Source: an uncultured Armatimonadetes bacterium (GTDB lineage Bacteria; Armatimonadota; UBA5829; DTJY01). Taken from it: a DNA stretch of 64,000 nucleotides. Positions within the stretch are counted from its first letter, which is position 1, and every line of letters starts with the position of its first letter. A program made the translations under genes and the position numbers. Where the stretch lies: NCBI GenBank assembly GCA_963717145.1, contig OY970325.1:4672001-4736000 (forward strand), given 5' to 3'. The notes beneath the pieces are model-generated. The model ran no database searches. It had not been told where the DNA came from and was given only the letters and a program-made list of their open reading frames with translations. Below are positions 1 to 64,000 of the stretch, piece after piece.

Positions 1-228
1 CTCGATGGCCGAGTTGTAGTACGCATCCCCTCTCTTGCGAACCTGCACGATCAGCGCGTTCACGTTGGCCGCCTTTGCGGCGGTCACCATCTGGGTCACC
101 TCCTGGTGGGTCTTGAACCCCGGATGGAACGCATCGACGTACAAGCCTCGGAATTCGGCCGCCCGCGCCGGGAGCAGACCCGCCAGGGCTGCAATGACCG
201 CGAGCGCGAGAAGAAACCTGAACCGCAT
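1..228 (-). CDS. Family 10 glycosyl hydrolase-like (GHL10/DUF187) secreted protein, 5' part (runs off window)
   Basis: My translation from ATG at 228: MRFRFLLALAVIAALAGLLPARAAEFRGLYVDAFHPGFKTHQEVTQMVTAAKAANVNALIVQVRKRGDAYYNS. Signal peptide plus the EFRG...N.liVQVR..GDA.Y motif; GAGGT RBS upstream. Not in the ORF track. Confidence 0.8.
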   Translation of the reverse strand, partial: MRFRFLLALAVIAALAGLLPARAAEFRGLYVDAFHPGFKTHQEVTQMVTAAKAANVNALIVQVRKRGDAYYNSAIE

Positions 229-361
229 ACCTCATACCTCCTTCGCGTAGTTTGCGGGAGCGCTGATAATCCCAGCTTCGACGTGTAACCTTAAACTCCT
301 GCTCAGTATAGACGGAAATGAACAGGCGCAGGTTACGGGTGTCTGCGCTATTCTTTCTCCC

Positions 362-982
362 CTACCTGCGAAACATCCCCACGGTGAGCTGCCCGGGGTG
401 GACGCTCGTGACGTGGCCGTCCGCGAATAGCACGTCCGTCTGGTCGAGGTGAGTCGGGTTCATCGCATCCCCGGTGGGCGGCTCGTCGGAGTCGCGGTCG
501 TACACCGTGACCGCCGGGTCCTCATCCTCATCGCAATCGGGGACGACGAACGAGGAGTCGTTCACCAGCGCATCGAGCAGGATCACAGTGCCGGATGGGT
601 CGTCCACCGACGCTTCGGGGAGGCTCATCAGCCACGCGTTCATCTCATAGCTGAGGAGCTTCTTCGGGGCGTCGGGATCGGACATGCAGGAGTAGACGGC
701 CTTGTTCCTCAGGTAGGAGTACAGGCCGCCGGTGGAGACATCGAACGGCGGCACCGGCGGGCTCGCGTTCGTCGCCCAGTTCGAGGCGGGGTAGAGCCCG
801 TTGTAGTCCTCGTAGTAGAGGGTCATCGCCATCCCGAGCTGGCGCAGGTTGCTCAGGCACGAGACCTGGCGTCCCTTCGCCCTCGCGGTGGCGAATACGG
901 GGAAGAGCATCGCGGCCAGGATCGATATGATCGCGATGACGACGAGAAGCTCGATGAGAGTGAAACCCCTGCGGTACTTCAT
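362..982 (-). CDS. Prepilin-type N-terminal cleavage/methylation protein (DUF1559, H-X9-DG C-terminal motif)
   Basis: MKYRRGFTLIELLVVIAIISILAAMLFPVF...CLSNLRQLG; C-terminal HLDQTDVLFADGHV. Confidence 0.92.
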   Translation of the reverse strand: MKYRRGFTLIELLVVIAIISILAAMLFPVFATARAKGRQVSCLSNLRQLGMAMTLYYEDYNGLYPASNWATNASPPVPPFDVSTGGLYSYLRNKAVYSCMSDPDAPKKLLSYEMNAWLMSLPEASVDDPSGTVILLDALVNDSSFVVPDCDEDEDPAVTVYDRDSDEPPTGDAMNPTHLDQTDVLFADGHVTSVHPGQLTVGMFRR

Positions 983-1264
983 GGCGAACCTCCCCCGGGG
1001 GCACATTCATGTCCCCTAAGCATAGATCTTTCCAACGGGAGGTTTTTGCCGGGCGTGTTTCACTTATTAGACTAGTTGACTTGCGGCCATTGTTCCAGAG
1101 GCGGGGAAACACGAATCGCACGAATGGACGAATAATGGGGAAGGATCAGGTGATCCACGGTCGGAAGAGATGATCATCAGGCGGTAGGTCATGCTGTGGC
1201 GGGACCGGTCACGAATGGGGATTCGAATGTGGGCGGAATGGGGGCTAGAGGAATATCGGTGCAT

Positions 1265-1334
1265 GTAGGGGCGAAGCATTGGCTACCGCAAGCCAGCACT
1301 TGTCGGATATCGGAAGCCAATGCTTCGCCCCTAC
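1265..1334. repeat. GTAG-type REP-like palindrome, family A (GTAGGGGCGAAGCATTGGC...GCCAATGCTTCGCCCCTAC)
   Basis: 19-bp inverted arms. A second copy lies at 13546-13611. It supplies the TAG stop of the gene at 1331-2569. Confidence 0.85.
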
Positions 1335-2569
1335 TTCTTCGGTGGGAAGAGCTTGCCGGCCACGATGTCGCCCACGTCCTTGTCATTGATGTTCCTTGGA
1401 GGCGCGCCGCTGTCGTCCTTGCCGTTGATGTTCCTTGGAGGCGCCCCGCCGTTGTCCTTGCCGTCGGGGCCGACGCTGTAGAGCAGGTAGCCGTTCCCCG
1501 CTCGCTTGTACTTCAGTGGCTTGCCGGTGAACTCGTCCGTGGTGTCGATGCCGTAGGACTTCAGACCGGCGAGGCTGTCGGGATACGCGCCGCGCTCCAA
1601 CTCGTATGACCTGAGCGCGATCATCAGCTTGAGGATCTGCTCTTTGGTTGAGGTCAGACTCGTTCTCGTGATGAGGTCGAAAGAGGGAGTCGCGAAGGCA
1701 GACCCTATGGTCTGCGGCTCGGGCGGCGGCTTCCTGAGATAGAATGGCTTGGACAGTTCGTCCCCCAGCGCCTGCATGTATGATTCGTAGTCCTCGCGTG
1801 ACGACCGTCCCCGCCCGAACAGACGGTCGATGAGCGGAGGAAACGGCTCGCCCATGGGCTTGCCGCTGTCATCCTTGATGGTGCCTTCCTGCAGTTCCTT
1901 GATGAAGGCCAATCCCATGGCCTTATCCCACTCCAGAGTCTGATGGAGCAGCGGCTCTCGGGCATCCGCCTTGCCGAGTTCCTTGAGCACATATCGGCAC
2001 TCGGAGGAGTCGAGCTTCGGGTAGATCGACTCCAGCCCTCTGAACCCGGTTTCAGAGACGGCGCGTCCGACCAGCATATGAATCACCGAGCCGCCGCTCG
2101 GCATCAGCGCGCCGAACCGCCGGGCGTCGAGGAAGCTCTCGACCGCGCCGGAGAGATCGCCGCCGGATGCCTTCAGTCGCCCCTCCATGAGCAACAGCTT
2201 GCCGATATCCCGGTAGCCTTTCAGATACCGGAACTCCTCATCCCAGCGCTTCACCTGCGGGGTCATGTAGTCCTTGGGTAGTGCCTCGCGCACCAGATCG
2301 AGCGACGGACGGTTGAGCTTCACCAGTGCGGCTGCCTGTCGAGGTTGTTTGGCGACATCCAATCGGTCGAGCTTGTCGGTGTCCTTCAGGAGTGACGCCG
2401 CCCGCACGCAGTCATCGAAGCCGTTGTCCGCCGGCAGCGGGGGTGGGGGAGGGATGACGATCGGGGGCAGCGGACGGCTCAGATACGCGCCGCCGATTAT
2501 CACCACCGCGATCACCAGCACTATCAGCGCCCCGACTATGATCCCGCAAGTGACAAAGGTCTTCTGCAT
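1331..2569 (-). CDS. Membrane-anchored hypothetical protein with pseudopilin (GspG-like) C-terminus
   Basis: Likely start MQKTFVTCG after GGAGG; N-terminal TM helix; ALRSYELERGAYPDSL...D.FTGKPL.Y...YLLYSVGPDGKDNGG. Confidence 0.7.
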   Translation of the reverse strand: MQKTFVTCGIIVGALIVLVIAVVIIGGAYLSRPLPPIVIPPPPPLPADNGFDDCVRAASLLKDTDKLDRLDVAKQPRQAAALVKLNRPSLDLVREALPKDYMTPQVKRWDEEFRYLKGYRDIGKLLLMEGRLKASGGDLSGAVESFLDARRFGALMPSGGSVIHMLVGRAVSETGFRGLESIYPKLDSSECRYVLKELGKADAREPLLHQTLEWDKAMGLAFIKELQEGTIKDDSGKPMGEPFPPLIDRLFGRGRSSREDYESYMQALGDELSKPFYLRKPPPEPQTIGSAFATPSFDLITRTSLTSTKEQILKLMIALRSYELERGAYPDSLAGLKSYGIDTTDEFTGKPLKYKRAGNGYLLYSVGPDGKDNGGAPPRNINGKDDSGAPPRNINDKDVGDIVAGKLFPPKK

Positions 2570-2591
2570 TCTATCCTCCGGGAACAAACGC

Positions 2592-2999
2592 CTACTCGAG
2601 CCCGTCGATGCTCCGGGTGAGCCAGAGAGAACACTGCGCCACGAAGTCTCGGGTCTGAACGAGCCATGGCTGCACGTCGCCCGAATCGAATTCGATGAGG
2701 TCCCTATAGTCGCTTTCCTGCCGGCGGTCGAACATATCGTGGTAGAGCCTCCCCATCTCACGCGGGAGGACGCCCGTCTTGATGAAGTGTCGATCAAAGA
2801 GCGCGACCACGCCGCTGTGCTTCGCGGAGGAATGCCCCTGGGAGTAGAGCAGAGCGGAAACCGCATAGAAACAGGCGTAGTAGAGCCGGTTCACTGCGGC
2901 CATGGTGAACCCGCCGGATATGAGCAGTTCGGCTTCTCCAACCGCGCTGTTAGCCCTGAAAAGGCGATGCTTGATGTACTCGATCTCCATCGAGGTCAC
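2592..2999 (-). CDS. HEPN domain protein (MNT-HEPN pair)
   Basis: NRLYYACFYA...KHSGV...F...FIKTG...RQESDY; GTG start overlaps the TGA of the upstream gene. Confidence 0.88.
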   Translation of the reverse strand: MTSMEIEYIKHRLFRANSAVGEAELLISGGFTMAAVNRLYYACFYAVSALLYSQGHSSAKHSGVVALFDRHFIKTGVLPREMGRLYHDMFDRRQESDYRDLIEFDSGDVQPWLVQTRDFVAQCSLWLTRSIDGLE

Positions 3000-3352
3000 A
3001 GGAGCACCCCATCCCGTTCGATGTTTCTGCGATACGGGCTCGCCGCGGTTACCGGGGCATCCCATTGTTCGCGGGTATAGAACATCAGCGACAGAACGAC
3101 TTCGCGCGCGATCTCCAGGTCGTAGACCGCATCGCGAATCCTGTCTTCCTGTGCACGGGAGAGAGGCTCGGGCAGGAGCACGAGGATATCATAGTCGGAT
3201 TCAGGACCGGCATCACCCCGGGCAGCGCTTCCATAGAGGAGAATTGCGGCGTCGGGGATGAGCGCGAGCACCTTCTGCTTCAGATCGAGCAGGAGTCGCT
3301 TGTCTACGGGTCGGATTGTGAGAGCCTCTTCCAGATGCTTCATCTCATGCAT
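2996..3352 (-). CDS. Minimal nucleotidyltransferase (MNT)
   Basis: LYGSAARGDAGPESDYDILV motif; ends NIERDGVLL; GGAGGA RBS. Confidence 0.9.
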   Translation of the reverse strand: MHEMKHLEEALTIRPVDKRLLLDLKQKVLALIPDAAILLYGSAARGDAGPESDYDILVLLPEPLSRAQEDRIRDAVYDLEIAREVVLSLMFYTREQWDAPVTAASPYRRNIERDGVLL

Positions 3353-3420
3353 TCCTCCGGGCCATGGTGCAGTCACATATTATGCGGGTCCGGGCGGAAT
3401 TGTCAAGGAGCACTTCTCTG

Positions 3421-4356
3421 CTATCCTCCCGGCAGGAGCTTCTCCGCGCCCTCGGGCGACTTCCACTTGCTCTTGGGGTTGTAGTGCTTCCAGACCATCT
3501 CGGCGAGGGTGCGGATCGCGACCGAGCCCTCGTTGTTGTGCGACCAACTCTGATCCTGCTGCTCCTTCGTGTAGACAGCGAGGACGTACTGCCCGCCCGG
3601 ACTGTCGACCACCGCCACATCGGATTTCGACTGGTTGATCGCCCCGCTCTTCGCGGCCGTATGAATGTCCGGCGGCACGGTGTAGAGGATGCAGTCGTCC
3701 CAGTACTGATGAGTCAGTACCCGAAGCATCCGGTCGCACGATGCGGTGCTGCCCGCCTTCTTGTCGACGATCAGCTCGAACAGCTTGACCATCTCGTTGG
3801 GGCATGTCATCCCGAGCCCCCACTTCTGCTGGAGCGGTCTGAGCCCGAGTTCGTCGCACTTCTTGCCGTTGAGCAGCTTGGTGGTCTTGAACCCATGCGC
3901 GTCGAGCCAGTCGTTCACGTTCTTCTGGCCGAGGTGCTCGCGGAGAAGCATCGTCGCGGTGTTGTCGCTCACGGTGATCATCAGGTGGACCCACTGGCAG
4001 AGCGGGAGCTTCGTGCCCTCCTTGAAGTAGCAGGCGAACCCGCCCTCTTGGCGGTCGTCGTCCTTCGGCTGGACCTCGATCGGGTCGTTCCAGCCGACTT
4101 TGCCCTGCTCGATCTGGTGCATCGCCTCGCACATGATCGTGGTCTTGATCGTGCTGGCGGTCGGGAAGGTCTCGTCGCCCCGAAGTTCGATCCGCTCGTC
4201 CGGCTTGCCCCGGTAGTGGAGGCTGTATCCGAGCGTGCCGTGGAATCCCTCGGCCACCTTGTCCATTCTCGCCTTCAGCTCGGCGAGCGTCTCGGCGGAT
4301 GCGGATACCGCGCAGATCAGAATGCCGATCAGGAACATGATGCATTGTCGTCGCAT
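3421..4356 (-). CDS. Secreted serine hydrolase of class A beta-lactamase fold
   Basis: Signal peptide; STIK (SxxK), SDN and KSG motifs. Confidence 0.88.
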   Translation of the reverse strand: MRRQCIMFLIGILICAVSASAETLAELKARMDKVAEGFHGTLGYSLHYRGKPDERIELRGDETFPTASTIKTTIMCEAMHQIEQGKVGWNDPIEVQPKDDDRQEGGFACYFKEGTKLPLCQWVHLMITVSDNTATMLLREHLGQKNVNDWLDAHGFKTTKLLNGKKCDELGLRPLQQKWGLGMTCPNEMVKLFELIVDKKAGSTASCDRMLRVLTHQYWDDCILYTVPPDIHTAAKSGAINQSKSDVAVVDSPGGQYVLAVYTKEQQDQSWSHNNEGSVAIRTLAEMVWKHYNPKSKWKSPEGAEKLLPGG

Positions 4357-4411
4357 GGAGTGCTCCTTGTCAGTCGAGAATCCAGAACATCGAACCCGTG
4401 GGGAACGTGCA

Positions 4412-4876
4412 TCAGCGAATCGGGATACCGTAGACCAGCAGCTTGTCCCTGTTGGTCGGGCCACCGCTCACCGAGCGATATTCCAGGGAGTACTCAATAA
4501 CACTTCCCTTGCTATTCTGCCATTGAGCAATCCAGCGCTGGACATCCTCCTCGGGCTTCGTCGTTCCGTCAACGAAGAACACCCAACCTCTAACATGCGA
4601 AGACGGCAGGCCAGGGTTCAGGACATCGTCCCTCAGAGGCTTATAGCCAAGAGCATCTAAGCGATCAGAGATCTCCTTCAGTGCAGCATCTGCCGGATAC
4701 GGCTGATTCACTTCATACCGAATCTGTCTCGAGCCGCCGACAACGCTGTAGTGTACGTCCTTGGCGCCCTTCACAACTATCAACGCCTTCGGATCCTGCT
4801 TCGCACATCCGCCGAGGATCATAGCCGCTGCCAGCACAGCCCACGAGAATCGACTCTTACGCGATAGCATAATCAT
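4412..4876 (-). CDS. Hypothetical lipoprotein (paralog of 44815-45351)
   Basis: Lipobox ILGGC; GGAGGAGG RBS; shares PYPA..ALK.ISDRLD.LG.KPL...PSSHV.GW with the 44815 gene. Confidence 0.7.
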   Translation of the reverse strand: MIMLSRKSRFSWAVLAAAMILGGCAKQDPKALIVVKGAKDVHYSVVGGSRQIRYEVNQPYPADAALKEISDRLDALGYKPLRDDVLNPGLPSSHVRGWVFFVDGTTKPEEDVQRWIAQWQNSKGSVIEYSLEYRSVSGGPTNRDKLLVYGIPIR

Positions 4877-4890
4877 TGCCTCCTCCGAAT

Positions 4891-7410
4891 TCACTTTCTC
4901 TTATAGACAATCACGGCTGCTTCCGGTTGCATTCTGAGCGTGACGAGATAGCCCGTCTCCATCAAGTCCTTCCCGGTCGCCTCGATGGTTTCCTTCGAGT
5001 CGAAGCTCGACACCTTGTACCGCGCCTCGGGATCGAGGCCCTGGAGCTTGAAGCGCGCCAACTCATAGGCGCTGTTCGGACGACGGAACGCCTGCACCAT
5101 CCCCGCGCCGAGGTCCGGGCGGTCGAACTGCCAGGCCATCCACTGGTCGTACTCCAGCGAATACTTCGTGAGCGGGTAGAAGTCGCCGTAGTAGTAATCG
5201 ACCACCTGCCGCCACTCGCCGATCAGCTTCCGAAGGAGCGGCCAGTCGATGTCCGTGCGCCGCACGTCCGGGCCGAGCGTCGTGTTCGGGCACATCGTGC
5301 TCCGGAAGATGTAGGTATCGAACTTGATGAACCCTGTGCCGTAGAACGGCAGCCATGACGCCAGCCCGTAGGTGTGGCACTGCTCGCCGACGGGATCGAA
5401 GATGTAGTCGCTTCGGAGCAAGGGCACGCTCCGGCGCATCGTCTCCAGGTCGTTCCGATGCCCGCCGGACGCGCAGGAGTCGATCAGCATGTCGGGCCGC
5501 CTGTGCCGAAGCTCGTCCCAGAATGCGAGGTAGCCGGTTACGTAGTGGTTCTCGGTGATTCCCTGGCGATTGGCGGCGTCGTTTGCGCGCCAGTAGGAGA
5601 GCGGATCGACGTTGTAGTCCTGGCGGTAGGCGTCGATGCCCTGCTCGGTCATCAGCTTGTCGGTGTGATCGGTCACCCACTTGCGGGCCTCAGGATTGCC
5701 GAGGTCGAGGAGTTTCGTCCCGCCGTCCGCGCCGAGCAGCCACTCGGGATGAGTGTCGTAGAGCCATGAACCCGGCGTGACGCGCTCCGGCTCGAACCAG
5801 ACCATCGTCTTGATTCCCCGCTCTCTCGCATAGTCGCTCACCGCGCGGAGGCCGCCGGGGAAGCGCGTCTTATCGACCTCCCACGTGCCGACGCTCGACC
5901 AACTGCCCTTGTTCGGATACCAGCCGGCGTCCATCCACCAGTAGTCCGGCTTGATCCCGTTCTCCAGATAGCGGTCGAGGAAAAGGATCTCGTCCTTCTC
6001 GTTGCATAGCAGGCCGGGGAAATGGTTGCCGCTGACCTCGGGCATGATCGGCTGAGGGAGCTTGCCGCCGTATCGGGGCAGGCTGTGCGCGATCATCCAG
6101 CGCCGCCAGATGTTCTGCGAGCGGACTGGGTCGCCCGTGTAGAATTGCAGGACGATGAGCGGCGTCCGGATCTCCTCCCCGGGATGGAGTGTCAGCTTTG
6201 TCAACTCCTGGCCGGCCTTGATGCGCAGGCCCCCGAATCGCGTTGGGGAGGGAGTTGGACTCCCTCCCCTGACCTGGTCATCGGGGAGGGAGTCCAACTC
6301 CCTCCCCAACGCGATTGGGGTGAACTCCGCCGCCCACTGACCGGGCCAACCGACGACGGCGATCATCCCCTGGTTCTCCCACTGGAGGTTGAAGTAGGGG
6401 AAGACGACCCCGAGCGGGCGACCTCCCGGCGGCGCGAACCGGATGCTCTCTCCCGACTCAAGCTTCGTTTCGAGCGGCTCGAAGTCGCGTGGAGTGACGG
6501 TCGTCCCGGCATGGTGGTGGAGGATGAAGTCGCCCTGACCGGTCCTCTCCAGGCGTAGGTCGAGGGCCTGGATATCGGATATGACCGGAGTGTCCGATTC
6601 GCCGGTGTTCTTGAGGTAAAGTGTCCACTCCACGGTCGGGAAGTCGGTGTATTCGATGCCGACGCACCGCACCTGCAGGCCCTTCGGCTCGGTGTAGATC
6701 AGTGTGTGCTGGATGCGGTTGTCGTCGAGCTTCTTAGAGGCGCGCTCGACTTTCCATGCCTTCGGGTCGAACGGCTTGCCGTCGTAGATGAACGAGAACG
6801 GCGGGTCTGATGTGAGCGCTGAGCCCTTCCCACCGAACGGCAGGTCCCCGAGCCGGATCGACTTGCCGTTCTCCAGGGTGACCGCCGCATCGGCCCAGTC
6901 GGCCTGGTCGCTCGTGATGCCGTCGCCCGCGTCACCGACCGCCAGCACGAACTCGGTCGCGCCATGGAGGTCGACGCTGATCGGCAGCGGGGAATCCCCG
7001 ATGTGCCGCACGCCGGAGTTGAACGCCTCTTTGCTCGCCACGCTCACCGAGAAGACGACGCTCCCACCGCCCGCGCGGGCATCGACGCCGATCACCGACG
7101 CGAACTCCCGGCCCGGCGACGGGAGGCGCACGACGACCCGGCTCGGCGCATGGCAGTAGAGGCCGTGCTGGAAATTCCTGCTGCCGATCCTCAGCGGCTC
7201 GTTCCCGCGAGCGTTCAACTGCACCGGCCCGTGGTTTTCGAGCACGAGCAGCCCGGCCTCCAAGGCCTCCTTTGGCTGCACCCCCTGAAACTTCGCCACC
7301 GCCCACTGATGAGCGGTCTGCATCTCGCCCTTCGTCGGCTCCATCGCATACGATGTCTGCGCAATAGTCATGAGCGCGATAACCCCCGTGATCAGTCTGA
7401 CTATCTTCAT
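4891..7410 (-). CDS. GH36-like alpha-galactosidase with NPCBM/NEW2 domain
   Basis: WWMDAGWY, RFPGGL, WFEPERV, YRQDYN and IDSCASGG.RND motifs; NPCBM segment GDGITSDQADWADA. Confidence 0.88.
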   Translation of the reverse strand: MKIVRLITGVIALMTIAQTSYAMEPTKGEMQTAHQWAVAKFQGVQPKEALEAGLLVLENHGPVQLNARGNEPLRIGSRNFQHGLYCHAPSRVVVRLPSPGREFASVIGVDARAGGGSVVFSVSVASKEAFNSGVRHIGDSPLPISVDLHGATEFVLAVGDAGDGITSDQADWADAAVTLENGKSIRLGDLPFGGKGSALTSDPPFSFIYDGKPFDPKAWKVERASKKLDDNRIQHTLIYTEPKGLQVRCVGIEYTDFPTVEWTLYLKNTGESDTPVISDIQALDLRLERTGQGDFILHHHAGTTVTPRDFEPLETKLESGESIRFAPPGGRPLGVVFPYFNLQWENQGMIAVVGWPGQWAAEFTPIALGRELDSLPDDQVRGGSPTPSPTRFGGLRIKAGQELTKLTLHPGEEIRTPLIVLQFYTGDPVRSQNIWRRWMIAHSLPRYGGKLPQPIMPEVSGNHFPGLLCNEKDEILFLDRYLENGIKPDYWWMDAGWYPNKGSWSSVGTWEVDKTRFPGGLRAVSDYARERGIKTMVWFEPERVTPGSWLYDTHPEWLLGADGGTKLLDLGNPEARKWVTDHTDKLMTEQGIDAYRQDYNVDPLSYWRANDAANRQGITENHYVTGYLAFWDELRHRRPDMLIDSCASGGHRNDLETMRRSVPLLRSDYIFDPVGEQCHTYGLASWLPFYGTGFIKFDTYIFRSTMCPNTTLGPDVRRTDIDWPLLRKLIGEWRQVVDYYYGDFYPLTKYSLEYDQWMAWQFDRPDLGAGMVQAFRRPNSAYELARFKLQGLDPEARYKVSSFDSKETIEATGKDLMETGYLVTLRMQPEAAVIVYKRK
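6231..6320. repeat. REP-like doublet, family C (GGGGAKGGAGTTGGACTCCMTCCCC), inserted in-frame in the GH36 gene
   Basis: Nested palindrome; an intergenic copy lies at 17448-17530. Confidence 0.9.
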
Positions 7411-7434
7411 TCCGTGGTCTCCAATCCGTCGGTA

Positions 7435-7538
7435 CCCAGATGCTTCGGTAGCAGAGGCCTGGCGGCGCTACCGAAGCCCCTCGGAGCTAGACCGATGCTT
7501 CGGTAGCGCCACCGGGTTCTGCTACCGAAGCATCTGGG
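7435..7538. repeat. REP-like doublet, family E (GATGCTTCGGTAGC...GCTACCGAAGCATC)
   Basis: Two inverted palindromic units; a near-identical doublet lies at 7896-7992. Confidence 0.88.
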
Positions 7539-7548
7539 TTGTGCTGTC

Positions 7549-7878
7549 TCACTGCGGCTTCATCCCCATCGCGAAGAGCGCCATGCCGACCGACACGAGC
7601 GCCATCCCACCATACTGGACCGGCGAGACACCCACGCGGAAGATGAGCAGGAGCGCGATCTGTGCGCACAGGAATCCGCCGCCGGTGCCGAGTCCGAGCG
7701 CGATCGCCGGGTTCATCGACTTGTACAGGAGCATCAAGAGCCAGATGCTCGACGCGCCGAACACGTTGCCCGCGATGAAGCCGAACAGCCAGCGCGAGGG
7801 CGTCAGGCTGCCATACTTGAACAAGACCTGCGCCGTCGCCTGCATCAACCAGAATGCCACCATCCACACGATACTCAA
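7549..7878 (-). CDS. Small 4-TM membrane protein (SMR/DMT-like transporter)
   Basis: Likely TTG start after GGAGGT; ~109 aa with four hydrophobic helices; AQVLFKYG. Confidence 0.65.
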   Translation of the reverse strand: MSIVWMVAFWLMQATAQVLFKYGSLTPSRWLFGFIAGNVFGASSIWLLMLLYKSMNPAIALGLGTGGGFLCAQIALLLIFRVGVSPVQYGGMALVSVGMALFAMGMKPQ

Positions 7879-7895
7879 TGTCGGTACCTCCACTC

Positions 7896-7992
7896 GATGC
7901 TTCGGTAGCAGAGGCCTGGCGGCGCTGCCGAAGCCCCTCACTCGACCGATGCTTCGGCAGCGCCGCCAGGCCTCTGCTACCGAAGCATCTGG
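7896..7992. repeat. REP-like doublet, family E (second copy)
   Basis: Same arms as 7435-7538. Confidence 0.88.
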
Positions 7993-7996
7993 CGCG

Positions 7997-10454
7997 TTAC
8001 AGCCGCTTGTATGTCACCATCGCGGAGTCCGGCTGATTCGACAGGGTGATGAGCAGGCCGGTCTCCATCAACTCTTTGCCGGTGTGCGCCTCGCCCGAGA
8101 TGCTGTACTTCGCTTCGGGGTCGAGGCCACGGAACCTGAACCGCGCCGACTCGTAGATGCTGTTCGGCCGGCGGAACACCTGCACGACTCCTTCGCCGAT
8201 GTCCGGGCGGTCGAACTGCCAGGCCATCCAGACGTCGTTCTCCGGGCTAAAGGGTGTCAGCGGGTAGTAGTCGCCGGAGTAGTAGGGCGAGATGCTCTTC
8301 CACTCGCCGATGAGGCGGCGCGCCGCATCCCAGTCCGAATCACGCTTGCGCATGTCGTAGCACGCGTTGATATATGGGCAGATGTTGCTCCGGAAGCTGT
8401 ACGGCTCGAACTGGTTCACGCCCGTGCCGTATGCCGGAATCCACGAGGCGATGCCGTAGGTGTGGTTCTGCTGGCTCGTCGGCTCGAGCAGCCAGTCGCT
8501 CCTGAGAAGCGGGACAGCCCGCCGGAGCGTCTCGATGTCGTTCCGACGCCCGCCGGACGCGCAGGTGTCGATCAGCATGTTCGGATGCCGCCGCCGAAGC
8601 TCGTCCCAGTAGGCGAGGTAGCCGGTGACGTGGTGGTTCTCGGTGATCCCCTGCCGGTCCTCGGCGTCGTTCGCCCGCCAGTACGCGAGCGGGTCCATGT
8701 TGAAGTCCTGGCGGTAGAGATCGATTCCCTGCGACACGAGCAGTCCGTCGACGTGCTCCGTGAGCCACTCCCGCGCGTCGGGATTGCCCAGGTCGAGCAG
8801 CTTCTGCTCCCCGTCCTTGCCGAGCAGCCACTCCGGATGCGTGTCATAAAGCCACGTGTCCGGGCGTGACGCGCTCCGGCTCGAACCAGACGATCGATCT
8901 TCACGCCCTTCGCGTGCGCGTGATCGGTGATCGCACGCAGACCGCCGGGGAATCGCTTCGTATCGACCTCCCACGTGCCGGTGTTCGGCCAGCCGGTCTT
9001 GTTGATGTACCATCCCGCGTCCATCCACCAGTAGTCGATCGGCAGCTTCTCCTCGAGGTAGCGGTCGACGAAGAACTTCTGGCTCTCCTCGTCGGCGTGG
9101 ATCATCTCGCCGAACTGGTGCGAGCTGCACGCCGCCATGTGCGGCGCGGGGTAGCTTGCCGCCGGGCTGGGGCATGTTGTGCGCCATCATCCACCGCCGC
9201 CAGACGTTCTGCGAGCGGACGCAGTCGCCCTTCCAGAACTGCAGGACGACCAGCGGCGACCGGACCTCCTCGCCGGGATGCAGCTTGAGATGCGTCAGTT
9301 CCTGCCCGCCGACGACGCGCAGGCCGTTCGTCTGATCGCGAGTGAACTCGACGGCCCACTGGCCGGGCCAGCCGAGGACCGCGATCACTCCCTCGCCCGG
9401 CCACTCGATGTTGAAGTACGGCAGATCGCTGTTCGTCGGCCGCCCGCCGCCTGTGGTGATGCGCTTCGATGCGCCCGGACCGAGCGTATCCCTGAACGGC
9501 TGGTAGTCGGTCGGGATGCACGGGCTGCCGGTGTTGTGGTTGAGCGCGAACTCGCCCTCCGCGTTGCGCTCGAACGTCGACGTCGAGCGCCTGGATCTTC
9601 TCCAGGATCGGCGTGTCGGCGGCACCGGTGTTCTTGAAGTAGACCGTCCACTCCACCGTCGGGAAATCCTTGTACTCGACGCCGACGCACCGGACTTGCA
9701 GCTTCGTCGCCGGATCGGTCCACGTGATCGTCCGCTGCTCCCTGTTGGCATCGAGTTTCTTCGAGCTTCTCTCCATCTTCCAGGTCTTCAGCAGCTCAGC
9801 GGACGGCTTGCCTCCGTAGACGAACGAGAACGGCGGATCGGTCGAGTAGGTGCGCGCCCGATCTTCGATGATCGGCAGTTCGCCGAGCCAGACCTTCTCA
9901 CCGTTGGTCAGCGTAACCTGCGCATCGGCCCAGTCGGACTGATCGCACGAGATTCCGTCGCCCGCGTCGCCGACCTCCAGCGCGAACTCGGTCGCCCCGC
10001 CGAGGTCGATCGAGACCGGAACGCCGGGCATCCCCTCGCGCATCACGCCGGAGTTGAACCTCTCGCCGCCGCCGACTTTGACGACGAAGACCACGCTCCC
10101 TCGTCCGCCCGAGGTCTGCTCGTTGCTGTCGACGCCGACGACCGCGCTGAGAGTCTTGCCGGGACTCGGAAGCCGCACGATCACCTTGCTGACCGCGTGG
10201 CAATAGAGCCCGCGAGTGTACTGCTTCCCCGCGATCACCATCGGCTTCTCGTGGCGGCCGTTCCGCTGCACGGGATCGTTGTTCGCCAGCACCATCAGCC
10301 CCGGCTTCGCGGTCGGCGTCTCCACCTTGCCCTCGAACCGCGCGGACGTCCACAACCGGGCCTCCGACATCTCATCCGCGGTCGGTATCGCTGCACTGAG
10401 CGACGTTGCCATCATCAGCACCACCATTCCTGTAAGTATGCGATATGTCATCAT
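7997..10454 (-). CDS. Second GH36-like alpha-galactosidase with NPCBM domain; four apparent +1 frameshifts (~9585, ~9145, ~8895, ~8862)
   Basis: Segments of ORFs 9102-10574, 7997-9751 and 8572-9138, plus IVWFEPERV in a third frame, join colinearly with the 4891-7410 paralog. Confidence 0.82.
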
Positions 10455-10482
10455 GTCTGCGCCTTCTGTCCTTCCAGGCTCT

Positions 10483-10546
10483 GTTATACACTCCCGCCGC
10501 ATCTTTGGCAAGCACCTTGACCGAGGGCCTCCCGAGACCGTATGAT
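10483..10546. promoter_or_regulatory. Back-to-back sigma70-type promoters
   Basis: Minus strand: TTGCCA-N17-TATAAC (10511-10483) towards the GH36 gene. Plus strand: TTGACC-N18-TATGAT (10517-10546), just upstream of ATG 10556. Confidence 0.6.
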
Positions 10547-10555
10547 AGACCCACC

Positions 10556-11698
10556 ATGTCGTCACTAGTTCCATCCACCATATCTCTTCTGATCAAGCCC
10601 GCGGGGCCTGACTGCAATCTCCGGTGCACATACTGCTTCTACCGCCAAAAATCGGGCATGTTTCCGGGGGCCAAAGAGCACCGCATGACCGACGAGACGC
10701 TCGTGCGGACGATCTACCAGGCGATGGACGCCGGGCGCGATTTCGCGATGTTCTCCTGGCAGGGCGGAGAGCCGACGCTCATGGGCCTCGACTTCTTCAA
10801 GCGCGCGGCTCAGCTTCAGGGCGAGAACCTGCACCAGGGCCAGATCGTCTCGAACGCCCTCCAGACCAACGGTACGCTGATCGACCGCAAGTGGGCCGAG
10901 TTCCTCAAGGAGTACAACTTCCTGGTCGGAGTGAGCCTCGACGGACCCTCCGGCATCCATGACCACTACCGCCGCGACGAGAACAAGTCGCCGACTCACG
11001 CACGCGTAATGCGTAACCTACAGACAATGCTCGATGTTGGCGTGGAGGTTAACATCCTGACGCTGCTCAACGAGAAGAACGTCAAGGAGCCGGACCGCGT
11101 GTATGAGTTCCTGCTCAAGACCGGCGTCAAGTACTTCCAGTTCGTGCCATGCGTCGAGCCCGGACCGGGCGGCAAGGCGGCGTTCTTCTCGATCACGCCC
11201 GAGGAGTACGGCGACTTCCTCTGCCGGCTCTTCGACCTCTGGCTCGACAGCTCGATGGACATCTCGATCCGCGACTTCGACGACCTGATGATGCTCTTCC
11301 AGGGTCAGCGCCCGAACACGTGCATCTGGGGCCCGAGGTGCGGCGGATACGTCGTCGTCGAGCACACCGGCGACGTATTCCCATGCGACTTCTTCGTGCT
11401 GCCGAAGTGGAAGCTCGGCAATGTGAACGAGACGACCCTCGCGGAGATCATGTACACGGAGAAGATCCGGGAGTTCGGCGACGAGAAGACGAAATACTCC
11501 GAGGAGTGCGCCGAGTGCGAGTGGCTAGGATTCTGCCACGGAGGATGCCTCAAGCATAGGCTGCTCATCGGATGCGCGTCGCCCGAGCAGACCTACTTCT
11601 GCAAGTCGTACAAGCAGCTTTTCGAACACAGCCGGTCGGTGCTGGACGAAATTCACGAGCAAGCCCCTGAACACAAACCGACCGTGGAGAACGTCTAA
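10556..11698 (+). CDS. Anaerobic sulfatase maturase (radical SAM/SPASM)
   Basis: LIKPAGPDCNLRCTYCFY, WQGGEPTL, QTNGTL, VFPCDFFV, CAECEWLGFCHGGCLKHR. Confidence 0.92.
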   Translation: MSSLVPSTISLLIKPAGPDCNLRCTYCFYRQKSGMFPGAKEHRMTDETLVRTIYQAMDAGRDFAMFSWQGGEPTLMGLDFFKRAAQLQGENLHQGQIVSNALQTNGTLIDRKWAEFLKEYNFLVGVSLDGPSGIHDHYRRDENKSPTHARVMRNLQTMLDVGVEVNILTLLNEKNVKEPDRVYEFLLKTGVKYFQFVPCVEPGPGGKAAFFSITPEEYGDFLCRLFDLWLDSSMDISIRDFDDLMMLFQGQRPNTCIWGPRCGGYVVVEHTGDVFPCDFFVLPKWKLGNVNETTLAEIMYTEKIREFGDEKTKYSEECAECEWLGFCHGGCLKHRLLIGCASPEQTYFCKSYKQLFEHSRSVLDEIHEQAPEHKPTVENV

Positions 11699-11741
11699 AC
11701 TTAGGTAGCAGTATGCCCCACCGTGCAAGGAGGTACGTTCG

Positions 11742-13529
11742 ATGACCCGTATTGCTTTCCGAGGGATACCCCGCGAGCACCTGATTGCTCTCGCCATCGC
11801 TCTTCTGGTCTCCGCCGTCTGTCTGCTGGTCTCCTGCGGGACGGCTGACGGCGCGGACCCGATGACGATCAAGCAGTATAGCCCCTTCGATGATCCGAAG
11901 CCCGCCATCCCACGGGAGATCCGCTCAGACAAGCGGCTCGATCAGAAGCTCCAGGTATTCGCGAAGAACATGGACCTCAGGGCGCTTCTGGGCGATCTGA
12001 GGTCCAAGACCGGCGTGAAGCTCTCCGTCGAGCCAAAGATAGCGTCCGAGCACCCGATCATCTTCTTCAAGAGCAAATCCCTTCGCGACGTAATGACGGA
12101 ACTGTCCGGCTTCTACGGATATACGTGGCGCGTGAAGGCTCAGGGATACGAGTTGTCCGAGGACGCAAAGCATGTGAACTTGCGCACGTCCCTGGTCAAG
12201 CAAGGCAGGCAGAAGCAGGATGCGCAGCTTCTCGACTTCACGCGGAAGTACCTCGCTGCCAAGCCCGAAGATGAGAACATCGTGAAGCTCTCCATGACCA
12301 ACAACATGTTGTACCAGATGCTTTTCGGTGCGACCGGCAAGTCTACCGCTGCAATACTCTCGAGCCTTGGCGAGGACACCCTTCGCCGCGCACTGACCGA
12401 CGGCGGCGTGAACATGGGCTTCTCGGAAGCGCCGGCGGCGTTCCAGACCGCGTTCTGCGACTGGTCGAACGCGATGATCGAGAGGGGCAGGAGATTTCGC
12501 GGAGGCGATCAGGCGATCACTGTGACGGTCATCGACCCGGCGGGCATGGCCGCGCAGAAGGTGTCGATCAGGCGCGCTGAAGCCGGCTCATCGAGCTTCC
12601 CCAGGTTCGAGTTCAGCGTCACAACCCCAAGTGGTAATCCCGTGACACTCCAGTGGCCGCCCTATCAACTCCGGTACGAGGAGCTGAGCCTCGTCGCGGG
12701 GTGGGACACGGACATGGGCACATCAACCGCACCCGTGCTTTCCAGCGACATCAGGATCAGCCCTGCGATTCCTCAGACCCGGCTCTGGCTCACGACGTCG
12801 GATATCCTTCAGGCCATCGCCGAACAGGCCCCGATGGACGTGATCGCCGACAACATCCAGCAGGAACAGCAGGGTCCGCTGATCGCAGGAGTCCCGCTCA
12901 GCGCGCTCGTCGAGCGACTGTGCAGAGACCAGCGATACTCCTGCCAGGTCGATGATTCCACCCTGCGCCTGCGTCTGACTCAGTGGTTCTCGCAGCCTCT
13001 CCTCGCGGAGGGCCCGACGAAACTGCTGGAAACCTGCTGGAAGGACCTCGAGAAGGACGGCAAGCTGTCCATGGCCGATCTTGTCGCGCTGGCGAGCTTG
13101 CCGCCCGATCAGATGCAGTTGCCCGAGGTCCGCAACTTGCCCGGCTCGAGAGAAGCGCTGCGGTCACCATCAGCGTTCAGGCTGTGGGCATCGTTGGTTG
13201 ATGCTAAGGTACCCGCAGAGGGCATGGCGGTCGCCGGTCTCTCTTCGGAACAGAAGAAGTTGCTCGACGCCTGGATCGCCACGGCACGGAGCCCGGTCGC
13301 TCCTGACAAGATAGCACGGGCGGTGCTGACGGTTACCACGGAAGTCAGCCAGAATTCCTACCGAGGCGGCACGATGGAGTACCAGCAGTTGAACCTGAAG
13401 GCAGGCGATGAGGTGCTGATGTCGAACCCGTTCTACCTGTCACCGCCTCTGAGCGACGACGACCGCAAGGCGATCATCGAGCAGCGCAAAGCTGAGCGCG
13501 AGGCCGACGTGATCAAGGTCCTGAACTAG
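11742..13529 (+). CDS. Exported hypothetical protein with STN/secretin-N-like segments
   Basis: AAGGAGG RBS, signal/lipobox LVSC; D.RLDQK...DLRALLGDLRSKTGVKL. Confidence 0.6.
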   Translation: MTRIAFRGIPREHLIALAIALLVSAVCLLVSCGTADGADPMTIKQYSPFDDPKPAIPREIRSDKRLDQKLQVFAKNMDLRALLGDLRSKTGVKLSVEPKIASEHPIIFFKSKSLRDVMTELSGFYGYTWRVKAQGYELSEDAKHVNLRTSLVKQGRQKQDAQLLDFTRKYLAAKPEDENIVKLSMTNNMLYQMLFGATGKSTAAILSSLGEDTLRRALTDGGVNMGFSEAPAAFQTAFCDWSNAMIERGRRFRGGDQAITVTVIDPAGMAAQKVSIRRAEAGSSSFPRFEFSVTTPSGNPVTLQWPPYQLRYEELSLVAGWDTDMGTSTAPVLSSDIRISPAIPQTRLWLTTSDILQAIAEQAPMDVIADNIQQEQQGPLIAGVPLSALVERLCRDQRYSCQVDDSTLRLRLTQWFSQPLLAEGPTKLLETCWKDLEKDGKLSMADLVALASLPPDQMQLPEVRNLPGSREALRSPSAFRLWASLVDAKVPAEGMAVAGLSSEQKKLLDAWIATARSPVAPDKIARAVLTVTTEVSQNSYRGGTMEYQQLNLKAGDEVLMSNPFYLSPPLSDDDRKAIIEQRKAEREADVIKVLN

Positions 13530-13545
13530 TCGTATATGTTTCTGT

Positions 13546-13611
13546 GTAGGGGCGAAGCATTGGCCCTTCGGACTGCGCTGACGTGTGGCAACAATCGCCA
13601 ATGCTTCGCCC
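13546..13611. repeat. REP-like family A copy
   Basis: GTAGGGGCGAAGCATTGGC...GCCAATGCTTCGCCC. Confidence 0.8.
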
Positions 13612-13618
13612 GGATTTC

Positions 13619-13656
13619 GAGTATGAGTATGAGTATGAGTATGAGTATGAGTAGGA
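13619..13656 (+). repeat. (GAGTAT)n hexamer microsatellite directly upstream of purN
   Basis: Five GAGTAT units then GAGTAGGAG, which merges into the RBS. Confidence 0.85.
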
Positions 13657-13660
13657 GCGG

Positions 13661-14284
13661 ATGATCAACATCGCTGTCATGATCTCCGGGCACGGCCGAG
13701 GGAGCAACATGCAGGCTATCATCGACGCCTGCAGGGACGGCCGCATCGACGGCCGGGTCGCCATCGTCATCGGCACAAGGGACGATGCGCCCGCCATGCA
13801 GCGCGCCCGTGACAACGGCGTGACGGCGGTCGAGGTGCGCCCAAAAGCATTCGAGACCGACGAGGGATACGGGGGCGCGCTCCTCGACGTCCTCGCCGAT
13901 CACGAGGTCGATCTCATCTGCCTCGCGGGTTACATGCGCATCCTCCCCGGCAGCGTCATCAGCGGCTACCGGTCGCGGGTCATGAACATCCATCCCGCGC
14001 TGATCCCGCTCTTCTGCGGCAAGGGTATGTTCGGCGAGCACGTTCATCAGGCGGTGATCGACTCTGGCATGAAGGTCACCGGCGTGACCGTCCACTTCGT
14101 CGATGAGCAGTACGACACCGGCCCGATCATCCTCCAGAAGTGCGTCCCGGTCGAGGAGGGCGACACAGCCGAGACCCTCGCCGCCCGAGTGCTCGTCCAG
14201 GAGCACAACGCGTACCCCGAAGCCATCCAGCTCTTCGCCCAGTCCCGACTCAAAGTCGAGGGACGCATAGTCCAGATCCGGTGA
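13661..14284 (+). CDS. purN: Phosphoribosylglycinamide formyltransferase
   Basis: IAVMISGHGRGSNMQAII, LAGYMRIL, NIHPAL, GVTVHFVDEQYDTGPIILQ. Confidence 0.96.
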   Translation: MINIAVMISGHGRGSNMQAIIDACRDGRIDGRVAIVIGTRDDAPAMQRARDNGVTAVEVRPKAFETDEGYGGALLDVLADHEVDLICLAGYMRILPGSVISGYRSRVMNIHPALIPLFCGKGMFGEHVHQAVIDSGMKVTGVTVHFVDEQYDTGPIILQKCVPVEEGDTAETLAARVLVQEHNAYPEAIQLFAQSRLKVEGRIVQIR

Positions 14285-14294
14285 GGTCATATCC

Positions 14295-15164
14295 ATGAAC
14301 GTATGGCGCGTCGAAACCCTCAGGTGGCGGATCATGGCAGTCATCGGGTTGGGATTCGGAGCCTTCGCCCTGACTCTGGCCGGCTGGAGTATCGCCGACT
14401 TCTACTTCCATTCGGCGATGCTTTGGCCTGCTGTCGGCCTGATCGGTGCCGGAGTAGGCGGAGTTCTACTGCTTTGGATCCGCATGGTCAGATCCGGTCG
14501 CAACGGGCTGATCTGGGCGGCACATTGGCTACTCGGTTGGTTCTACCTTTTGCCGCTGGCAATTCCGCTGTTCGCCCTGATGGTCTTTGCTTCCCTCCTG
14601 CCGATTGCGGCCTCGCAGATCCTGGTGGGCTACGGCGCATGGAGGGATTCCAAGCAATCTGAGTCTGTATCTGCTTCTCGATCCCTTGGCCTACCGATGA
14701 TAGCAGTCCACGCTCTGACCTCCATCGTGGTGCTCGTCATGTTTCTCTCCGGCTTTCGTGTGGAAGGTATGGCGTGGCCCAGCCATCGGACTTGTCTCTG
14801 GGAAGTATCGAGGGCATCGTCCGTCCGGTTCCCACAAAGCGCCAGGCTCGTCAATGGGTATGCCAACTTCGACGCTATGAGCAGCATGCTCCTGGCGAAG
14901 GTGGAGATTGACCGCGTCGATGTTAAGGAGTTCATCCGATCGCTTCCGCCGTCTTGGGGCGACAAACCGAGTGCTGATGCGAGTGACCTCCGCCGTGGAA
15001 ACGGGCCCGCTGGTGACTTTGTCTACCCCAAGTGGTTCACGCCGCCGCATCAGAAGTGTGAGGTCTTTCATCCAGGCGTTCTGCAATGGGACTCAACGAA
15101 CGTCCTAGTGACCCTTGATGATCCCAAACGGGCGATAGTGTACGTCTACTGCTACGAGGACTGA
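14295..15164 (+). CDS. Hypothetical membrane protein
   Basis: GAGGT RBS; several TM helices followed by a soluble C-terminal domain. Confidence 0.6.
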   Translation: MNVWRVETLRWRIMAVIGLGFGAFALTLAGWSIADFYFHSAMLWPAVGLIGAGVGGVLLLWIRMVRSGRNGLIWAAHWLLGWFYLLPLAIPLFALMVFASLLPIAASQILVGYGAWRDSKQSESVSASRSLGLPMIAVHALTSIVVLVMFLSGFRVEGMAWPSHRTCLWEVSRASSVRFPQSARLVNGYANFDAMSSMLLAKVEIDRVDVKEFIRSLPPSWGDKPSADASDLRRGNGPAGDFVYPKWFTPPHQKCEVFHPGVLQWDSTNVLVTLDDPKRAIVYVYCYED

Positions 15165-15193
15165 ACCGCCAGTGTAATCGTTTTCATTACCCC

Positions 15194-15379
15194 TTTACGA
15201 ACGCGGGCCGTTTGTGGTATCATGTCCTCCGGTTGATAGTCGTGCAAGCACCGTATGAGGAACGCCCCCCTTTCCGTGGAGGCAGTCCCGCGCCCGGAAC
15301 CGAACCTTATCGTCATTGCTATTGACTGATTCATTGTCGCCACGACGCGGGCATTTCGGGCCGCGTCGATTTATTGTGT
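15194..15379 (+). promoter_or_regulatory. Putative glmS promoter and structured leader ending in a terminator-like hairpin
   Basis: TTTACG-N18-TATCAT with TG extension; 15232-15240 can pair with 15318-15326; GC stem 15343-15350/15361-15368 followed by ATTTATT. Confidence 0.4.
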
Positions 15380-15400
15380 CAGGCGGCAGAAGTTTACTAA

Positions 15401-15555
15401 AACAGAGAACACAGAGGCACAGAAGGAAGACGGAAACACAGAAGAGACTGACTGAGACATTAGACCTTAGACTTTGGGTCTGGAGTCTGAAGTCCAAGGT
15501 CTAATGTCTAACAGCAATCCGGTGTTTCCTCTCCCTTCCGTGCTTCCGTGTTCTA
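15401..15555. repeat. Imperfect palindromic element in the glmS leader
   Basis: Outer arms AGAACACAGAGGCACAGAAGG / CCTTCCGTGCTTCCGTGTTCT; inner arms GACATTAGACCTT / AAGGTCTAATGTC. Confidence 0.6.
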
Positions 15556-15578
15556 AGAAAGAACCGAGGGACATTTCA

Positions 15579-17400
15579 ATGTGTGGAATCGTTGGATTCG
15601 TAGGAAGCAGGAACTGCGTCGAGTCGCTGCTTGACCAGTTGTCGAAACTCGAGTACCGTGGATACGACTCAGCCGGCGTGGCCGTAGTAGATGGCGGCTC
15701 GCTCAATGTGGTTAAGTCGGTCGGCAAGATCAAGAACCTCAAGGCCATCACAGCCGACATGAAGGGTACGCTCGGGATATGTCACACCCGCTGGGCGACC
15801 CATGGAGCGCCTTCGACCCCCAATTCGCATCCCCATACGAGCTGCGACGGGAACATCGCGGTCGTTCACAACGGCATCGTCGAGAACTACCTCGACCTCA
15901 GGGCCGACCTGATCAAGCAGGGCCACGTCTTCAAGTCCGAGACCGACACAGAGGTCATCGCGCACCTGATCGAGAAGCACTTCAAGGGCGACCTCCTCGA
16001 GGCGGTTCGGAGCGCCGTCAAGGAGATCGAGGGATCGTATGCGATCGGCGTCATCAGCAAGGACAACCCGGGCGTATTCAGTTGCCGCGCGCAAGGACAG
16101 CCCGCTGATCCTGGGCGTCGGTGAGGGCGAGAACTACATCGCATCCGACATCCCCGCGCTGCTCGGCCACACGCGTTTCTTCAAGGTGCTCGAGGACGGC
16201 GACATGGCCGTGTTGACGAAGGACGGCATCACGCTGACCTCCGTGAGCGGCGCGCCGGTCGAGCGCGAGACACTCGAGATCACGTGGGACGCCGGAGCTG
16301 CCGAAAAGGGCGGCTACGAGCACTTCATGATCAAGGAGATCCACGAGCAGCCCGCCATCATCAAGGATGCCCTCCGCGGCCGGCTGACCGCCGACGATAC
16401 GGTCAACCTCGAGGAGATGAAGCTCACCCCCGAGCAGATTCGCAACTTCAACCGCATCTACATCGTAGCGTGCGGCACTGCATACTACGCCGGCTGCGTC
16501 GGCAAGTACTTCTTCGAGAAGGTACTCGGCGTCCCGGTGGAGGTCGATCTGGCGTCCGAGTTCCGATACCGAGGCCCGATCCTCGACGACAAGAGCCTGG
16601 TCATCGCGATCAGCCAGTCCGGTGAGACCGCCGACACCCTGGCCGCGATCCGCCTCGCCAAGAAGCACGGCTCGACCACCGCGACGGTCGTCAACGTCGT
16701 CGGAAGCTCGCTCTACCGGGAGTGCGACAGCATCCTTCACACGAAGGCCGGCCCTGAGATCTGCGTCGCCTCGACGAAGGCGTACATCACCCAGATCATC
16801 GGCCTCTACGTCATGGGCATCTTCCTGGCGCGCGCCAGGGGCACGATGACCGCCGAGATGGAGAAGGAATACGTACAGGAGCTTCGCAAGCTTCCCGAGC
16901 TGGCCGCCGAAGCCATGAAGACCGAGGAGCAGATCAAGGAGATCGCCAAAGCGCTCTCCAAGAAGGAGCATGCGTACTTCCTCGGACGCGGACTCGACTA
17001 TGCCGTCGGCCTCGAGGGCGCTCTGAAGCTCAAGGAGATATCATATATCCACGCGGAGGCCTACGCCGCTGGTGAGATGAAGCACGGCCCGCTCGCCCTG
17101 ATCACCAAGGACACGTGGATCATCGTTCCGGTGACTCAGGACCATGTCCGTGAGAAGACCATCTCGAACATCAAGGAGATGCAGGCCAGAGGCGCGACCA
17201 TCCTGGCGCTGCTCAAGGAAGGCGATCCCGACCTGAGCGAGGTAGTGGACTACGTCGTCTGGATCCCGAAGATGAACGACCTGTTCATGCCGGTGCCGAC
17301 GATGATCCCGCTGCAGTTGCTCTCGTACTGGACCTCCCAGATCCTCAACCGCGAGATCGACCAGCCGCGGAACCTCGCCAAGAGCGTGACTGTAGAGTAA
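15579..17400 (+). CDS. glmS: Glutamine--fructose-6-phosphate transaminase; one apparent +1 frameshift near 16080
   Basis: MCGIVG, LEYRGYDSAG, HTRWATHG; then ISQSGETADT, ALKLKEISYIHAE, DQPRNLAKSVTVE. Confidence 0.96.
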
Positions 17401-17412
17401 GTGCGCTTTGTC

Positions 17413-17444
17413 GATGCCCTGACGACTCCCGTCGTCAGGGCATC
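17413..17444. terminator. Strong hairpin after glmS
   Basis: GATGCCCTGACGAC-TCCC-GTCGTCAGGGCATC; no clear U-tract. Confidence 0.45.
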
Positions 17445-17447
17445 CGA

Positions 17448-17530
17448 TGAAACTCGTTGGGGATGGAGTTGGACTCCATCCCCGTTAAGCCTTGGGGGAT
17501 GGAGTCCAACTCCATCCCCAACGAGTTTCA
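17448..17530. repeat. REP-like doublet, family C (intergenic copy)
   Basis: GGGGATGGAGTTGGACTCCATCCCC and its inverse. Confidence 0.88.
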
Positions 17531-17554
17531 GGGCAGATGGGGACACCGACTGCC

Positions 17555-18442
17555 ATGAACGCATTCCTGATCCTGAACCCTACCGCCGGTCAGAGGAAAC
17601 CCTCGGATACCCGCGAGCAGGTTGAGCGGGCGCTTCGCGAGTGCGCCCTGGAATGCGAGATCGCGACGACCGAGAAAGCCGGCGACGGCACGGACCTCGC
17701 TCGGAGGGCGGTTGCCTCGGGATGCGACCTGGTGATCGCCGCAGGTGGTGACGGCACCGTCAACGAAGTCGCGGCCGGCCTCATAGGAACCGGCGTCCCC
17801 CTCGGAATCCTCCCACTCGGCACTGTGAACGTCCTCGCCCGTCAGCTTCGAATTCCCATGAAGACCCGTCAAGCCGCTCGCACGATCGCTGAGGGCAACG
17901 TCAGGCAGATCGACATCGGGCGCGCGAATGATCGGTACTTCACGCTAATGGCGGGGTTCGGCTTCGATGCCGAGGTCGTGGGGAACGTCCTCCAGCCGCT
18001 GAAGGATGTGATCGGCGCATCGGCCTATGTCATCAAGACGCTGGAGATGCTGACCAAGTACGAGGCCACCGAGGTGACGCTCGAGATGCCTCAGGAGACG
18101 TACACCGGCAAGGCGTATCTCGTGGTCGTGGCGAACTCACCGACCTATGCGCATAAGATGAGAATGGCCCCGTATGCCTCGACGGACGATGGCCTGCTCG
18201 ACGTGATCGTGTTCGAGCAGGCAGCCACCAAACGCATCGGGTTCCTCCGCCAGATACTGGAGGTTTTCATCCGCAGGCACGTCTACCACCGCGCCGTCCG
18301 CTGCTTCAAGACTCCGAAGGTGACAGTGCGCTCGACGCCCGATGTAATGGTCCAACTCGACGGCGACTCACATGGCACGACTCCGACCGAGGTCTCGATC
18401 ATCCCTCACGGCCTCCCGATCATAGTTCCGGAGAGAGGATAG
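17555..18442 (+). CDS. Diacylglycerol kinase family (YegS/BmrU-like) lipid kinase
   Basis: ILNPTAG, AGGDGTVNEV, LPLGTVN, GFGFDAEV, QLDGD. Confidence 0.92.
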   Translation: MNAFLILNPTAGQRKPSDTREQVERALRECALECEIATTEKAGDGTDLARRAVASGCDLVIAAGGDGTVNEVAAGLIGTGVPLGILPLGTVNVLARQLRIPMKTRQAARTIAEGNVRQIDIGRANDRYFTLMAGFGFDAEVVGNVLQPLKDVIGASAYVIKTLEMLTKYEATEVTLEMPQETYTGKAYLVVVANSPTYAHKMRMAPYASTDDGLLDVIVFEQAATKRIGFLRQILEVFIRRHVYHRAVRCFKTPKVTVRSTPDVMVQLDGDSHGTTPTEVSIIPHGLPIIVPERG

Positions 18443-18498
18443 GCGATGTCGCTGATGCACTCCCACACTCCCACACTCCCATACTCTCACACTCCCGC

Positions 18499-20553
18499 TT
18501 ACCGCTTCACCGCCGTTACGCTTCCGTCCATCGATGGCACGATCACCAGGTCTTTCCAGACCGTCGGCGATGCGAGCAGGTATCCGTTGCCGGTGGAGTA
18601 GGTCCATTCCTTCTTGCTGCTCTCCGCGTCGAAGCAGACGAGGTTCCCCCGCAGGCCCGAGACATAGAGCTTGCCGTCCGCAAATACCGGCCAGTTGTCG
18701 TAGCAGGTCTGGCCGATGGTGGTGCGCCATATCTCGCTGCCGTCCATCATCTTCATGCAGTAGAGATTGCCGCCGACGTCCGGGAGATAGAACCTGTCGC
18801 CGACGACAGTTGGGCTGTTGAAGATGGCAAGCGACTTCCCGCCCGGGTTCTTGCGCTTCCATACCTCGTGGCCGGTCTTTACGTCGATGCAGAAGACATC
18901 CGGCGCGCCCGGCTCAGGTCCCTGGTAGGCGGTCACTACGATGCGCTCGCCGTCCGTCGACGGATCGGAGTTCGATGGCGACCAGAAAAGGGTGTCGCCG
19001 GTCTTGTACTGCCACACGTCCTTGCCGGTCGTGGCATTGACGGCATGGAAATGGCCATCCCATGCGCCGAAGTAAACCACGCCGTTCATATAGATCGGCA
19101 CGGTCTGGCACATACGCTTCATCTCATAGCGCCAGGCCAGATCGCCGGTCTTCGCATCGATCGCGTAGAACGAACAGTCGCCGGAGCCGATGAAGACCTT
19201 GCCCTCGCCCACGGCCGGTGAGCCGACCACCGGGCCGCCGGTCTTGTACTCCCACGCCTGGTCGCCGGTATCCGCCTTGAGGGCGAGGATCTTCCCGTTC
19301 ACCGATCCCAGGTAGACAAGGCCATCTGCGACTGAGGGATAGCTGATCGTGTCCGCGCCGACATTCTTCTTCCAGACCTCTTTGCCCGTGCGCGCATCGA
19401 GGCAGTACACGTCCCCGCCCCAGCAGCCGAAGTAGAGCCTGTCTCCATCCGCCCGGATCGGACGCTCCACCGCGCCTGAGACGTTGATGTGCCAGACTTC
19501 CTTGTCGCCCGCCCCAATGCGAATCCACGCCGCGTCCGACCACTCCATGCCATCCTTGTCGGTCGCACGGACTGAGACCAGATGCCGGCCGGGTGTGCCG
19601 CTGAAGTCCGACTTCGCCTCGTAGATGCCGGACTTGCCAGGCTCAATGGGCTTGTAGTCGCCGTCGATAGCGTACTCCACCTTCTCCATCGGGGCACCTA
19701 CCCGCGCTCGAACCTGCACCTGGCCCTCTACGACAGCGCCGGTCTTCGGGCTGAGGAGGAGGACGGGATTGGCGGTCGGCTTGAGGGAGATGGTTCCATC
19801 GGCCTTCTTCTCGCCGCCCGTGATCTTCGTGTAGCTCCTGATCTCGTCGCCGGTGACCTCGAGAATCCGGTAGCCGCCGGGAGCATTCATGACGCCCTTG
19901 ACTTCCTGGAAGAGCACGCCGTTCTTCTTCCAGGTCTTGAAGTTGTGGCCGTGCCCCACGAGGATGAGCTTCACATTGTACGGCCTGATCGTGCGGAGAA
20001 GCTGGTCCTCGTTCGGTATGAATCCGGGCATGTGGTGATAGAAGAGCACCGAGGGGGTATCCTTGCCGGCCTTCTTCAGGTCGCTGTTCAGCCACGTGAG
20101 CATGTGCTGGTCGAGGATGCCGTAATGCTCCAGCCAGAGGGCGCTGTCCAGGCCGACGAAGTGCACGCCGCCATGATCGAAGCTGTAGTACGGGTCCTGG
20201 CCGAGGAACTTCGTGGGGCCGAACTTGCCCCAGTTCGACCACTTGGTCTCGTGGTTGCCGGAGACGTTGTAGACGGGGATGCCGAAGCTCTCCATCGCGG
20301 CCTTATAGTGCTGGAACTCCGCCTCGAAGCCGACCTCTACGAGATCGCCCGTACAGACGACCAGCGCCGGCTTTGGGTTCATCGCGTTTGTCTCGGAGGC
20401 GATGGCCTTCAGGTTGTCCGTGTACTTCCCTTGCGAGTTGACATGCACATCCGAGATGTGGATGAACGTGAACGGCTCAGCGGCAGTGGCACACACGCAC
20501 ATTGCCACGAGCGCGACGACAAACAATGCAGTCAGCCTGTTGTGCGATCGCAT
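18499..20553 (-). CDS. Metallophosphoesterase fused to PQQ-like beta-propeller repeats
   Basis: HISDVH, TGDL, GNHE, GHGH; repeated ...DA.TG...W propeller blades. Confidence 0.9.
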   Translation of the reverse strand: MRSHNRLTALFVVALVAMCVCATAAEPFTFIHISDVHVNSQGKYTDNLKAIASETNAMNPKPALVVCTGDLVEVGFEAEFQHYKAAMESFGIPVYNVSGNHETKWSNWGKFGPTKFLGQDPYYSFDHGGVHFVGLDSALWLEHYGILDQHMLTWLNSDLKKAGKDTPSVLFYHHMPGFIPNEDQLLRTIRPYNVKLILVGHGHNFKTWKKNGVLFQEVKGVMNAPGGYRILEVTGDEIRSYTKITGGEKKADGTISLKPTANPVLLLSPKTGAVVEGQVQVRARVGAPMEKVEYAIDGDYKPIEPGKSGIYEAKSDFSGTPGRHLVSVRATDKDGMEWSDAAWIRIGAGDKEVWHINVSGAVERPIRADGDRLYFGCWGGDVYCLDARTGKEVWKKNVGADTISYPSVADGLVYLGSVNGKILALKADTGDQAWEYKTGGPVVGSPAVGEGKVFIGSGDCSFYAIDAKTGDLAWRYEMKRMCQTVPIYMNGVVYFGAWDGHFHAVNATTGKDVWQYKTGDTLFWSPSNSDPSTDGERIVVTAYQGPEPGAPDVFCIDVKTGHEVWKRKNPGGKSLAIFNSPTVVGDRFYLPDVGGNLYCMKMMDGSEIWRTTIGQTCYDNWPVFADGKLYVSGLRGNLVCFDAESSKKEWTYSTGNGYLLASPTVWKDLVIVPSMDGSVTAVKR

Positions 20554-20778
20554 GAATCTTCCCTTCCCACTATCTGATCGAGTTATCCCCTACCAGATAC
20601 GCATTCACTGACTGCCCATACCAATCCTCCGTCGTGCTGATCAGCAGGCGCTTATGACTTGAGTTACGTAAACTGTCAGCAACAAAAAGATGGTTAAACC
20701 GAGTCGGTTTTGCACAATAAGACAGTTGACTGACGCCCTTGGCCGCGAGGGATTGTACGTGAGAGGAGGAAGGTCGAA

Positions 20779-21726
20779 ATGAGATTAGCGACGAGATTGT
20801 GTACATTGGTTCTAGTCTTGCTGATTGGAGTGACGCCCGCGTGGTGCGCTCTGAGTCTGAATGCCACGATGCTGGTGGCGCCACCCGGCTATGATGTGCA
20901 TCCGACAGGGCTGAACATCAACGACCAGGCGTGTGGATACCTTACCGATGTTATGGGGGAACACACCGCCTTCATGTGGTCGAGCGCGACCGGAATGGTC
21001 CTGTTGGGAGACAGCCGGGCATACGGGATCAACAGGTTCAAGGCAGTTGTCGGAGAAACCATCTTCACGGATATCATTTCCGTATCCATCGCCACCGTCT
21101 GGACCAGAGGATCCCAAACCTGGCTAACCGACCAGCCGAGTGTGGCCAGGGCGATCTCGACCCTTGGCCAAGTGGCGGGTGAGTTGAACTCCATGCCCGT
21201 CCTGTGGGAATACCGGAACACGATACCGCTATTCCTGATCCCCGGCACCGGAAGCGCGAACGCTCTCAATGAGTACCGGGTCGTAGTCGGTGGGTTCAAC
21301 GGAGACGCGTTCAGATGGAAGAACGGCGTCGCAACGAACCTCGGCTTGGGAGAGGCCTTCGCCGTCGACAATCTGGGCAATATCGCCGGTATGGCGCTGG
21401 TTGGCTCGGTTGAGCGGCCGGCCCGATGGAAGGCCGGCACGTACACCAGGCTGCTCCTGGGAACGCTCGGCATATCCGGCAGGGTCTTGGCGATGAATAA
21501 TCGCAATTGCATGGTCGGGTATGGCGAGGACCTCCTGGGGGACAAGAGCGCGGCTCTCTGGATCGGTGGCGGACTCACGTCGCTGAACATGATCAGCGTG
21601 GGAGTGCCGGTGGGCTGGACGTTGACGAAGGCGGTTGCGATCAACGATCAGAGCAAGCTGCATATTCTCTGCGAAGCCGAGGATATCGGCGGCAATACCG
21701 CCGCATTCCTGCTCAAGCAGCCATAA
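20779..21726 (+). CDS. Extracellular HAF-repeat protein
   Basis: Signal peptide; repeats such as AYGIN..VVG, ANALNE..VVG...AFRW. Confidence 0.75.
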   Translation: MRLATRLCTLVLVLLIGVTPAWCALSLNATMLVAPPGYDVHPTGLNINDQACGYLTDVMGEHTAFMWSSATGMVLLGDSRAYGINRFKAVVGETIFTDIISVSIATVWTRGSQTWLTDQPSVARAISTLGQVAGELNSMPVLWEYRNTIPLFLIPGTGSANALNEYRVVVGGFNGDAFRWKNGVATNLGLGEAFAVDNLGNIAGMALVGSVERPARWKAGTYTRLLLGTLGISGRVLAMNNRNCMVGYGEDLLGDKSAALWIGGGLTSLNMISVGVPVGWTLTKAVAINDQSKLHILCEAEDIGGNTAAFLLKQP

Positions 21727-21744
21727 GGCAGGATATCAACAACA

Positions 21745-21848
21745 CGTAGGAGGGATTTTCCGGGATGGTTTGTGCCCGGTAATCCCGAAGGTCGGCGTAT
21801 GCGTTCGGGATTACCGGGCACAAACCATCCCGGAAAATCCCTCCTACG
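21745..21848. repeat. Long perfect GTAG-type inverted repeat (family H) between convergent genes
   Basis: CGTAGGAGGGATTTTCCGGGATGGTTTGTGCCCGGTAATCCCGAA and its exact reverse complement. Confidence 0.88.
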
Positions 21849-21852
21849 GTCG

Positions 21853-24800
21853 TTAGTTGCGCATCAGGTAATCCACCAGGTTCGCCGTGAACCGTTTCGC
21901 GAGTGGATCGTCCGCGAGGAGCATGCTGCTGATGATCAGCCGTCCCTCGCCGACCTTCATCTCGACCACCGGCCATGACGTGTACCTGGCGATCTGCTCT
22001 TTCCCCTGTCTGAGGTAGCTGTGCGGCTGAATGTGCTGGGCGAGCTTCGTGATCCCCGGCGCGTCCGGCATCTGGTACGACTTGGAACAGACCCTCACGA
22101 GTCCGCCCGGCGACGCGTTCCACCAGTGCATGTCCATCGGATCCATGCCTGACAGAAGGTCGGGCGCGTACACCTCGACGAAGTCGCCTGACGTGTCGAT
22201 CATCGTCCAGTCCTGACCGGTGATCGCCTTGATCGCCTCGACGTTCGGTTCGATCATCAGTACCTTCGCCCCGGACGCCAGGACGTTCTTGACCAGTTCC
22301 GGATTTCCGATCCCTGAGCCGACAACAAACAGGGCTCCTCTTCGACCAGCATCGCGGTCACATCCGGCGCCTGCTGGCATCCGATCCCGAGTTGCTGAAG
22401 ATACTGAGCGACCGGAAGGTCGACGCCGATCGTGTAGACAGTGCCCTTCCCCCGCTCATACCAATTGCTCGTCGTGCAGATCAGCGGATAGTCGTTCTTC
22501 GAGATCACCTCGTCGCCCTGAAGCAGTTGGAGTTCGAGCGTCATCGGCGCGCGCTCGGTATAGAGCTTCGCCGGGACGATGAACTCGACCGACTGCCTGC
22601 TCTTGCCGTCATACGCGCATCCGGGGAATGGGACCGAGCCGGATGTCCCCCAGTCGGGGCCCTTGCCGAAGATGTGCCACCTCATCGTCAGGTTGTCGAT
22701 CTTGGGCCGGTCCGGGTCATCGTTGACAACGACCACCTCGCCGGTGAACGTCTGGCCCGCCTCGAAATGCCGGTCGTGGAGCGCCAGGGACACGAGCACC
22801 GGCTGATGCGCCTTCTGCACTCCCCAGTAAGCAGGGTAGGGGGCAATCGTCTCGGCATTGTAGACGTCCTTGAACCAACAGCAGTTGGCGAAGAGCATCC
22901 ATCCCGAGAACACCTCGCGATCGCGGCGGATCTTCTCCGCGTACTCCTTGGTGATCTGCCCGTGGGTCTCGAGGAACATATCCGGCCGCTCGTTGAAGGT
23001 CCCGTACTTCCCGACCCACGCTTGCGGGACGACGTGATCGCGGATGTACGACTCGACCGGGTGGCCGGTGTCCTGGTCGGGGTAGCCGGTGGAAGCTTCC
23101 TGGCTGATGATCGGCCGAGTCCTGCCCTCCATGCCGCCCTCGATGTGCTGAGCGACGTCAATGTGGAATGGTGAGGCCGAGTACCAGCCGAAGTAGGCGT
23201 GCTTGTCGTCCACATCGCCGTCATCGAGGCCGTTCGGCTTCAGGATCGAGTCGTAGTCGCCCTGATCGCGGACGTACCCGGAGTGCAGGACGACCGGGGT
23301 CTTCGGATCAAGCTGCCTCGCGCCCTTGATGACATCGGAGAACCAGCGGTACTTCTCGGTCTGACGTTCCTTGTCAGGATCGCGGCCTCCTTCGAAGTAG
23401 CTCTCGTTGCTGATCGTCCAGAGCATCAGGCTTGGATGATTGCGATTGGCCTTGACGACCTCCCGGAATTCGTCCCTCCAGACCTCCATCAGCCTGGTGT
23501 CGGGGATCGGGTTGCTGCCCATCAGCACCCACGGCCACGTCTCGCCGACGCTGGTGCCGACGCCCTGCTTGTCGGCGGCGTCCATCCAGATCTTGCTCGG
23601 AGGGCACATGTGGAAGCGAGTCGCCATCTCGTTGCCGTCGTGCATGAGCTTCATGAACCTGTCCGCGAGCGGCTTGTCGTTCGGCATGAGTCCGTGCGGA
23701 GGCATGTCCGCGCCGCGGATGAAGTACGGCTTGCCGTTCAAGTAGAGGCGGTTGCCGTTAGCCCAAAAGACTTTGAACCCGACGGTGATGATCTTCCTGT
23801 CGACCACAATGCCATTAGCCAGCAGTTCCGTCTTCAGTCTGTAGAGATTCGGATGCTCCGGCGACCAGAGCTTCGGTGTGAGTCGCCCGGTGCTTGTCCA
23901 TACCGCCTTGGAGTTGACGGGAGTGCCCCTGGTATCGCGGTACAAGATGTGGGCGGTCGCGGCGTCGACGATCGTGTGCCTGACCTCAAGCTTGCCGCCG
24001 GACTTGCCGTCCACCGTCGTCTCGATCTCCGCTCCGTCGAGCCTCGATTTGAAGTAGATATCTGCGATGCGGTCCTTGCCCGTGACCTCGAGCGAGACCG
24101 GCTGCCAGATCCCCGCCATGCCGTTCTTGAACCACCCGTGCGGGAGGGAGTTCAGCATGTCCTTGGTGATATTGACCGTCACCGCCACCCCGACGCTGTC
24201 CTTCGCGAAGTTTGGGTCCGCCTTGCTCGATCCGACCATCACCGCGAGCAGGTTCTTCTCGCCGAATCGGACGTGAGGCGTCACCTCGACCTCGAACGGG
24301 CCGAACATCCCAACGTGCGAGCCGACCTTCTTCCCGTTCCAGTAGACCTCCGCCATGCTCGCGACAGCGTCGAACTTCAGCACGAGCCGCTTGCCCTTCA
24401 TCGAGGAGGGCACGTCGATCCATTGGCGATACCAGCCGCTTTCGGTCGTCTTGTAGTCGAAGGTGAAGTCCTCACAGCGCTCGATCTCCTTGCGGATGTA
24501 GTTGTGCGAGGTGCCGTTGGCGGTGGTGTAGATCCACCACTCGGTCGGGTTCCAGAACTGCGGAACTCCGAGCACGTGCCAGCCTTGATCAATGACGTTC
24601 GGATCCTCAGCCCATGATGCATTTCCTGGCATGAAGAGCCAGTCGCCGGTAAGATCGATCGTCTGCCGGGGAGTCTTCGCGTCCTCGATCACGACTGCCC
24701 TGTACGCCGCCCGCTGCCGCGAGTGCTTCTCTTCCTGATCGACCCTGGCTTTCTTTATGCCTGCGAGATAGGTCTGAACCGTCTGGTTGGCGAGATTCCA

Positions 24801-25352
24801 CTTCTGAGGTTCGGCCGATGCGGGAGTGATCGTGATCTCGTGGACCATGCAGTTCGGGTAGGCGCTCAGGCCTCCCATGAGCGTCACCGACGCCCTTCCG
24901 CCTCTGCTCGTGACCGGGATTGTCATCGCGCCCCTCTCGCCAGACCGCAGACGCATCGAGCCGAGCGCGGTCTCTCCCTCGATGAGCGGCGTGATGCCCG
25001 TCGAGAAACCGGTGTCCCATGCCGTGACGCTGAAGAGGTAGTTCCCGTCCGGGAGGGCGACGCTGAACGTCGCAGTCGTGATCGCGCGGTCGATGAGCGC
25101 GACGCCGGTGCATCCATCGCCCCGGTCGCGCGCCTGATCGCGGAGGTCCTGGTCCCATCCCAGGCCCTTCTCCGCCGAGTAGACCGATCCGTCGCTCACC
25201 AGCATCCCGTCCGGGACCTTGGTGCTCGAGGGCTGAAATCGGATGACAACTTTGCCGTCCGCCGCCAGCATCTGAGCGGGGGTATCCGCGAGACATGCGC
25301 CGGTCAGAAGCAGCAGTATCGAAAAAAGGGTGAGAATGCGCTCGATCCGCAT
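21853..25352 (-). CDS. Glycoside hydrolase family 2 protein; apparent frameshift near 22340
   Basis: LKFDAV..AEVYWNG...H.G.F.PF, GIWQPV, LWSPEHPNLY, LNGKP, NRNHPSL.LW..NE; the tail continues in ORF 21853-22380. Confidence 0.85.
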
Positions 25353-25470
25353 GGTTCTGTCTCCTTGATGGGCCAATCAGTCCTTGCCCCTTGGGTTGCG
25401 CTCATTGTATACTAGCGACGTACCGTTGAGCAAGATGTAACCTCGATGCCGATCGACCGGAGACACCGAA

Positions 25471-27300
25471 ATGAAAAGAAACCGCCCACTGTGGCTTACC
25501 GTTGTGCTGGTCCTGCCATGCATGCGCGTCCTCGCACAGCAGCCGGCGGATATCCAGGTCACGAAGGACAAGGTGATCTGTTTCGCCCTCTACACAGTGC
25601 ATAACAACACCCTGAAGCTTACCGCCCAGCTCTATCCGCTCGACGATGCCGACCCGCGTGTCGTCCGCCTGGAGGTCAAGCAGGGCGCGGAATGGAAGCA
25701 GATCGCCACCACCCATATCATCAACCCCGGCTGGAACGCCACATTCCGCGTGACCGGCTGGGTCGTGACGAAGGAAGTGCCGTACCGCGTCCGACACGGC
25801 GAGTCGGCCGTCTACGAGGGCATCATCCGCCGGAATCCGGTCGACAAGGACGAGATCGTCGTGGTCGCATTCACCGGCAACTCGATCAACCCCGCGCACG
25901 GCGGCGATGTCTCCAAGCAGGATATCGTCGAGAACGTCAAGCGCCTCAATCCCGATCTCCTGTTCTTCTCGGGCGATCAGGTTTACGATCACAACCGCCA
26001 CTACGCGCGCTGGCTGCAGTTCGGCCGCGATTTCGGCGATGTCATCCGCAACTACCCGACGATCACCATCCCCGACGACCATGATGTCGGCCAGCCGAAC
26101 CTTTGGGGCGCGGGCGGCAAGAAGTCGAACAAGCCCAACGGCGATGACGGCGGCTACGTCAAGCCGGTGGAGTACGTCCAGGAGGTCCAGAGGGCGCAGA
26201 CGAGCCACCTCCCCGATCCCTTCGATCCGACGCCGGTCGAGCAGGGGATCGGCGTCTACTACACGGCGCTGAACTGGGGCGCCATCAGCTTTGCCATCAT
26301 TGAGGACCGCAAGTGGAAGTCGGGCCCGGCCGGCCTTATCGAGCAGAAGGGTCCGCGCCCGGACCACGTCACCGACCCGAACTACGATCCGGAGGACCTC
26401 GACGTAAGTGGCGCGGAATTGCTGGGAGAGCGGCAGTTGAAGTTCCTCCGGCTTTGGGCTCAGGACTGGAAGGGCGCTGAGATGAAAGCGGTCCTCTCCC
26501 AAACGACGTTCTGTGGCGGCGCGACGCTCCATGGAAGCCGCGACTATCGGGTCTTCGCCGATCTCGATTCCAACGGTTGGCCGCACACGGGGCGAAACAA
26601 GGCGCTGGCGGAGATGCGGAAGGGCTTCGCGTTCCACCTCGCAGGCGATCAGCACCTCGGGATGATCGTCCACTACGGAATCGACGACTGGAACGACGCG
26701 GGCTATGGGTTCAGCGTCCCCTCGATCGCCAATCTCTATCCGCGCTGGTGGGAGCCGCTCGAACCGGGGAAGAATCGGGGGATCGGGCAGCCGAAGTACA
26801 CGGGCGAGTTCCTCGATGGATTCACGAACAGGATCACGGTCCTCGCCGCCGCGAACCCCCGCCTCGGTGTAGGAGCGGCTTCCCAGCCGCGATCCGACGG
26901 CCCACTCGACATCCGCTCGGCGGGATTCGGCGTCGTCACGTTCGACAAGACCAAGCGCACGATCGAGATGGAATGCTGGCCGCGAAACGTCGATGTCACC
27001 GATCCGAAGGCGAGGCAGTATCCCGGCTGGCCGCGCACCGTGACTCAGATGGACAACTACGGGCGAGAAGCAGTTGCCTACCTCCCGACGCTCAAGGTCC
27101 GGGGCATGACCGATCCCGTCGTCCAGGTGATCGACGATGCCGGCGAGATCGTCTACACCCTTCGCATCCGGGGCCGGGAGTTCCGCCCGAAGGTCTTCCG
27201 CGAGGGTACGTACACGATCAGGGTCGGCGACAAGGAGTTCAAGGGCATCGAGTCCCTCCCGCCTGGCAAGCCCGGTGAGTTGGCGGTGGATCTACCGTAA
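25471..27300 (+). CDS. PhoD-like (alkaline phosphatase D family) protein
   Basis: FFSGDQVY, IPDDHDVG, IEDRKWKS, LLGERQ, DSNGWP, HLAGDQH. Confidence 0.85.
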   Translation: MKRNRPLWLTVVLVLPCMRVLAQQPADIQVTKDKVICFALYTVHNNTLKLTAQLYPLDDADPRVVRLEVKQGAEWKQIATTHIINPGWNATFRVTGWVVTKEVPYRVRHGESAVYEGIIRRNPVDKDEIVVVAFTGNSINPAHGGDVSKQDIVENVKRLNPDLLFFSGDQVYDHNRHYARWLQFGRDFGDVIRNYPTITIPDDHDVGQPNLWGAGGKKSNKPNGDDGGYVKPVEYVQEVQRAQTSHLPDPFDPTPVEQGIGVYYTALNWGAISFAIIEDRKWKSGPAGLIEQKGPRPDHVTDPNYDPEDLDVSGAELLGERQLKFLRLWAQDWKGAEMKAVLSQTTFCGGATLHGSRDYRVFADLDSNGWPHTGRNKALAEMRKGFAFHLAGDQHLGMIVHYGIDDWNDAGYGFSVPSIANLYPRWWEPLEPGKNRGIGQPKYTGEFLDGFTNRITVLAAANPRLGVGAASQPRSDGPLDIRSAGFGVVTFDKTKRTIEMECWPRNVDVTDPKARQYPGWPRTVTQMDNYGREAVAYLPTLKVRGMTDPVVQVIDDAGEIVYTLRIRGREFRPKVFREGTYTIRVGDKEFKGIESLPPGKPGELAVDLP

Positions 27301-27303
27301 ACG

Positions 27304-27370
27304 GCTGTAGGGGCGTGCCTTGTGCCGCCCGGTACGTGGGTGCGGGCGGCACAAGGCACGCCCCTACAGC
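27304..27370. repeat. GTAG-type REP-like palindrome, family B (GTAGGGGCGYGCCTTGTGCCGCCC)
   Basis: Inverted arms; other copies at 28225-28301 and 61821-61915. Confidence 0.9.
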
Positions 27371-27413
27371 GTTGATCTCCCGTGCCAACCGGTAGGAAAC
27401 AAAGGAGTCTGAA

Positions 27414-29456
27414 ATGACCAAGCTTATCATCAGCCTGTGCATCCTGATGTGCATCCCGGCGACCGCCGACATCACCGCGATCATACCGGAGATGCCCGGG
27501 ATCGACGCCCAGTGGACGTGCGTCCCGCTGGAGAGCCTCGACCTGAGGAACATGTCGCAGGAGTACGGCGAGCCGAAGATCGCCAAGTCGATCATCGACA
27601 AGCCGCTCACCCTCGGCGGGACCGTATTCGAGCGCGGAGTCGGAAGCCATGCCGCGAGCGAGTTGATCATCGACCTGAAGGGAGCGGCGAAGGCGTTCAT
27701 CGCCATAGTCGGCGTTGATGACAACACGCAGGGCAAGGGCTCGGTGATCTTCAGCATCCTCGTCGATGGCAAGATAGTCGCACGGACCGCCGTAATGAAG
27801 GGCGGCGACAAGCCGATCCGACTCGGCGTTCCCCTCGCAGGCGCGAAGACGATGATCCTGACCGTCGAGGACGCCGGCGACAACATCATGTTCGACCATG
27901 CGGACTGGGCCGACGCGTGCATATTCCTCCCCGGAGACACGGACAAGGCGTTGTACCCGCAGTCGATCGCGCATCTCGGGCAGGAGCCGATGGAGATCGC
28001 CCCCGCCGACAACACGACCCTGCGAATCAACTATCCGCGGATCACCGGCGCGACTCCCGGGCGTCCGTTCCTCTTCCGCATCCCCGCGACCGGCATCCCG
28101 CCCCTCCGGTTCTCCGCCAAGGGCCTCCCCGCGGGACTCACTCTCGATCCGAGCACGGGCATCATCACTGGTTCCCTCCAGGAAGCCGGTGAGTGGAACG
28201 TCGGGCTCACCGTCGCCGAATCCTCTTCGCCTGTAGGGGCGCGCCTTGTGCCGCCCGCCGCGGGGTTGCGGGCGGCACAAGGCGCGCCCCTACAGGCGAA
28301 GGGGTCGTCCGCATCCGCCACGCTCACCATCGTCGGGGGCAACCGCAAGGTCGCGCTCACTCCGCCGATGGGCTGGAACTCCTGGTACTGCTGGAGCAGC
28401 CATATCACCGCCGACAAGATGATGGCCCACGCCGACATCATGGTCAAGTCCGGCCTCGCGGGCCACGGATACCAGTACGTGAACATCGACGACTGCTGGG
28501 AGGGCGGGCGCGACTCGACCGGCGAGATCCAGACTAACGAGCGATTCCCCGACATGAAGGCGATGGCCGACTACATCCACGGCCGCGGCCTGAAGTTCGG
28601 CATCTACTCCTCCCCAGGTCCGCAGACGTGCTCCGGATACGAGGGCACCTACCGCCATGAGGTCCAGGACGCGAAGACCTACGCGCGCTGGGGCGTCGAT
28701 TTCTTCAAGCACGACTGGTGCAGCTATGGGAAGATCGCGAAGGACGGCAGCCTTCCCGAACTCCAGAAGCCCTACGCCATCATGCGCTACGCACTCGACG
28801 CGAGCGGCCGGGACATGGTCTACAGCCTCTGCCAGTACGGCATGGGCAACGTCTGGGAGTGGGGCGACCTCGTCGGCGCGAACATGTGGCGCACGACGGG
28901 CGACCTGCTCGATAGCTGGGGGAACATGGCGCGGATCGGCTTCGGCCACGCCGGTCGGGAGAAGTACGCCGGCCCGGGGCATTGGAACGACCCCGACATG
29001 CTCTGCATCGGCAAGGTCGGATTCGGCAACCTGCGCCCGTCGAAGCTCACGCAGAACGAGCAGATCACGCAGATGACGCTCTGGAGTCTGATCGCCGCGC
29101 CGCTGCTCATCGGCGGCGATATCATGGAGATGGACGAGTTCACGCTCGACATCCTGAGCAACGACGAGGTGATCGCGGTCGACCAGGATCCGCTCGGCAA
29201 GGCGGCGAGTCGGATATGGCAGAAAGGCGACCTGGAGGTCTGGGCCCGCCCGCTCGCGGACGGCACGCATGCGGTCGGCCTCTTCAACCGGAGCGCCTAC
29301 AAGGCGAAGGTAACGGTCCGCTGGTCGGATATCGGAATCATCGGCCCACAACCCGTCCGCGACCTCTGGCGTCACAAGGACCTCGGCGTCTTCTCCGATT
29401 CCTTCTCCGCGACCGTCCTCCCGCACGCGGCGTGGATGATCAAGGTGGGGAAGTAA
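27414..29456 (+). CDS. GH27 alpha-galactosidase with NPCBM and Ig-like (He_PIG) domains
   Basis: TPPMGWNSW, NIDDCWE, GLKFGIYSSPG, FFKHDWC, WRTTGD, WNDPDML. Confidence 0.93.
   Translation: MTKLIISLCILMCIPATADITAIIPEMPGIDAQWTCVPLESLDLRNMSQEYGEPKIAKSIIDKPLTLGGTVFERGVGSHAASELIIDLKGAAKAFIAIVGVDDNTQGKGSVIFSILVDGKIVARTAVMKGGDKPIRLGVPLAGAKTMILTVEDAGDNIMFDHADWADACIFLPGDTDKALYPQSIAHLGQEPMEIAPADNTTLRINYPRITGATPGRPFLFRIPATGIPPLRFSAKGLPAGLTLDPSTGIITGSLQEAGEWNVGLTVAESSSPVGARLVPPAAGLRAAQGAPLQAKGSSASATLTIVGGNRKVALTPPMGWNSWYCWSSHITADKMMAHADIMVKSGLAGHGYQYVNIDDCWEGGRDSTGEIQTNERFPDMKAMADYIHGRGLKFGIYSSPGPQTCSGYEGTYRHEVQDAKTYARWGVDFFKHDWCSYGKIAKDGSLPELQKPYAIMRYALDASGRDMVYSLCQYGMGNVWEWGDLVGANMWRTTGDLLDSWGNMARIGFGHAGREKYAGPGHWNDPDMLCIGKVGFGNLRPSKLTQNEQITQMTLWSLIAAPLLIGGDIMEMDEFTLDILSNDEVIAVDQDPLGKAASRIWQKGDLEVWARPLADGTHAVGLFNRSAYKAKVTVRWSDIGIIGPQPVRDLWRHKDLGVFSDSFSATVLPHAAWMIKVGK
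28225..28301. repeat. REP-like family B palindrome in-frame inside the GH27 gene
   Basis: Translated as SSPVGARLVPPAAGLRAAQGAPLQAK. Confidence 0.9.
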
Positions 29457-29484
29457 GGGTGTTGGGTGTTGGGGGGCCGGAAGA

Positions 29485-29535
29485 CCGCTAGCCCTGAGTG
29501 TGCCGGTGAATGACGGCATGTATCGAAGGGCGGCC
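29485..29535. repeat. Single arm of REP-like family F
   Basis: CCTGAGTGTGCCGGTGAATGACGGCATGTATCGAAGGGCGGCC matches the arms at 40066 and 42621. Confidence 0.8.
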
Positions 29536-29562
29536 TCCGCAAGACGAAAGGACGAATAGCGC

Positions 29563-29967
29563 ATGGACTTGGGACTTGGTGTTCTGCAATACGCCTTCCT
29601 TCATAAACCATTGCTGATCGGCGGGAAAGCCATGGAGTACCACGGCCTGCGGAAGGCCGGGGCCGACACCGATCTGGTGATCCATCCGGACGACCATGCG
29701 GCGCTGCTCGCCAGGTATCCCGACAACGTCAAGGATCTGTACGGAGACATCGGCATCTGCGAGTTCGGCTTTGAGATATGGAATCAGATCTGCACATTCG
29801 ACTACGAGTACCTGAGGGCCAACGCGATAGAAGAGCCCGGTTTTCTGGTGGTGTCACTGGAGAGACTGCTGTTCTTGAAGGCGCTTGCCATGCACATACC
29901 AAAGTATCACGATGACCTTGAGATGGTGGTTGGCCTTGTCCTGAAGAGAGCCTACGGGAAGGCATAG
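29563..29967 (+). CDS. Hypothetical protein, possible nucleotidyltransferase fold
   Basis: LLIGGKAM...DTDLVI (GG plus DxD pattern). Confidence 0.55.
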   Translation: MDLGLGVLQYAFLHKPLLIGGKAMEYHGLRKAGADTDLVIHPDDHAALLARYPDNVKDLYGDIGICEFGFEIWNQICTFDYEYLRANAIEEPGFLVVSLERLLFLKALAMHIPKYHDDLEMVVGLVLKRAYGKA

Positions 29968-30023
29968 CCGTCCCATCCGGAGGCCACCCATGACCAACCC
30001 CAAGCGGCCTCGAAGGAGACAGC

Positions 30024-30500
30024 GTGTCGAACTACATCAAGGATCTAAGAGAACTGATCGGTAACAGGCCGCTGATCGCTTGCGCGGCGTGCGTGATATT
30101 CATGGATGACGCGGAGCGAATCTTGATGCAGCGGCGGACCGACAACGGCAGTTGGGGTCTTCCGGGCGGGGCGATGGAGATCGGGGAGGACCTGGAGCAA
30201 ACCGCCAGGCGCGAAGCCCTCGAGGAGGTCGGCCTGACGTGCAATGCCCTCGAATTCCTCGCAGTCCATTCCGGCCCGCAGTTCTACTCCCGATATCCCA
30301 ACGGAGATGAGAGCTACGTCGTTGCGGCTTCGTATCTTTGCCGTGACTACTCCGGGACCCTTGCCGCCGACCAGGACGAAGCGTCGGATGCCCGGTTCTT
30401 CGCCCTCTCGGATCTGCCACCCGAGATCAACCCGGTAGACCACCTCATCTTGGACAGCTTCCTTCGGTTGCGCGCCGTCCCATGCGGAGGCCAACCATGA
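30024..30500 (+). CDS. NUDIX hydrolase
   Basis: WGLPGGAMEIGEDLEQTARREALEEVGL Nudix box. Confidence 0.93.
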   Translation: MSNYIKDLRELIGNRPLIACAACVIFMDDAERILMQRRTDNGSWGLPGGAMEIGEDLEQTARREALEEVGLTCNALEFLAVHSGPQFYSRYPNGDESYVVAASYLCRDYSGTLAADQDEASDARFFALSDLPPEINPVDHLILDSFLRLRAVPCGGQP

Positions 30501-30928
30501 ACACCGAATACCAGATCACCGAAGAAATCCCCGGCATCGATGAATACGAGGCCCTGCGAGCCTCCGTAGGGTGGGGCGGGATGAACCTGAAGAGCCTGGC
30601 AGGCGGGCTGAGGGGCTGCCTGTTGTGCGTGTGTGTCAGGAAGGGCGGTGAACTGGTCGGCTTCGGGCGGGTGCTCGGAGACGGATGCTCCGCGTTCTAC
30701 ATCCAGGATGTCATCGTCCACCCCGACCACCAGAAGAAGGGGCTCGGGAAGGCGATCGTGTCCCGGCTCATCGGCTGGATCGACTCCGTGTGCGCGGAAG
30801 ACACCTTCGTGGGACTGGAGGCGGCACGGGAAGCGGTCGGATTCTACGAGCAGTTCGGATTCAAGGCCCGCCCTCCGGATGCCCCCGGAATGGAACTCTG
30901 GCTCAAACGCCGCCAAGTCGGGCGCTGA
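30497..30928 (+). CDS. GNAT family N-acetyltransferase
   Basis: IQDVIVHPDHQKKGLG...FYEQFGF. Confidence 0.92.
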   Translation: MNTEYQITEEIPGIDEYEALRASVGWGGMNLKSLAGGLRGCLLCVCVRKGGELVGFGRVLGDGCSAFYIQDVIVHPDHQKKGLGKAIVSRLIGWIDSVCAEDTFVGLEAAREAVGFYEQFGFKARPPDAPGMELWLKRRQVGR

Positions 30929-30982
30929 ACTGCGGCTGAGTGATGGCACTCTCAGCGCCCTTCCCCAACACGGCTGAAGCGG

Positions 30983-31738
30983 TCAGGGTCGGTAGGCTGG
31001 GGACGCGATCAGTGTACCCGACGGGCTAAGCAGCCCGCGAGGCCTTTCATCCCAAGTCTTGCCCTGCAAGTCCCGGCCTGTCTTCTTCTTGTTGACGCCG
31101 CCCCACTGTTTGAAGAAGAACGGAACGGCTGTCTCAATGCATTGGTCCCGAAGCTCGGTAACCCATTCCTCTGACATCGTCCGCGCCTTGGGGCCTGATT
31201 CGCCACCAGCAATCACCCAGTCGATACCAGTGAGATCCAATGCCGATAACGGCCCAAGCAGGGGCTCGCACGACAGAAAACGGCTTCGGGCTCCCGAAGC
31301 TACCAAGTCCGTAGTCCGGTCGATGAAGTCTCCGCACTCAACCGTGACCCCCATCCATATGTTGTCAGTCCATATTAGGCGTTCGGAGAGTTGGAGCAGT
31401 CGGTTCGAGCGCTTGGTGAGTATCTGAAAGCGGTGCCACGTAGCTCGGTTCATGGTGGAAAAGACCCGCTCGATGAACTCGAACGGCACGTCCTCGTGGA
31501 ACAGATCGCTCATGGAGTTCACGAAGATCAACTGGGGCTTGCGCCATCGAAGCGGCAAGTCCACGGCGTGAGGATGACAAGTCACCTCGAAACCATTCCT
31601 GTAGTTCGGTTGGCCCATCGCCTGCAGACGCAGGGCCATCGGCCTGGCATAGCAGTTCTGGCATCCGAGACTTATCGGTGTACACCCAGTCACCGGATTC
31701 CACGTCGCTTCCGTCCACTCAATCTTAGATGTCCGCAT
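30983..31738 (-). CDS. Phage Gp37/Gp68 (DUF5131) three-Cys radical-SAM-like protein
   Basis: IEWTEATWNPVTGCTPISLGCQNCYA, FVNSMSDLFH, FQILTKR, GGESG, FFFKQWGG. Confidence 0.93.
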   Translation of the reverse strand: MRTSKIEWTEATWNPVTGCTPISLGCQNCYARPMALRLQAMGQPNYRNGFEVTCHPHAVDLPLRWRKPQLIFVNSMSDLFHEDVPFEFIERVFSTMNRATWHRFQILTKRSNRLLQLSERLIWTDNIWMGVTVECGDFIDRTTDLVASGARSRFLSCEPLLGPLSALDLTGIDWVIAGGESGPKARTMSEEWVTELRDQCIETAVPFFFKQWGGVNKKKTGRDLQGKTWDERPRGLLSPSGTLIASPAYRP

Positions 31739-32894
31739 GTTCGTCGCCTTTGTACTCGAAGAACGCCTTCACTGTGCTATGCTTGTAGCATTCCCATGAG
31801 ACGTAGAACGCACCTCTTCTGAGCTTCTCATTGCCAGGCGCTGGTTTCACTTCCAAGCTACGTGAATCCTGGAGTTCCTTGAGCACCGTATTCATGTGAT
31901 ATGGAAGAAACCCCGACCGCAGGCAGAATCGGTAAAGATCCAGGTTATCACATTGCCCGCCGCTCATGTACTTGATCGTGTCTCGGCGGAATCTGTCATA
32001 CTTCCTCGGTACGTTCTCCGCCTCGGACAGCGAAAGCTGACCCTCCCGAATAGCATCCCGGTCAATATTGAAGTTCGCCTCGCCCGTGACTTTGTCCTTG
32101 TTCCAGCAGACTCTCAGGAACTTCTCGAGTCCCAGCAGGCTGCCACTGCCGAAGATCAGTCCGTAGATGTTCCCCGACTCATCCTTTTTTATCGAGAACG
32201 GGGCAAGGTAATATTCCCTGTCCTTCGGAATCCACCGCTGGTAGTAGTCTGCGATGAACCGATGGATGTCATTCGGTGGGACGGCCTGTATATCTTCCCT
32301 GGGAATCGGGAAGCGCTGCTGGGTCGATTCCTCATCCACAAACCGTCTTATGAAGGAGGAGGAGATGAAGATTATGATGTCAGTTGTTGAACAGCCGGCT
32401 AGTTTCGAGAATACCGCCTTGTCAATCTGACTGTACCCGCACTGGTCCAAGATCACAAGATTGGCGCTGTCTTTGGCTTCGATATCGGCCAGTTCCTGTG
32501 CCAGAGCCTGCTGAAAATCCATGTTTTCGACACAAACGGAGAATACGGGGTGCTTTCCGATCTTCGCCAACTCATGCTTCAGTCGATCGGTATTCTCACG
32601 CTTTGCATCGTTGAAGAACAAGCCTACCTGTACACCGGCCGTCTTTTGCCTCGCGGGATCATCCAGATACCGCGTGATCTCATCGATGATGATCAGCGGG
32701 CTGCCTGGATTGCCGCTAGCGTCACATCCAGGACCTGAAAAGAAATCGTAGATATTGACATGTTTCCACCGACTCGATGGAGTGAGGAATACGGGAATCC
32801 ACTCCTGCAGATATCCCCGGAATATCTCCAGCTTCAGTCTAGTGGCACTGTCGAACTGCCTGTCATGGAACCTGCCCTGCGCAATACGCGTCAT
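31725..32894 (-). CDS. tcmP: Three-Cys-motif partner protein (methyltransferase-like plus wHTH)
   Basis: KLEIFRGYL..W, YDFFSGPG...GSPL, ILDQCG; overlaps the DUF5131 gene, the known pairing. Confidence 0.82.
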   Translation of the reverse strand: MTRIAQGRFHDRQFDSATRLKLEIFRGYLQEWIPVFLTPSSRWKHVNIYDFFSGPGCDASGNPGSPLIIIDEITRYLDDPARQKTAGVQVGLFFNDAKRENTDRLKHELAKIGKHPVFSVCVENMDFQQALAQELADIEAKDSANLVILDQCGYSQIDKAVFSKLAGCSTTDIIIFISSSFIRRFVDEESTQQRFPIPREDIQAVPPNDIHRFIADYYQRWIPKDREYYLAPFSIKKDESGNIYGLIFGSGSLLGLEKFLRVCWNKDKVTGEANFNIDRDAIREGQLSLSEAENVPRKYDRFRRDTIKYMSGGQCDNLDLYRFCLRSGFLPYHMNTVLKELQDSRSLEVKPAPGNEKLRRGAFYVSWECYKHSTVKAFFEYKGDEHADI

Positions 32895-33206
32895 GCAAAC
32901 CGCTCCGTTCCGGAAGTGGCTTGTTCCTCGAAGATCGAACGCTCACAACCTAACTCCCCGTATTATAGCACACCGCTGATAGCACATGCGACTGTTGCAC
33001 AGAGCACGGGCGCATTTCCGTAGAGTGGGTCAGCCTCTCGTTATGCCACCAGAGTGGCTACTCGAGGAGAACGGTTGGGTGGTCTGCCAAGGTTCCCAAG
33101 CCCCAACCGTCTAGTCTCGAGTAGGTTTCTCTGGAAACCATAACGAGAGACGGTCGCCACCCACTCAACTCGAATGCACCCACAGAGCACGGGCGATGCC
33201 CGTCTG

Positions 33207-36200
33207 CTATCCCGTTCGCTCGATCACGATGATCGCCGTGTCGTCCCGGCGATCTCCGCCTGACCACTCGGTCGATGCCTGGACGAGCGCCTGAACGATC
33301 TCCTCGGGGGGACGCCCGCCGTTCTCCTTCACCACGCGCTCGATGCCTTCGCGCCCGAAGAGGTCCGAGGTGCGTCTCGCCTCGTGCAGGCCGTCGGTAT
33401 ACAGGACCAGCTTGTCCCCGACCTCCATGTGCGCGCAATCCTCCTCGTACCGATGCTGATCCAGCACCCCGAGGATCAGCCCCGCCGTCTTCGAGCCAGT
33501 GCACCTCACCCGTCCCCGCATGATAGATGGCGGGCGGGGGATGTCCCGCGCTGGAATAACACATGCGCCCGTCGGAGTCCAGTGTCACGAGGAGGAGAGT
33601 GAGGAACAGCGACGGGTCTTCCTTCGCGTCCTTGAGCACGTTGTTCGTATGACTGAGCGCCTCGTCGGTAACGTTGAGGTCATAGGTGAAGGCCCGAGCC
33701 GTGCTGCGGGCGGCGGCGGCAAGCGAGGCGGCGGGTATCCCCTTGCCGGATACATCGCCGATGAGGGCGGCCATCAGGCCTTTCTCGGTCGGGAAGAGAT
33801 CGTAGAAGTCGCCGCCGATCTCCGCTCCGGGTATCGGCAGGTATGTCGAGGCGATCTCGTAGCCGGGGAACTTCGGCGTCTTATCGGGCAGGAGCGCCCG
33901 CTGGAGGAGCGAGTAGTTGCGCGCCAGCGCCTCCTCGGTCCGCTTGCGCTCGGTGATGTCCTCCACAACGACGTTGATGGCGATCACCTCGCCGGACTCG
34001 TCCTTGATCGGCATCCATTGCTCGACGAACGTGCGCATCACGCCCGGCTGGGCCGGCGTCGTTCCGCTCAACTCAAAGTCGGCAACGCCTTCGCCTGACT
34101 CGAAGATGCGGCCCGCAAGCTCCTCGAACAACGAGGCGATATTCGGCAGCACTTCGCGTACCGTCCTGCCGATATGGTCACTGGCAGGAATGCCGTTGAG
34201 TCCCGCCAGCCGCTCATTTATGCGCACATAGCGCAAGTCTCGGTCAAATATGGCCAGCCCGACATGCGCGCCATCATAGATGGACTCGATCTCCTTTAGC
34301 TGTGCCCGGCTTCGTTCCTCGCTCTCCCTCAGCGCCTCCTCGGCCTCCCTGCGCTCCTCTTCGCGCAGCTTGCGTTGAATCCAGGCGTAGAGCACGGGCG
34401 CAACCCGGGCGGCAAGAGCGTCCAGGCTCTCACGGTCTTCTTCGGTGTATCCGCCTTCCTTGTTGGCCAGGTTCAGGAGTCCGATCGCCTCCCCTTGGAA
34501 CAAGATGGGCGTGGCCAGATTGCTGTAGATGATCGGATGACCGGGCGGCACACGCGGCGCCTTGTTCGTGAAGAGCGAGCGCTTCTCCGTCAGCGCGCGG
34601 GCCCACAGGCCGTTCCATTTCTCGGGCGGGTAGTGAATGCACTTGCCCTCGATCTCGCACTCATCCAGCATCTTCGACAGGCTCGGGCAAGTCAGATGGC
34701 CGGGCTCCGAGATATAGCCGAAGACTCCGTGCGTGCTGTCCATCTCCTCCTGAACCACGGCCAGCGCATGGTCGAATATGGCGTCCCCCTCATACTCGAC
34801 AAACGCGCGCAGGACGCGGTTGGCGAACAGTGTCCCGTCATGCTCCTTCCGCTCTCTCTCCTCGGCCTTCTTTCGCTCGGAGATATCAGAGACGTTGAGC
34901 GTCGCCATCAGCGGATTGCCGCTATCATCCTTCACCAGGCCGCCATAATAATCGAAGATACGCTGCCAATCCCTGTCGATACGCCGGACTCGTATCTCCC
35001 GGTTACGTATCTGCTCGCCGCGCAGTATCCGTGCCATAGGCCACTGATCCACTGGTATGAGCCTGCCGTCCAACTCCGAGAGCACGAAGGTATCGTCAAG
35101 CTCTGTCAGCAGCCGCTCTCCTTCTTCCGCGTTGGAGTATCCATGCATAGTTACTGAGGCCGGGTTCCAGTAGACCAGGCGGCCGTCGAGGTCGGCTACG
35201 ATCAGGCCTTCGGCGAGGCTATCAAGTACCGTCTGGAGCTTGGCCTTTTCCTCCTGGACGGCGGCTCGGACGGCCGCCTCGCGATCATACGCGGCGGCCT
35301 TCAGCCGGCCCCGACGATACGACTCGGCGACGGCGCTCATGAACAGCCCCATGCCGGTGAAGACGATCAAGCCCAGACGGTCCACAGGAGCTATTATGCC
35401 GAACTGACCGGTCGGCGGCAGGACCCAATACCACACCAGCGCGCCCGCCAGGGCCGTCGCCAGCAACCCCGGCCGGAAGCCGGCCATGACCGCCACCGCC
35501 ATGACCGCCGGGTAGAACGTGATGTATGTGGGCAATCCGGTGCCGACGCTCTCCGTCAGCGCCACCCGCAGTCCCATAGCGAGGCAGACCATCACGATCG
35601 CCAGCCCGTAGCGCAGGACCCATCCCAGAGTCGTGGGCTGCTCGAGGCTCGCCAGGAGACCACGCTCTCGCCAGGCTTCCTCGATATGCTCCATCGGGAT
35701 TCGCTTGGTACTGCTCCCTCTCAGCGAGGCCAGCACTGCGAAGACCATGTACAGCGTGCCCACGAACTGCGTGGACCGCGTGACCCATTGCAGGGGAGAG
35801 TCTACGATGGCAATCAACGCGGACCCCCCGAGACCCGTGGCCAGCAACACCAGGCCCAGCGCGTACCACTGGAGGAATGGGGAGGGCTTATGGCGATTCG
35901 TCTGCCGGAGAATGCCCGCCGTCACGAGAAAGAGCATCACGGCCAGGCCGACAACAACGGTGCGCAGGAGCGTCCCGCCCTGGCCCTCGACGAAGAAGGC
36001 CGGCATCCGGCCCGTGAACGCGAGCCGGACGATCAGGGCCATAACCGCCATGCTGCCCGCATAGGCGACTATCAACCAGGGAACGGCCCGCGTCGCTCGT
36101 ATCTTGCGGCGGGAGGCAACGACCACGCCGGTGAAGTGGCAGAGGGCGCCGAGTAGGGTAGATGTGTTGTAGACCGCGAAGCCCGCGCTCATCTCCCCCG

Positions 36201-36498
36201 TACCCAATGCCACCCGTATGGCGACCACCCCGATGTCCATCATCAGGATGCCGCAGCCGAGCATCAGGACGCTGGGCTGCCGACCAGACAGAAAACTATA
36301 CGCCGCCGGAATGGCAATGAACGCAATCCCTATTGCCACCGACCCATAGTGGAGGAGCCAGATCATGGCGGGCGAATGCCCGACAACCTGCAGGTTCGCC
36401 ACCCAAAGCGCCAGGATCGCCGCCAGGAGTATCGGGATCGGAAGCCACGCCCATCGGCTCAGACGGCTCATCTTATTGCTCGCGGGCTCGATGCTCAT
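33207..36498 (-). CDS. Membrane sensor with PAS and GAF domains and a SpoIIE/PP2C phosphatase; apparent frameshift near 33490
   Basis: LQRALLP, GGDFYD, IGDVSGKG, SAGHPP; tail LVLYTDGLHEAR...FG...DDTAII lies in ORF 33207-33521. Confidence 0.88.
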
Positions 36499-39400
36499 GA
36501 CGCCGCCTTCTCAATCAGCAGCGGCTCGGCCGTGACGGGCTCGAGGCTGATCTCGATGCCGACGGTCGTGCCGCTCTCGTCCGTCGCAAGGTAGATCTTG
36601 TCAACGAACTGGATCATCATCTTGTAGCCCATCCCCAGAGTCCCCGCCGTCGAGTATCTGTTCCGCAGCGCCACATCCGGCAAGGCGAGCGCCGGGATGC
36701 CCGGTCCCCGATCGGATACAACTACTATAAGCGAATCCCCGGTCTGATGCAAGGACGCTTCTCCGCCGCTTGCATGCTTTACGGCATTGGTGGTGGCCTC
36801 GCCGACCGCGACTATCAGCTTCCCGAGCCTCGGCTCCTCGATGCCCGCTGAGACGGCGATCTCCTGGACCCCATGCCGCACCGTTCCGATATCCTTCGGG
36901 CTGCGAATCTCCCACGATGCCACGCTCGGCCCGGCGATCCGCTCGATCTCCGTCCTGTCCGCGATCGAGAGCTTGCCGTCGGTGGCCGCGAGGATCGTGC
37001 GCTGATAGAACTCGAGCTTGTGATCCTGCTCCTCTCTCACCGCGGCCTCGGCTTGCCGCAGCTTCGTCGAGTCGTAGTAATAGCAGACTACGCCGTATTC
37101 CCCGCTGGGCAGCTTCATGCGATGAAGCTCCCACTCGTATGACTCGACGATCTCCACGTCGTGGCGCGGGTTGGTGAAGCGCGGCGAGTAGTAGGGTTCG
37201 CCGGTCTCAAGGGTGTGGCGGAACAGAGCGAGGATGCCCTCGGCAACGTCGTCGGGCCACAGGATGTGCATCGCCTCGGTGAAGTCTCGCCCGATCACAG
37301 GCCGCACGTTTCGGAACGCGTCGTCCTGCGAGTTGGTGTTCATCTGCGCTATTCGGAACTGAGAATCAATCAGATAGACTCCGAACGGTGCGCGCTCGAT
37401 CAGCTCCGAGAAGGTCTGCTCGCTCTGCCTGAGCGCTTCCTCCGCCTTCTTGCGCTCGGTGATCTCGCGGCATGCCACGATCGCGCCGACGATCTTTCCG
37501 TCCTCGTCCTTGATCGGCGCGAAGTTGTAGCTGCCCCACCAAGTCTCCCCGCTCTCCTTGCGCCGCAGCATGTACTCGACATCGGATGCCATCTCTCCCC
37601 GGAGGGCGCGGGGCATTGCCCACATCTCCGGCGGCGCGGGGGTCCCGTCCTGGAAATAGGCTTCGAGATACTTGGGGCAGTCAGCGATCGTCCTGCTGCA
37701 CTCTTCCCGGTCCTTGAAACGATGGTAGCGGACGAATCCCTCGTTGAACTCGACTAGACGCCCCTCCGTATCGGCGATGAAGATCGCCTCAGTCATGCTC
37801 GCGAAGGCCGCCTGCAGTTTCGTTCGGCTCTCCCTCAACGCGTCCTCGGTCTTCTTGCGGTCGGAGATGTCGGCGGTGATACCGCCTACCGCGTATATCG
37901 TCCCCTGCGCGTCGCGAAGCGGGAACTTCGTCGTAAGCCAGGTAATCGAGCGGCCTGGTAGCTCGCTGTACTCCTCGAACTCCAGGGCTTTCCCCGCCTC
38001 GATCGCCTGCCGATCGTTTGCCTCGTGCCGGTCCGCGTCGGCCTTGGGCATGAACTCGTGCCGTCTTCTTCCGATCATCTGCTCCGGCGTGGAGTCCAGC
38101 AGCTCTGCGAGTGCCCTATTCACCATCAGAAAGCGCTCTTCGAGATCGAGGGCATAGACAAGAGACGTGGCGTTGTCGATTATGCTCTGGATCTGCCTCT
38201 GAGCCGCGGCGAGCGCCTCCTCCGCCTGCTTGCGCTCGGTGATATCGCGGACCGAGGTCACGCCGAGAATAATTTTGCCATTCGCATCCCGAACCGGACG
38301 GCCGCTATTACTTCCGATGAACCGCTTGTTGATCGAGGGAATGTATTGTTCCAGTTCCCAGTCTGAAAAAGTTTCACCTCGCAACACGCGAGAGGGAGGC
38401 CATTCCTCCGGAGGAAGCTCACAGCCATCCATCGTCCGCACTTGTACATCCGCATAGTCACTCAGATGTCTAAGCATCTGCTCTTTCATTTCGTAGCCAT
38501 ACAGCTTCGCAGTTGCATCGTTAATCAGCGCCAAACTGCCATCCGTATTCCAAACCCCGACCGCCTCATCCAGGCTCTCGATGATGGCCAACAACTGCTT
38601 CCGTTCCTTTTCAAGCTCTTCCTCGGCCTGCTTGCGGTCGGTGATATCCATGTTGACGCCGATCATGCGGAGCGGCTCGCCGGATTCATCCCTGAACACC
38701 TGCCAGCGTGCGGCCAGCCAGTGGATGCTGCCGTCGGGCCAGACAACTCGCCATTCACCTTCCGTCGTCTCGCCCGTCTGGATGGAATGCTCTACGAGGC
38801 GCGTGGCATTGGCGCGGTCGTCGGGATGGATGAACTCCTGCCAGGCACTCGCCGTCCCGGCGAAGCCGCCCGGTCGGAGGCCGTACATCGCCTCCAACTC
38901 CGGCGTCCATGTGTTCGTGTCCGTCCGAATGTTCCACTCGAACGCGCCGAGGCGGGCCGCCGAGTGCGCCAACCTCAGCCGCTCCTCGCTCTCCCTCAGC
39001 GCCTCCTCGTCCTGGCGGTGCGCGGTGTCCGAGCGGCTGAGGTCGCGGGCGCTCCGCCAGAGGACGGCGGAGAAGATCAGGATCAACGCGACGACAAGCA
39101 GCCCGGTCCTCGATCCTGTTATCCCGAGCCCGGCGTACTCGAACTGCATCTTCGCGTGGCCGAGTACCAGGGGAACGACGATCAACCACGGGAGCATCCG
39201 GCGGAGGAGCTTCCCGCCCGCATCGTCCCGCAGGAGGAGCGCCATCGGGCCGCCGTCCGTCCGGCTGAATACCAGCCCGATGCCCAGGGATATCAGCGCG
39301 ATGACCGTCGGCCAGGCGATGTGCGTCAAACGGGGTTGCGCGAAGAAGGTTCCGACGCCGTAGAGGAAACCGACCGCCGGGATCAGGTTGATCATGGAGA

Positions 39401-39881
39401 TCGCCAAGCCCAGATACGGCGCGATCCTGCGCCTTCCGGACGCAAGACCCAGCAGGCCGATGCCGAGGAGAGTGAAACTCACCGATGCCGGTGGGCCGGG
39501 TCGGTTCGGGCTGCTTGTGGAGACCGCCCCGGGCGCTTCCGTCGCCAGGAGCTGGTCTATCCCGAGATTCCAGCCGAAAAGGTGCTGGCTCAGAGTGAGG
39601 GCGCCGATCAGAAGGATTACGACCGCGGCCACGGTCCCCACCGTCCGCCGCGCGGTATTCGGTCGTCCCGCGCTCAGGAGCACCAGGGCCAGACCGCCGA
39701 GAAACAGCGCGAGGGCAGTGTTCGTCTTGACGGTGAGAACCCCGCCCGCCGACCAATGAGCGCCGTACCCGGTGAACCACGCGACGAGCCAGAAAGCGCC
39801 GATGAGGATGGCGATCGTGCCTGCGAGGCGGATTCCCCAGCGGACGACCGGCGGCTGCGATGGTTGATCAGTCGAGTTCAT
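36495..39881 (-). CDS. Membrane multi-PAS sensor with C-terminal RsbW/anti-sigma-factor-type ATPase
   Basis: N-terminal TMs; five PAS/PAC units; VGEATTNAVKHA, SDRGPGI, GMG; no HisKA H-box seen. Confidence 0.85.
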   Translation of the reverse strand: MNSTDQPSQPPVVRWGIRLAGTIAILIGAFWLVAWFTGYGAHWSAGGVLTVKTNTALALFLGGLALVLLSAGRPNTARRTVGTVAAVVILLIGALTLSQHLFGWNLGIDQLLATEAPGAVSTSSPNRPGPPASVSFTLLGIGLLGLASGRRRIAPYLGLAISMINLIPAVGFLYGVGTFFAQPRLTHIAWPTVIALISLGIGLVFSRTDGGPMALLLRDDAGGKLLRRMLPWLIVVPLVLGHAKMQFEYAGLGITGSRTGLLVVALILIFSAVLWRSARDLSRSDTAHRQDEEALRESEERLRLAHSAARLGAFEWNIRTDTNTWTPELEAMYGLRPGGFAGTASAWQEFIHPDDRANATRLVEHSIQTGETTEGEWRVVWPDGSIHWLAARWQVFRDESGEPLRMIGVNMDITDRKQAEEELEKERKQLLAIIESLDEAVGVWNTDGSLALINDATAKLYGYEMKEQMLRHLSDYADVQVRTMDGCELPPEEWPPSRVLRGETFSDWELEQYIPSINKRFIGSNSGRPVRDANGKIILGVTSVRDITERKQAEEALAAAQRQIQSIIDNATSLVYALDLEERFLMVNRALAELLDSTPEQMIGRRRHEFMPKADADRHEANDRQAIEAGKALEFEEYSELPGRSITWLTTKFPLRDAQGTIYAVGGITADISDRKKTEDALRESRTKLQAAFASMTEAIFIADTEGRLVEFNEGFVRYHRFKDREECSRTIADCPKYLEAYFQDGTPAPPEMWAMPRALRGEMASDVEYMLRRKESGETWWGSYNFAPIKDEDGKIVGAIVACREITERKKAEEALRQSEQTFSELIERAPFGVYLIDSQFRIAQMNTNSQDDAFRNVRPVIGRDFTEAMHILWPDDVAEGILALFRHTLETGEPYYSPRFTNPRHDVEIVESYEWELHRMKLPSGEYGVVCYYYDSTKLRQAEAAVREEQDHKLEFYQRTILAATDGKLSIADRTEIERIAGPSVASWEIRSPKDIGTVRHGVQEIAVSAGIEEPRLGKLIVAVGEATTNAVKHASGGEASLHQTGDSLIVVVSDRGPGIPALALPDVALRNRYSTAGTLGMGYKMMIQFVDKIYLATDESGTTVGIEISLEPVTAEPLLIEKAAS

Positions 39882-40065
39882 GGTTCATCCGTGCTCTGAG
39901 CGAGAAAGCGCATCCGGCGCTGATGGCCTGGATGCATCGGCGGCGCTGGGATGGCTGGTGTGTCGCCTACTCCTTTACCCGCGAACTGCACACCCGAAAC
40001 CGCTGAGTCTGAAGATGACTGACGGTGGGCTCGCAGACCACGCCTTGGGTACTGCAAACCGGGAC

Positions 40066-40195
40066 CCGTCAGTCCTGAGTATGCCGGTGAATGACGGCAT
40101 GTAACGAAGGACGGCCTTGCTGCACCGAGGTTGGGTGGAGATGCGACCGCCCTTCGTTACATGCCGTCATTCACCGGCATACTCAGGACTAGCGG
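40066..40195. repeat. REP-like family F long palindrome
   Basis: AGTCCTGAGTATGCCGGTGAATGACGGCATGTAACGAAGG and its inverse. Confidence 0.9.
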
Positions 40196-40222
40196 TGTGC
40201 TTGTTCGCGGCATACTCAGGAC

Positions 40223-41005
40223 TCACTTGCCTGGCACGCCTATGACCACCACCGTCGGGCGATGATCCGAAGTCCCATCCGTCAGCTTGGCCGGGATCTC
40301 GCTGCCTTCCCTAATGTCGTCCGCGAGCGACTTGGAAGTCCAAATCTGGTCAATCCGCTGTCCGACCGGTGGAGCGATGACAAACCCTGAAGCCCGAAGC
40401 GCGTCAGTGCTCTCTCTCTGGACCCCGTACTGGAAGTTCGCGTCGCCCATCATCACTGCCAGATGGGATGAATGCGGCTTCATCTGCTCGGCGAGATACC
40501 GTATCTCGCTCAACTGGCTCTTTGGTGACCGCAGGAGGTTGAAGTGCGCCACGAAGACATCGAGCGTGCGTCCGTCGGGAAGCTTCAGTCGTGCCTGCAG
40601 GGCCGCGCGGGTGAAATGGTCGGGAAACCCCTTCGCCGAGATGATGGGAAGCTTGCTGAACAGCGCGACGTTGAAGCGGCTCTTGCCGGATTTCGCCACG
40701 TAATAACGCATGCCCAGTTGCTTTGCGACCTGCTTTGCCACAGCATTGTCGTTCTTCTCCCACGAGCAGGCCTCCTGGATGCCCACTATGTCGGGGTTCA
40801 CGTACTTGATGACCGAGATCACCCGGTCCAGGCGGTTGCCGATCAGCTTACCCACGGTGTCTCGCTCGACGATCTTCGCCTCCGCCGGATCGACCCCCGC
40901 CCCGTACGCCACGTTGTAGGCCATCACGGTGAGCTTTGTGCCGTCGGAGGCATATGCCGACACGGAGAGAATAACGAGCATGATGAAAGCAAGATATCGC
41001 CCCAT
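40223..41005 (-). CDS. Endonuclease/exonuclease/phosphatase family protein
   Basis: Signal peptide; YNV, GIQE, GDAN, IDQI, SDHRP. Confidence 0.9.
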   Translation of the reverse strand: MGRYLAFIMLVILSVSAYASDGTKLTVMAYNVAYGAGVDPAEAKIVERDTVGKLIGNRLDRVISVIKYVNPDIVGIQEACSWEKNDNAVAKQVAKQLGMRYYVAKSGKSRFNVALFSKLPIISAKGFPDHFTRAALQARLKLPDGRTLDVFVAHFNLLRSPKSQLSEIRYLAEQMKPHSSHLAVMMGDANFQYGVQRESTDALRASGFVIAPPVGQRIDQIWTSKSLADDIREGSEIPAKLTDGTSDHRPTVVVIGVPGK

Positions 41006-41058
41006 AACCTGTTCCTTTCCCGCCTGTTGGAACGATACGGCCCCGAGGTGAGGCGGCC

Positions 41059-41835
41059 CTAGACCGAGATCGAGAGCAGACCTGCCAGGTTTGATGCGTA
41101 GATGCGCCGGCGGTCGTCGTCGGAGAGGTTGCCGTAGTCGATCTTGTACCGCGCGGGGAGTGCGTACTGGAGCATCAACTCCGTGCCGAAGAGCAGCCGC
41201 TCGGATCCCACCTCCGCGACGAGCTTCCTCATGCAGTTCGTCGGGCCCTGGACCCCCGCGATGTCGGCGAAGAGGTTGCCCGAAGCGGATGTCTCCTTCA
41301 ACGCAGACACTATCTCCCCGAAGCGCCCCATGCTCAGCACGAACTTCGTCGCCGGATGCGCAATCGCCAGGTCCGCGACATCCCCAGCGGGAACAGCCGG
41401 GACCATGCATATCGGCGGATGATGTCGTTCGTCCCAGAGCCGGATGCTCACGAACACCGGCAGTCCCATCTCCGCCGCCTGATCCGCCAGCGCCGAGACC
41501 TCCGGTGAGGTCAATGTGTACTTGTGGTAGCCCGGGAAGATGCGGATCGCCACCGCACGGAGCGGCCCCGCAGAGCGCACCAGGTCCCGATCCCATCCGG
41601 GGTACGCCGGGTTGATCGCCGCCATCAGCATCAGGCGGTCATTCTTTCGCCATATTTCCTGTCGGATCTCCTCGTTCGCTTCATGGGCGTTCGAGTAGAA
41701 GGCGCCGGAGAGCGGGGTGACCAGTGCGCGGTCGATCCCGGCCCTGTCCATGAGCCGCACGAGGTCCGGCACGCTGCTGTTGCGCGAATGTACGAACGGC
41801 CGCCTGCCGACGAAAGCGCATGCATCGAAGCTCAT
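41059..41835 (-). CDS. Amidohydrolase_2-fold protein (metal ligands degenerate)
   Basis: DACAF instead of HxH; RLLFGTE; coupled to the upstream paralog by an ATGA overlap. Confidence 0.8.
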   Translation of the reverse strand: MSFDACAFVGRRPFVHSRNSSVPDLVRLMDRAGIDRALVTPLSGAFYSNAHEANEEIRQEIWRKNDRLMLMAAINPAYPGWDRDLVRSAGPLRAVAIRIFPGYHKYTLTSPEVSALADQAAEMGLPVFVSIRLWDERHHPPICMVPAVPAGDVADLAIAHPATKFVLSMGRFGEIVSALKETSASGNLFADIAGVQGPTNCMRKLVAEVGSERLLFGTELMLQYALPARYKIDYGNLSDDDRRRIYASNLAGLLSISV

Positions 41836-42584
41836 CGGCGCGCCCTCCTCCTGAGAAGCCTCTGCATATTGCCGCCCAGGATCATCTCGCGGTCGGAATC
41901 GGAGATCTCCGCGCCGATGATCTTCGCCAGCGCGACGGGTAGATCGACCCCATGTGCGTCCGAGCCGAAGAGCACGCGTTCCGCGCCGAGTTCCTCCACC
42001 GCGTGTTCGATCATCCCGGCCTCGATGATGCTCCCGCTCGTGTCCACGTAGACGTTCGGGTAATCCCTGACCGTCTCGATCCCGCGCTCCCAGTCGCCGG
42101 CGATGTGGGCCATGATGATAGTGGCCCAGGGATACCTCCGCGCCAGTTCCGCGACGTGATGGGGCTTAGACTCGTGGGGCAGGTTGCCGGTCGCCTTGTG
42201 CCATGCATGCTGGAGGATGGGAATGCGGTACTGGATCGCCTTCTCGACGAGCGGGAAGACGCGCGGATCGTCGGCATATGCGGCGACCCAGAGCTTGATG
42301 CCCACCATGCCGAGTTCTTCGATGCACCGGCGCATCTCATCCAGCGATTCCTTGGGATAGACCGGGTTGAGGTAAGCGAATCCGAGCACCAGGCCGGGAT
42401 AGCGCTTCATGCACTTCGCGACATCGTCGTTCGCCTTGATGAAGACCTCGGGCGTCGGCTCGTAGGACCATTTTCGTCCGAGCGACGACGCGCACAACTG
42501 ATCGACCCCGAGCGCGGAGGCACTCTCGATCAGTTCCGGCTCGATCCCGGCGCCCTGCAGGTGGATGTGGCAATCGATGATCAT
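41832..42584 (-). CDS. Amidohydrolase family protein
   Basis: IDCHIH, GIKL, LQH, MAHI, RVLFGSD. Confidence 0.9.
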   Translation of the reverse strand: MIIDCHIHLQGAGIEPELIESASALGVDQLCASSLGRKWSYEPTPEVFIKANDDVAKCMKRYPGLVLGFAYLNPVYPKESLDEMRRCIEELGMVGIKLWVAAYADDPRVFPLVEKAIQYRIPILQHAWHKATGNLPHESKPHHVAELARRYPWATIIMAHIAGDWERGIETVRDYPNVYVDTSGSIIEAGMIEHAVEELGAERVLFGSDAHGVDLPVALAKIIGAEISDSDREMILGGNMQRLLRRRARR

Positions 42585-42620
42585 GCGTTCTCTCTCCGGG
42601 TATTCCTGGGAAAGTCACCC

Positions 42621-42735
42621 ACCGTCAGTCCTGAGTGCGCCGGTGAATGACGGCGTGTAACGAAGGACGGCCTTGATGCACCGAGCCGTCCTTCGTTACA
42701 CGCCGTCATTCACCGGCGCACTCAGGACTAACGGT
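42621..42735. repeat. REP-like family F long palindrome
   Basis: Near-perfect arms of about 50 bp. Confidence 0.9.
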
Positions 42736-42752
42736 ATCGGCTTTCTTGCCGA

Positions 42753-43880
42753 TCAGCCAAGCAGTCGCACGGCATCGTGGAGCAGCGAATTGCCATCGCA
42801 CCGGTAGCAGTGATTGTCATCTCCCCGGGGGACGCCCGCCCCACGGACGATCTCGGCGGCTTCCAGAATCGTATCTGCATACCATTCAGCGCACGGGGCG
42901 CGATGTCCTTCCAGCTTCGAGCCGGGGTTCGGACTCCACACGAACGGCACGATATTCGCGCCGACATCCGACAGCGCGCGTATCCCCTCGATGAAGGTGC
43001 CTCGCGGCTCCAGCCCCATCACCAGCACGCCGTAGACGTTGCCCGCGCCGAACACCTTGACCGCCCGCCCGATCGCATCGAAGAACGTGTCGTGCGAGAC
43101 GCTCTTTGCCTTCCCGGGACAGATCGCTTTGTAGTAGCCCTCGTCCCAAAGCTCCATGCTGTAACCGATCGCGCCGATTCCCGCATCCCTGTACCGCCGC
43201 ATGTCGTCCTCATCGATGGTCGCGGAGGGGAGAATCGTGCCGGGGATGGTGGTGACCCCGAGGGCGGACCGGATGCTCTCCAGGATGCTTATCACCAGCG
43301 AGACTTCCTTCTCATGGCTGAAGCAGCCCCCTGTCAACAGGATATGCTTGCACATCCCCTCGGCAAATGCCGCCGCGGCCACCTCGCCGATGTCATGGAT
43401 ATCCTTCCTGGTCAGCACCGAGTCGTAGGTCTTCTTCGTGTCAACGAGGTTGCAGAACGCGCATTCCTCTTGTTTGGCGAAATGGGAGCAGTAGTTCTGG
43501 TAGCAGATGAAGAAGCAGTCCTCACCGCCGATCTGGGCGATCTGACGCATGGTCGCGCCGCTCTCGGTCTGCTGATCGTAATACGTGGGCCTCGGGATCA
43601 GGCTCACCCGATCCAATGCCTCACCGTCTCTGGCAACCTGATGATCGGCGGTGATCTTGTAGCGAGACGATGGGTTGTAGCGGAACTGGGTGACCGTCCC
43701 GTCGGAGAGGACGAAATCGTCCGGCAGCTCGGTTCCCTTGTGGTTCACGAAATCCCAGCCGAAGAGACCGTGATTCTGCTCCTTGAACCGCGCCCCGACC
43801 TCATCGAACGCACCCGGCTCGAAGCTGATCCCCTCCACAAGCAGGTCCGCTTTCAGTCTCAGAAGTCTGTGATCCGTCAT
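42753..43880 (-). CDS. Radical SAM protein with CX8CX2C motif
   Basis: YCSHFAKQEECAFC, LTGG, ICPGK, C-terminal CYRC; start MTDHRLL after GGAGG. Confidence 0.8.
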   Translation of the reverse strand: MTDHRLLRLKADLLVEGISFEPGAFDEVGARFKEQNHGLFGWDFVNHKGTELPDDFVLSDGTVTQFRYNPSSRYKITADHQVARDGEALDRVSLIPRPTYYDQQTESGATMRQIAQIGGEDCFFICYQNYCSHFAKQEECAFCNLVDTKKTYDSVLTRKDIHDIGEVAAAAFAEGMCKHILLTGGCFSHEKEVSLVISILESIRSALGVTTIPGTILPSATIDEDDMRRYRDAGIGAIGYSMELWDEGYYKAICPGKAKSVSHDTFFDAIGRAVKVFGAGNVYGVLVMGLEPRGTFIEGIRALSDVGANIVPFVWSPNPGSKLEGHRAPCAEWYADTILEAAEIVRGAGVPRGDDNHCYRCDGNSLLHDAVRLLG

Positions 43881-43999
43881 TTCTTCCTCCGCGACGCTCA
43901 GGCGCTTTCGTGCAGCGTATAACGAAATATACCGCACGAAGGGCCGGAGTGTCAATGCCAGGGAATCCAGGTAAGAGTTCACGATCAAGGATAGTCGGG

Positions 44000-44090
44000 T
44001 GTCATTCTGAGCGCAGCGTATGTCATTCTGAACGCAGTGAAGAATCTGTTTGCGCACGGCCAGATTCTTCACTGCGTTCAGAATGACATA
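44000..44090. repeat. REP-like family G (TGTCATTCTGAACGCAGTGAAGAATCT and inverse)
   Basis: Three units here and three more at 58092-58187. Confidence 0.85.
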
Positions 44091-44160
44091 CGCGCAGCGC
44101 AGCTATCAGCGATCGTGAACTCTCACGAATACGGATTCCGCGTCGAATACCAATATTCCG

Positions 44161-44400
44161 GCCGGAGACATCCTCCAATCGCCCGGGGGAAAGATCTTCC
44201 AGCCCGGAAGCAAGTTGTCAATCCCCCGCAACAATCTCTTCCCGCCCGGAAGCAAGTTGTCAATCCCCCGCAACAATCTCTTCCCGCCCGGAAGCAAGTT
44301 GTCAATCCCCCGCAACAATGTCTTCCCGCCCGGAGACATCTTCCTGATCCCCCGCAGCAATCTCTTCCCGCCCGGAAACAACTTCCTTCCGCCCGGAAAA
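44161..44400 (+). repeat. 42-bp tandem repeat array
   Basis: TCTTCCCGCCCGGAAGCAAGTTGTCAATCCCCCGCAACAATC, three near-exact units plus degenerate flanking units. Confidence 0.9.
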
Positions 44401-44790
44401 CCGGGACGGAGAGCCGGGAAAGGCACAGTTACTACAGAATGGTCACACTCGGGCCGCAGTCCTGTCATAGAGAGTGTTCTCCGGCAGCAGAGGTCCCAAA
44501 AGAAGGAATAGAGGTATAGGCATCGAATGAGGAAGCATGCCGAGAACCGCTCGATCAGTGCTGGAGGGCATTCCCTATCACGTCACCCAGAGGGGCAACC
44601 GCAGAGGGGAACGCACGAGGGTCGGGTTTCCCTGCGGGGATGAGGCGTTTGTGGGAAGGATCTCAAACCTGTTTGGGAGGGAGCTTATCCTTCGTCGAGG
44701 CGGTCGCCCGAGGAAAATCCATGACGGCGGGTAGACGTAATCGTGAACCAATCGTAAATACCGCGCCTGTCCCTGGTTTCTCTGGTTTCC
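44395..44790 (+). mobile_element. Non-autonomous RAYT/Y1 HUH element with internally deleted transposase ORF (44537-44734)
   Basis: MPRTARSVLEGIPYHVTQRGNRR joined directly to a C-terminal G.P.GDEAF...GR......GRPRK; HUH core absent; bounded by GGGAAAGGCACAG ... CGCGCCTGTCCC. Confidence 0.72.
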
Positions 44791-44814
44791 AGAAAGGTTC
44801 TACAGGTGGTCTAT

Positions 44815-45351
44815 ATGTTAAGCAATGCTCGCAAGAAACGATCCATTGCCATCATTGCGGCAGTACTCTTGGCGGTCGCGATCGTGGTCGCAGTCCTCTA
44901 TGCCGCACACAGCCGTTCAGGGTCTCGGCCCGAAGCCTTCGTTGTTCTGCCGAACGCTGAGAAAGCTGCGTTCGTGACCTTCCACGGCACCAGACAGATG
45001 AGGTATGAGTTCGTTGAGCCGTATCCGGCGAAGACGGCTCTCAAGAGCATCTCAGACCGACTGGACAGCCTGGGCTGGAAGCCGCTGAAGAATAGCTATC
45101 TGCAACCAGACCGTCCATCGTCCCATGTGACCGGTTGGAAGGAGTTCCAGGACGGCACCAAGACGCCTTGGGTGAAAGTCAAGCAGTGGATGGCCGAGTG
45201 GAGGAGTCCTAGCGGCGATGTCGTTTCGTATATCTTGCGGTACGAGTGGCCAAATGACGCATCGGTTCCAAATACGGACAGGGTGCGCTTGAACAGCGTA
45301 CTCATACCTGCGAAAGCCGCAGCGTCGGGAAAAGGGGGACAGGCGCAATGA
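44815..45351 (+). CDS. Membrane-anchored hypothetical protein (paralog of 4412-4876)
   Basis: N-terminal TM; shared motif blocks with the 4412 gene. Confidence 0.7.
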   Translation: MLSNARKKRSIAIIAAVLLAVAIVVAVLYAAHSRSGSRPEAFVVLPNAEKAAFVTFHGTRQMRYEFVEPYPAKTALKSISDRLDSLGWKPLKNSYLQPDRPSSHVTGWKEFQDGTKTPWVKVKQWMAEWRSPSGDVVSYILRYEWPNDASVPNTDRVRLNSVLIPAKAAASGKGGQAQ

Positions 45352-45405
45352 CCGCAGTCTGTTCATCAGTTTGACCCAACGGCAACATAGCTGACCCGCC
45401 AACCG

Positions 45406-45477
45406 CCATGACGACAGGTGGACGTAATCGTGAACAAATCGTAAACACTGTGCCTGTCCCTGGTTTCCCTGGTTTCC
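45406..45477 (+). repeat. 72-bp direct repeat of 44719-44790
   Basis: 64/72 identical by my alignment. Confidence 0.9.
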
Positions 45478-45804
45478 CCCTGTGCCTACTCCCATGTTCC
45501 CATATACTACCGATGGCTGCCGCACCCAATCAGCGGCGTTTCCTTGCAGCTACAATGGCTTCGAGAGCCTTTTCTATGCGGCCACGCAGACCACCAAGGG
45601 CTTTCTGTTCGCCATAGGACAATACCCTGAAATGACTATTTATCGAAATACAGTTTGCAGGCTACTTGTAAGAGGAATCGTTTGCTAGTTCCCCCCAAGA
45701 ACATGCCTTACCCGGGTCTCACATCACGTTCCTACGGGCATCGATCTTGTCCGCAGTCAGGAATGCGTAAGACACGCACAAGATGCTCAGTGCGAGACAG
45801 GGAT

Positions 45805-48553
45805 TCACTTCAGACGTTGTAGAAAACTCTGAGCCGTCTTGACAAGCGGTTCGTCCAGATCCAGTTCATCAGCTACCGACTTCGCATCGGCTGATAGGAA
45901 AGCCTCCACGGTCATATATGCATCGGTGATTGCCTCAATCACATTCTGAGCGAGTCCGCTGTTTGCTAGCAAAATTGCCGATAGGAATCGCTTGCCACCC
46001 TTCAGACCAGACAACTGCGCGTTCTTCTGAATCTCATTCCTAAGATGACTAGCAAGTTTACTCACATCGGTGGCGGAGTCAACAAGGGGATACTCGATGT
46101 AGATCCAACCTTGGAGATCGCTTGGCACAGGCTTTCCCTTCCTCACACGAAGCAATGCTGAAGGCCGCTCTGGAAGCATCCTCAGCATGCCCACCTCCAT
46201 CATAACGTTCGCGTTCTGATCAGAGATCTCCGCCAGGTAGCAATGGGCATTCTTGATGTGGTCCATCACATTTCCGGACACTGTGGGATCATGTGTTAGA
46301 TCGCGCGCTGTGATCACCTGCCAATAATAGGGAGGCGACTGAAGCGCAGCGCGCACCGCCTCAAGGAAAGGGTCATACTTATCGTCGAACGGATACGCCA
46401 GAAAGCATGTCACGTGGTCAGAAAGCTCGGGCTGGGCCAACTTGCAGCGCAGTTCCGTCATCTCATGATCGAACGCCATCTGAGCCTTCTTGAACTCAGC
46501 TTGGAAGGCGTCCAGTTCACGCGCTACTCTCGCAGCCTTTTCTTCCTGCTGTTTGGCGTATTGCCGGAGTTCCTCTAGAGCGTCATCATGCTCCAGTTTC
46601 CGCCGGGTCAGTTCAGCCTCGACCTCCAGGAGACTCTGATGCTTCGCCATCAGTTGCTCAATAGCCATATTGGTACCGCGGAACATGACCTGCGCGTTCT
46701 CAGGTGTCACTGAGTGAGATTCGAATAGCACAGCGTTGTTGTAGAGGACAGTCATCGCCAGGTTGCGGACGGGATACCTCCCTGTCGGATGCGGCAAGTA
46801 GCTGGATTATGGGATTAGACGCGTTCAAATGAAGAACCGTCCCGCCGGTCAGCGAACCCTTGCGGTAGCGATCTCGTTCCTGCAGAAGTTGCGTGAAGAA
46901 CTTCCTTAGCTCCGGATTGACGTCTGTATCCTCAGCCAGCTTGCGGACTGTGTTCTCGTGTTCGGCATCTTCCTCAACCTGCAGCAGGATTGCGGGGATA
47001 TCAGTCGGCCGAAACTTTACCACTCGAGCAGCCATATTCCTGAGCGCAAAATCCTCTTCAAGCTTCGACCATCGGCCGTCCACATCGTCCACTGGTTCAA
47101 AGATATAGCCGGCGGCGGCATCCAGCTTCTTCACATCCACGTCCTCATGGCGCTCGTCATATTTCTCGAGAAACGCCTGTTCAGCTCCATAGCTTGCATC
47201 GATCACGCATAGTCCGGCTTCACGGAACAGAATCTTCTGCTGCGTTCCACTGCCAACGTCGCTGAAGTAATGAATGGTCTTGCGAGGTGTCTCCCCTTCC
47301 GCCGGCGTCTCACCGGCCTCAGTGCTCGCCAGAGCCTTGGGGTCAGACCCAACAAAGCGCTGGAGGTACGCGGGAATGTTCATCTTTCCATACTCGGTGT
47401 CCACAAGCACCAGATCACAGATCTTGTCGAAGAAGCTGTCGTCCTCCAGTGACCACGCCTTTATCAATGTGTTGTGGCTCGTCACAACCTCCCGCAGTTG
47501 CTGAGGATCGTCCGATGCAAGTCGGTCCAGATGCTTCAGGATTGACTGGGCCACCACCTCGCGCACGCGGTGGTATTTTTCGTCCTTTCGGACGCTCTCG
47601 CGAGACAGGGTCGGAGTAAGGGAAGAGCTATCCACTATTCCACGCACGAACTTCGCCCACACTGGGAGCAACTCCTGATCTCCGTTGCAGATAAACATCC
47701 GCGAGATATAGATGTCCAGGTCCCCATATTCCTTGATGGATACCATTGCATGGCGAGGAATGTAGAGTACCCCGTGAACAGAAAGGTCGCCTTCCTCGTA
47801 TTCCAGTGGAATGACTTCGAGCGGTGGTGTATCTTGGTACCGGTTTTTCACGTATTCCAAGTACTCCGATCTAGTCGCGTGCCGGTGCCACGGGGCATCC
47901 ATCACGTTCACAGGGAGCTTCGCCTGATTGAGGTAGATCGGCAACGACAGGAAGTCTGCATAGGTCTTGACTACCTTTGTGAGCACTTCCTCGTTGAGCA
48001 TGGTCGCCACATGATCCGGCGATACCGTGATGATGACTTCCGTGCCGACATCCTTCTTGTCGGCTTCCGCAAGTGTGTAGGTAACATTGCCGTCGCATTC
48101 CCAGCAGTATCCTCGCGATTCTGGCTGATATGACCGGGTAAGAATCTGTATCTTCTCCGCTATGATAAACGCCGAGAGCAGGCCGAGCCCGAACTGACCG
48201 ATCAGCTTCTCAGCGATGTCGCGATTCTTCTCGGAAAGCGCCTTCCTCAGCTCGGCCGTGTATCCTTTCCCTACAGTGGACAGAAACTCGTGGATCTCTG
48301 ACTCCGTCATCCCAGAGCCATTGTCACGGAAGGTTAGGGTCCGCGCATACGCATTTGCCTCGATGCCGATGCGTGGGTTCTTGAAGCTCTTGTCTTCTGC
48401 CATCCGACGCAGGCACGAGTCATGAGCGTTCTGGATCATCTCCCGCACGGAGACCTCCGGCTCCGAGTATAGTGTCTCGCCCAGGATTTTAATCAGTCCC
48501 GGGAGGTGAATCTGGATTTCATGCTCCTTTGCAGCCGTGTGCTCGGTTGTCAT
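45805..48553 (-). CDS. Hsp90/HtpG-like ATPase fused to coiled coil, NDT/TIR-like domain and HhH-like tail; one +1 frameshift near 46775
   Basis: REMIQNAHD, DNGSGM, IGQFGLG, GT, LSRE; the tail aligns across the shift with the paralog's C-terminus; then CFLAYPF...LAEISDQNANVMMEVG...VPSDLQGWIYIEY. Confidence 0.82.
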
Positions 48554-48584
48554 GCTGTTTCCTCCTATCCTAACGCCTCATCCC

Positions 48585-50048
48585 TCAGATCATAGTGGCA
48601 ATCGTTTCCACCAATTCCTGTATGGCCGATGGAAATCGCATCTGCCGTAGATGGCTGATCACCCATCGAATATCCTCCAGGCCGGGCCCCGCACGAGATG
48701 GCTCTTGCACAATCAGATCGCGAAGCTGCTCCAGGCTACGCTGAAGACAGTCTTCCGCTGGACTTGAGACACCATCGGCACGCGGAGATGACTCGTCAAG
48801 CTGCGAGTACTGCCTAGCAGCCAAACGAAGTAGTTCGTGCAGGAAGGTATCCCGATTCTCCAAGCAAGATCCGTCACTCAGCATGTTAGCTATCGCCGTG
48901 ATCACCACCAGCAGAAGCTGGCTCCTATTGGGCTCAACAAGTATAGATGCAATCACATCTGTCGCCTCCAGCCGATTGCTGGACGACAACTTCGTGAGAA
49001 ACCTGCGCCACAACCACAGCCTGGCGCTAGTCGCCTCTACACCATGCTTATCGAGTAAGTCATCTAGCAGGAATATGCTTCCCGACTTGAGCAAGACCTC
49101 GACGTCTTCGGTGTTGATGATAGTCACAACCTGTTCTTCGGATACCGACTGGCCCAGCTTCTCGGCTCGAAGCAATGAGAGGAGATTACCTACGTGCGTC
49201 CTGTCCCACTTGCCATTGGTATACCTGGCTACCCCATCTGCGCGAGTGAGAATCTCCTCAGCACTTGAGAGGTGTTCATTGGTGTGAAGACCCTGTCCGC
49301 CGTGCCGATTGCGCACAACGCTCTTCAGGATGAACTCACCGTAGCTGACACAACACTCAAAGAGGCAGGAGAAATACTCTCCTGTTATCGTCTGATTCGC
49401 GATATTGGTTATCTCCTTATGCAGCGCTTGACTATCGAAGCCCAGAACCCCCATTGCACCCTCGCTGCTGCGACCGTCAGGTAAACCAGGTGGCAGCAAG
49501 AGCGCAATGCTTGCGCTGAGCATGTGCTGTAGCTCGGTCACCGGCCAAAGCGCCAGATCGTGGAGCATATGACTGTCAGCGCATTCCCTCAGCACCTGCG
49601 CAGCAAGCACCACCTCGTCCAAGCGATCACCAGCGTCAAGAGACCACAGCTTAGCTTGTAGCAGCCCCCACTCCTGCGACCCAAGCGGCGGCGGGCCAAA
49701 GCGCGCAATGTTGGCGGCAACACCCGCATTCCGTTCTATCTCCCGCCACGCTCCGTGCAGACATCTGATCGCGTCATCTTCGTTCCCCGCCACTCGAAAC
49801 AGCCGACCAGTGAGCAACGGTATACGCACGGCAGCGTCATGACTGCCCATTACTACTTGCGGAGCGTTATTCATGTAGAAATCGATACTGACAGCAACGT
49901 GTCTGGCGACCCGCCGTTCAAGACGAGACTGTTTCGCAGGAACCATTCGTGCCAGGTAAACGAGTCCTTCCCGCTTCTTTCTGGGATCCGGTGAGAGCAG
50001 GTTCCGGACAGCAGCGGCAACGCTGCGATCAAGATCAACTCCGTTCAT
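48585..50048 (-). CDS. Hypothetical, probably alpha-helical, protein in the Hsp90-SIR2 operon
   Basis: GGAGGT RBS, start MNGVDLDR overlapping the SIR2 gene end; Leu/Ala/Glu/Arg-rich; no motif recognised. Confidence 0.7.
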   Translation of the reverse strand: MNGVDLDRSVAAAVRNLLSPDPRKKREGLVYLARMVPAKQSRLERRVARHVAVSIDFYMNNAPQVVMGSHDAAVRIPLLTGRLFRVAGNEDDAIRCLHGAWREIERNAGVAANIARFGPPPLGSQEWGLLQAKLWSLDAGDRLDEVVLAAQVLRECADSHMLHDLALWPVTELQHMLSASIALLLPPGLPDGRSSEGAMGVLGFDSQALHKEITNIANQTITGEYFSCLFECCVSYGEFILKSVVRNRHGGQGLHTNEHLSSAEEILTRADGVARYTNGKWDRTHVGNLLSLLRAEKLGQSVSEEQVVTIINTEDVEVLLKSGSIFLLDDLLDKHGVEATSARLWLWRRFLTKLSSSNRLEATDVIASILVEPNRSQLLLVVITAIANMLSDGSCLENRDTFLHELLRLAARQYSQLDESSPRADGVSSPAEDCLQRSLEQLRDLIVQEPSRAGPGLEDIRWVISHLRQMRFPSAIQELVETIATMI

Positions 50049-51306
50049 CCCAGTACCTCCACACCTGATCATAGGACGGCTCCCAACTCGGGCGGTCACC
50101 TACAGCGTCCGAGCGAGTCATATGGTCGAGCAGGCCCCGCCGCACCCCAGATGAGAACGTCAGACACGGTCCTCGCAGTCCATACACATGACACAGCATT
50201 CCATTGTGCAGCCACTTGCTTAGTCGCTGCTGCTTCTCCGCCTTACCGTCGCCCTCCTCGCGCCCTAGGACAAACTCGGCGTCGAACTCTCCTTTGAGAA
50301 CAGCAGCGAATACAGCAACTGGGAACGAGCCATCTTGTTTCCTCAGCCAATAATCGTGAAGGTCTCTTCGCAGGTCGGCCGCATCAGGAATGATCTGCTG
50401 GCTAAGAAGCTCGCGCTTCAGCTGCTCTAGGAAGCCCTGGATATCGTGTGCGTATATGTCGACCCCGCGTTCCTCCCAAAAACTCTGATCCACAGGATCA
50501 GGATCATTCATTATGGCCCAGGACGGCGGCATGTTGTCCTCTTGCCTGGCTTCCTGGAGGATACGCTGGAAGTTCAGGTCCCTCATGCTGTAGCCCAGTA
50601 TCAACAGAGGTCGCGTGGCAAACCAGAGTCTGAGTTGGCACGCGATCAGCGGTCGATTCCTAAAAAAGACGGCGTACTGCGAGGTACTTAGTACGTAGTC
50701 GTCCAGGAGTTCCGCCCTATCGATCGAGGTGGGGACTCGTATTCTTCTCTGAATCGCGTTCAAGCAGCCGTGCATCTTGACGATCTGTGTGCGGTCTACC
50801 TGCCCTTGGTCATTCGGAGGCTGGGAAAGATCGCTATCGCCGGCAATGCACCAGGGCCACAGTAGCGTTGCATCGTAGATTGCAGTTTCGAGCAGTGTGT
50901 CATAATTTGTCGTCGCAATAGCTCGGAAAGGTATTTCTGCAATGAGTGAGTGGATCTCACCATATCCCGCTCTTAGCCCTGTTGCCGCACCGATGTGGAG
51001 CCTGTTTAGTACGTCGTCATCGAGATGGGCTTCAAAGGCACGCAAAAAAGCACGATTCAGCCTGCCGGGCCCGTGGTGTCTATCAACGCGGCGGAGTCGT
51101 TCCGCTGTCCTGTGAAGATCTTCGTTGCCTCTGGCTGCAAGCTCAGCCTGCGCTCCATCATGCTTTCTGATCTCGTCTATCAGTGTCTTGCGCAGTTCCT
51201 CCGTACTTGGTGCACACCCACTGGAGATACCGGCCCCCACCAGCAACACACACCTTCCCGACAGGATGCTCTCGGCTATCAGGTCCACAGGAATGGTACC
51301 GGGCAC
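50035..51306 (-). CDS. SIR2-like (SIR2_2) domain protein, putative NADase effector
   Basis: LLVGAGIS, IATTNYDTLLE, IVKMHGCL, DYVLS..QY, LILGYSMRDLNF. Confidence 0.9.
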   Translation of the reverse strand: MPGTIPVDLIAESILSGRCVLLVGAGISSGCAPSTEELRKTLIDEIRKHDGAQAELAARGNEDLHRTAERLRRVDRHHGPGRLNRAFLRAFEAHLDDDVLNRLHIGAATGLRAGYGEIHSLIAEIPFRAIATTNYDTLLETAIYDATLLWPWCIAGDSDLSQPPNDQGQVDRTQIVKMHGCLNAIQRRIRVPTSIDRAELLDDYVLSTSQYAVFFRNRPLIACQLRLWFATRPLLILGYSMRDLNFQRILQEARQEDNMPPSWAIMNDPDPVDQSFWEERGVDIYAHDIQGFLEQLKRELLSQQIIPDAADLRRDLHDYWLRKQDGSFPVAVFAAVLKGEFDAEFVLGREEGDGKAEKQQRLSKWLHNGMLCHVYGLRGPCLTFSSGVRRGLLDHMTRSDAVGDRPSWEPSYDQVWRYWDERS

Positions 51307-51307
51307 G

Positions 51308-53224
51308 TCAATCCCTCCGCTGTCTCAAGAACCAAGATCTTAGTCCCCGTCCGGTCTGCCTTGTATCCTCGGCTAGGCTTGCGGACAGCCGCAGCAACAT
51401 TGCCACGGTCTGCGTATGCATCTCGGCCATCTTCTCGACCTCCTGAATGGAAAGACCCTTGGTGGCGACCAGATAGGCCGAGTTATAGACTTCCTTCATG
51501 CATTGCAGACCGACCTCATCGCTCTCTTCCAAGACTGACAATAGCCGTATCACTTCGTTTCCGGAATTGAGATACAGCGTCCAGCCGGACCCCTTCTGCC
51601 CCATCCGTCCGCTGAGTGCAGCCTCGAACAACTCTCGGAGCAGATCGGGGATGTCGGGATCGTCACCGAGTTCCTCTAATAACCGGCCAGCCGCAGGCCT
51701 ATCGCTACGCACCAGCAGGGATGGGATAGAGACCGGTTTGAAGCTCACTGCTTTGGCCACTATGTCCATGTCGGCATAACGCCCGATCAAGGCCTCCAGG
51801 GTGCCCGGGGGGACTGAGTCAAAGAGAGCATCCGCAGCCTCATCGATCATCTTTGCCCGCAGTCCGCGCTCTCCTTCGGCATACTTCTCGATGAACGCCC
51901 GATCGATCTTCTCCTCAGCGTCAATCACAGGAACCCCATTCGCCGCAAAGAGGAGCTGATGCTGTCGGCTTTCGACCCCGCCGGAATGGAAGTAGATCGT
52001 CTTCTCACCCCTCGGGACGCGTCTTGAAGCTCGTTCGAGATAGACAGGAATAGTGGTCTTTCCGGAGTCGGAGTCGAACTGCACATGGTTCTTCACCATG
52101 CCAAAGAAATGATCATCCTCCAACGCACCCATTTTCACGGCAAGCTCATGTGCCCTGAGAATCGCATTGAATCGCGATGGCTCAGATATGGCCAGTTCGG
52201 TGATGAAACCGGCAAGTCGCTCTCCGATCAGCGCTTGGGCTCTCTGGAATCTCGTGTTGCGGACCACGCTCTCACGGCTGGTCGTAACGTCCAGTTCGGA
52301 TGTTTCGATCACGCCTCCTACGAATCTGGCCCAATCCGGCAGCAGTTCGCGCTCTTTTCCTATATACATCCTGGAGACGTAGAGTTCCAAAGCCGGGGGT
52401 TCCCCGGTTCCAGATTGCGGGATGAAGAGAGCGCCGCCTATATCGAAGCCATCCGCTCTCCTATCCAGAGGAATGACCTCCATCGGCGGCTGGTGGAAAC
52501 GATTGGCAATGTAGTCGGCGCACTCCATGGTCGATCCCCTGCTGTACCATGGAGCTGTCTGAGCGTTCACGGGCAAAGGCTTGTCACCGATGTAGATCGG
52601 GAATTCGATGAAGTCGGCATAACGCCGTACCAACTCGATGACGTGATCCGGGCTCGTGAATCCGTCGGTTGTGCTCTTCACATCAAGGATGATTGTGCTG
52701 CCGATCGGAAGGCCTGGGGTCTTCTGCAGAGTGTATTCTGCGCCGCCATCACATCTCCATGTGAAACCTGTGCTATCACCTCTGAAAGATCGTGTGCGGA
52801 TCTCGACAGACTCTGCTATCACGAAGGCGGAGAGTAGGCCCATGCCGAAGCGCCCAATCAGCCGCCGTGCCTCCTCCCGATTCTCCTGTTCCAACACCTT
52901 ACGGAACTCAGCCGTTCCACTTCTGCCTACAGTCGACAAGTAGTCCATGATCTCGGCCTCGGTCATACCTGCGCCGTTATCTCGGATCACGAGAAGATCA
53001 TTGCCCGTATCACACTCGATGCCTATGCGCAAGTCCTGTGGACAACTCGGATCAGTCAACTGCCGGTTGACAAGTGAATCGTTGGCATTCTGGATCAACT
53101 CACGGATGGCGACGGATCTGTCGGAATAGAGGTGTTGTCCGAGGGTCTTGATGATCCCGGGCAGGTAGATGCCTATCTGGCTGCGTTTGACACCTTCCTC
53201 AGACGATGGATCCAGTGAAGACAT
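51308..53224 (-). CDS. Hsp90/HtpG-like ATPase
   Basis: LYSDRSVAIRELIQNAND, DNGAGM, IGRFGMG, LYVSRMYI...LLPDWARFV.G, TSRE; AGGAGGA RBS. Confidence 0.9.
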   Translation of the reverse strand: MSSLDPSSEEGVKRSQIGIYLPGIIKTLGQHLYSDRSVAIRELIQNANDSLVNRQLTDPSCPQDLRIGIECDTGNDLLVIRDNGAGMTEAEIMDYLSTVGRSGTAEFRKVLEQENREEARRLIGRFGMGLLSAFVIAESVEIRTRSFRGDSTGFTWRCDGGAEYTLQKTPGLPIGSTIILDVKSTTDGFTSPDHVIELVRRYADFIEFPIYIGDKPLPVNAQTAPWYSRGSTMECADYIANRFHQPPMEVIPLDRRADGFDIGGALFIPQSGTGEPPALELYVSRMYIGKERELLPDWARFVGGVIETSELDVTTSRESVVRNTRFQRAQALIGERLAGFITELAISEPSRFNAILRAHELAVKMGALEDDHFFGMVKNHVQFDSDSGKTTIPVYLERASRRVPRGEKTIYFHSGGVESRQHQLLFAANGVPVIDAEEKIDRAFIEKYAEGERGLRAKMIDEAADALFDSVPPGTLEALIGRYADMDIVAKAVSFKPVSIPSLLVRSDRPAAGRLLEELGDDPDIPDLLRELFEAALSGRMGQKGSGWTLYLNSGNEVIRLLSVLEESDEVGLQCMKEVYNSAYLVATKGLSIQEVEKMAEMHTQTVAMLLRLSASLAEDTRQTGRGLRSWFLRQRRD

Positions 53225-53400
53225 CGCTGTTCCTCCTGGTGAGTTAGTATGCTCAGTGCAACAGTTCAAGGCAGAGCGTAGGACACCTAGTGGTTGCGAT
53301 GGTCATTAGCTCTACTCTAACGATGACCGTAGTATGAAGATGCCACCGCCTACCCGTCGATATAGTATACCACGGCATAACTGGTTGCGCAAGTCCCCGA

Positions 53401-54867
53401 GTAACAGTTCACGCTTGGGGATAACGAGTTTGATCAGGCAGGGAAGAGGACAGACTTGCCTGCGAGCAGTTGCCTGCATGATTCGAGCATGTCCAGACCC
53501 CTGACGTGCCATGTGCCAAACAGACTCATGAGCGTCATCTTTGTCTCGGAACCCTTCGCGCTTCGTGTGCCTCCGCATACCTTGCGGGCGATCACACACG
53601 GCCTCAGCGCTCGTTCTGCGCCATTGTTGTCCGACGGTACTTCCGGGTACTCTACGAACATGAACAACTCGTGCAAGCGATCTATGAATCTCTTTGCCAG
53701 CGTCTGCTGTGGAGCATCTGAGCCGACATACGGACCTGAGAGCGCCTCTACCTCTTCCTCGAAGAGTACTCGCTTCCACTTGCGAACCTCCGCCTTCTTG
53801 CTCCGGAACTCCTTTGCCCGATCGTAAACACCCTTCACCGCATCCGCCCATGCGATGACGCCCGTGTCGTCCGCGTTCCTCTCCTTCAGTTTGTGCAGAT
53901 CCCTGGCCAGATGTGCCCAGCATATCTGGCGGTCTGCAACTACCGGGTTGTATCCGGCATAGCAATCCGTTACCACTACCCCTTCGTAGTCGCCGCCTAT
54001 CGTTTCCTTCGGGATCTCTCCACTCCGACTCCGCCGGTAGATGAAGTATCGCACGTTCTTAGTGGAGAAGGTCCAGATGTATCCGTTCAGCCCATCCTCT
54101 CTCCAGCCCGTCTCGTCTGCGTTTATGTATGGGCTTCCACGTACAAGCGAGAGTAGCCGCTCTTTCTCTTTTTTGCCACAGTCTGCCACCGTGTGCAATA
54201 TCTCGCTTATCTCTCCCACAGAGAGCTGAAGACCATACAGAGCCTTCAGCAATCCCTGTATCGTCCGCTTTGTCATGCGACCTACCGTCGAAAGATACGA
54301 TATCAGGCTCATCAGGTTCACGCCTACCCGATGCTTGCCTACAACCTGGCCGGAAAGGTCAACCTTCGGCACATGACTCTTGCCACAGTATCCGCATCTT
54401 CTGGCGATGAACCTGTGCTCGACTACGTCCACAGGCACGATGGGGATGTCGATGACTTGGCGGAGTCTCTTTACCGTGCCCCCTGTGAGCGCTCGGCCGC
54501 AGTCCGGACACTTCGAGTGCGCGTGCTCGACTACACGGGTGGGTGTCTCCCGCCTGCGCACGAACGACTTCTTGCGCTTCTTTCGTTCAGCTGCCCGGCG
54601 CTCTTTGCGGTTCGGCTTCACCCAGTCAGGCACGGATGGGGAACTGCCATCACCGCCGGAAAGCCTGGCGCGAAGGTCTTCGTTCTCCTTCTCCAGGTCG
54701 CCGATACGCGCCACGAGTTGGGGAACTAGACCTTCCAACTGGCTGACCCTGGCCTCAAGCTCCTCGTATGTCGGCTTGGATTGCTCGCTCACACTCCTTG
54801 GTTCGAGACGCTCCCAGCAGGTTCCTTCTTCTTACAGACAAAATAATCCCTAAGCCTGAACTGTTAC
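53401..54867 (-). mobile_element. IS66-family element (single-ORF type), copy 1
   Basis: IRs GTAACAGTTCACGCTTGGGGA / GTAACAGTTCAGGCTTAGGGA; 1467 bp. Confidence 0.93.
53434..54792 (-). CDS. IS66 family transposase
   Basis: Leucine zipper, CPDCG zinc finger, ADETGW, TDCY, QICWAHLAR, DNNGAERALR. Confidence 0.95.
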   Translation of the reverse strand: MSEQSKPTYEELEARVSQLEGLVPQLVARIGDLEKENEDLRARLSGGDGSSPSVPDWVKPNRKERRAAERKKRKKSFVRRRETPTRVVEHAHSKCPDCGRALTGGTVKRLRQVIDIPIVPVDVVEHRFIARRCGYCGKSHVPKVDLSGQVVGKHRVGVNLMSLISYLSTVGRMTKRTIQGLLKALYGLQLSVGEISEILHTVADCGKKEKERLLSLVRGSPYINADETGWREDGLNGYIWTFSTKNVRYFIYRRSRSGEIPKETIGGDYEGVVVTDCYAGYNPVVADRQICWAHLARDLHKLKERNADDTGVIAWADAVKGVYDRAKEFRSKKAEVRKWKRVLFEEEVEALSGPYVGSDAPQQTLAKRFIDRLHELFMFVEYPEVPSDNNGAERALRPCVIARKVCGGTRSAKGSETKMTLMSLFGTWHVRGLDMLESCRQLLAGKSVLFPA

Positions 54868-54875
54868 CCCTGAAA

Positions 54876-56342
54876 GTAACAGTTCACGCTTGGGGATAAC
54901 GAGTTTGATCAGGCAGGGAAGAGGACAGACTTGCCTGCGAGCAGTTGCCTGCATGATTCGAGCATGTCCAGACCCCTGACGTGCCATGTGCCAAACAGAC
55001 TCATGAGCGTCATCTTTGTCTCGGAACCCTTCGCGCTTCGTGTGCCTCCGCATACCTTGCGGGCGATCACACACGGCCTCAGCGCTCGTTCTGCGCCATT
55101 GTTGTCCGACGGTACTTCCGGGTACTCTACGAACATGAACAACTCGTGCAAGCGATCTATGAATCTCTTTGCCAGCGTCTGCTGTGGAGCATCTGAGCCG
55201 ACATACGGACCTGAGAGCGCCTCTACCTCTTCCTCGAAGAGTACTCGCTTCCACTTGCGAACCTCCGCCTTCTTGCTCCGGAACTCCTTTGCCCGATCGT
55301 AAACACCCTTCACCGCATCCGCCCATGCGATGACGCCCGTGTCGTCCGCGTTCCTCTCCTTCAGTTTGTGCAGATCCCTGGCCAGATGTGCCCAGCATAT
55401 CTGGCGGTCTGCAACTACCGGGTTGTATCCGGCATAGCAATCCGTTACCACTACCCCTTCGTAGTCGCCGCCTATCGTTTCCTTCGGGATCTCTCCACTC
55501 CGACTCCGCCGGTAGATGAAGTATCGCACGTTCTTAGTGGAGAAGGTCCAGATGTATCCGTTCAGCCCATCCTCTCTCCAGCCCGTCTCGTCTGCGTTTA
55601 TGTATGGGCTTCCACGTACAAGCGAGAGTAGCCGCTCTTTCTCTTTTTTGCCACAGTCTGCCACCGTGTGCAATATCTCGCTTATCTCTCCCACAGAGAG
55701 CTGAAGACCATACAGAGCCTTCAGCAATCCCTGTATCGTCCGCTTTGTCATGCGACCTACCGTCGAAAGATACGATATCAGGCTCATCAGGTTCACGCCT
55801 ACCCGATGCTTGCCTACAACCTGGCCGGAAAGGTCAACCTTCGGCACATGACTCTTGCCACAGTATCCGCATCTTCTGGCGATGAACCTGTGCTCGACTA
55901 CGTCCACAGGCACGATGGGGATGTCGATGACTTGGCGGAGTCTCTTTACCGTGCCCCCTGTGAGCGCTCGGCCGCAGTCCGGACACTTCGAGTGCGCGTG
56001 CTCGACTACACGGGTGGGTGTCTCCCGCCTGCGCACGAACGACTTCTTGCGCTTCTTTCGTTCAGCTGCCCGGCGCTCTTTGCGGTTCGGCTTCACCCAG
56101 TCAGGCACGGATGGGGAACTGCCATCACCGCCGGAAAGCCTGGCGCGAAGGTCTTCGTTCTCCTTCTCCAGGTCGCCGATACGCGCCACGAGTTGGGGAA
56201 CTAGACCTTCCAACTGGCTGACCCTGGCCTCAAGCTCCTCGTATGTCGGCTTGGATTGCTCGCTCACACTCCTTGGTTCGAGACGCTCCCAGCAGGTTCC
56301 TTCTTCTTACAGACAAAATAATCCCTAAGCCTGAACTGTTAC
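54876..56342 (-). mobile_element. IS66-family element, copy 2 (tandem)
   Basis: Same IRs and length as copy 1; identical translated ORF. Confidence 0.93.
54909..56267 (-). CDS. IS66 family transposase
   Basis: Translation identical to 53434-54792. Confidence 0.95.
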   Translation of the reverse strand: MSEQSKPTYEELEARVSQLEGLVPQLVARIGDLEKENEDLRARLSGGDGSSPSVPDWVKPNRKERRAAERKKRKKSFVRRRETPTRVVEHAHSKCPDCGRALTGGTVKRLRQVIDIPIVPVDVVEHRFIARRCGYCGKSHVPKVDLSGQVVGKHRVGVNLMSLISYLSTVGRMTKRTIQGLLKALYGLQLSVGEISEILHTVADCGKKEKERLLSLVRGSPYINADETGWREDGLNGYIWTFSTKNVRYFIYRRSRSGEIPKETIGGDYEGVVVTDCYAGYNPVVADRQICWAHLARDLHKLKERNADDTGVIAWADAVKGVYDRAKEFRSKKAEVRKWKRVLFEEEVEALSGPYVGSDAPQQTLAKRFIDRLHELFMFVEYPEVPSDNNGAERALRPCVIARKVCGGTRSAKGSETKMTLMSLFGTWHVRGLDMLESCRQLLAGKSVLFPA

Positions 56343-56350
56343 GTCCCCGA

Positions 56351-57707
56351 ATTGCTTCACGAACGATGTTACCGAAACGGAAACGTTGCCTCAGATAAGA
56401 ATGTTACCGAAACTGAGGCATGGAGAAGATGACAACTGCATCCGTAAGAGAAGTCGTGAGGCGCAAACGCAAAGAATATGGCAAAGCCACCAAATCGGAG
56501 AAGAAGCTGGTATTGAGTGAAGTCCAGGGATTGACCGGTTACCACAGGAAGTCGCTGGTGAGGCTGTTCGCGAAAGGAGTTCCACCAGCGAGGAGTCCAG
56601 TGAGACGCGCAAGGAAGTCGAAATACGAGCCGATAGCCCACAAGCTGAAGACACTCTGGGCTGCGAGTTTCTACGCGTGCGGTAAGCGTCTGCAGCCGTT
56701 TCTGACTGAGTTTCTACCCATACTGGAGTCATTCGGGGAGATAACGGTTACACCAGAAGAAGAGAGGCTGCTTAACTCGATCAGCGCGTCGAGCATCGAC
56801 AGGTTGATGAAGAAGGAGCGGTCTGCCCTATCGCTAACAGGGAGGACCTTAACAAAGCCGGGGACACTGCTTCGGTCTCAGATCCCGGTGAGGACGTTTG
56901 CCGACTGGGATGAAGCTGAGCCTGGGTTCTTCGAGATGGACTTGGTGGGTCATTGCGGAGGTGACGGGAGCGGAGAGTTCCTGTATACTTTGACTATGAC
57001 TGATGTAGCGACCGGATGGGTAGCGCTTGATGGAATGAAAGGCCGAGGGGAGCACGGAACCGTGCTTGCGGTGCAGTCCGCGTCCAAGAGCGCACCGTTT
57101 GCAGTCAGAGGCATAGATACCGACAACGGCGGCGAGTTCATCAACCATCACATGAACAAGTACTGTCGAGCGCACAGGATCACGTTTACGCGCAGTCGGC
57201 CTTACAAGAAGAACGATCAATGTCATGTAGAGCAGAAGAACTGGAGCGTAGTCCGGCAGTTTATAGGTTACCGGCGATTCGAGACGGACGAGCAGCTTGC
57301 GGTACTAAAGGCGATATATCCGCTGATCGTGGCGTATCACAACTTCTGTCAGCCCATGATGCGTCTTAAAGAAAAGGAGCGGATTGGGAGTAAAGTGATC
57401 AAACGCTATGAGCCTGCGATGACGCCGTACCGCAAGCTGATAAGTGTTGAAGGATGGCTTGACGATGAAGCAAAGGATCGCCTCGATAAAGAACGTAGAG
57501 CGACGAACCCGGTGGAGCTACTAAGACGCATCCACAGGCTATCATCAAAGCTTGACAGGATGCCGAATAAAGACAGATCGAAAGCGAGCAAGGCGCGGCC
57601 CTGAGCGGCGATCAAGAGCCGATCTGACATACTTGAACACACTACTTGGTAACATTATCAATGACGCAACGAATGGCGTTTCGGTAACAAAGCTAAATGA
57701 GGCAACA
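56351..57707 (+). mobile_element. IS with rve/DDE transposase (ISNCY-like) and doubled subterminal repeats
   Basis: Each end carries two copies of TTGCYTCA-N7-TGTTACC(GAAAC), inverted relative to the other end; exact termini uncertain. Confidence 0.72.
56420..57604 (+). CDS. Integrase-core (rve) DDE transposase
   Basis: TGYHRK, TKPGTLL, FEMDLVGHCG, DTDNGGEFIN, RSRPYKKNDQCHVEQKN. Confidence 0.9.
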   Translation: MEKMTTASVREVVRRKRKEYGKATKSEKKLVLSEVQGLTGYHRKSLVRLFAKGVPPARSPVRRARKSKYEPIAHKLKTLWAASFYACGKRLQPFLTEFLPILESFGEITVTPEEERLLNSISASSIDRLMKKERSALSLTGRTLTKPGTLLRSQIPVRTFADWDEAEPGFFEMDLVGHCGGDGSGEFLYTLTMTDVATGWVALDGMKGRGEHGTVLAVQSASKSAPFAVRGIDTDNGGEFINHHMNKYCRAHRITFTRSRPYKKNDQCHVEQKNWSVVRQFIGYRRFETDEQLAVLKAIYPLIVAYHNFCQPMMRLKEKERIGSKVIKRYEPAMTPYRKLISVEGWLDDEAKDRLDKERRATNPVELLRRIHRLSSKLDRMPNKDRSKASKARP

Positions 57708-58091
57708 CGGTCCCGCCGACAACGTGCCATGCTGAGAGCCATGGTGGACGAGGGGTCGGCGCTGGGAGGAAGAAACTGGGGACAAGGGACTCGGGATAGG
57801 CACAATAACTCAGGAGCGACGACAACTGTGCAGGTGACGCAAGTCATGCCACTGCTTATCCTCCGTGCGCATCGTTCATACCGGCGGTTCGAGCTTGGGA
57901 GGCTCGAGGGCGGGGGCTTTCTTCGTTGTCTTGCCGGCGGTGACGAGTGCGTCCGCCAGGCCGTAGATGTAGGCCAGGAAGAAGACGACTCCCGTCACCA
58001 GTACCGCCGGGCTCGTGACGTAGACGAACATCCGGAGCGTATTGACATTCCTCGGGTACGGCGGCTGCAGGAAGGCCCAACTCAGCAGGGC

Positions 58092-58187
58092 CAGATTCTT
58101 CACTTCGCTCAGAATGACAGACGGTCAGATTCTTCACTTCGCTCAGAATGGCAGACGGCCAGATTCTTCACTGCGTTCAGAATGACA
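58092..58187. repeat. REP-like family G, three tandem units
   Basis: CAGATTCTTCACTKCGYTCAGAATGRCA x3. Confidence 0.85.
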
Positions 58188-58320
58188 CCCGCTGCACTTG
58201 ATTGTGAACTCTTACAGTCTCCATTCTGCATTCCCCCTCCCCGATTCTGAGTTCGACTTGGATGGTTGCCTCTGTTATAATACCTGTAACAGCGCAGGGT
58301 GGGGTGACCCGAGAGAGGAA

Positions 58321-58520
58321 CCGTCAGTCCTGAGTGCGCCTCTGGGCGTGTATCGAAGGACGGCCTTGTGCCACGAGCCGTCCTTCGATACACGCCCAGA
58401 GGCGCACTGAGGACTGACGGTCGAGGTGGGAGTGAACACCAGGACTGACGGTCGAGGTTGGAGCGAATACTCAGGGCTGACGGTCGAGGCTGGAGTGAAC
58501 AGCCAGGGCTGTCGGTTCGG
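58321..58520. repeat. REP-like family F variant followed by ~31-bp tandem repeats of its end
   Basis: Palindrome 58321-58420, then AGGRCTGACGGTCGAGG..GGAGYGAA x3. Confidence 0.8.
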
Positions 58521-58535
58521 TGATCTGAAATCAGC

Positions 58536-59612
58536 ATGAAAACACTGGACAAGTACGTCCTCAAAGAGATGATCGCGCCGTTCATGATCAGCATGTTCGC
58601 ATTCGTCGTGCTGCTGATCGGGCGCGTCATTTTCGACAATATCGACCAGATGATCAAGCTGGGCGTTCCACTCGGCCTGGCCGCCAGACTGATCGCATTC
58701 CGCATCCCCTGGGTGATGGGGATGGTCCTCCCGCTCGCGGTCCTCTTTGCCACGTCGCTCTGCGTCAACCGGCTCGCGAGGGACAGCGAACTGACCGCGA
58801 TCCGAATGGCCGGGACGCCGCTCCGTCGCATATTCCTGTCTATCTTCGTCGTCGGATTCGCATGCAGTCTGCTCGCACTGTGGTTCGGCGAGAGGGTCAC
58901 CCCGTGGGCGAATCGGGAGTCCGAGCGGACCATTCGCACGATCTACGGCATGCAGGCCATTCCGATCATCCAGGAGCAGGTCTTCTTCGAGTCGGAAGGC
59001 TACTGGTTCTACGTCGGCAGAGTCGAGCGCCCGAGCCGTGAGAAGACGATCCTGCGCGACGTGATGATCTACGAGCCTTCACCCGCCGGCTTCCCGACCC
59101 TCATCACGGCGGCGGAGGCATCGAACGACAAGAACCTCTGGACGCTCAGAAAGGGCGTGTTGCACAAGCTGGACAAGGACGGCGTGATGCAGTACGAGAT
59201 GTCGTTCCCTTCGATGCAGCTCAATCTCAGGCGGATAGCGAGCGATCTTTGGGCGACGCAGCGGACATCCGAGGAGATGAGTCTCGGCGACCTGAAGCAG
59301 CAGATTTCCGCCTTCGGTGGCCTGGGCAGGGACGTGCGGGAGATGCAGGTGAACTACCACTTCAAGCTCTCGATCCCGCTCTCGTGCCTGGTGTTCGCGC
59401 TCTGTGCGGCCCCCCTGGGGCTCAGGTTCGCCCGGAGTGGGAGCTACTCGGGGATACTGCTCGGGATCATCGTCATGTTTCTCTACCAGAACAACATCTG
59501 GCTGGGCAAAGCGCTCGGCATGGGGGGAATGGCGCCGCCCTTCCTCGCCGGCTGGTCCCAGAATATCGTGTTCGGACTGATCGGCATCTACCTGATCTGG
59601 CGCGAAGAGTGA
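58536..59612 (+). CDS. LptF/LptG family permease
   Basis: MKTLDKYVLKE..PF, RLARDSELTAIRMAG, K.SIPL.C..F.L...PLG, PPFLAGW. Confidence 0.92.
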   Translation: MKTLDKYVLKEMIAPFMISMFAFVVLLIGRVIFDNIDQMIKLGVPLGLAARLIAFRIPWVMGMVLPLAVLFATSLCVNRLARDSELTAIRMAGTPLRRIFLSIFVVGFACSLLALWFGERVTPWANRESERTIRTIYGMQAIPIIQEQVFFESEGYWFYVGRVERPSREKTILRDVMIYEPSPAGFPTLITAAEASNDKNLWTLRKGVLHKLDKDGVMQYEMSFPSMQLNLRRIASDLWATQRTSEEMSLGDLKQQISAFGGLGRDVREMQVNYHFKLSIPLSCLVFALCAAPLGLRFARSGSYSGILLGIIVMFLYQNNIWLGKALGMGGMAPPFLAGWSQNIVFGLIGIYLIWREE

Positions 59613-59635
59613 GATCAGCATTGATACACGGTCGC

Positions 59636-61813
59636 ATGCGTATTCCGTCGCTCTTTATCCTGGCGATCCTCACGGCGTCCATCGCATCGAGCGCGGTGGC
59701 GGCCGAACGCGCCATCACGCTGACCGCCGATGTCACGCGCTGGGGGGAGGACAAGGTGACCGCCAGCGGAAACGTCGTGGCGGTCTTCGAGGACTACAAG
59801 GTCACCTCTGATTCCGCCAACGCCGACCTTAGGACGAACATCGCAGTGTTCGAGGGAAACGTCAACTTCACCACGAACAACCGAAGCGTCCAGGGCGATC
59901 GGATCACCATCAACCTCAAGACCAAGGACTGGTCATTCGAGAGTGCGGTCACGCATCTCGGCGCCGAGACATTCGGCGACAACCCGAACGCCCGCGCGGT
60001 CATTCGTACCAGGGAATTGACCGGCAACGAGACGGAGATATCCGTCCATTCGGGGAGCTTCACGACCTGCCTTCTCGATCACCCGCACTGGAGCATCAAT
60101 GCCAGGCAGATCGACATCTACCCCGAAAGCCGCATAGTCGCCCACGGTGTCTCATTTGTCGCGCTCGACAAGCGGCTCTTCAGTGTGGATTCGCTCGTCA
60201 TCCCGATGCGTGGACTGGCCAGGAATATCCTGCCGCAGGTCGGATCGAGCGCCGAAGAGGGCATGTTCCTCAAGACTACCTATGCCTACATGGCGACCCA
60301 GCGCGCGCAGGGCTTCCTCAAGCTCGATCTCATGACCAGACGAGGAGTCGGCGTCGGCGCGGAACAGTCCTACGGATGGGGAAGCGCATCCGGCTTGCTG
60401 AACCTCTACTTCCTGCACGACCGGGAACTCGGGACGAACAACGTCACGGGCAGTCTCCAACATCAGCAGCAGTTCGGTGATATCAATCTGAACCTTCGGG
60501 GCGACTATCGGACGAACAACTACCTGTTTTTCTCGTCCAGCCGGTACTCGGACTACCAGGTCGGACTCTCGAGAGCGGTCGGCCCGTCGACAAGCGCACT
60601 GACATTCCACAACAGCCGCGTTGACAGCGTCGGGAATAGCAGCACCAGTCAGGCATCGTTGAGGCATACCCAGCAGTTCTCGCCGAAGTTCACCGGCCGG
60701 ATCTCGATGGATATGAAGACCAACAGCTCGTCGTTCTTCCCGGGCGTCGACAAGGAGTTGGAATCGGAGCTGCAGTTCAGCAACCAGGCTGATCGGTTCG
60801 ACAGCTTGCTCGTGTTCAGCAATCGCAATGACCTGGACGGCAACTCCTTCACGGGCGATCAGTTCTACAGCAGCATCGACCGCATGCCGGAACTCATCCT
60901 GGAGACGGACTCGTATCGTCTGACCGACAAGCCTCTGCTCGATCTCCCCGTAAGGCTGAAGCTCGGGGTGGGGCGCTACCACGAGATGCCGTCCGACGCC
61001 ACCCACGAGCGTCTGCTCTTCCAGGCCGACCTGCTGAACAAAGTCTTCCCGATCCGCGACAATACTGACCTCAGCCTTTCGACCGGGTTCAGGCAGACGA
61101 TCTACGCGGCGGACATGGCCCAGCAGGTACTTCGGGCCAATGCCCTGCTGACAACGCGGTACAACGACTACCTGACAACGAGAGTCACCTATGCCTTCCA
61201 GCAGCCCGACGGGTTCACGCCATTCCGCTTCGACTACGCGGGGAGATACAACTACACTCGGGCGATCATGGACTACCAGGATGAGCAGCGGCTGAGATGG
61301 ACGCTGTCGACGGGTTACGATCTCAACAGGAAGAGGAACCCCTGGCAGGACATGAGCCTCAGGCTCTCCGCCAACCCGAGCAAGTATTTCGCCGGCTCGT
61401 TCTCCACCGGGTTCGACTTGAACCGAGGGGAGTGGAGGTCGCTCAACAGCCGGATCAGGTATGCCGCGCCGGATTGGCTCTCCCTCGATCTGGGGTCGAG
61501 GTACAACATAAAGAGCGGCAACATGGACGCGCTGAGGAGCAGATTGGCGCTGAAGATCGGCAAGAAGTGGAGCGCCGATGCGCTTGTGGGCTGGAACGGA
61601 TCGACTAACAGCTTCGATTACCGCGCGCTCAGGATCACGCGAGACTTGCACTGCTGGGAGGCATCGCTTGTCTTCACGGATGAGGTTGGCTTCCGGAAGG
61701 ACAAGGCGATCATGCTCGATCTGCGGCTGAAGGCATTCCCCGGGGAGGATCGCTTCGGGATTGGTCAGTTCGGCCAGGCATTCGACACGAGCATGGGAGA
61801 GTATTTCTACTAA
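59636..61813 (+). CDS. LptD-like outer-membrane LPS assembly protein
   Basis: Signal peptide; OstA-like N-terminus, FTTC...PHW; beta-barrel-like alternation; RDLHCW. Confidence 0.78.
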   Translation: MRIPSLFILAILTASIASSAVAAERAITLTADVTRWGEDKVTASGNVVAVFEDYKVTSDSANADLRTNIAVFEGNVNFTTNNRSVQGDRITINLKTKDWSFESAVTHLGAETFGDNPNARAVIRTRELTGNETEISVHSGSFTTCLLDHPHWSINARQIDIYPESRIVAHGVSFVALDKRLFSVDSLVIPMRGLARNILPQVGSSAEEGMFLKTTYAYMATQRAQGFLKLDLMTRRGVGVGAEQSYGWGSASGLLNLYFLHDRELGTNNVTGSLQHQQQFGDINLNLRGDYRTNNYLFFSSSRYSDYQVGLSRAVGPSTSALTFHNSRVDSVGNSSTSQASLRHTQQFSPKFTGRISMDMKTNSSSFFPGVDKELESELQFSNQADRFDSLLVFSNRNDLDGNSFTGDQFYSSIDRMPELILETDSYRLTDKPLLDLPVRLKLGVGRYHEMPSDATHERLLFQADLLNKVFPIRDNTDLSLSTGFRQTIYAADMAQQVLRANALLTTRYNDYLTTRVTYAFQQPDGFTPFRFDYAGRYNYTRAIMDYQDEQRLRWTLSTGYDLNRKRNPWQDMSLRLSANPSKYFAGSFSTGFDLNRGEWRSLNSRIRYAAPDWLSLDLGSRYNIKSGNMDALRSRLALKIGKKWSADALVGWNGSTNSFDYRALRITRDLHCWEASLVFTDEVGFRKDKAIMLDLRLKAFPGEDRFGIGQFGQAFDTSMGEYFY

Positions 61814-61820
61814 CCAGAAC

Positions 61821-61915
61821 AGTGGCTGTAGGGGCGTGCCTTGTGCCGCCCGCGGCTACCTGTTAGGCTCGGTGGCCATATGTTGGGCGGCACAAGGCAC
61901 GCCCCTACAGCCACT
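61821..61915. repeat. REP-like family B palindrome between convergent genes
   Basis: AGTGGCTGTAGGGGCGTGCCTTGTGCCGCCC and its inverse. Confidence 0.9.
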
Positions 61916-61922
61916 CGGGAAC

Positions 61923-62597
61923 TCAGATGTCGATGTCGATTCTCCAGCCCGGGATCATGTCGAGGGAACGCGTGGTGTCCGTCGTCAGAACGCCTGTGCC
62001 GTTCTCGTTCAGCAGGTCGTTCGGTTGCTCAGCGTCCCCGAGCCGCGCATTGTTGAACGTGTCATCCCTGGTGATGTCCACGGGGAACACCGATGCTGAG
62101 CCCACAAGGAGCGCGTCGATAGTCCGATGCTGGCCGAGCGGGTCGTCAACGGTTATGAAGTTCACGTTGATCAACTGGCCGGTTGCCGCGATGTCGTTGA
62201 GGTCGATGGTGAAGCTCAGGGTGTTACCTTGAGCGCTCGAACGGATCGGCGCCCCGATTCGCACGGCATTCTGAAACTGCCCCTTGGGGAGGAACTCATA
62301 GAGTGTGAACTGCCCGCCGGTGTACTCGACGTAATGCGTCGCCGCACCGGTCACCCATCCCTGCCCGGGGATGATGCCCGGGAACACGGGGACTGGCCCT
62401 GTGATGCCGCCGTCAACATCGATGGCGGTGTAGTAGTGCACGGCGTTATTGATCGGTCCGGCGAGCGTCAGTTCGACCGTGAATGCTCTCACTGCAACGA
62501 TCGGGCCACCCTTGGGCGCCCGCGCGCATCCTGAGAGCATGACGAGCGTCAGGACCACTATCAGCAGCGCCGTAAGTCTGACAGGCTTGAGCTTCAT
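61923..62597 (-). CDS. Hypothetical lipoprotein
   Basis: MKLKPVRL...VMLSGC lipobox. Confidence 0.7.
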   Translation of the reverse strand: MKLKPVRLTALLIVVLTLVMLSGCARAPKGGPIVAVRAFTVELTLAGPINNAVHYYTAIDVDGGITGPVPVFPGIIPGQGWVTGAATHYVEYTGGQFTLYEFLPKGQFQNAVRIGAPIRSSAQGNTLSFTIDLNDIAATGQLINVNFITVDDPLGQHRTIDALLVGSASVFPVDITRDDTFNNARLGDAEQPNDLLNENGTGVLTTDTTRSLDMIPGWRIDIDI

Positions 62598-62717
62598 ATG
62601 ACTCATTCTATCAGGACTTGCCGTTCGGTTCAAGCGATCCCCGTCGGATTTGCGGATCGGAGCGCTGCTCGGCTATAATGCAGTCCCGGTCCGTGGTCGC
62701 CCGCGTGGATTGACAAC

Positions 62718-64000
62718 ATGATTCTATCACTGCTCATATCTCTCATATCGGGCCTGGTTCTGACCCTGGCGTTTCCCAGGACGGACATATACCTGGTCGC
62801 CTGGATCGCACTCGCGCCGCTCTTCTACCTCACGGTCCGCAGGGGATGGCTGATGGCGACGCTCTGCGGTTTCGTCTTCGGGCTCGGGTTTTTCGGAAGC
62901 CTGCTCTGGTGGATCGGGATATTCGGCACACTGCCCTGGGTGCTGCTGACGATCATCCAATCGCTCTACACCGCCGTGTTCGGCCTGAGCGCGAACCTGA
63001 TCGCCGGACGCCTCAATGCGTGGGGCAGGCTGATCATTATGCCCGCGCTCTGGGTCGCATTCGAGTGGATCCGCTCCCAGGGACTGCTCGGGTTCACGTG
63101 GGGCGATGTCGGCTACTCCCAGGCCTATGCGCTGCCGGTCATCCAGATTGCATCGATCACGGGCGTGTGGGGAGTCTCGTTTCTCGCGGCGATCGTCAAT
63201 TCCATGCTGGCGAATATCGGCGGGTACTGGGCGAATAATCGCAGCATCCGGGGATCATACGCCCAGCTCTTGGTGACCGCCGCAGTCCTGGCAGTCACGA
63301 TCGGGTATGGCCTGGTCGCCATGGATGCGCCGGTACACGGCAAGTCATTCCGCGCGGCCGTGATCCAGGGGAACATCAATCAAGATGCCGAGGAGGACCT
63401 CGACTACTACGACCGAACCATGCAGACCTACCGCCGGATGACGCTCGACGCCGCTTCGAAGGGCACCGGGCTCATCATCTGGCCCGAAACCTCGATGCCC
63501 GGCTCGCCGGGTTACGAGCCGTATCTGCAGGGCTGGCTGTCGGCTCTCTCCCAGCAGGCGAAGGCCCCCTGATCGTCGGTGGTCGGGATGAGGATCTGCG
63601 TGGTCACGTATTCAACTCCGCGTTTCTCGTCGGTCCTGGGAAGGGGATACTCACTCGGTATGCGAAGGTCAGACTCGTGCCGTTCGGGGAGTTCGTTCCC
63701 GCGCGCAAGTACCTCCCGCTGCTTGCCAACTACCGGGTGACACCGATGGACGTGACCCCCGGTCGCGGCTTCAACCTGCTCGACGGCGGGCCTTGCAGGA
63801 TCGGCGTGGCGATATGCTTCGAGTCGACCTTCCCGTACATATCCCGAACGCTGACCGCTTCCGGGGCGCAACTGCTCTGCGTCATCACGAACGACGTCTG
63901 GTTCGGCCGTTCCGCCGCCGCCGAACAGCATGCCGAGATGTCGGTGCTCCGGGCGGTCGAGAACCGGCGGTACCTGTTGAGAGGCGCGGCAACCGGGGTG
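62718..64000 (+). CDS. lnt: Apolipoprotein N-acyltransferase; -1 frameshift in a C-run near 63566; runs off window
   Basis: WVAFEWIRS..GFTW..GYSQ, IQGNI, IWPET; after the shift YFNSA, KVRLVPFGEF, ICFES, ITNDVWFG, RAVENRR. Confidence 0.93.

Follow-up and report, generated by a model that had tools for sequence, protein, structure and literature searches.

Gene content and setting of the locus

The window analysed here is a 64,000-nt stretch (positions 4,672,001-4,736,000, forward strand) of contig OY970325.1 in assembly GCA_963717145.1, from an uncultured Armatimonadetes bacterium (GTDB lineage Bacteria; Armatimonadota; UBA5829; DTJY01). At 45805-53224 it carries a minus-strand operon of four tightly packed genes, which encode, in order, an Hsp90-like ATPase (Hsp90-A), a SIR2_2-domain protein, an orphan protein (X) and a second Hsp90-like ATPase (Hsp90-B) with a C-terminal extension (Table 1). 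By the ORF coordinates, 1 nt separates Hsp90-A from the SIR2 gene, the SIR2 gene and X overlap by 14 nt, and 31 nt lie between X and Hsp90-B. GC content is 0.52-0.58 over about 43.5-58 kb, compared with 0.60-0.66 in the flanks and 0.60 in the whole window, and this low-GC island is bordered by IS elements and REP-like repeats. The initial annotation had described four packed minus-strand genes with these spacings, in lower-GC DNA next to three IS copies, and the ORFs, the GC profile and the repeats agree with it on every point. Promoter and terminator scans gave results at or below chance.

Table 1. Features of the Hsp90-SIR2 locus, in window coordinates
Feature	Position	Strand	Details
Hsp90-A	51308..53224	-	divergent Hsp90-like ATPase, full length; 638 aa when started at ATG (P0002); TTG-extended ORF to 53269
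SIR2_2-domain protein	50035..51306	-	423 aa; PF13289, 84.9 bits (cut-off 24.5)
X	48585..50048	-	orphan, 487 aa (P0001); operon slot where relatives encode the TPR partner
Hsp90-B	46781..48553	-	Hsp90-like ATPase module as far as the frameshift; ORF 46700-48553, 617 aa
Frameshift	46773..46781	-	+1 frame change, from the DNA read; late Hsp90-B C-terminal domain / coiled-coil-effector junction
Hsp90-B C-terminal extension	45805..46773	-	end of Hsp90 C-domain, coiled coil, TIR/NDT-fold domain, helical tail
Tandem IS66-family copies	53400..56349	-	two, identical; directly upstream of Hsp90-A; DDE_Tnp_IS66 3.8e-37 for each transposase
IS66 transposases	53434-54792 and 54909-56267	-	direct repeat D1, 100% identity, period 1475 nt
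Third IS	56385..57706	+	rve integrase (IS481/IS3-like), gene 56420-57604; PF00665; 29-nt inverted repeats (I7) at both ends; NF033577 IS481 match below cut-off

Among 60 relatives, none possesses a full-length Hsp90 homologue (five show weak GHKL-level matches only) and all 60 lack the SIR2 of the operon, which indicates that the operon was gained by horizontal transfer. The lower GC and the IS/REP-like flanks likewise mark the island as acquired.

Two Hsp90-like proteins and the extension of Hsp90-B

Hsp90-A and Hsp90-B both match Pfam HSP90 (55.3 and 67.4 bits, respectively; cut-off 24.4), Hsp90-A also matches HATPase_c_3, and the two share 37% identity across about 590 residues. Both had been thought to span the whole Hsp90 fold with the GHKL motifs and the middle-domain arginine, and this is what the TRAP1 alignment (residues 25-587 of Hsp90-A, E=7e-43) and the motif positions show: E42/N46, DNGAGM at 82, GRFGMG at 124 and R317 in Hsp90-A, and E38/N42, DNGSGM at 77, GQFGLG at 119 and R318 in Hsp90-B, the ATPase motif columns being invariant in alignments with relatives. 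The nearest relatives of Hsp90-A (P0003/P0004) are 61% identical to it, while Hsp90-B is 70% identical to residues 11-601 of an intact 908-aa relative, P0005.

Phylogenetically, both proteins belong to a clade of 172 rows, which a branch of 0.96 (support 100) sets apart from canonical HtpG (same topology in a second tree); within the clade, Hsp90-A forms a long-branch, fast-evolving lineage of its own. Both score under the NCBIfam HtpG and PRK14083 cut-offs, and the clade lies near NCBIfam NF010683 'HSP90 family protein'. Its members occur in Chloroflexota, Cyanobacteria, Actinomycetes, Myxococcota and Planctomycetota, a patchy distribution that points to gene transfer. The long branch, the HtpG scores below cut-off and the missing full-length homologues in the 60 relatives all place the window Hsp90s outside housekeeping HtpG, as had been supposed. 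Tiamat (TmtA) and other GHKL defence ATPases share the GHKL ATP-binding domain; however, their matches cover ~100 positions of models 1300-1650 long (E 1e-6 to 1e-7), whereas the window proteins carry Hsp90 middle and C-domains.

The frameshift in Hsp90-B was placed by tblastn of P0005 against the window, in which one frame (48523-46781) covers residues 11-601 and another (46773-46036) residues 604-893. It coincides with a short C/G run, in an assembly that is a single contig, and a sequencing error could account for it. Since Hsp90-B is frameshifted, the module may be crippled or inactivated in the present genome and, given also the IS elements abutting the operon, the locus may be decaying.

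Hsp90-A has no effector domain. Beyond the frameshift of Hsp90-B, the extension is encoded by ORF5 (45805-46797, 330 aa), which overlaps the Hsp90-B ORF; compared with P0005, its effector part is 33% identical and the Hsp90 part 70%. In the AF2 model of this C-terminal piece (pLDDT 88.3), an 88-residue helix, the coiled coil, leads into an alpha/beta domain at residues 125-267, and the tail (274-329) is again helical. By VIA-align, the alpha/beta domain matches the TIR of IL-1RAcPb (Z 13.6), the NDT 7o62 (13.2), the TIRs of MyD88 (12.7) and SfSTING (12.6), MilB (12.2) and ThsB (10.6); as modelled, it fits TIR and NDT folds equally, the two sub-families being indistinguishable. E201 and G203 (ORF5 numbering) are nearly invariant across 17 sequences, the Glu lying in a '...NVMxELG' motif. 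The flavodoxin-like fold (Z 10.6-13.6) and the conserved Glu are thus shared with CAP12/Pycsar TIR PF10137, ThsB, MilB and NDT, but the window domain stays under the PF10137 cut-off (21.1 bits vs 24.7) and is joined to Hsp90 through the long helix. The coiled coil and the NDT/TIR-like domain of Hsp90-B, read initially from the sequence, were recovered by modelling, and the Hsp90 part continues into them through the frameshift.

The SIR2 protein and orphan protein X

The SIR2 protein is a predicted NAD+-consuming effector, judging from its domain and motifs. The residues reported at first (TTNYD and H) are retained: GAGIS, TTN134YD and H179 all have aligned counterparts in its PDB matches KomC and DSR2 (1.1e-5 and 3.7e-5, respectively), defence NADases in which the positions aligned with the N and H are catalytic. 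Its database relatives are only three, all distant, with identity of 29% or less, and a C-terminal stretch of about 135 aa carries no assigned domain. It thus resembles ThsA (Thoeris), DSR2 and KomC (Kongming) in the SIR2_2 domain, the GAGxS motif and the aligned N and H, but differs from them in lacking SLOG, in scoring far under the Dsr2 equivalog cut-off (18 bits vs 1400) and in its low identity to any relative.

A TIR protein together with a SIR2 protein is the Thoeris pairing. By analogy, the triggered TIR-like domain of Hsp90-B might make an NAD-derived nucleotide and the SIR2 protein might be a downstream NADase switched on via its C-terminal region, with Hsp90-A and X as accessories. 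In PADLOC the SIR2 protein matches ThsA best (4.8e-12), and ThsB is among the matches of the TIR-type fold in Hsp90-B. However, the ThsA match is limited to the SIR2 part, at positions 92-231 of 478, residues 285-423 showed neither a SLOG nor a Macro sensor domain, the TIR-like domain fits NDT and MilB N-glycosidase folds just as well, and relatives have the Hsp90-TIR-like fusion without a SIR2 gene (0 matches in 160 loci), which makes such a relay quite improbable.

Protein X matched only itself among 1.84 billion representatives and had no match in Pfam, NCBIfam, PADLOC or PDB. Its GC1/GC2/GC3 values (0.64/0.43/0.60) are coding-like and resemble those of the neighbouring genes. AF2 predicted an all-alpha protein of about 23 helices at a low pLDDT of 43.5. 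No TPR or other repeat signature was detected in X, and against TPR-partner profiles (hhalign) it scored no better than reversed X.

Related loci and the predicted role of the module

The neighbourhoods of the clade were sampled in 75 genome loci and 75 metagenome loci, and the SIR2 protein and X were searched for in 160 related loci. The operon chain includes a TPR-family partner in 42/75 genome loci (10 more are cut by contig ends) and in 36/75 metagenome loci; the partner is missing although the contig continues in 23/75 genome loci. The window Hsp90s are members of this Hsp90/TPR clade, with retained ATPase motifs and, in Hsp90-B, the clade's coiled coil and TIR-like extension (16/75 genome and 29/75 metagenome loci), but the 64-kb window has no TPR partner anywhere and instead has the genes for the SIR2 protein and the helical orphan X between its two Hsp90 genes. 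Of the accessible relatives of Hsp90-B, L084 is the closest (47% identity); there, an EAD1-trypsin protein is followed by an Hsp90 that carries an EAD1-like domain at its N-terminus and the extension at its C-terminus, and then by a TPR protein (EAD1 pairing, phmmer 4.6e-13). The window's proteins showed neither an EAD nor another shared adaptor. TIR_2 proteins adjoin tandem Hsp90 pairs in L007 and L086, and on a Pseudanabaena plasmid a TIR protein lies beside an Hsp90-like gene, with genes for an N-6 DNA methylase, a DEAD/DEAH helicase, VWA and an AAA ATPase nearby.

An effector-fused Hsp90 is paired with a plain one in 10/75 metagenome loci and 2/75 genome loci. Like the window, the tandem pairs (L034/L126 Herpetosiphon-type, L007/L085-L090 Thermoflexus-type, L091 and L095) combine one plain Hsp90 with one carrying a TIR-like extension, and TIR or TPR genes lie near some of them; unlike the window, they have no gene between the two Hsp90 genes, belong to two dedicated clades and lack SIR2. 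Since the members of paired loci fall into two clades of their own (support 100 for each), neither of which includes Hsp90-A or Hsp90-B, the window pair is taken, from these trees, as an independent second origin of this asymmetry.

The initial annotation had looked to a conserved Hsp90-SIR2-X-Hsp90 linkage and to enrichment in defence islands; the first was absent elsewhere and the second did not emerge clearly. The arrangement was found nowhere but in the window, with 0 matches to SIR2 and X in the 160 loci; because these two have no counterparts there and X has no homologue, conservation cannot support joint membership of one system. Flanking genes (125 sampled of 154, from 40 non-redundant related loci; raw counts without a baseline) gave no clear island signal: no Pfam family exceeded two occurrences, many genes were housekeeping, and PADLOC matches at 1e-10 were scattered over 30 families of 1-2 members each, some of them generic.

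The locus could be a non-functional remnant, in which a cassette of SIR2 and the helical protein, together with IS elements, landed in or beside a duplicated Hsp90-effector gene, so that the four genes no longer cooperate. The frameshift, the three IS copies immediately upstream, the want of a promoter-like site above chance, and the confinement of SIR2 and X to this locus, when tandem Hsp90 pairs elsewhere have no intervening genes, would fit such decay. We nevertheless regard it as unlikely: the remaining reading frames are long and intact with coding-type GC periodicity, catalytic motifs are retained in all three enzyme types, the close spacing suggests co-translation as one operon, and the lone frameshift may be an error of sequencing.

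An Hsp90 with a TPR partner is a classical chaperone/co-chaperone pairing, and the pair seen in relatives could also be an ordinary one. Because the organism lacks HtpG (no PF00183 match in its genome beyond the operon Hsp90s), the two paralogues might even be its working Hsp90 chaperones, with SIR2 and X as clients or regulators (e.g. deacylase) and no conflict role; the mostly housekeeping flanks of related loci agree with this. However, as no full-length Hsp90 homologue occurs in the 60 relatives, the lineage lives without Hsp90. The genes also lie in a lower-GC, IS-flanked island, the SIR2_2 relatives of solved structure are defence NADases, and the fused TIR/NDT-like domain, the EAD1-trypsin coupling and the adjacent TIR proteins of the clade are non-chaperone features. 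A purely proteostatic role is accordingly very unlikely.

We therefore lean, with modest confidence, towards the locus being a horizontally acquired, Hsp90-centred conflict (anti-invader) module, a singular variant of a family in which a divergent Hsp90-like ATPase would take the STAND/NLR NTPase role. The defence role proposed in the initial annotation finds support in the clade's conflict features (fused TIR-like domain, TPR partner, EAD1-trypsin, adjacent TIR_2), but not in a recurring linkage or a clear island signal. No PADLOC system was matched by the operon, but a single sentence in a 2026 preprint (Li, Burroughs & Aravind 2026, bioRxiv 10.64898/2026.10.19.760177) already says that the STAND NTPases of 'tripartite' effector-sensor systems can give way to HSP90-like NTPase domains. 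The EAD coupling pattern seen in L084 was described for conflict systems by Kaur et al. 2020 (eLife 9:e52696); 'Hsp90' is absent from the main text of that paper and of Kaur et al. 2021 (eLife 10:e70394). As presented in these two papers, STAND/NLR and EAD-coupled 'ternary' systems likewise couple a switch of NTPase type to a repeat-type sensor and to effectors that vary, in similar taxa, and share the EAD1 coupling with L084 though not with the window's proteins; the window NTPase, however, is a GHKL/Hsp90 dimeric clamp rather than an AAA+/STAND ring-former.

For such a conflict module, we infer the binding and activation steps, the substrate and the defence phenotype as follows. The Hsp90-like proteins would dimerise via their C-domains into an asymmetric pair, in which Hsp90-A is effector-less and Hsp90-B bears one TIR/NDT-like domain on a coiled-coil stalk. 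A helical partner, the TPR protein in relatives and possibly X here, would sense a protein of the invader or a disturbed state of the cell, and the Hsp90 clamp, driven by ATP to close or re-pair, would relay the signal. TIR-like domains would then be brought together and/or the SIR2 enzyme released, NAD+ or nucleotides would be destroyed, and the infected cell would stop growing. The locus would thus represent a one-off variant of little-known, predicted chaperone-centred bacterial immune modules.

Operon layout and borders of the low-GC island

The region 45805-53269 of the window is filled by five long minus-strand ORFs, which encode Hsp90-A, a SIR2 protein, a protein without family (X), Hsp90-B and a 330-aa product, and in which Hsp90-A and SIR2 lie 1 nt apart, SIR2 and X overlap by 14 nt, and X and Hsp90-B are separated by 31 nt. 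The GC content is 0.52-0.58 at ~43.5-58 kb versus 0.60-0.66 outside. The gene order, spacings, GC dip and neighbouring IS copies described in the initial annotation were all reproduced.

Features of the Hsp90-SIR2 locus and its surroundings (window coordinates)
Feature	Position	Strand	Remarks
Hsp90-A	51308-53224	-	long ORF, 638 aa from ATG; ORF block reaches 53269
SIR2_2 protein	50035-51306	-	423-aa ORF
X	48585-50048	-	487-aa ORF, no family
Hsp90-B	46700-48553	-	617-aa ORF
330-aa ORF	45805-46797	-	other frame, overlaps the end of Hsp90-B
IS66-family copies	53400-56349		two, 100% identical, direct tandem, period 1475 nt; each with a 452-aa DDE transposase only
REP-like palindromes	42621-42735, 44007-44102, 58085-58198, 58320-58421		two kinds; arms 42-51 nt, 90-98% complementary
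'Variant radical SAM' protein	42753-44072	-	NF045502, 352.7 bits; on the edge of the low-GC stretch, downstream of the operon at a distance of 1.7 kb
42-nt tandem units	44153-44404		at least five (detected as 84-nt copies with 42-nt spacing), between the radical SAM gene and the operon
72-nt direct repeat	44719-44790, 45406-45477		89% identity

The distance from the start of Hsp90-A to the tandem IS66 copies upstream of it is ~130-175 nt, and the native promoter region of the operon may therefore be displaced; an IS481/IS3-like element is also located upstream, beside the IS66 pair. Promoter and terminator scans gave results at or below the shuffle expectation. Both types of REP-like palindromes are present at each end of the ~14-kb low-GC stretch and may represent borders of island insertion or recombination. 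As for the radical SAM gene, a PAACC (cyclase)-HSP90-radical SAM neighbourhood is mentioned in a recent preprint (Li, Burroughs & Aravind 2026, bioRxiv 10.64898/2026.10.19.760177).

Two divergent Hsp90 paralogues and the C-terminal extension

Hsp90-A and Hsp90-B, which share 37% identity over ~590 residues, were proposed in the initial annotation to span the whole fold and keep the ATPase motifs, and this is borne out. Both pass the PF00183 cut-off, Hsp90-A residues 25-587 align with TRAP1 (E=7e-43), and the catalytic Glu, Mg-binding Asn, DNGxGM, GxFGxG and middle-domain SRE Arg were located in both proteins; in comparisons of 42 and 12 family members, these positions do not vary. At the fold level, the GHKL motifs, catalytic Arg and C-terminal dimerisation domain of the Hsp90 superfamily are all present, with the last C-domain helix of Hsp90-B lying beyond a frameshift.

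Neither protein is a housekeeping HtpG according to NF003555, since 267.6 and 294 bits are both below its cut-off of 371. Membership of NCBIfam NF010683 ('HSP90 family protein') was rejected as well (299 and 310 bits against a cut-off of 455), while this model scores best among NCBIfam models for both Hsp90s and is hence the nearest named group. Clustering with housekeeping HtpG, which had been named as an observation that would speak against a defence role, was not seen: a tree of 192 rows, with canonical HtpG as the root, places both paralogues inside a 172-row clade, the separating branch of which has a length of 0.96 and a support of 100, and a 43-row IQ-TREE tree agrees on the clade placement. 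We consider a plain chaperone role of the two genes very improbable.

The genome itself contains no PF00183 match besides the two island genes. Of 60 relatives that share its family, class or phylum, none has a full-length Hsp90-B match (five have matches at the GHKL level only, E>=1e-7) and none has the SIR2 gene. With no full-length Hsp90 in these relatives and none elsewhere in the genome, the sampled lineage lives without Hsp90, and the island brought the genes in.

Hsp90-B and the 330-aa ORF are one gene with a frame change within ~8 nt, because an intact 908-aa relative of Hsp90-B (P0005) maps across both: its residues 11-601 correspond to 48523-46781 with 70% identity, and its residues 604-893 to 46773-46036 in a different frame with 33% identity. 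The downstream piece, modelled with 16 relatives (pLDDT 88.3), is predicted to comprise the final helix of the Hsp90 C-domain, a single helix of 88 residues, an alpha/beta domain (125-267) and a helical tail. This C-terminal extension, a coiled coil plus a TIR/NDT-like domain, is found in a subset of the clade and is present in Hsp90-B, broken by the frameshift.

A fold search against ~48,000 solved chains, independent of Foldseek, matched the alpha/beta domain to the TIR domains of IL-1RAcPb (Z 13.6), MyD88 (12.7), SfSTING (12.6), SARM1 (11.4) and ThsB (10.6), and also to nucleoside 2-deoxyribosyltransferases and MilB (Z 13.2, 12.6, 12.2); Foldseek returned the same mixture with weak E-values. 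The NDT/TIR-like domain noticed in the initial annotation as fused to Hsp90-B is therefore supported by the predicted fold, which matches TIR and NDT equally (Z 10.6-13.6). A CAP12/Pycsar-type TIR (PF10137) was considered and rejected for the window's domain, which scores 21.1 bits versus a gathering threshold of 24.7 (E=3.3e-4) over positions 73-117 of 119 only; a precomputed PF10137 match exists on several full-length relatives. The Glu of an 'NVMxELG' motif is nearly invariant in the extension and is the putative counterpart of the catalytic Glu of TIR/NDT.

Related loci, partner genes and signs of conflict systems

A pattern-based scan of species-representative genomes found relatives in at least 539 of 600 matched stretches, of which the best 80 loci were examined, and a metagenome scan centred on Hsp90-B provided 80 further loci. 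ORFs were called by our own script, same-strand genes were chained at gaps of up to 200 nt, and five loci per set without a callable Hsp90 ORF were dropped, leaving 75 and 75. The best 80 genome loci come from Chloroflexota, Planctomycetota, Abditibacteriota, Cyanobacteria, Actinomycetes, Myxococcota, Competibacteraceae and others. The window-type extension occurs in 16 of the 75 genome loci (from the best 80 of at least 539) and in 29 of the 75 metagenome loci. In Nonomuraea, a 2056-aa ORF (L059:6395-12565) carries a very long N-terminal region followed by an Hsp90-like module and a TIR-like extension.

The sole recurrent partner is a TPR protein of ~350-400 or ~720-790 aa, frequently encoded by a tandem of two or three copies, which was found in the operon chain of 42/75 genome loci (again from the best 80 of at least 539, with 10 more cut by contig ends) and 36/75 metagenome loci; the other 136 operon members contain no family recurring across unrelated loci. 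A plain Hsp90-like gene paired with a gene for a 774-aa TPR protein is also present on a Xanthomonas plasmid. In loci L023, L113, L012, L017, L035, L050 and L082, the TPR partners follow the Hsp90-like gene as two or three tandem paralogues, which suggests diversification of the presumed sensor.

A plain Hsp90-like gene directly followed by an effector-fused one was detected in 10 of the 75 metagenome loci and two of the 75 genome loci (best 80 of at least 539), representing about five lineages after near-duplicates were merged. The 43-row tree resolves these pairs into two clades, one of upstream members (11 rows) and one of downstream members (7 rows), each with a support of 100, which indicates an old co-inherited pair. 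Hsp90-A and Hsp90-B of the window fall outside both pair clades, within a 21-row clade with a support of 97, where Hsp90-B groups with P0005, the metagenome locus L084 and single-Hsp90 loci, and Hsp90-A groups on a long branch with its closest relatives, P0003 and P0004 (61% identity). The pair in the window has thus arrived at the plain-plus-effector layout independently, as a second case. We take this recurrence, as read from phylogeny, to be the best available argument that the asymmetry matters, and it has no bearing on physical pairing.

The SIR2 protein matches SIR2_2 (PF13289) with 84.9 bits against 24.5, and its GAGIS at position 24, N134 and H179 line up with KomC and DSR2, which are solved defence NADases. 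The catalytic-type residues claimed for it are therefore kept, and with its score, Rossmann GxGxS, Asn and His it is a putative enzyme of the SIR2_2 NADase type. The last ~135 residues had no match in domain searches, and residues 285-423 gave in the ESM Atlas sub-threshold resemblance to other SIR2_2 proteins only. A large protein collection contained three relatives, all distant (23-29% identity).

X had no match when compared with Pfam, NCBIfam and PADLOC, and the comparison with PDB chains, DSR2 included, gave only two chance-level matches at E<=10. X itself was the sole protein recovered from 5.8 billion proteins by a word-indexed search and from 1.84 billion representatives by a full HMMER search, and the best ESM Atlas score (0.88, with low recognition) was below the lead threshold of 0.9. 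X looks like a real gene, because its codon-position GC pattern agrees with that of the neighbouring genes. It is predicted to be all-helical by single-sequence AF2, at a pLDDT of 43.5 too poor for a fold search. X occupies the usual position of the TPR gene. A link to the TPR partners was not found, since hhalign against four partner profiles gave P 0.12-0.77, no better than the 0.24-0.59 of reversed X, and these four profiles had no match at E<=1 in the six-frame translation of the whole 64-kb window.

Linkage of Hsp90, SIR2, X and Hsp90 in other genomes, as a four-gene unit would lead one to expect, was not recovered: neither SIR2 nor X of the window has a match in any of the 160 loci (best 80 genome plus 80 metagenome). 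Conservation across these loci supports the Hsp90/TIR-like core, not the four-gene unit. The orphan genes, together with the frameshift and the IS elements, speak for a decayed mosaic as an alternative, which we consider rather unlikely for an operon where X has the codon-position GC pattern of its neighbours and the Hsp90 and SIR2 motifs are kept.

Some of the related loci carry signs of conflict systems. According to Kaur et al. 2020, the principle of effector-associated domains (EADs) in such systems is that the same domain is present on the core and on a separate effector. The metagenome locus L084 (1583-7515), the closest relative of Hsp90-B among the loci examined (47%), encodes an EAD1-trypsin peptidase, then an 899-aa Hsp90-like protein and then a 707-aa TPR protein, and its Hsp90-like protein carries an N-terminal EAD1-like domain (phmmer 4.6e-13) and a C-terminal TIR-like extension; the locus clearly exemplifies EAD coupling to an Hsp90 core. 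The coupling defined by Kaur et al. 2020 is found in L084 but not in the proteins of the window, where the EAD search gave no match at E<=10 and no segment common to the five products, although divergent adaptors could escape such a search. As well, TIR_2 proteins adjoin the tandem Hsp90 pairs in L007 and L086, and the operon of L041 includes a trypsin-like peptidase ORF, which also matched the C-terminal piece of the window. On a mobilizable Pseudanabaena plasmid (L164, NZ_AP017561.1, 10908-28599), a TIR protein is back to back with an 877-aa Hsp90-like gene, followed by genes for a hypothetical and a TPR protein, with an N-6 DNA methylase and a 1417-aa DEAD/DEAH helicase nearby on one side and VWA and AAA ATPase genes on the other. 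The EAD1 coupling, the adjoining TIR_2 proteins and the plasmid TIR context point to conflict systems for the clade.

The defence-island enrichment for which the initial annotation had proposed a survey gave no clear signal in 125 of the 154 flanking genes from 40 non-redundant loci with the extension or a tandem pair; as the sample carries no baseline, absence of enrichment is not demonstrated either. No Pfam family occurs more than twice in these flanks, and many are ordinary metabolic genes, such as those for PEPCK and PGK. PADLOC at 1e-10 assigned 30 families with one or two members each, including TIR, dGTPase, patatin-like and 2TM effectors and also generic regulators.

Relation to described systems and a possible Hsp90 switch

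The initial annotation did not recognise the arrangement as a named system, and PADLOC 2.0.0 has no model for the proteins of the window, apart from a resemblance to Tiamat and a restriction enzyme at the level of the GHKL domain. Tiamat was rejected because only the GHKL segment of TmtA is matched (~100 positions, E 1.8e-7 to 1e-3), while TmtA models comprise 1063-1782 positions. DSR2, whose ~1000 residues comprise a SIR2 domain at the N-terminus and a helical sensor, was rejected at the sequence level, since the SIR2 protein scores 18.3 bits versus the Dsr2 equivalog cut-off of 1400. Thoeris combines ThsA, which has a SIR2 (or Macro) effector and a signal sensor of the SLOG type, with the TIR protein ThsB. 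A relay similar to Thoeris, in which the TIR-like domain makes a signal and the SIR2 protein receives it, finds some likeness in the SIR2 part, which the ThsA model matches, and in the match of the TIR-fold domain to ThsB at Z 10.6. However, ThsA matches that part only, no SLOG match was found and the NDT fold is matched equally, and we regard such a relay as quite unlikely.

The full-text literature search found no publication joining Hsp90 with SIR2 and anti-phage function or with an effector-associated domain, and HtpG did not occur in the listed papers on defense islands, TIR domains and bacteriophage. According to the 2026 preprint, an HSP90- or HSP70-like NTPase domain may take the place of the STAND NTPase in 'tripartite' systems, which its authors 'had previously shown', probably in Kaur 2020 and Kaur 2021. 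The main texts of these two papers do not contain 'Hsp90', nor does a 2025 preprint on TIR systems, but supplements may list such architectures. The novelty claimed earlier thus stands for the arrangement, which is unmatched in PADLOC, but not for the idea of Hsp90 in place of STAND, already stated in the 2026 preprint, and we rate the locus as a variant of a predicted kind that is new in its arrangement.

From the observed domains, motifs, clade, acquisition and associations, we infer the interactions, trigger, substrates and phenotype of an NLR-like logic, in which the Hsp90 clamp would be the switch. An invader protein would be detected by the helical partner (TPR elsewhere, possibly X here) or by Hsp90 itself through the surface that binds clients. 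The dimer would then close or re-pair in an ATP-dependent manner, and this change would reach the TIR/NDT-like domains by way of the C-domain and the long helix. SIR2 would act as a second effector by degrading NAD+, and growth of the infected cell would be arrested. We put forward tentatively, as a doubtful but possible reading, that the dimeric Hsp90 clamp is a true bacterial immune switch analogous to NLR/STAND, which takes invader proteins as 'clients' directly or via partners of the TPR or X type; that Hsp90-A and Hsp90-B form an asymmetric dimer, in which Hsp90-A ensures that there is one TIR-like domain only and that it stays inactive until the trigger; that this pairing evolved at least twice; and that here it also governs a second NADase, SIR2.

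As a frameshifted singleton, the locus itself is of limited value. What it adds is a second independent plain-plus-effector pair and the indication that a SIR2 enzyme can accompany this core. The family is broad (at least 539 of 600 matched stretches), is also plasmid-borne and is missing from PADLOC 2.0.0. If the model is true, Hsp90 would join the STAND, AP-GTPase, MoxR and ParA NTPases as a switch of abortive-infection effectors, with different mechanics, namely an ATP-driven dimeric clamp versus a ring or filament. On the tentative immune-switch reading, the link between Hsp90 and immune receptors in eukaryotes would have a counterpart in prokaryotes, with Hsp90 itself serving as the receptor scaffold.

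What the first reader, a model, noticed from the sequence alone, without database searches (positions are those of the whole stretch)
45805..46860. Hidden fusion: the 330-aa ORF is the C-terminal effector tail of Hsp90-B
Seen: Hsp90-B ...LHLNASNPIIQLLAASDRE continues in another frame as PVRNLAMTVLYNNAVLFES... This matches the end of Hsp90-A (LYLNSGNEVIRLL...MKEVYNSAYLVA). Removing one base near 46775 gives a ~915-aa protein: Hsp90, coiled coil, NDT/TIR-like domain (AEIS..NANV..EVG, PSDL) and HhH-like end. Inference: Hsp90 dimerisation or clamp closure could assemble and switch on the effector. The shift is probably a read error, but an inactivating mutation or programmed frameshift is not excluded.
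Basis: partly seen in the sequence, partly recalled or inferred. Interest (0 to 1): 0.75.

Follow-up and report, generated by a model that had tools for sequence, protein, structure and literature searches.

The report
Hsp90-effector fusion gene split by frameshift
The two ORFs are one gene for an Hsp90-type ATPase fused to a TIR/nucleoside-deoxyribosyltransferase-like enzyme, a probable immune protein common in other bacteria, and the one-base break here is most likely an assembly error.

Summary
Skipping one base at window 46774-46783 (minus strand) joins Hsp90-B and the 330-aa ORF into a 915-aa protein. The nearest intact homolog (917 aa) is 73% identical over residues 9-688, straight across the break. 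Of the 120 best relatives of this Hsp90 clade, 98 carry the same effector-family domain in one chain. The effector part folds with pLDDT 93.9. It matches DNPH1/nucleoside deoxyribosyltransferase (Z 14.1) and TIR domains (Z 13.6) about equally. The 'HhH-like end' was not confirmed.

The break is most likely an assembly error. Of 89 conserved genes compared with a same-family genome, 10 show frame jumps, including single-copy ileS with several. No reads could be obtained, so a real recent mutation stays possible, at about 0.2.

The gene lies in a lower-GC island beside IS66 copies, with a second Hsp90 paralog, a SIR2 gene and an orphan helical protein. Relatives swap effectors (EAD1, EAD8, trypsin, PNP, TIR_2) and often have a TPR gene downstream. 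This fits the computationally predicted, untested Hsp90-module immune systems. The gene is an interesting member of that kind. The frameshift itself is ordinary.

The parts
46777..48553 (-). Hsp90-B: GHKL ATPase N-domain, middle domain and most of the C-terminal domain (P0001 residues 1 to about 591). The annotated ORF runs on out of frame to a false stop at 46700.
   Evidence: Pfam HSP90 E 1.6e-18 and HATPase_c_3 E 7.4e-8. PDB sequence match to TRAP1 at 2.6e-47 and to HtpG at 5e-41, with the ATP-site and middle-domain Arg motifs aligned. Invariant E38, N42, D77, G119/G122/G124 and R318 in alignment A1.
46774..46783 (-). Site of the one-base surplus (minus strand AGG-GAGG-TAT). The frame moves by +1 here.
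   Evidence: A four-letter step at AGGG opens a 915-aa frame. Homologs P0153, P0121 and P0024 have the same number of residues across this point.
46612..46776 (-). End of the Hsp90 C-terminal domain, encoded in the frame of the 330-aa ORF (ORF330 residues 8-62).
   Evidence: 78% identical to the last 55 residues of the 648-aa Hsp90 paralog P0121. Aligns to the end of Hsp90-A and to P0153.
46423..46611 (-). Helical, probably coiled-coil linker (ORF330 residues about 63-125).
   Evidence: Charged, heptad-like sequence read directly. Length varies among homologs in alignment A1. Not tested by a coiled-coil program.
45994..46422 (-). Effector domain of TIR / nucleoside 2-deoxyribosyltransferase / DNPH1 fold (ORF330 residues about 126-268). 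The nearly invariant Glu is E201, in NANVMMEVG, codon 46195-46197.
   Evidence: AF2 pLDDT 93.9. VIA Z 14.1 to DNPH1, 13.6 to a TIR domain, 13.5 to an NDT. Weak Pfam CAP12-PCTIR_TIR hit, E 3.3e-4, 21.1 bits, below the 24.7 cut-off. E91 and G93 of the domain are nearly invariant in 61 sequences.
45808..45993 (-). C-terminal bundle of five short helices (ORF330 residues 269-330), of unknown fold class. The stop codon is at 45805-45807.
   Evidence: Modelled at pLDDT 95-98. Present in 51 of the 98 fused homologs. No convincing structural match.
48585..50099 (-). X504, an orphan protein predicted to be all-helical, between the SIR2 gene and Hsp90-B.
   Evidence: No Pfam or PADLOC hit. No homolog other than itself among proteins of 277-882 aa, and none among 883-2520 aa. 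AF2 single-sequence model pLDDT 40.4, 23 helices. Coding-like GC1/2/3 pattern.
50035..51306 (-). SIR2_2-domain protein (423 aa), directly after Hsp90-A.
   Evidence: Pfam SIR2_2 E 7.2e-24. PADLOC ThsA-type SIR2 E 4.8e-12, PDC-S25, Dsr2.
51308..53269 (-). Hsp90-A, a stand-alone Hsp90 paralog (653 aa), 36% identical to Hsp90-B.
   Evidence: Pfam HSP90 E 7.3e-15. BLASTP 2e-131 against P0001.
53300..56330 (-). Two tandem copies of an IS66-family element bordering the island.
   Evidence: Identical 452-aa transposases. Pfam DDE_Tnp_IS66 E 3.8e-37. 22 copies or fragments in the genome.

Best explanation
Hsp90-B and the 330-aa ORF are one gene. It encodes a protein of about 915 aa:
- a complete Hsp90 (ATPase, middle and dimerising C-terminal domains);
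- a helical, probably coiled-coil linker;
- an enzyme domain of the TIR / nucleoside-deoxyribosyltransferase / DNPH1 fold with a conserved Glu;
- a small helical end domain.

The one-base surplus at 46774-46783 that splits it is most likely a consensus error of this assembly, not biology.

The gene belongs to a large, patchily distributed clade of Hsp90 paralogs. These carry interchangeable conflict-type effectors and often have a TPR protein encoded downstream. Here it sits in a lower-GC, IS-flanked island with a second Hsp90 paralog, a SIR2 protein and an orphan helical protein.

Proposed mechanism (inferred, not shown):
1. The Hsp90 part is a constitutive dimer through its C-terminal domain.
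2. A trigger, such as a phage protein acting as client or the TPR or helical partner, drives ATP-dependent closure of the N-terminal clamp.
3. The movement passes through the C-terminal domain and the linker.
4. The two effector domains then pair through the helix that carries the conserved Glu.
5. The paired domains cleave the N-glycosidic bond of NAD+ or of a nucleotide, which stops the infected cell.
For: One gene:
- A single four-letter step opens a 915-aa frame.
- P0153 (917 aa) is 73% identical over residues 9-688, across the break. P0121 and P0024 do the same.
- 98 of the 120 best clade members carry the effector-family domain in the same chain.
- 7 of 80 genome loci are fused, 6 of them in one frame.
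- An intact 877-aa gene lies on the finished plasmid NZ_AP017561.1.

Domains.

Assembly error:
- 163 ORFs of 300 aa or more were taken from 400 kb of the same-family genome G008. Of these, 89 had a match of 40% identity or more in this genome (42,019 aa).
- 10 of the 89 genes show 11 collinear frame jumps. They include ileS (single copy, frames 2-3-2-3; the only other hit is valS-like at 27%), RNase J, lnt, formate-THF ligase and acetyl-CoA synthase.
- The reverse control gave 3 jumps in 141 genes.
- At about one jump per 11 kb, a 2.75-kb gene has roughly a 1 in 5 chance of being hit.

Conflict role:
- Effectors on the clade are EAD1, EAD8, Trypsin_2, PNP_UDP_1, TIR_2 and this domain.
- The effector family co-occurs with TIR, ThsB_TIR, EAD7 and EAD8.
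- No orthologue was found in 40 relatives. Only 18 of 400 other genomes of the phylum have any Hsp90-type match, none above 40% identity.
- The island has GC 55% against 60.6% for the genome, and IS66 copies lie beside it.

Dimer of the effector part: score 0.45, best control 0.00. That mark was reached by 20 of 30 proteins solved as pairs and 1 of 23 solved as single chains. Run agreement was at least 82% and partner pLDDT at least 81. The interface covers residues 84-98, including the conserved Glu. NDT and DNPH1 dimers are solved, so this pass may reflect likeness to them.
Against: - No reads could be laid, because no run was listed. The error is inferred from the genome-wide rate, not seen at this site.
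- 22 IS copies (about 30 kb aligned) show no indel among themselves, so the consensus is not uniformly poor.
- The locus lacks the TPR partner seen next to relatives. tblastn of 17 partner proteins found nothing in the window better than E 0.007, and that hit is elsewhere. The locus also borders mobile elements, which would suit a decaying, truly broken gene.
- No PADLOC system model matches; there are only weak domain hits.
- Nothing here shows defence, ATPase activity or the enzyme's substrate.
- The Pfam TIR-like hit is below its curated cut-off.
- Only 6 of 10 downstream partner proteins tested gave TPR Pfam hits.
Confidence: 0.7

Rival explanations
1. The frameshift is real: a recent one-base insertion has inactivated the gene. 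It leaves an Hsp90 that lacks its last dimerisation helices, and possibly a free 316-aa effector fragment started at the ATG at 46755.
For: The island borders two IS66 copies and a 42-bp tandem repeat. It lacks the TPR partner common next to relatives. Another fused homolog, in an isolate genome (L029), also shows a frame jump, so such genes do get broken or mis-assembled. IS copies show no indel errors. The public gene call for this genome lists the two pieces separately, as P0152 (617 aa) and P0002 (316 aa).
Against: There is only one defect in 2.75 kb, and all ATPase motifs and the effector Glu are intact. The assembly breaks essential genes at about one per 11 kb, which alone predicts many such cases.
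Confidence: 0.22
2. Programmed +1 ribosomal frameshifting at the Shine-Dalgarno-like AGGGAGG produces both a short Hsp90 and the full fusion.
For: The break lies in an AGGGAGG stretch, read directly. From recalled knowledge, an internal SD-like sequence stimulates +1 shifting in prfB.
Against: All close homologs are in one frame at exactly this point. Of 120 clade members, 98 are plain fusions. There is no slippery or stop codon context like that of prfB at the site.
Confidence: 0.03
3. They are two genuine genes: a stand-alone Hsp90 and a separately translated effector, like Hsp90-A followed by SIR2.
For: Hsp90-A and SIR2 in the same island are separate, abutting genes. 19 of the 120 clade members are 617-738 aa without this effector.
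Against: The first 62 residues of the 330-aa ORF are the end of the Hsp90 C-terminal domain itself, 78% identical to the end of P0121. The 617-aa ORF ends in 25 out-of-frame residues without homology. The nearest ATG lies 22 nt after the SD-like stretch.
Confidence: 0.03

Closest known systems
Hsp90-module immune/conflict systems predicted by Nicastro, Burroughs, Iyer and Aravind, Nucleic Acids Res 2023 (PMC10681802). The paper was not held. I know it from recall of its abstract, from a secondary description in the Tiamat preprint 10.64898/2026.09.30.754977 (passages) and from earlier notes of this scan.
   Same: An Hsp90-type GHL ATPase is joined to nucleotide-attacking or complex-forming effectors and acts as the switch in place of a STAND NTPase. 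The type is patchy, mobile and untested. The EAD1, EAD8 and trypsin fusions on this clade fit the 'proteolysis-induced complex-forming effectors' that I recall from the abstract.
   Different: The form described has N-terminal HD or calcineurin-like effectors and fast-evolving C-terminal domains. Here a complete Hsp90 (N, middle and C domains) carries the effector at its C-terminus after a helical linker. The effector is of the TIR/NDT/DNPH1 fold, and a TPR gene commonly follows. I could not check whether the paper already lists this architecture.
Housekeeping HtpG / TRAP1 / Hsp90 chaperones
   Same: The sequence matches over the N and middle domains (TRAP1 2.6e-47, HtpG 5e-41). The ATP-site Glu, Asn, Asp and Gly lid and the middle-domain Arg are conserved. 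A C-terminal domain of the same length is present.
   Different: It carries a 270-residue enzymatic tail. It lies in a foreign island. It is missing from 40 of 40 relatives and found in only 18 of 400 genomes of the phylum. It is only 23-33% identical to annotated htpG genes.
CAP12 / Pycsar TIR-like effectors (Pfam PF10137) and the DNPH1/NDT N-glycosidases
   Same: Same fold (Z 12.5-14.1, rmsd 2.3-3.0 A over 113-132 residues). The conserved Glu lies at the end of the central strand-helix motif. The predicted two-fold dimer runs through that helix.
   Different: The Pfam score of 21.1 is below the cut-off of 24.7, and only 12 of 61 family members hit PF10137. The domain is attached to Hsp90, not to a cyclic-nucleotide sensor. 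It has an extra C-terminal helical bundle. The substrate is unknown.
Eukaryotic Hsp90 with TPR co-chaperones (Hop, PP5, SGT1 in NLR immunity); recalled knowledge
   Same: An Hsp90 is paired with a TPR protein. TPR Pfam hits occur in 6 of 10 downstream partners tested, and a TPR gene lies two genes downstream on the Pseudanabaena plasmid.
   Different: There is no C-terminal MEEVD-type tail: Hsp90-A ends ...FLRQRRD and the fusion ends ...FLQRLK. The pairing is by gene neighbourhood only. No TPR gene is detectable in this window.

Membership tests
Hsp90 family (Pfam PF00183 with a GHKL ATPase domain) | Bergerat-fold ATP site: catalytic Glu, Mg-binding Asn, adenine-binding Asp, Gly-rich lid | tested here: met
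   VREMIQNAHDS, FRDNGSGMT and IGQFGLGLLSAF align to the TRAP1 motifs. E38, N42, D77, G119, G122 and G124 are invariant in A1. The roles of these residues are recalled knowledge.
Hsp90 family (Pfam PF00183 with a GHKL ATPase domain) | Middle domain with the ATP-gamma-phosphate Arg | tested here: met
   Pfam HSP90 E 1.6e-18 over residues 226-386. TLSRES aligns to NLSREL of TRAP1. R318 is invariant.
Hsp90 family (Pfam PF00183 with a GHKL ATPase domain) | C-terminal dimerisation domain | tested here: inconclusive
   It is present by alignment to Hsp90-A, P0121 and P0153, but only if the break is read through. No structural model of this part was made, and dimerisation was not tested.
CAP12/Pycsar TIR-like domain (Pfam PF10137) | Score at or above Pfam's gathering cut-off | tested here: not met
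   21.1 bits against a cut-off of 24.7. 12 of 61 family members match at E up to 0.001.
TIR / NDT / DNPH1 fold class | Flavodoxin-like fold superposable on solved members | tested here: met
   Model pLDDT 93.9. Z 14.1, rmsd 2.7 A over 124 residues to DNPH1. Z 13.6 to the IL-1RAcPb TIR domain. Z 13.5 to an NDT.
TIR / NDT / DNPH1 fold class | Catalytic Glu at the equivalent position | tested here: inconclusive
   A nearly invariant Glu is present: E91 of the domain, which is E201 of the ORF. Its equivalence to the catalytic Glu of NDT, DNPH1 or TIR was not checked residue by residue.
Hsp90-module conflict systems (Nicastro et al. 2023) | Hsp90-related ATPase fused or coupled to conflict effectors, with mobile and patchy distribution | tested here: met
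Hsp90-module conflict systems (Nicastro et al. 2023) | N-terminal HD-CE or calcineurin-CE effector and variable C-terminal sensor (as described) | tested here: not met
   There is no N-terminal extension. The effector is C-terminal and of a different fold. The primary paper could not be read.
Programmed ribosomal frameshift gene | Two-frame arrangement and shift site conserved in homologs | tested here: not met
   Homologs are in one frame at the site. 98 of 120 are plain fusions.
Known anti-phage systems in PADLOC-DB 2.0 | Match to a system's protein model | tested here: not met
   Only weak domain-level hits: PDC-S35 E 7.8e-4, TIR effector E 1.7e-3 and TmtA GHKL E 1.8e-7.

The most novel reading that the evidence does not exclude
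A complete Hsp90 chaperone clamp, not a STAND NTPase, is the sensor and switch of a widespread family of bacterial immune proteins. It would read a phage protein as a 'client', alone or with a TPR partner, and use ATP-driven closure to pair two TIR/NDT-like domains into an active N-glycosidase. The Hsp90-TPR pairing and the Hsp90 link to innate immunity known from eukaryotes would then have a prokaryotic counterpart in these operons. In this locus, two Hsp90 paralogs would arm two different NAD/nucleotide effectors, SIR2 in trans and the TIR/NDT-like domain in cis.
Probability: 0.3. Interest if true: 0.75.

Novelty: new member of a known kind. Interest (0 to 1): 0.45.

Why it matters
For annotation: the locus should be read as one fused gene of about 915 aa. 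This assembly's frameshifts should not be taken as pseudogenes without reads, because about one conserved gene in nine is affected.

For biology: the gene is a clear example of a large clade that public sources name only 'molecular chaperone HtpG' or 'ATP-binding protein' (one search found 657 proteins at E up to 1e-20). In this clade a full Hsp90 is wired to TIR/NDT-like, TIR_2, PNP, trypsin or EAD modules, and a TPR gene often follows. If it is immune, it offers a tractable system. It could show how a chaperone-type clamp is turned into a trigger for an NAD- or nucleotide-degrading effector. It could also show whether TPR-Hsp90 partnerships predate eukaryotes.

I found no experimental work on such proteins in ten full-text searches. 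The one computational paper that probably covers the class could not be read.

Tried and rejected
- Sequencing runs: none was listed for 45805-48553, so no reads were laid and no RNA holder was listed.
- Four-letter steps TCCC and GTAT shifted the frame at other in-frame sites too. AGGG is unique to the break.
- Orthologues in 40 relatives: not found with this query.
- SIR2 and X504 homologs beside the 80 related Hsp90 loci: none by tblastn at E 1e-5.
- TPR-partner remnant downstream of the ORF: none. The best window hit was E 0.007, elsewhere in the window.
- X504 against the TPR-partner profile: hhalign probability 0.15%. The ESM Atlas best score was 0.89, below the 0.9 lead level.
- X504 homolog searches at near and longer lengths found nothing but the protein itself.
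- X504 single-sequence AF2 gave pLDDT 40.4, so no fold search was run on it.
- Promoter and terminator scan of 44000-54000: fewer sites than in shuffles, nothing usable.
- Phage collection: only partial Hsp90 or htpG matches, none covering 80% of the query.
- Earlier findings at this place and by sequence: none. A seven-word look-up also found none.
- The IS-copy test for indel errors showed no indels. It turned out to be a poor guide, since the orthologue test showed many frame jumps.
Full report
**1. What is in the sequence**

On the minus strand the window holds five consecutive ORFs:
- Hsp90-A, 51308-53269, 653 aa
- a SIR2_2 protein, 50035-51306, 423 aa
- an unknown 504-aa protein (X504), 48585-50099
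- Hsp90-B, 46700-48553, 617 aa
- the 330-aa ORF, 45805-46797

Pfam finds HSP90 plus GHKL ATPase domains in both Hsp90 paralogs and SIR2_2 in the 423-aa protein. It finds nothing in X504. In the 330-aa ORF it finds only a sub-threshold CAP12/Pycsar TIR-like hit (E 3.3e-4, 21.1 bits, cut-off 24.7). PADLOC gives only weak domain-level hits and no system.

**2. The observation**

The 330-aa ORF lies in the +1 frame of Hsp90-B, and the two overlap by 98 bases. A script showed that the four letters AGGG occur in frame only at the break. Reading them as one step gives one open frame of 915 residues, P0001.

P0001 aligns to Hsp90-A without a gap at the break, up to residue 643.

A search of 1.84 billion representative proteins with the 330-aa ORF gave 424 hits at E up to 0.001. 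Many of them are 840-930 aa long with the match at their C-terminus. One 648-aa protein (P0121) has its last 55 residues 78% identical to ORF residues 8-62. Ten of these hits were scanned against Pfam, and eight are Hsp90 proteins.

In alignment A1, three homologs run straight across the break: P0024 (908 aa, 60% identical), P0121 (74%) and, later, P0153 (917 aa, 73% over residues 9-688). All three have the same number of residues there. The surplus base therefore lies in the minus-strand stretch AGG-GAGG-TAT, window 46774-46783.

**3. How common the fusion is**

A word-indexed search with P0001 found 657 proteins at E up to 1e-20, and the best 120 were listed. Sources name them 'molecular chaperone HtpG' or 'ATP-binding protein'. 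I built an HMM from the effector-family alignment A3. It hits 98 of the 120. Of these, 51 have the C-terminal helical end as in the window and 47 lack it. The other 22 are:
- the window's own 617-aa fragment
- 19 proteins of 617-738 aa, one of which carries EAD8
- one TIR_2 fusion
- P0121

Pfam on ten picked members shows other modules on the same Hsp90 clade:
- EAD1, N-terminal
- EAD8, C-terminal
- Trypsin_2, N-terminal
- PNP_UDP_1
- TIR_2

A scan of 185,579 species genomes kept 80 loci. By tblastn, 7 of the 80 carry the effector domain after the Hsp90. Six of the seven are in one frame. The seventh, L029 (Paractinoplanes rishiriensis), has a frame jump of its own near L029:8410.

A finished, mobilizable plasmid of Pseudanabaena sp. 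ABRG5-3 carries an intact 877-aa fused gene. A TPR gene lies two genes downstream. Nearby are a TIR gene, a helicase gene, and VWA and AAA genes.

**4. The effector**

ORF residues 111-330, folded with 61 sequences, give pLDDT 93.9. Foldseek and VIA place residues 126-268 in the TIR / nucleoside 2-deoxyribosyltransferase / DNPH1 / MilB fold:
- DNPH1: Z 14.1, rmsd 2.7 A over 124 residues
- a TIR domain: Z 13.6
- an NDT: Z 13.5

These scores are tied within 1.

A Glu in NANVMMEVG (E201 of the ORF) is nearly invariant in the family. Its equivalence to the catalytic Glu of those enzymes is inferred.

The last 62 residues form five short helices without a convincing match, so 'HhH-like' is not confirmed.

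Two copies of the part are predicted to pair symmetrically through residues 84-98, which include that Glu:
- score 0.45, best control 0.00
- the mark was reached by 20 of 30 proteins solved as pairs and 1 of 23 solved as single chains
- runs agree in at least 82% of contacts, and partner pLDDT is at least 81

. NDT and DNPH1 dimers are solved, so this pass may reflect likeness to them.

**5. Error or mutation?**

No sequencing run could be listed, so I tested the assembly itself. The genome is one contig of 5.37 Mb.

First test: 22 copies of the IS66 element show no indels among themselves.

Second test: comparison with a same-family genome.
- I took 163 ORFs of 300 aa or more from 400 kb of genome G008 and compared them with this genome by tblastn.
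- 89 had a match of 40% identity or more (42,019 aa).
- In 10 of these genes the alignment jumps frame at collinear points, 11 junctions in all.
- The broken genes include isoleucyl-tRNA synthetase, RNase J, lnt, formate-THF ligase and acetyl-CoA synthase.
- ileS is single copy. It changes frame 2-3-2-3, with further patches, and its only other hit is a 27% valS-like gene.
- The reverse comparison gave 3 jumps in 141 genes.

An essential single-copy gene with several frameshifts cannot be biology. The assembly therefore carries about one indel per 11 kb of coding sequence, which predicts a hit in roughly one of five genes of this length. I put the assembly-error reading at about 0.75 and a real recent mutation at about 0.2. 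In favour of the latter: the locus borders IS elements and lacks the usual TPR partner. A programmed frameshift is unlikely, because homologs are in frame at the site.

**6. Context**

- The island 45805-53269 has GC 55.2% against 60.6% for the genome. Its GC3 is 0.60-0.65 against 0.75 in long ORFs genome-wide.
- On one side lie two tandem IS66 copies and an rve integrase gene. On the other lies a 42-bp tandem repeat.
- None of 40 relatives has an orthologue. Only 18 of 400 other genomes of the phylum have an Hsp90-type match, none above 40% identity.
- Downstream of the related Hsp90 genes there is usually a gene of 343-392 aa, seen at 17 loci, or one of about 770 aa.
- Ten such partner proteins were scanned. 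Six have TPR Pfam hits: L010, L011 and L014; L029, which adds a bifunctional-nuclease domain; and, weakly, L042 and L068. Four have none: L025, L033, L016 and L018.
- No such gene or remnant is detectable in the window.
- X504 has no detectable homolog. It is predicted all-helical at low confidence, so its role is open.
- Tandem Hsp90 paralogs also occur at L023.

**7. Mechanism**

Shown: the domain order, intact ATPase motifs, the effector fold with its conserved Glu, and the predicted effector dimer.

Inferred: a constitutive Hsp90 dimer whose ATP-driven clamp closure is set off by a client-like phage protein or by a TPR or helical partner. The movement passes through the C-terminal domain and the helical linker. 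The effector domains then pair into an active N-glycosidase that depletes NAD+ or nucleotides.

**8. Comparison with what is known**

Ten full-text searches found no experimental study of Hsp90-TIR, Hsp90-SIR2 or Hsp90-TPR bacterial systems.

Earlier notes of this scan and the Tiamat preprint (passages) point to Nicastro et al. 2023. From my recall of its abstract, that paper predicted Hsp90- and Hsp70-related modules as switch analogues of STAND NTPases, coupled to nucleotide-targeting or complex-forming effectors. The paper was not held and supplements are closed. I could therefore not check whether this exact architecture is listed.

I file the locus as a new member of that predicted, untested kind. 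The frameshift itself is an ordinary artefact.

Noticed in passing
window 62718-64000 (break near 63554-63566, at a run of five C): The apolipoprotein N-acyltransferase gene (lnt) changes frame inside the window. The 284-aa ORF continues in another frame when compared with the same-family orthologue. This is another probable assembly indel.
   Followed up: partly
G000:C1:1364603-1367681 (outside the window): Single-copy isoleucyl-tRNA synthetase is read in frames 2-3-2-3, with further patches. With 9 other broken conserved genes among the 89 tested, this points to about one indel per 11 kb of coding sequence in this assembly.
   Followed up: yes
window 53300-56330: There are two tandem, identical IS66-family elements. 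The genome holds 22 copies or fragments, 17 of them at least 99% identical, without any indel between copies.
   Followed up: partly
window 48585-50099: X504 is an orphan: no Pfam or PADLOC hit, and no homolog among 5.8 billion proteins at near or longer lengths. It overlaps the end of the SIR2 gene by 65 bases in another frame. I wondered whether SIR2 and X504 are one DSR2-like protein split by another indel. I found no evidence for this.
   Followed up: partly
window 45805-53269: The whole five-gene island has GC 55.2% against 60.6% for the genome, and a much lower GC3. This fits horizontal acquisition.
   Followed up: partly
window 44195-44381: A 42-bp tandem repeat, 4.5 copies at 90% matches, lies just downstream of the island. 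The small ORFs beside it have no Pfam hit.
   Followed up: no
L029:8001-12143 (Paractinoplanes rishiriensis NBRC 108556): A fused homolog there shows its own frame jump near 8410. Its downstream partner combines TPR repeats with a bifunctional-nuclease (BFN) domain.
   Followed up: no
L023:8004-11965; also G382:C5:37806-40788: Two Hsp90 paralogs stand in tandem in other genomes too. P0239 (Hsp90-PNP) and P0250 share a source name and a longest-contig length of 16,457 bases, so they probably lie on one contig. Paired Hsp90 modules may be a recurring arrangement.
   Followed up: no
L025:8001-8145: The tblastn match starts at 8001, but a stop at about 8093 interrupts the frame, and the longest ORF starts at 8145. 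This may be an in-frame stop or a mis-set start in that metagenome-assembled genome.
   Followed up: no
L042, L044, L046, L050, L057, L067, L068 and others: A second, more distant group of Hsp90 genes of about 620 aa (Stenotrophomonas, Xanthomonas, Kitasatospora and others) is regularly followed by a protein of about 770 aa. The two such proteins tested had weak TPR hits.
   Followed up: no
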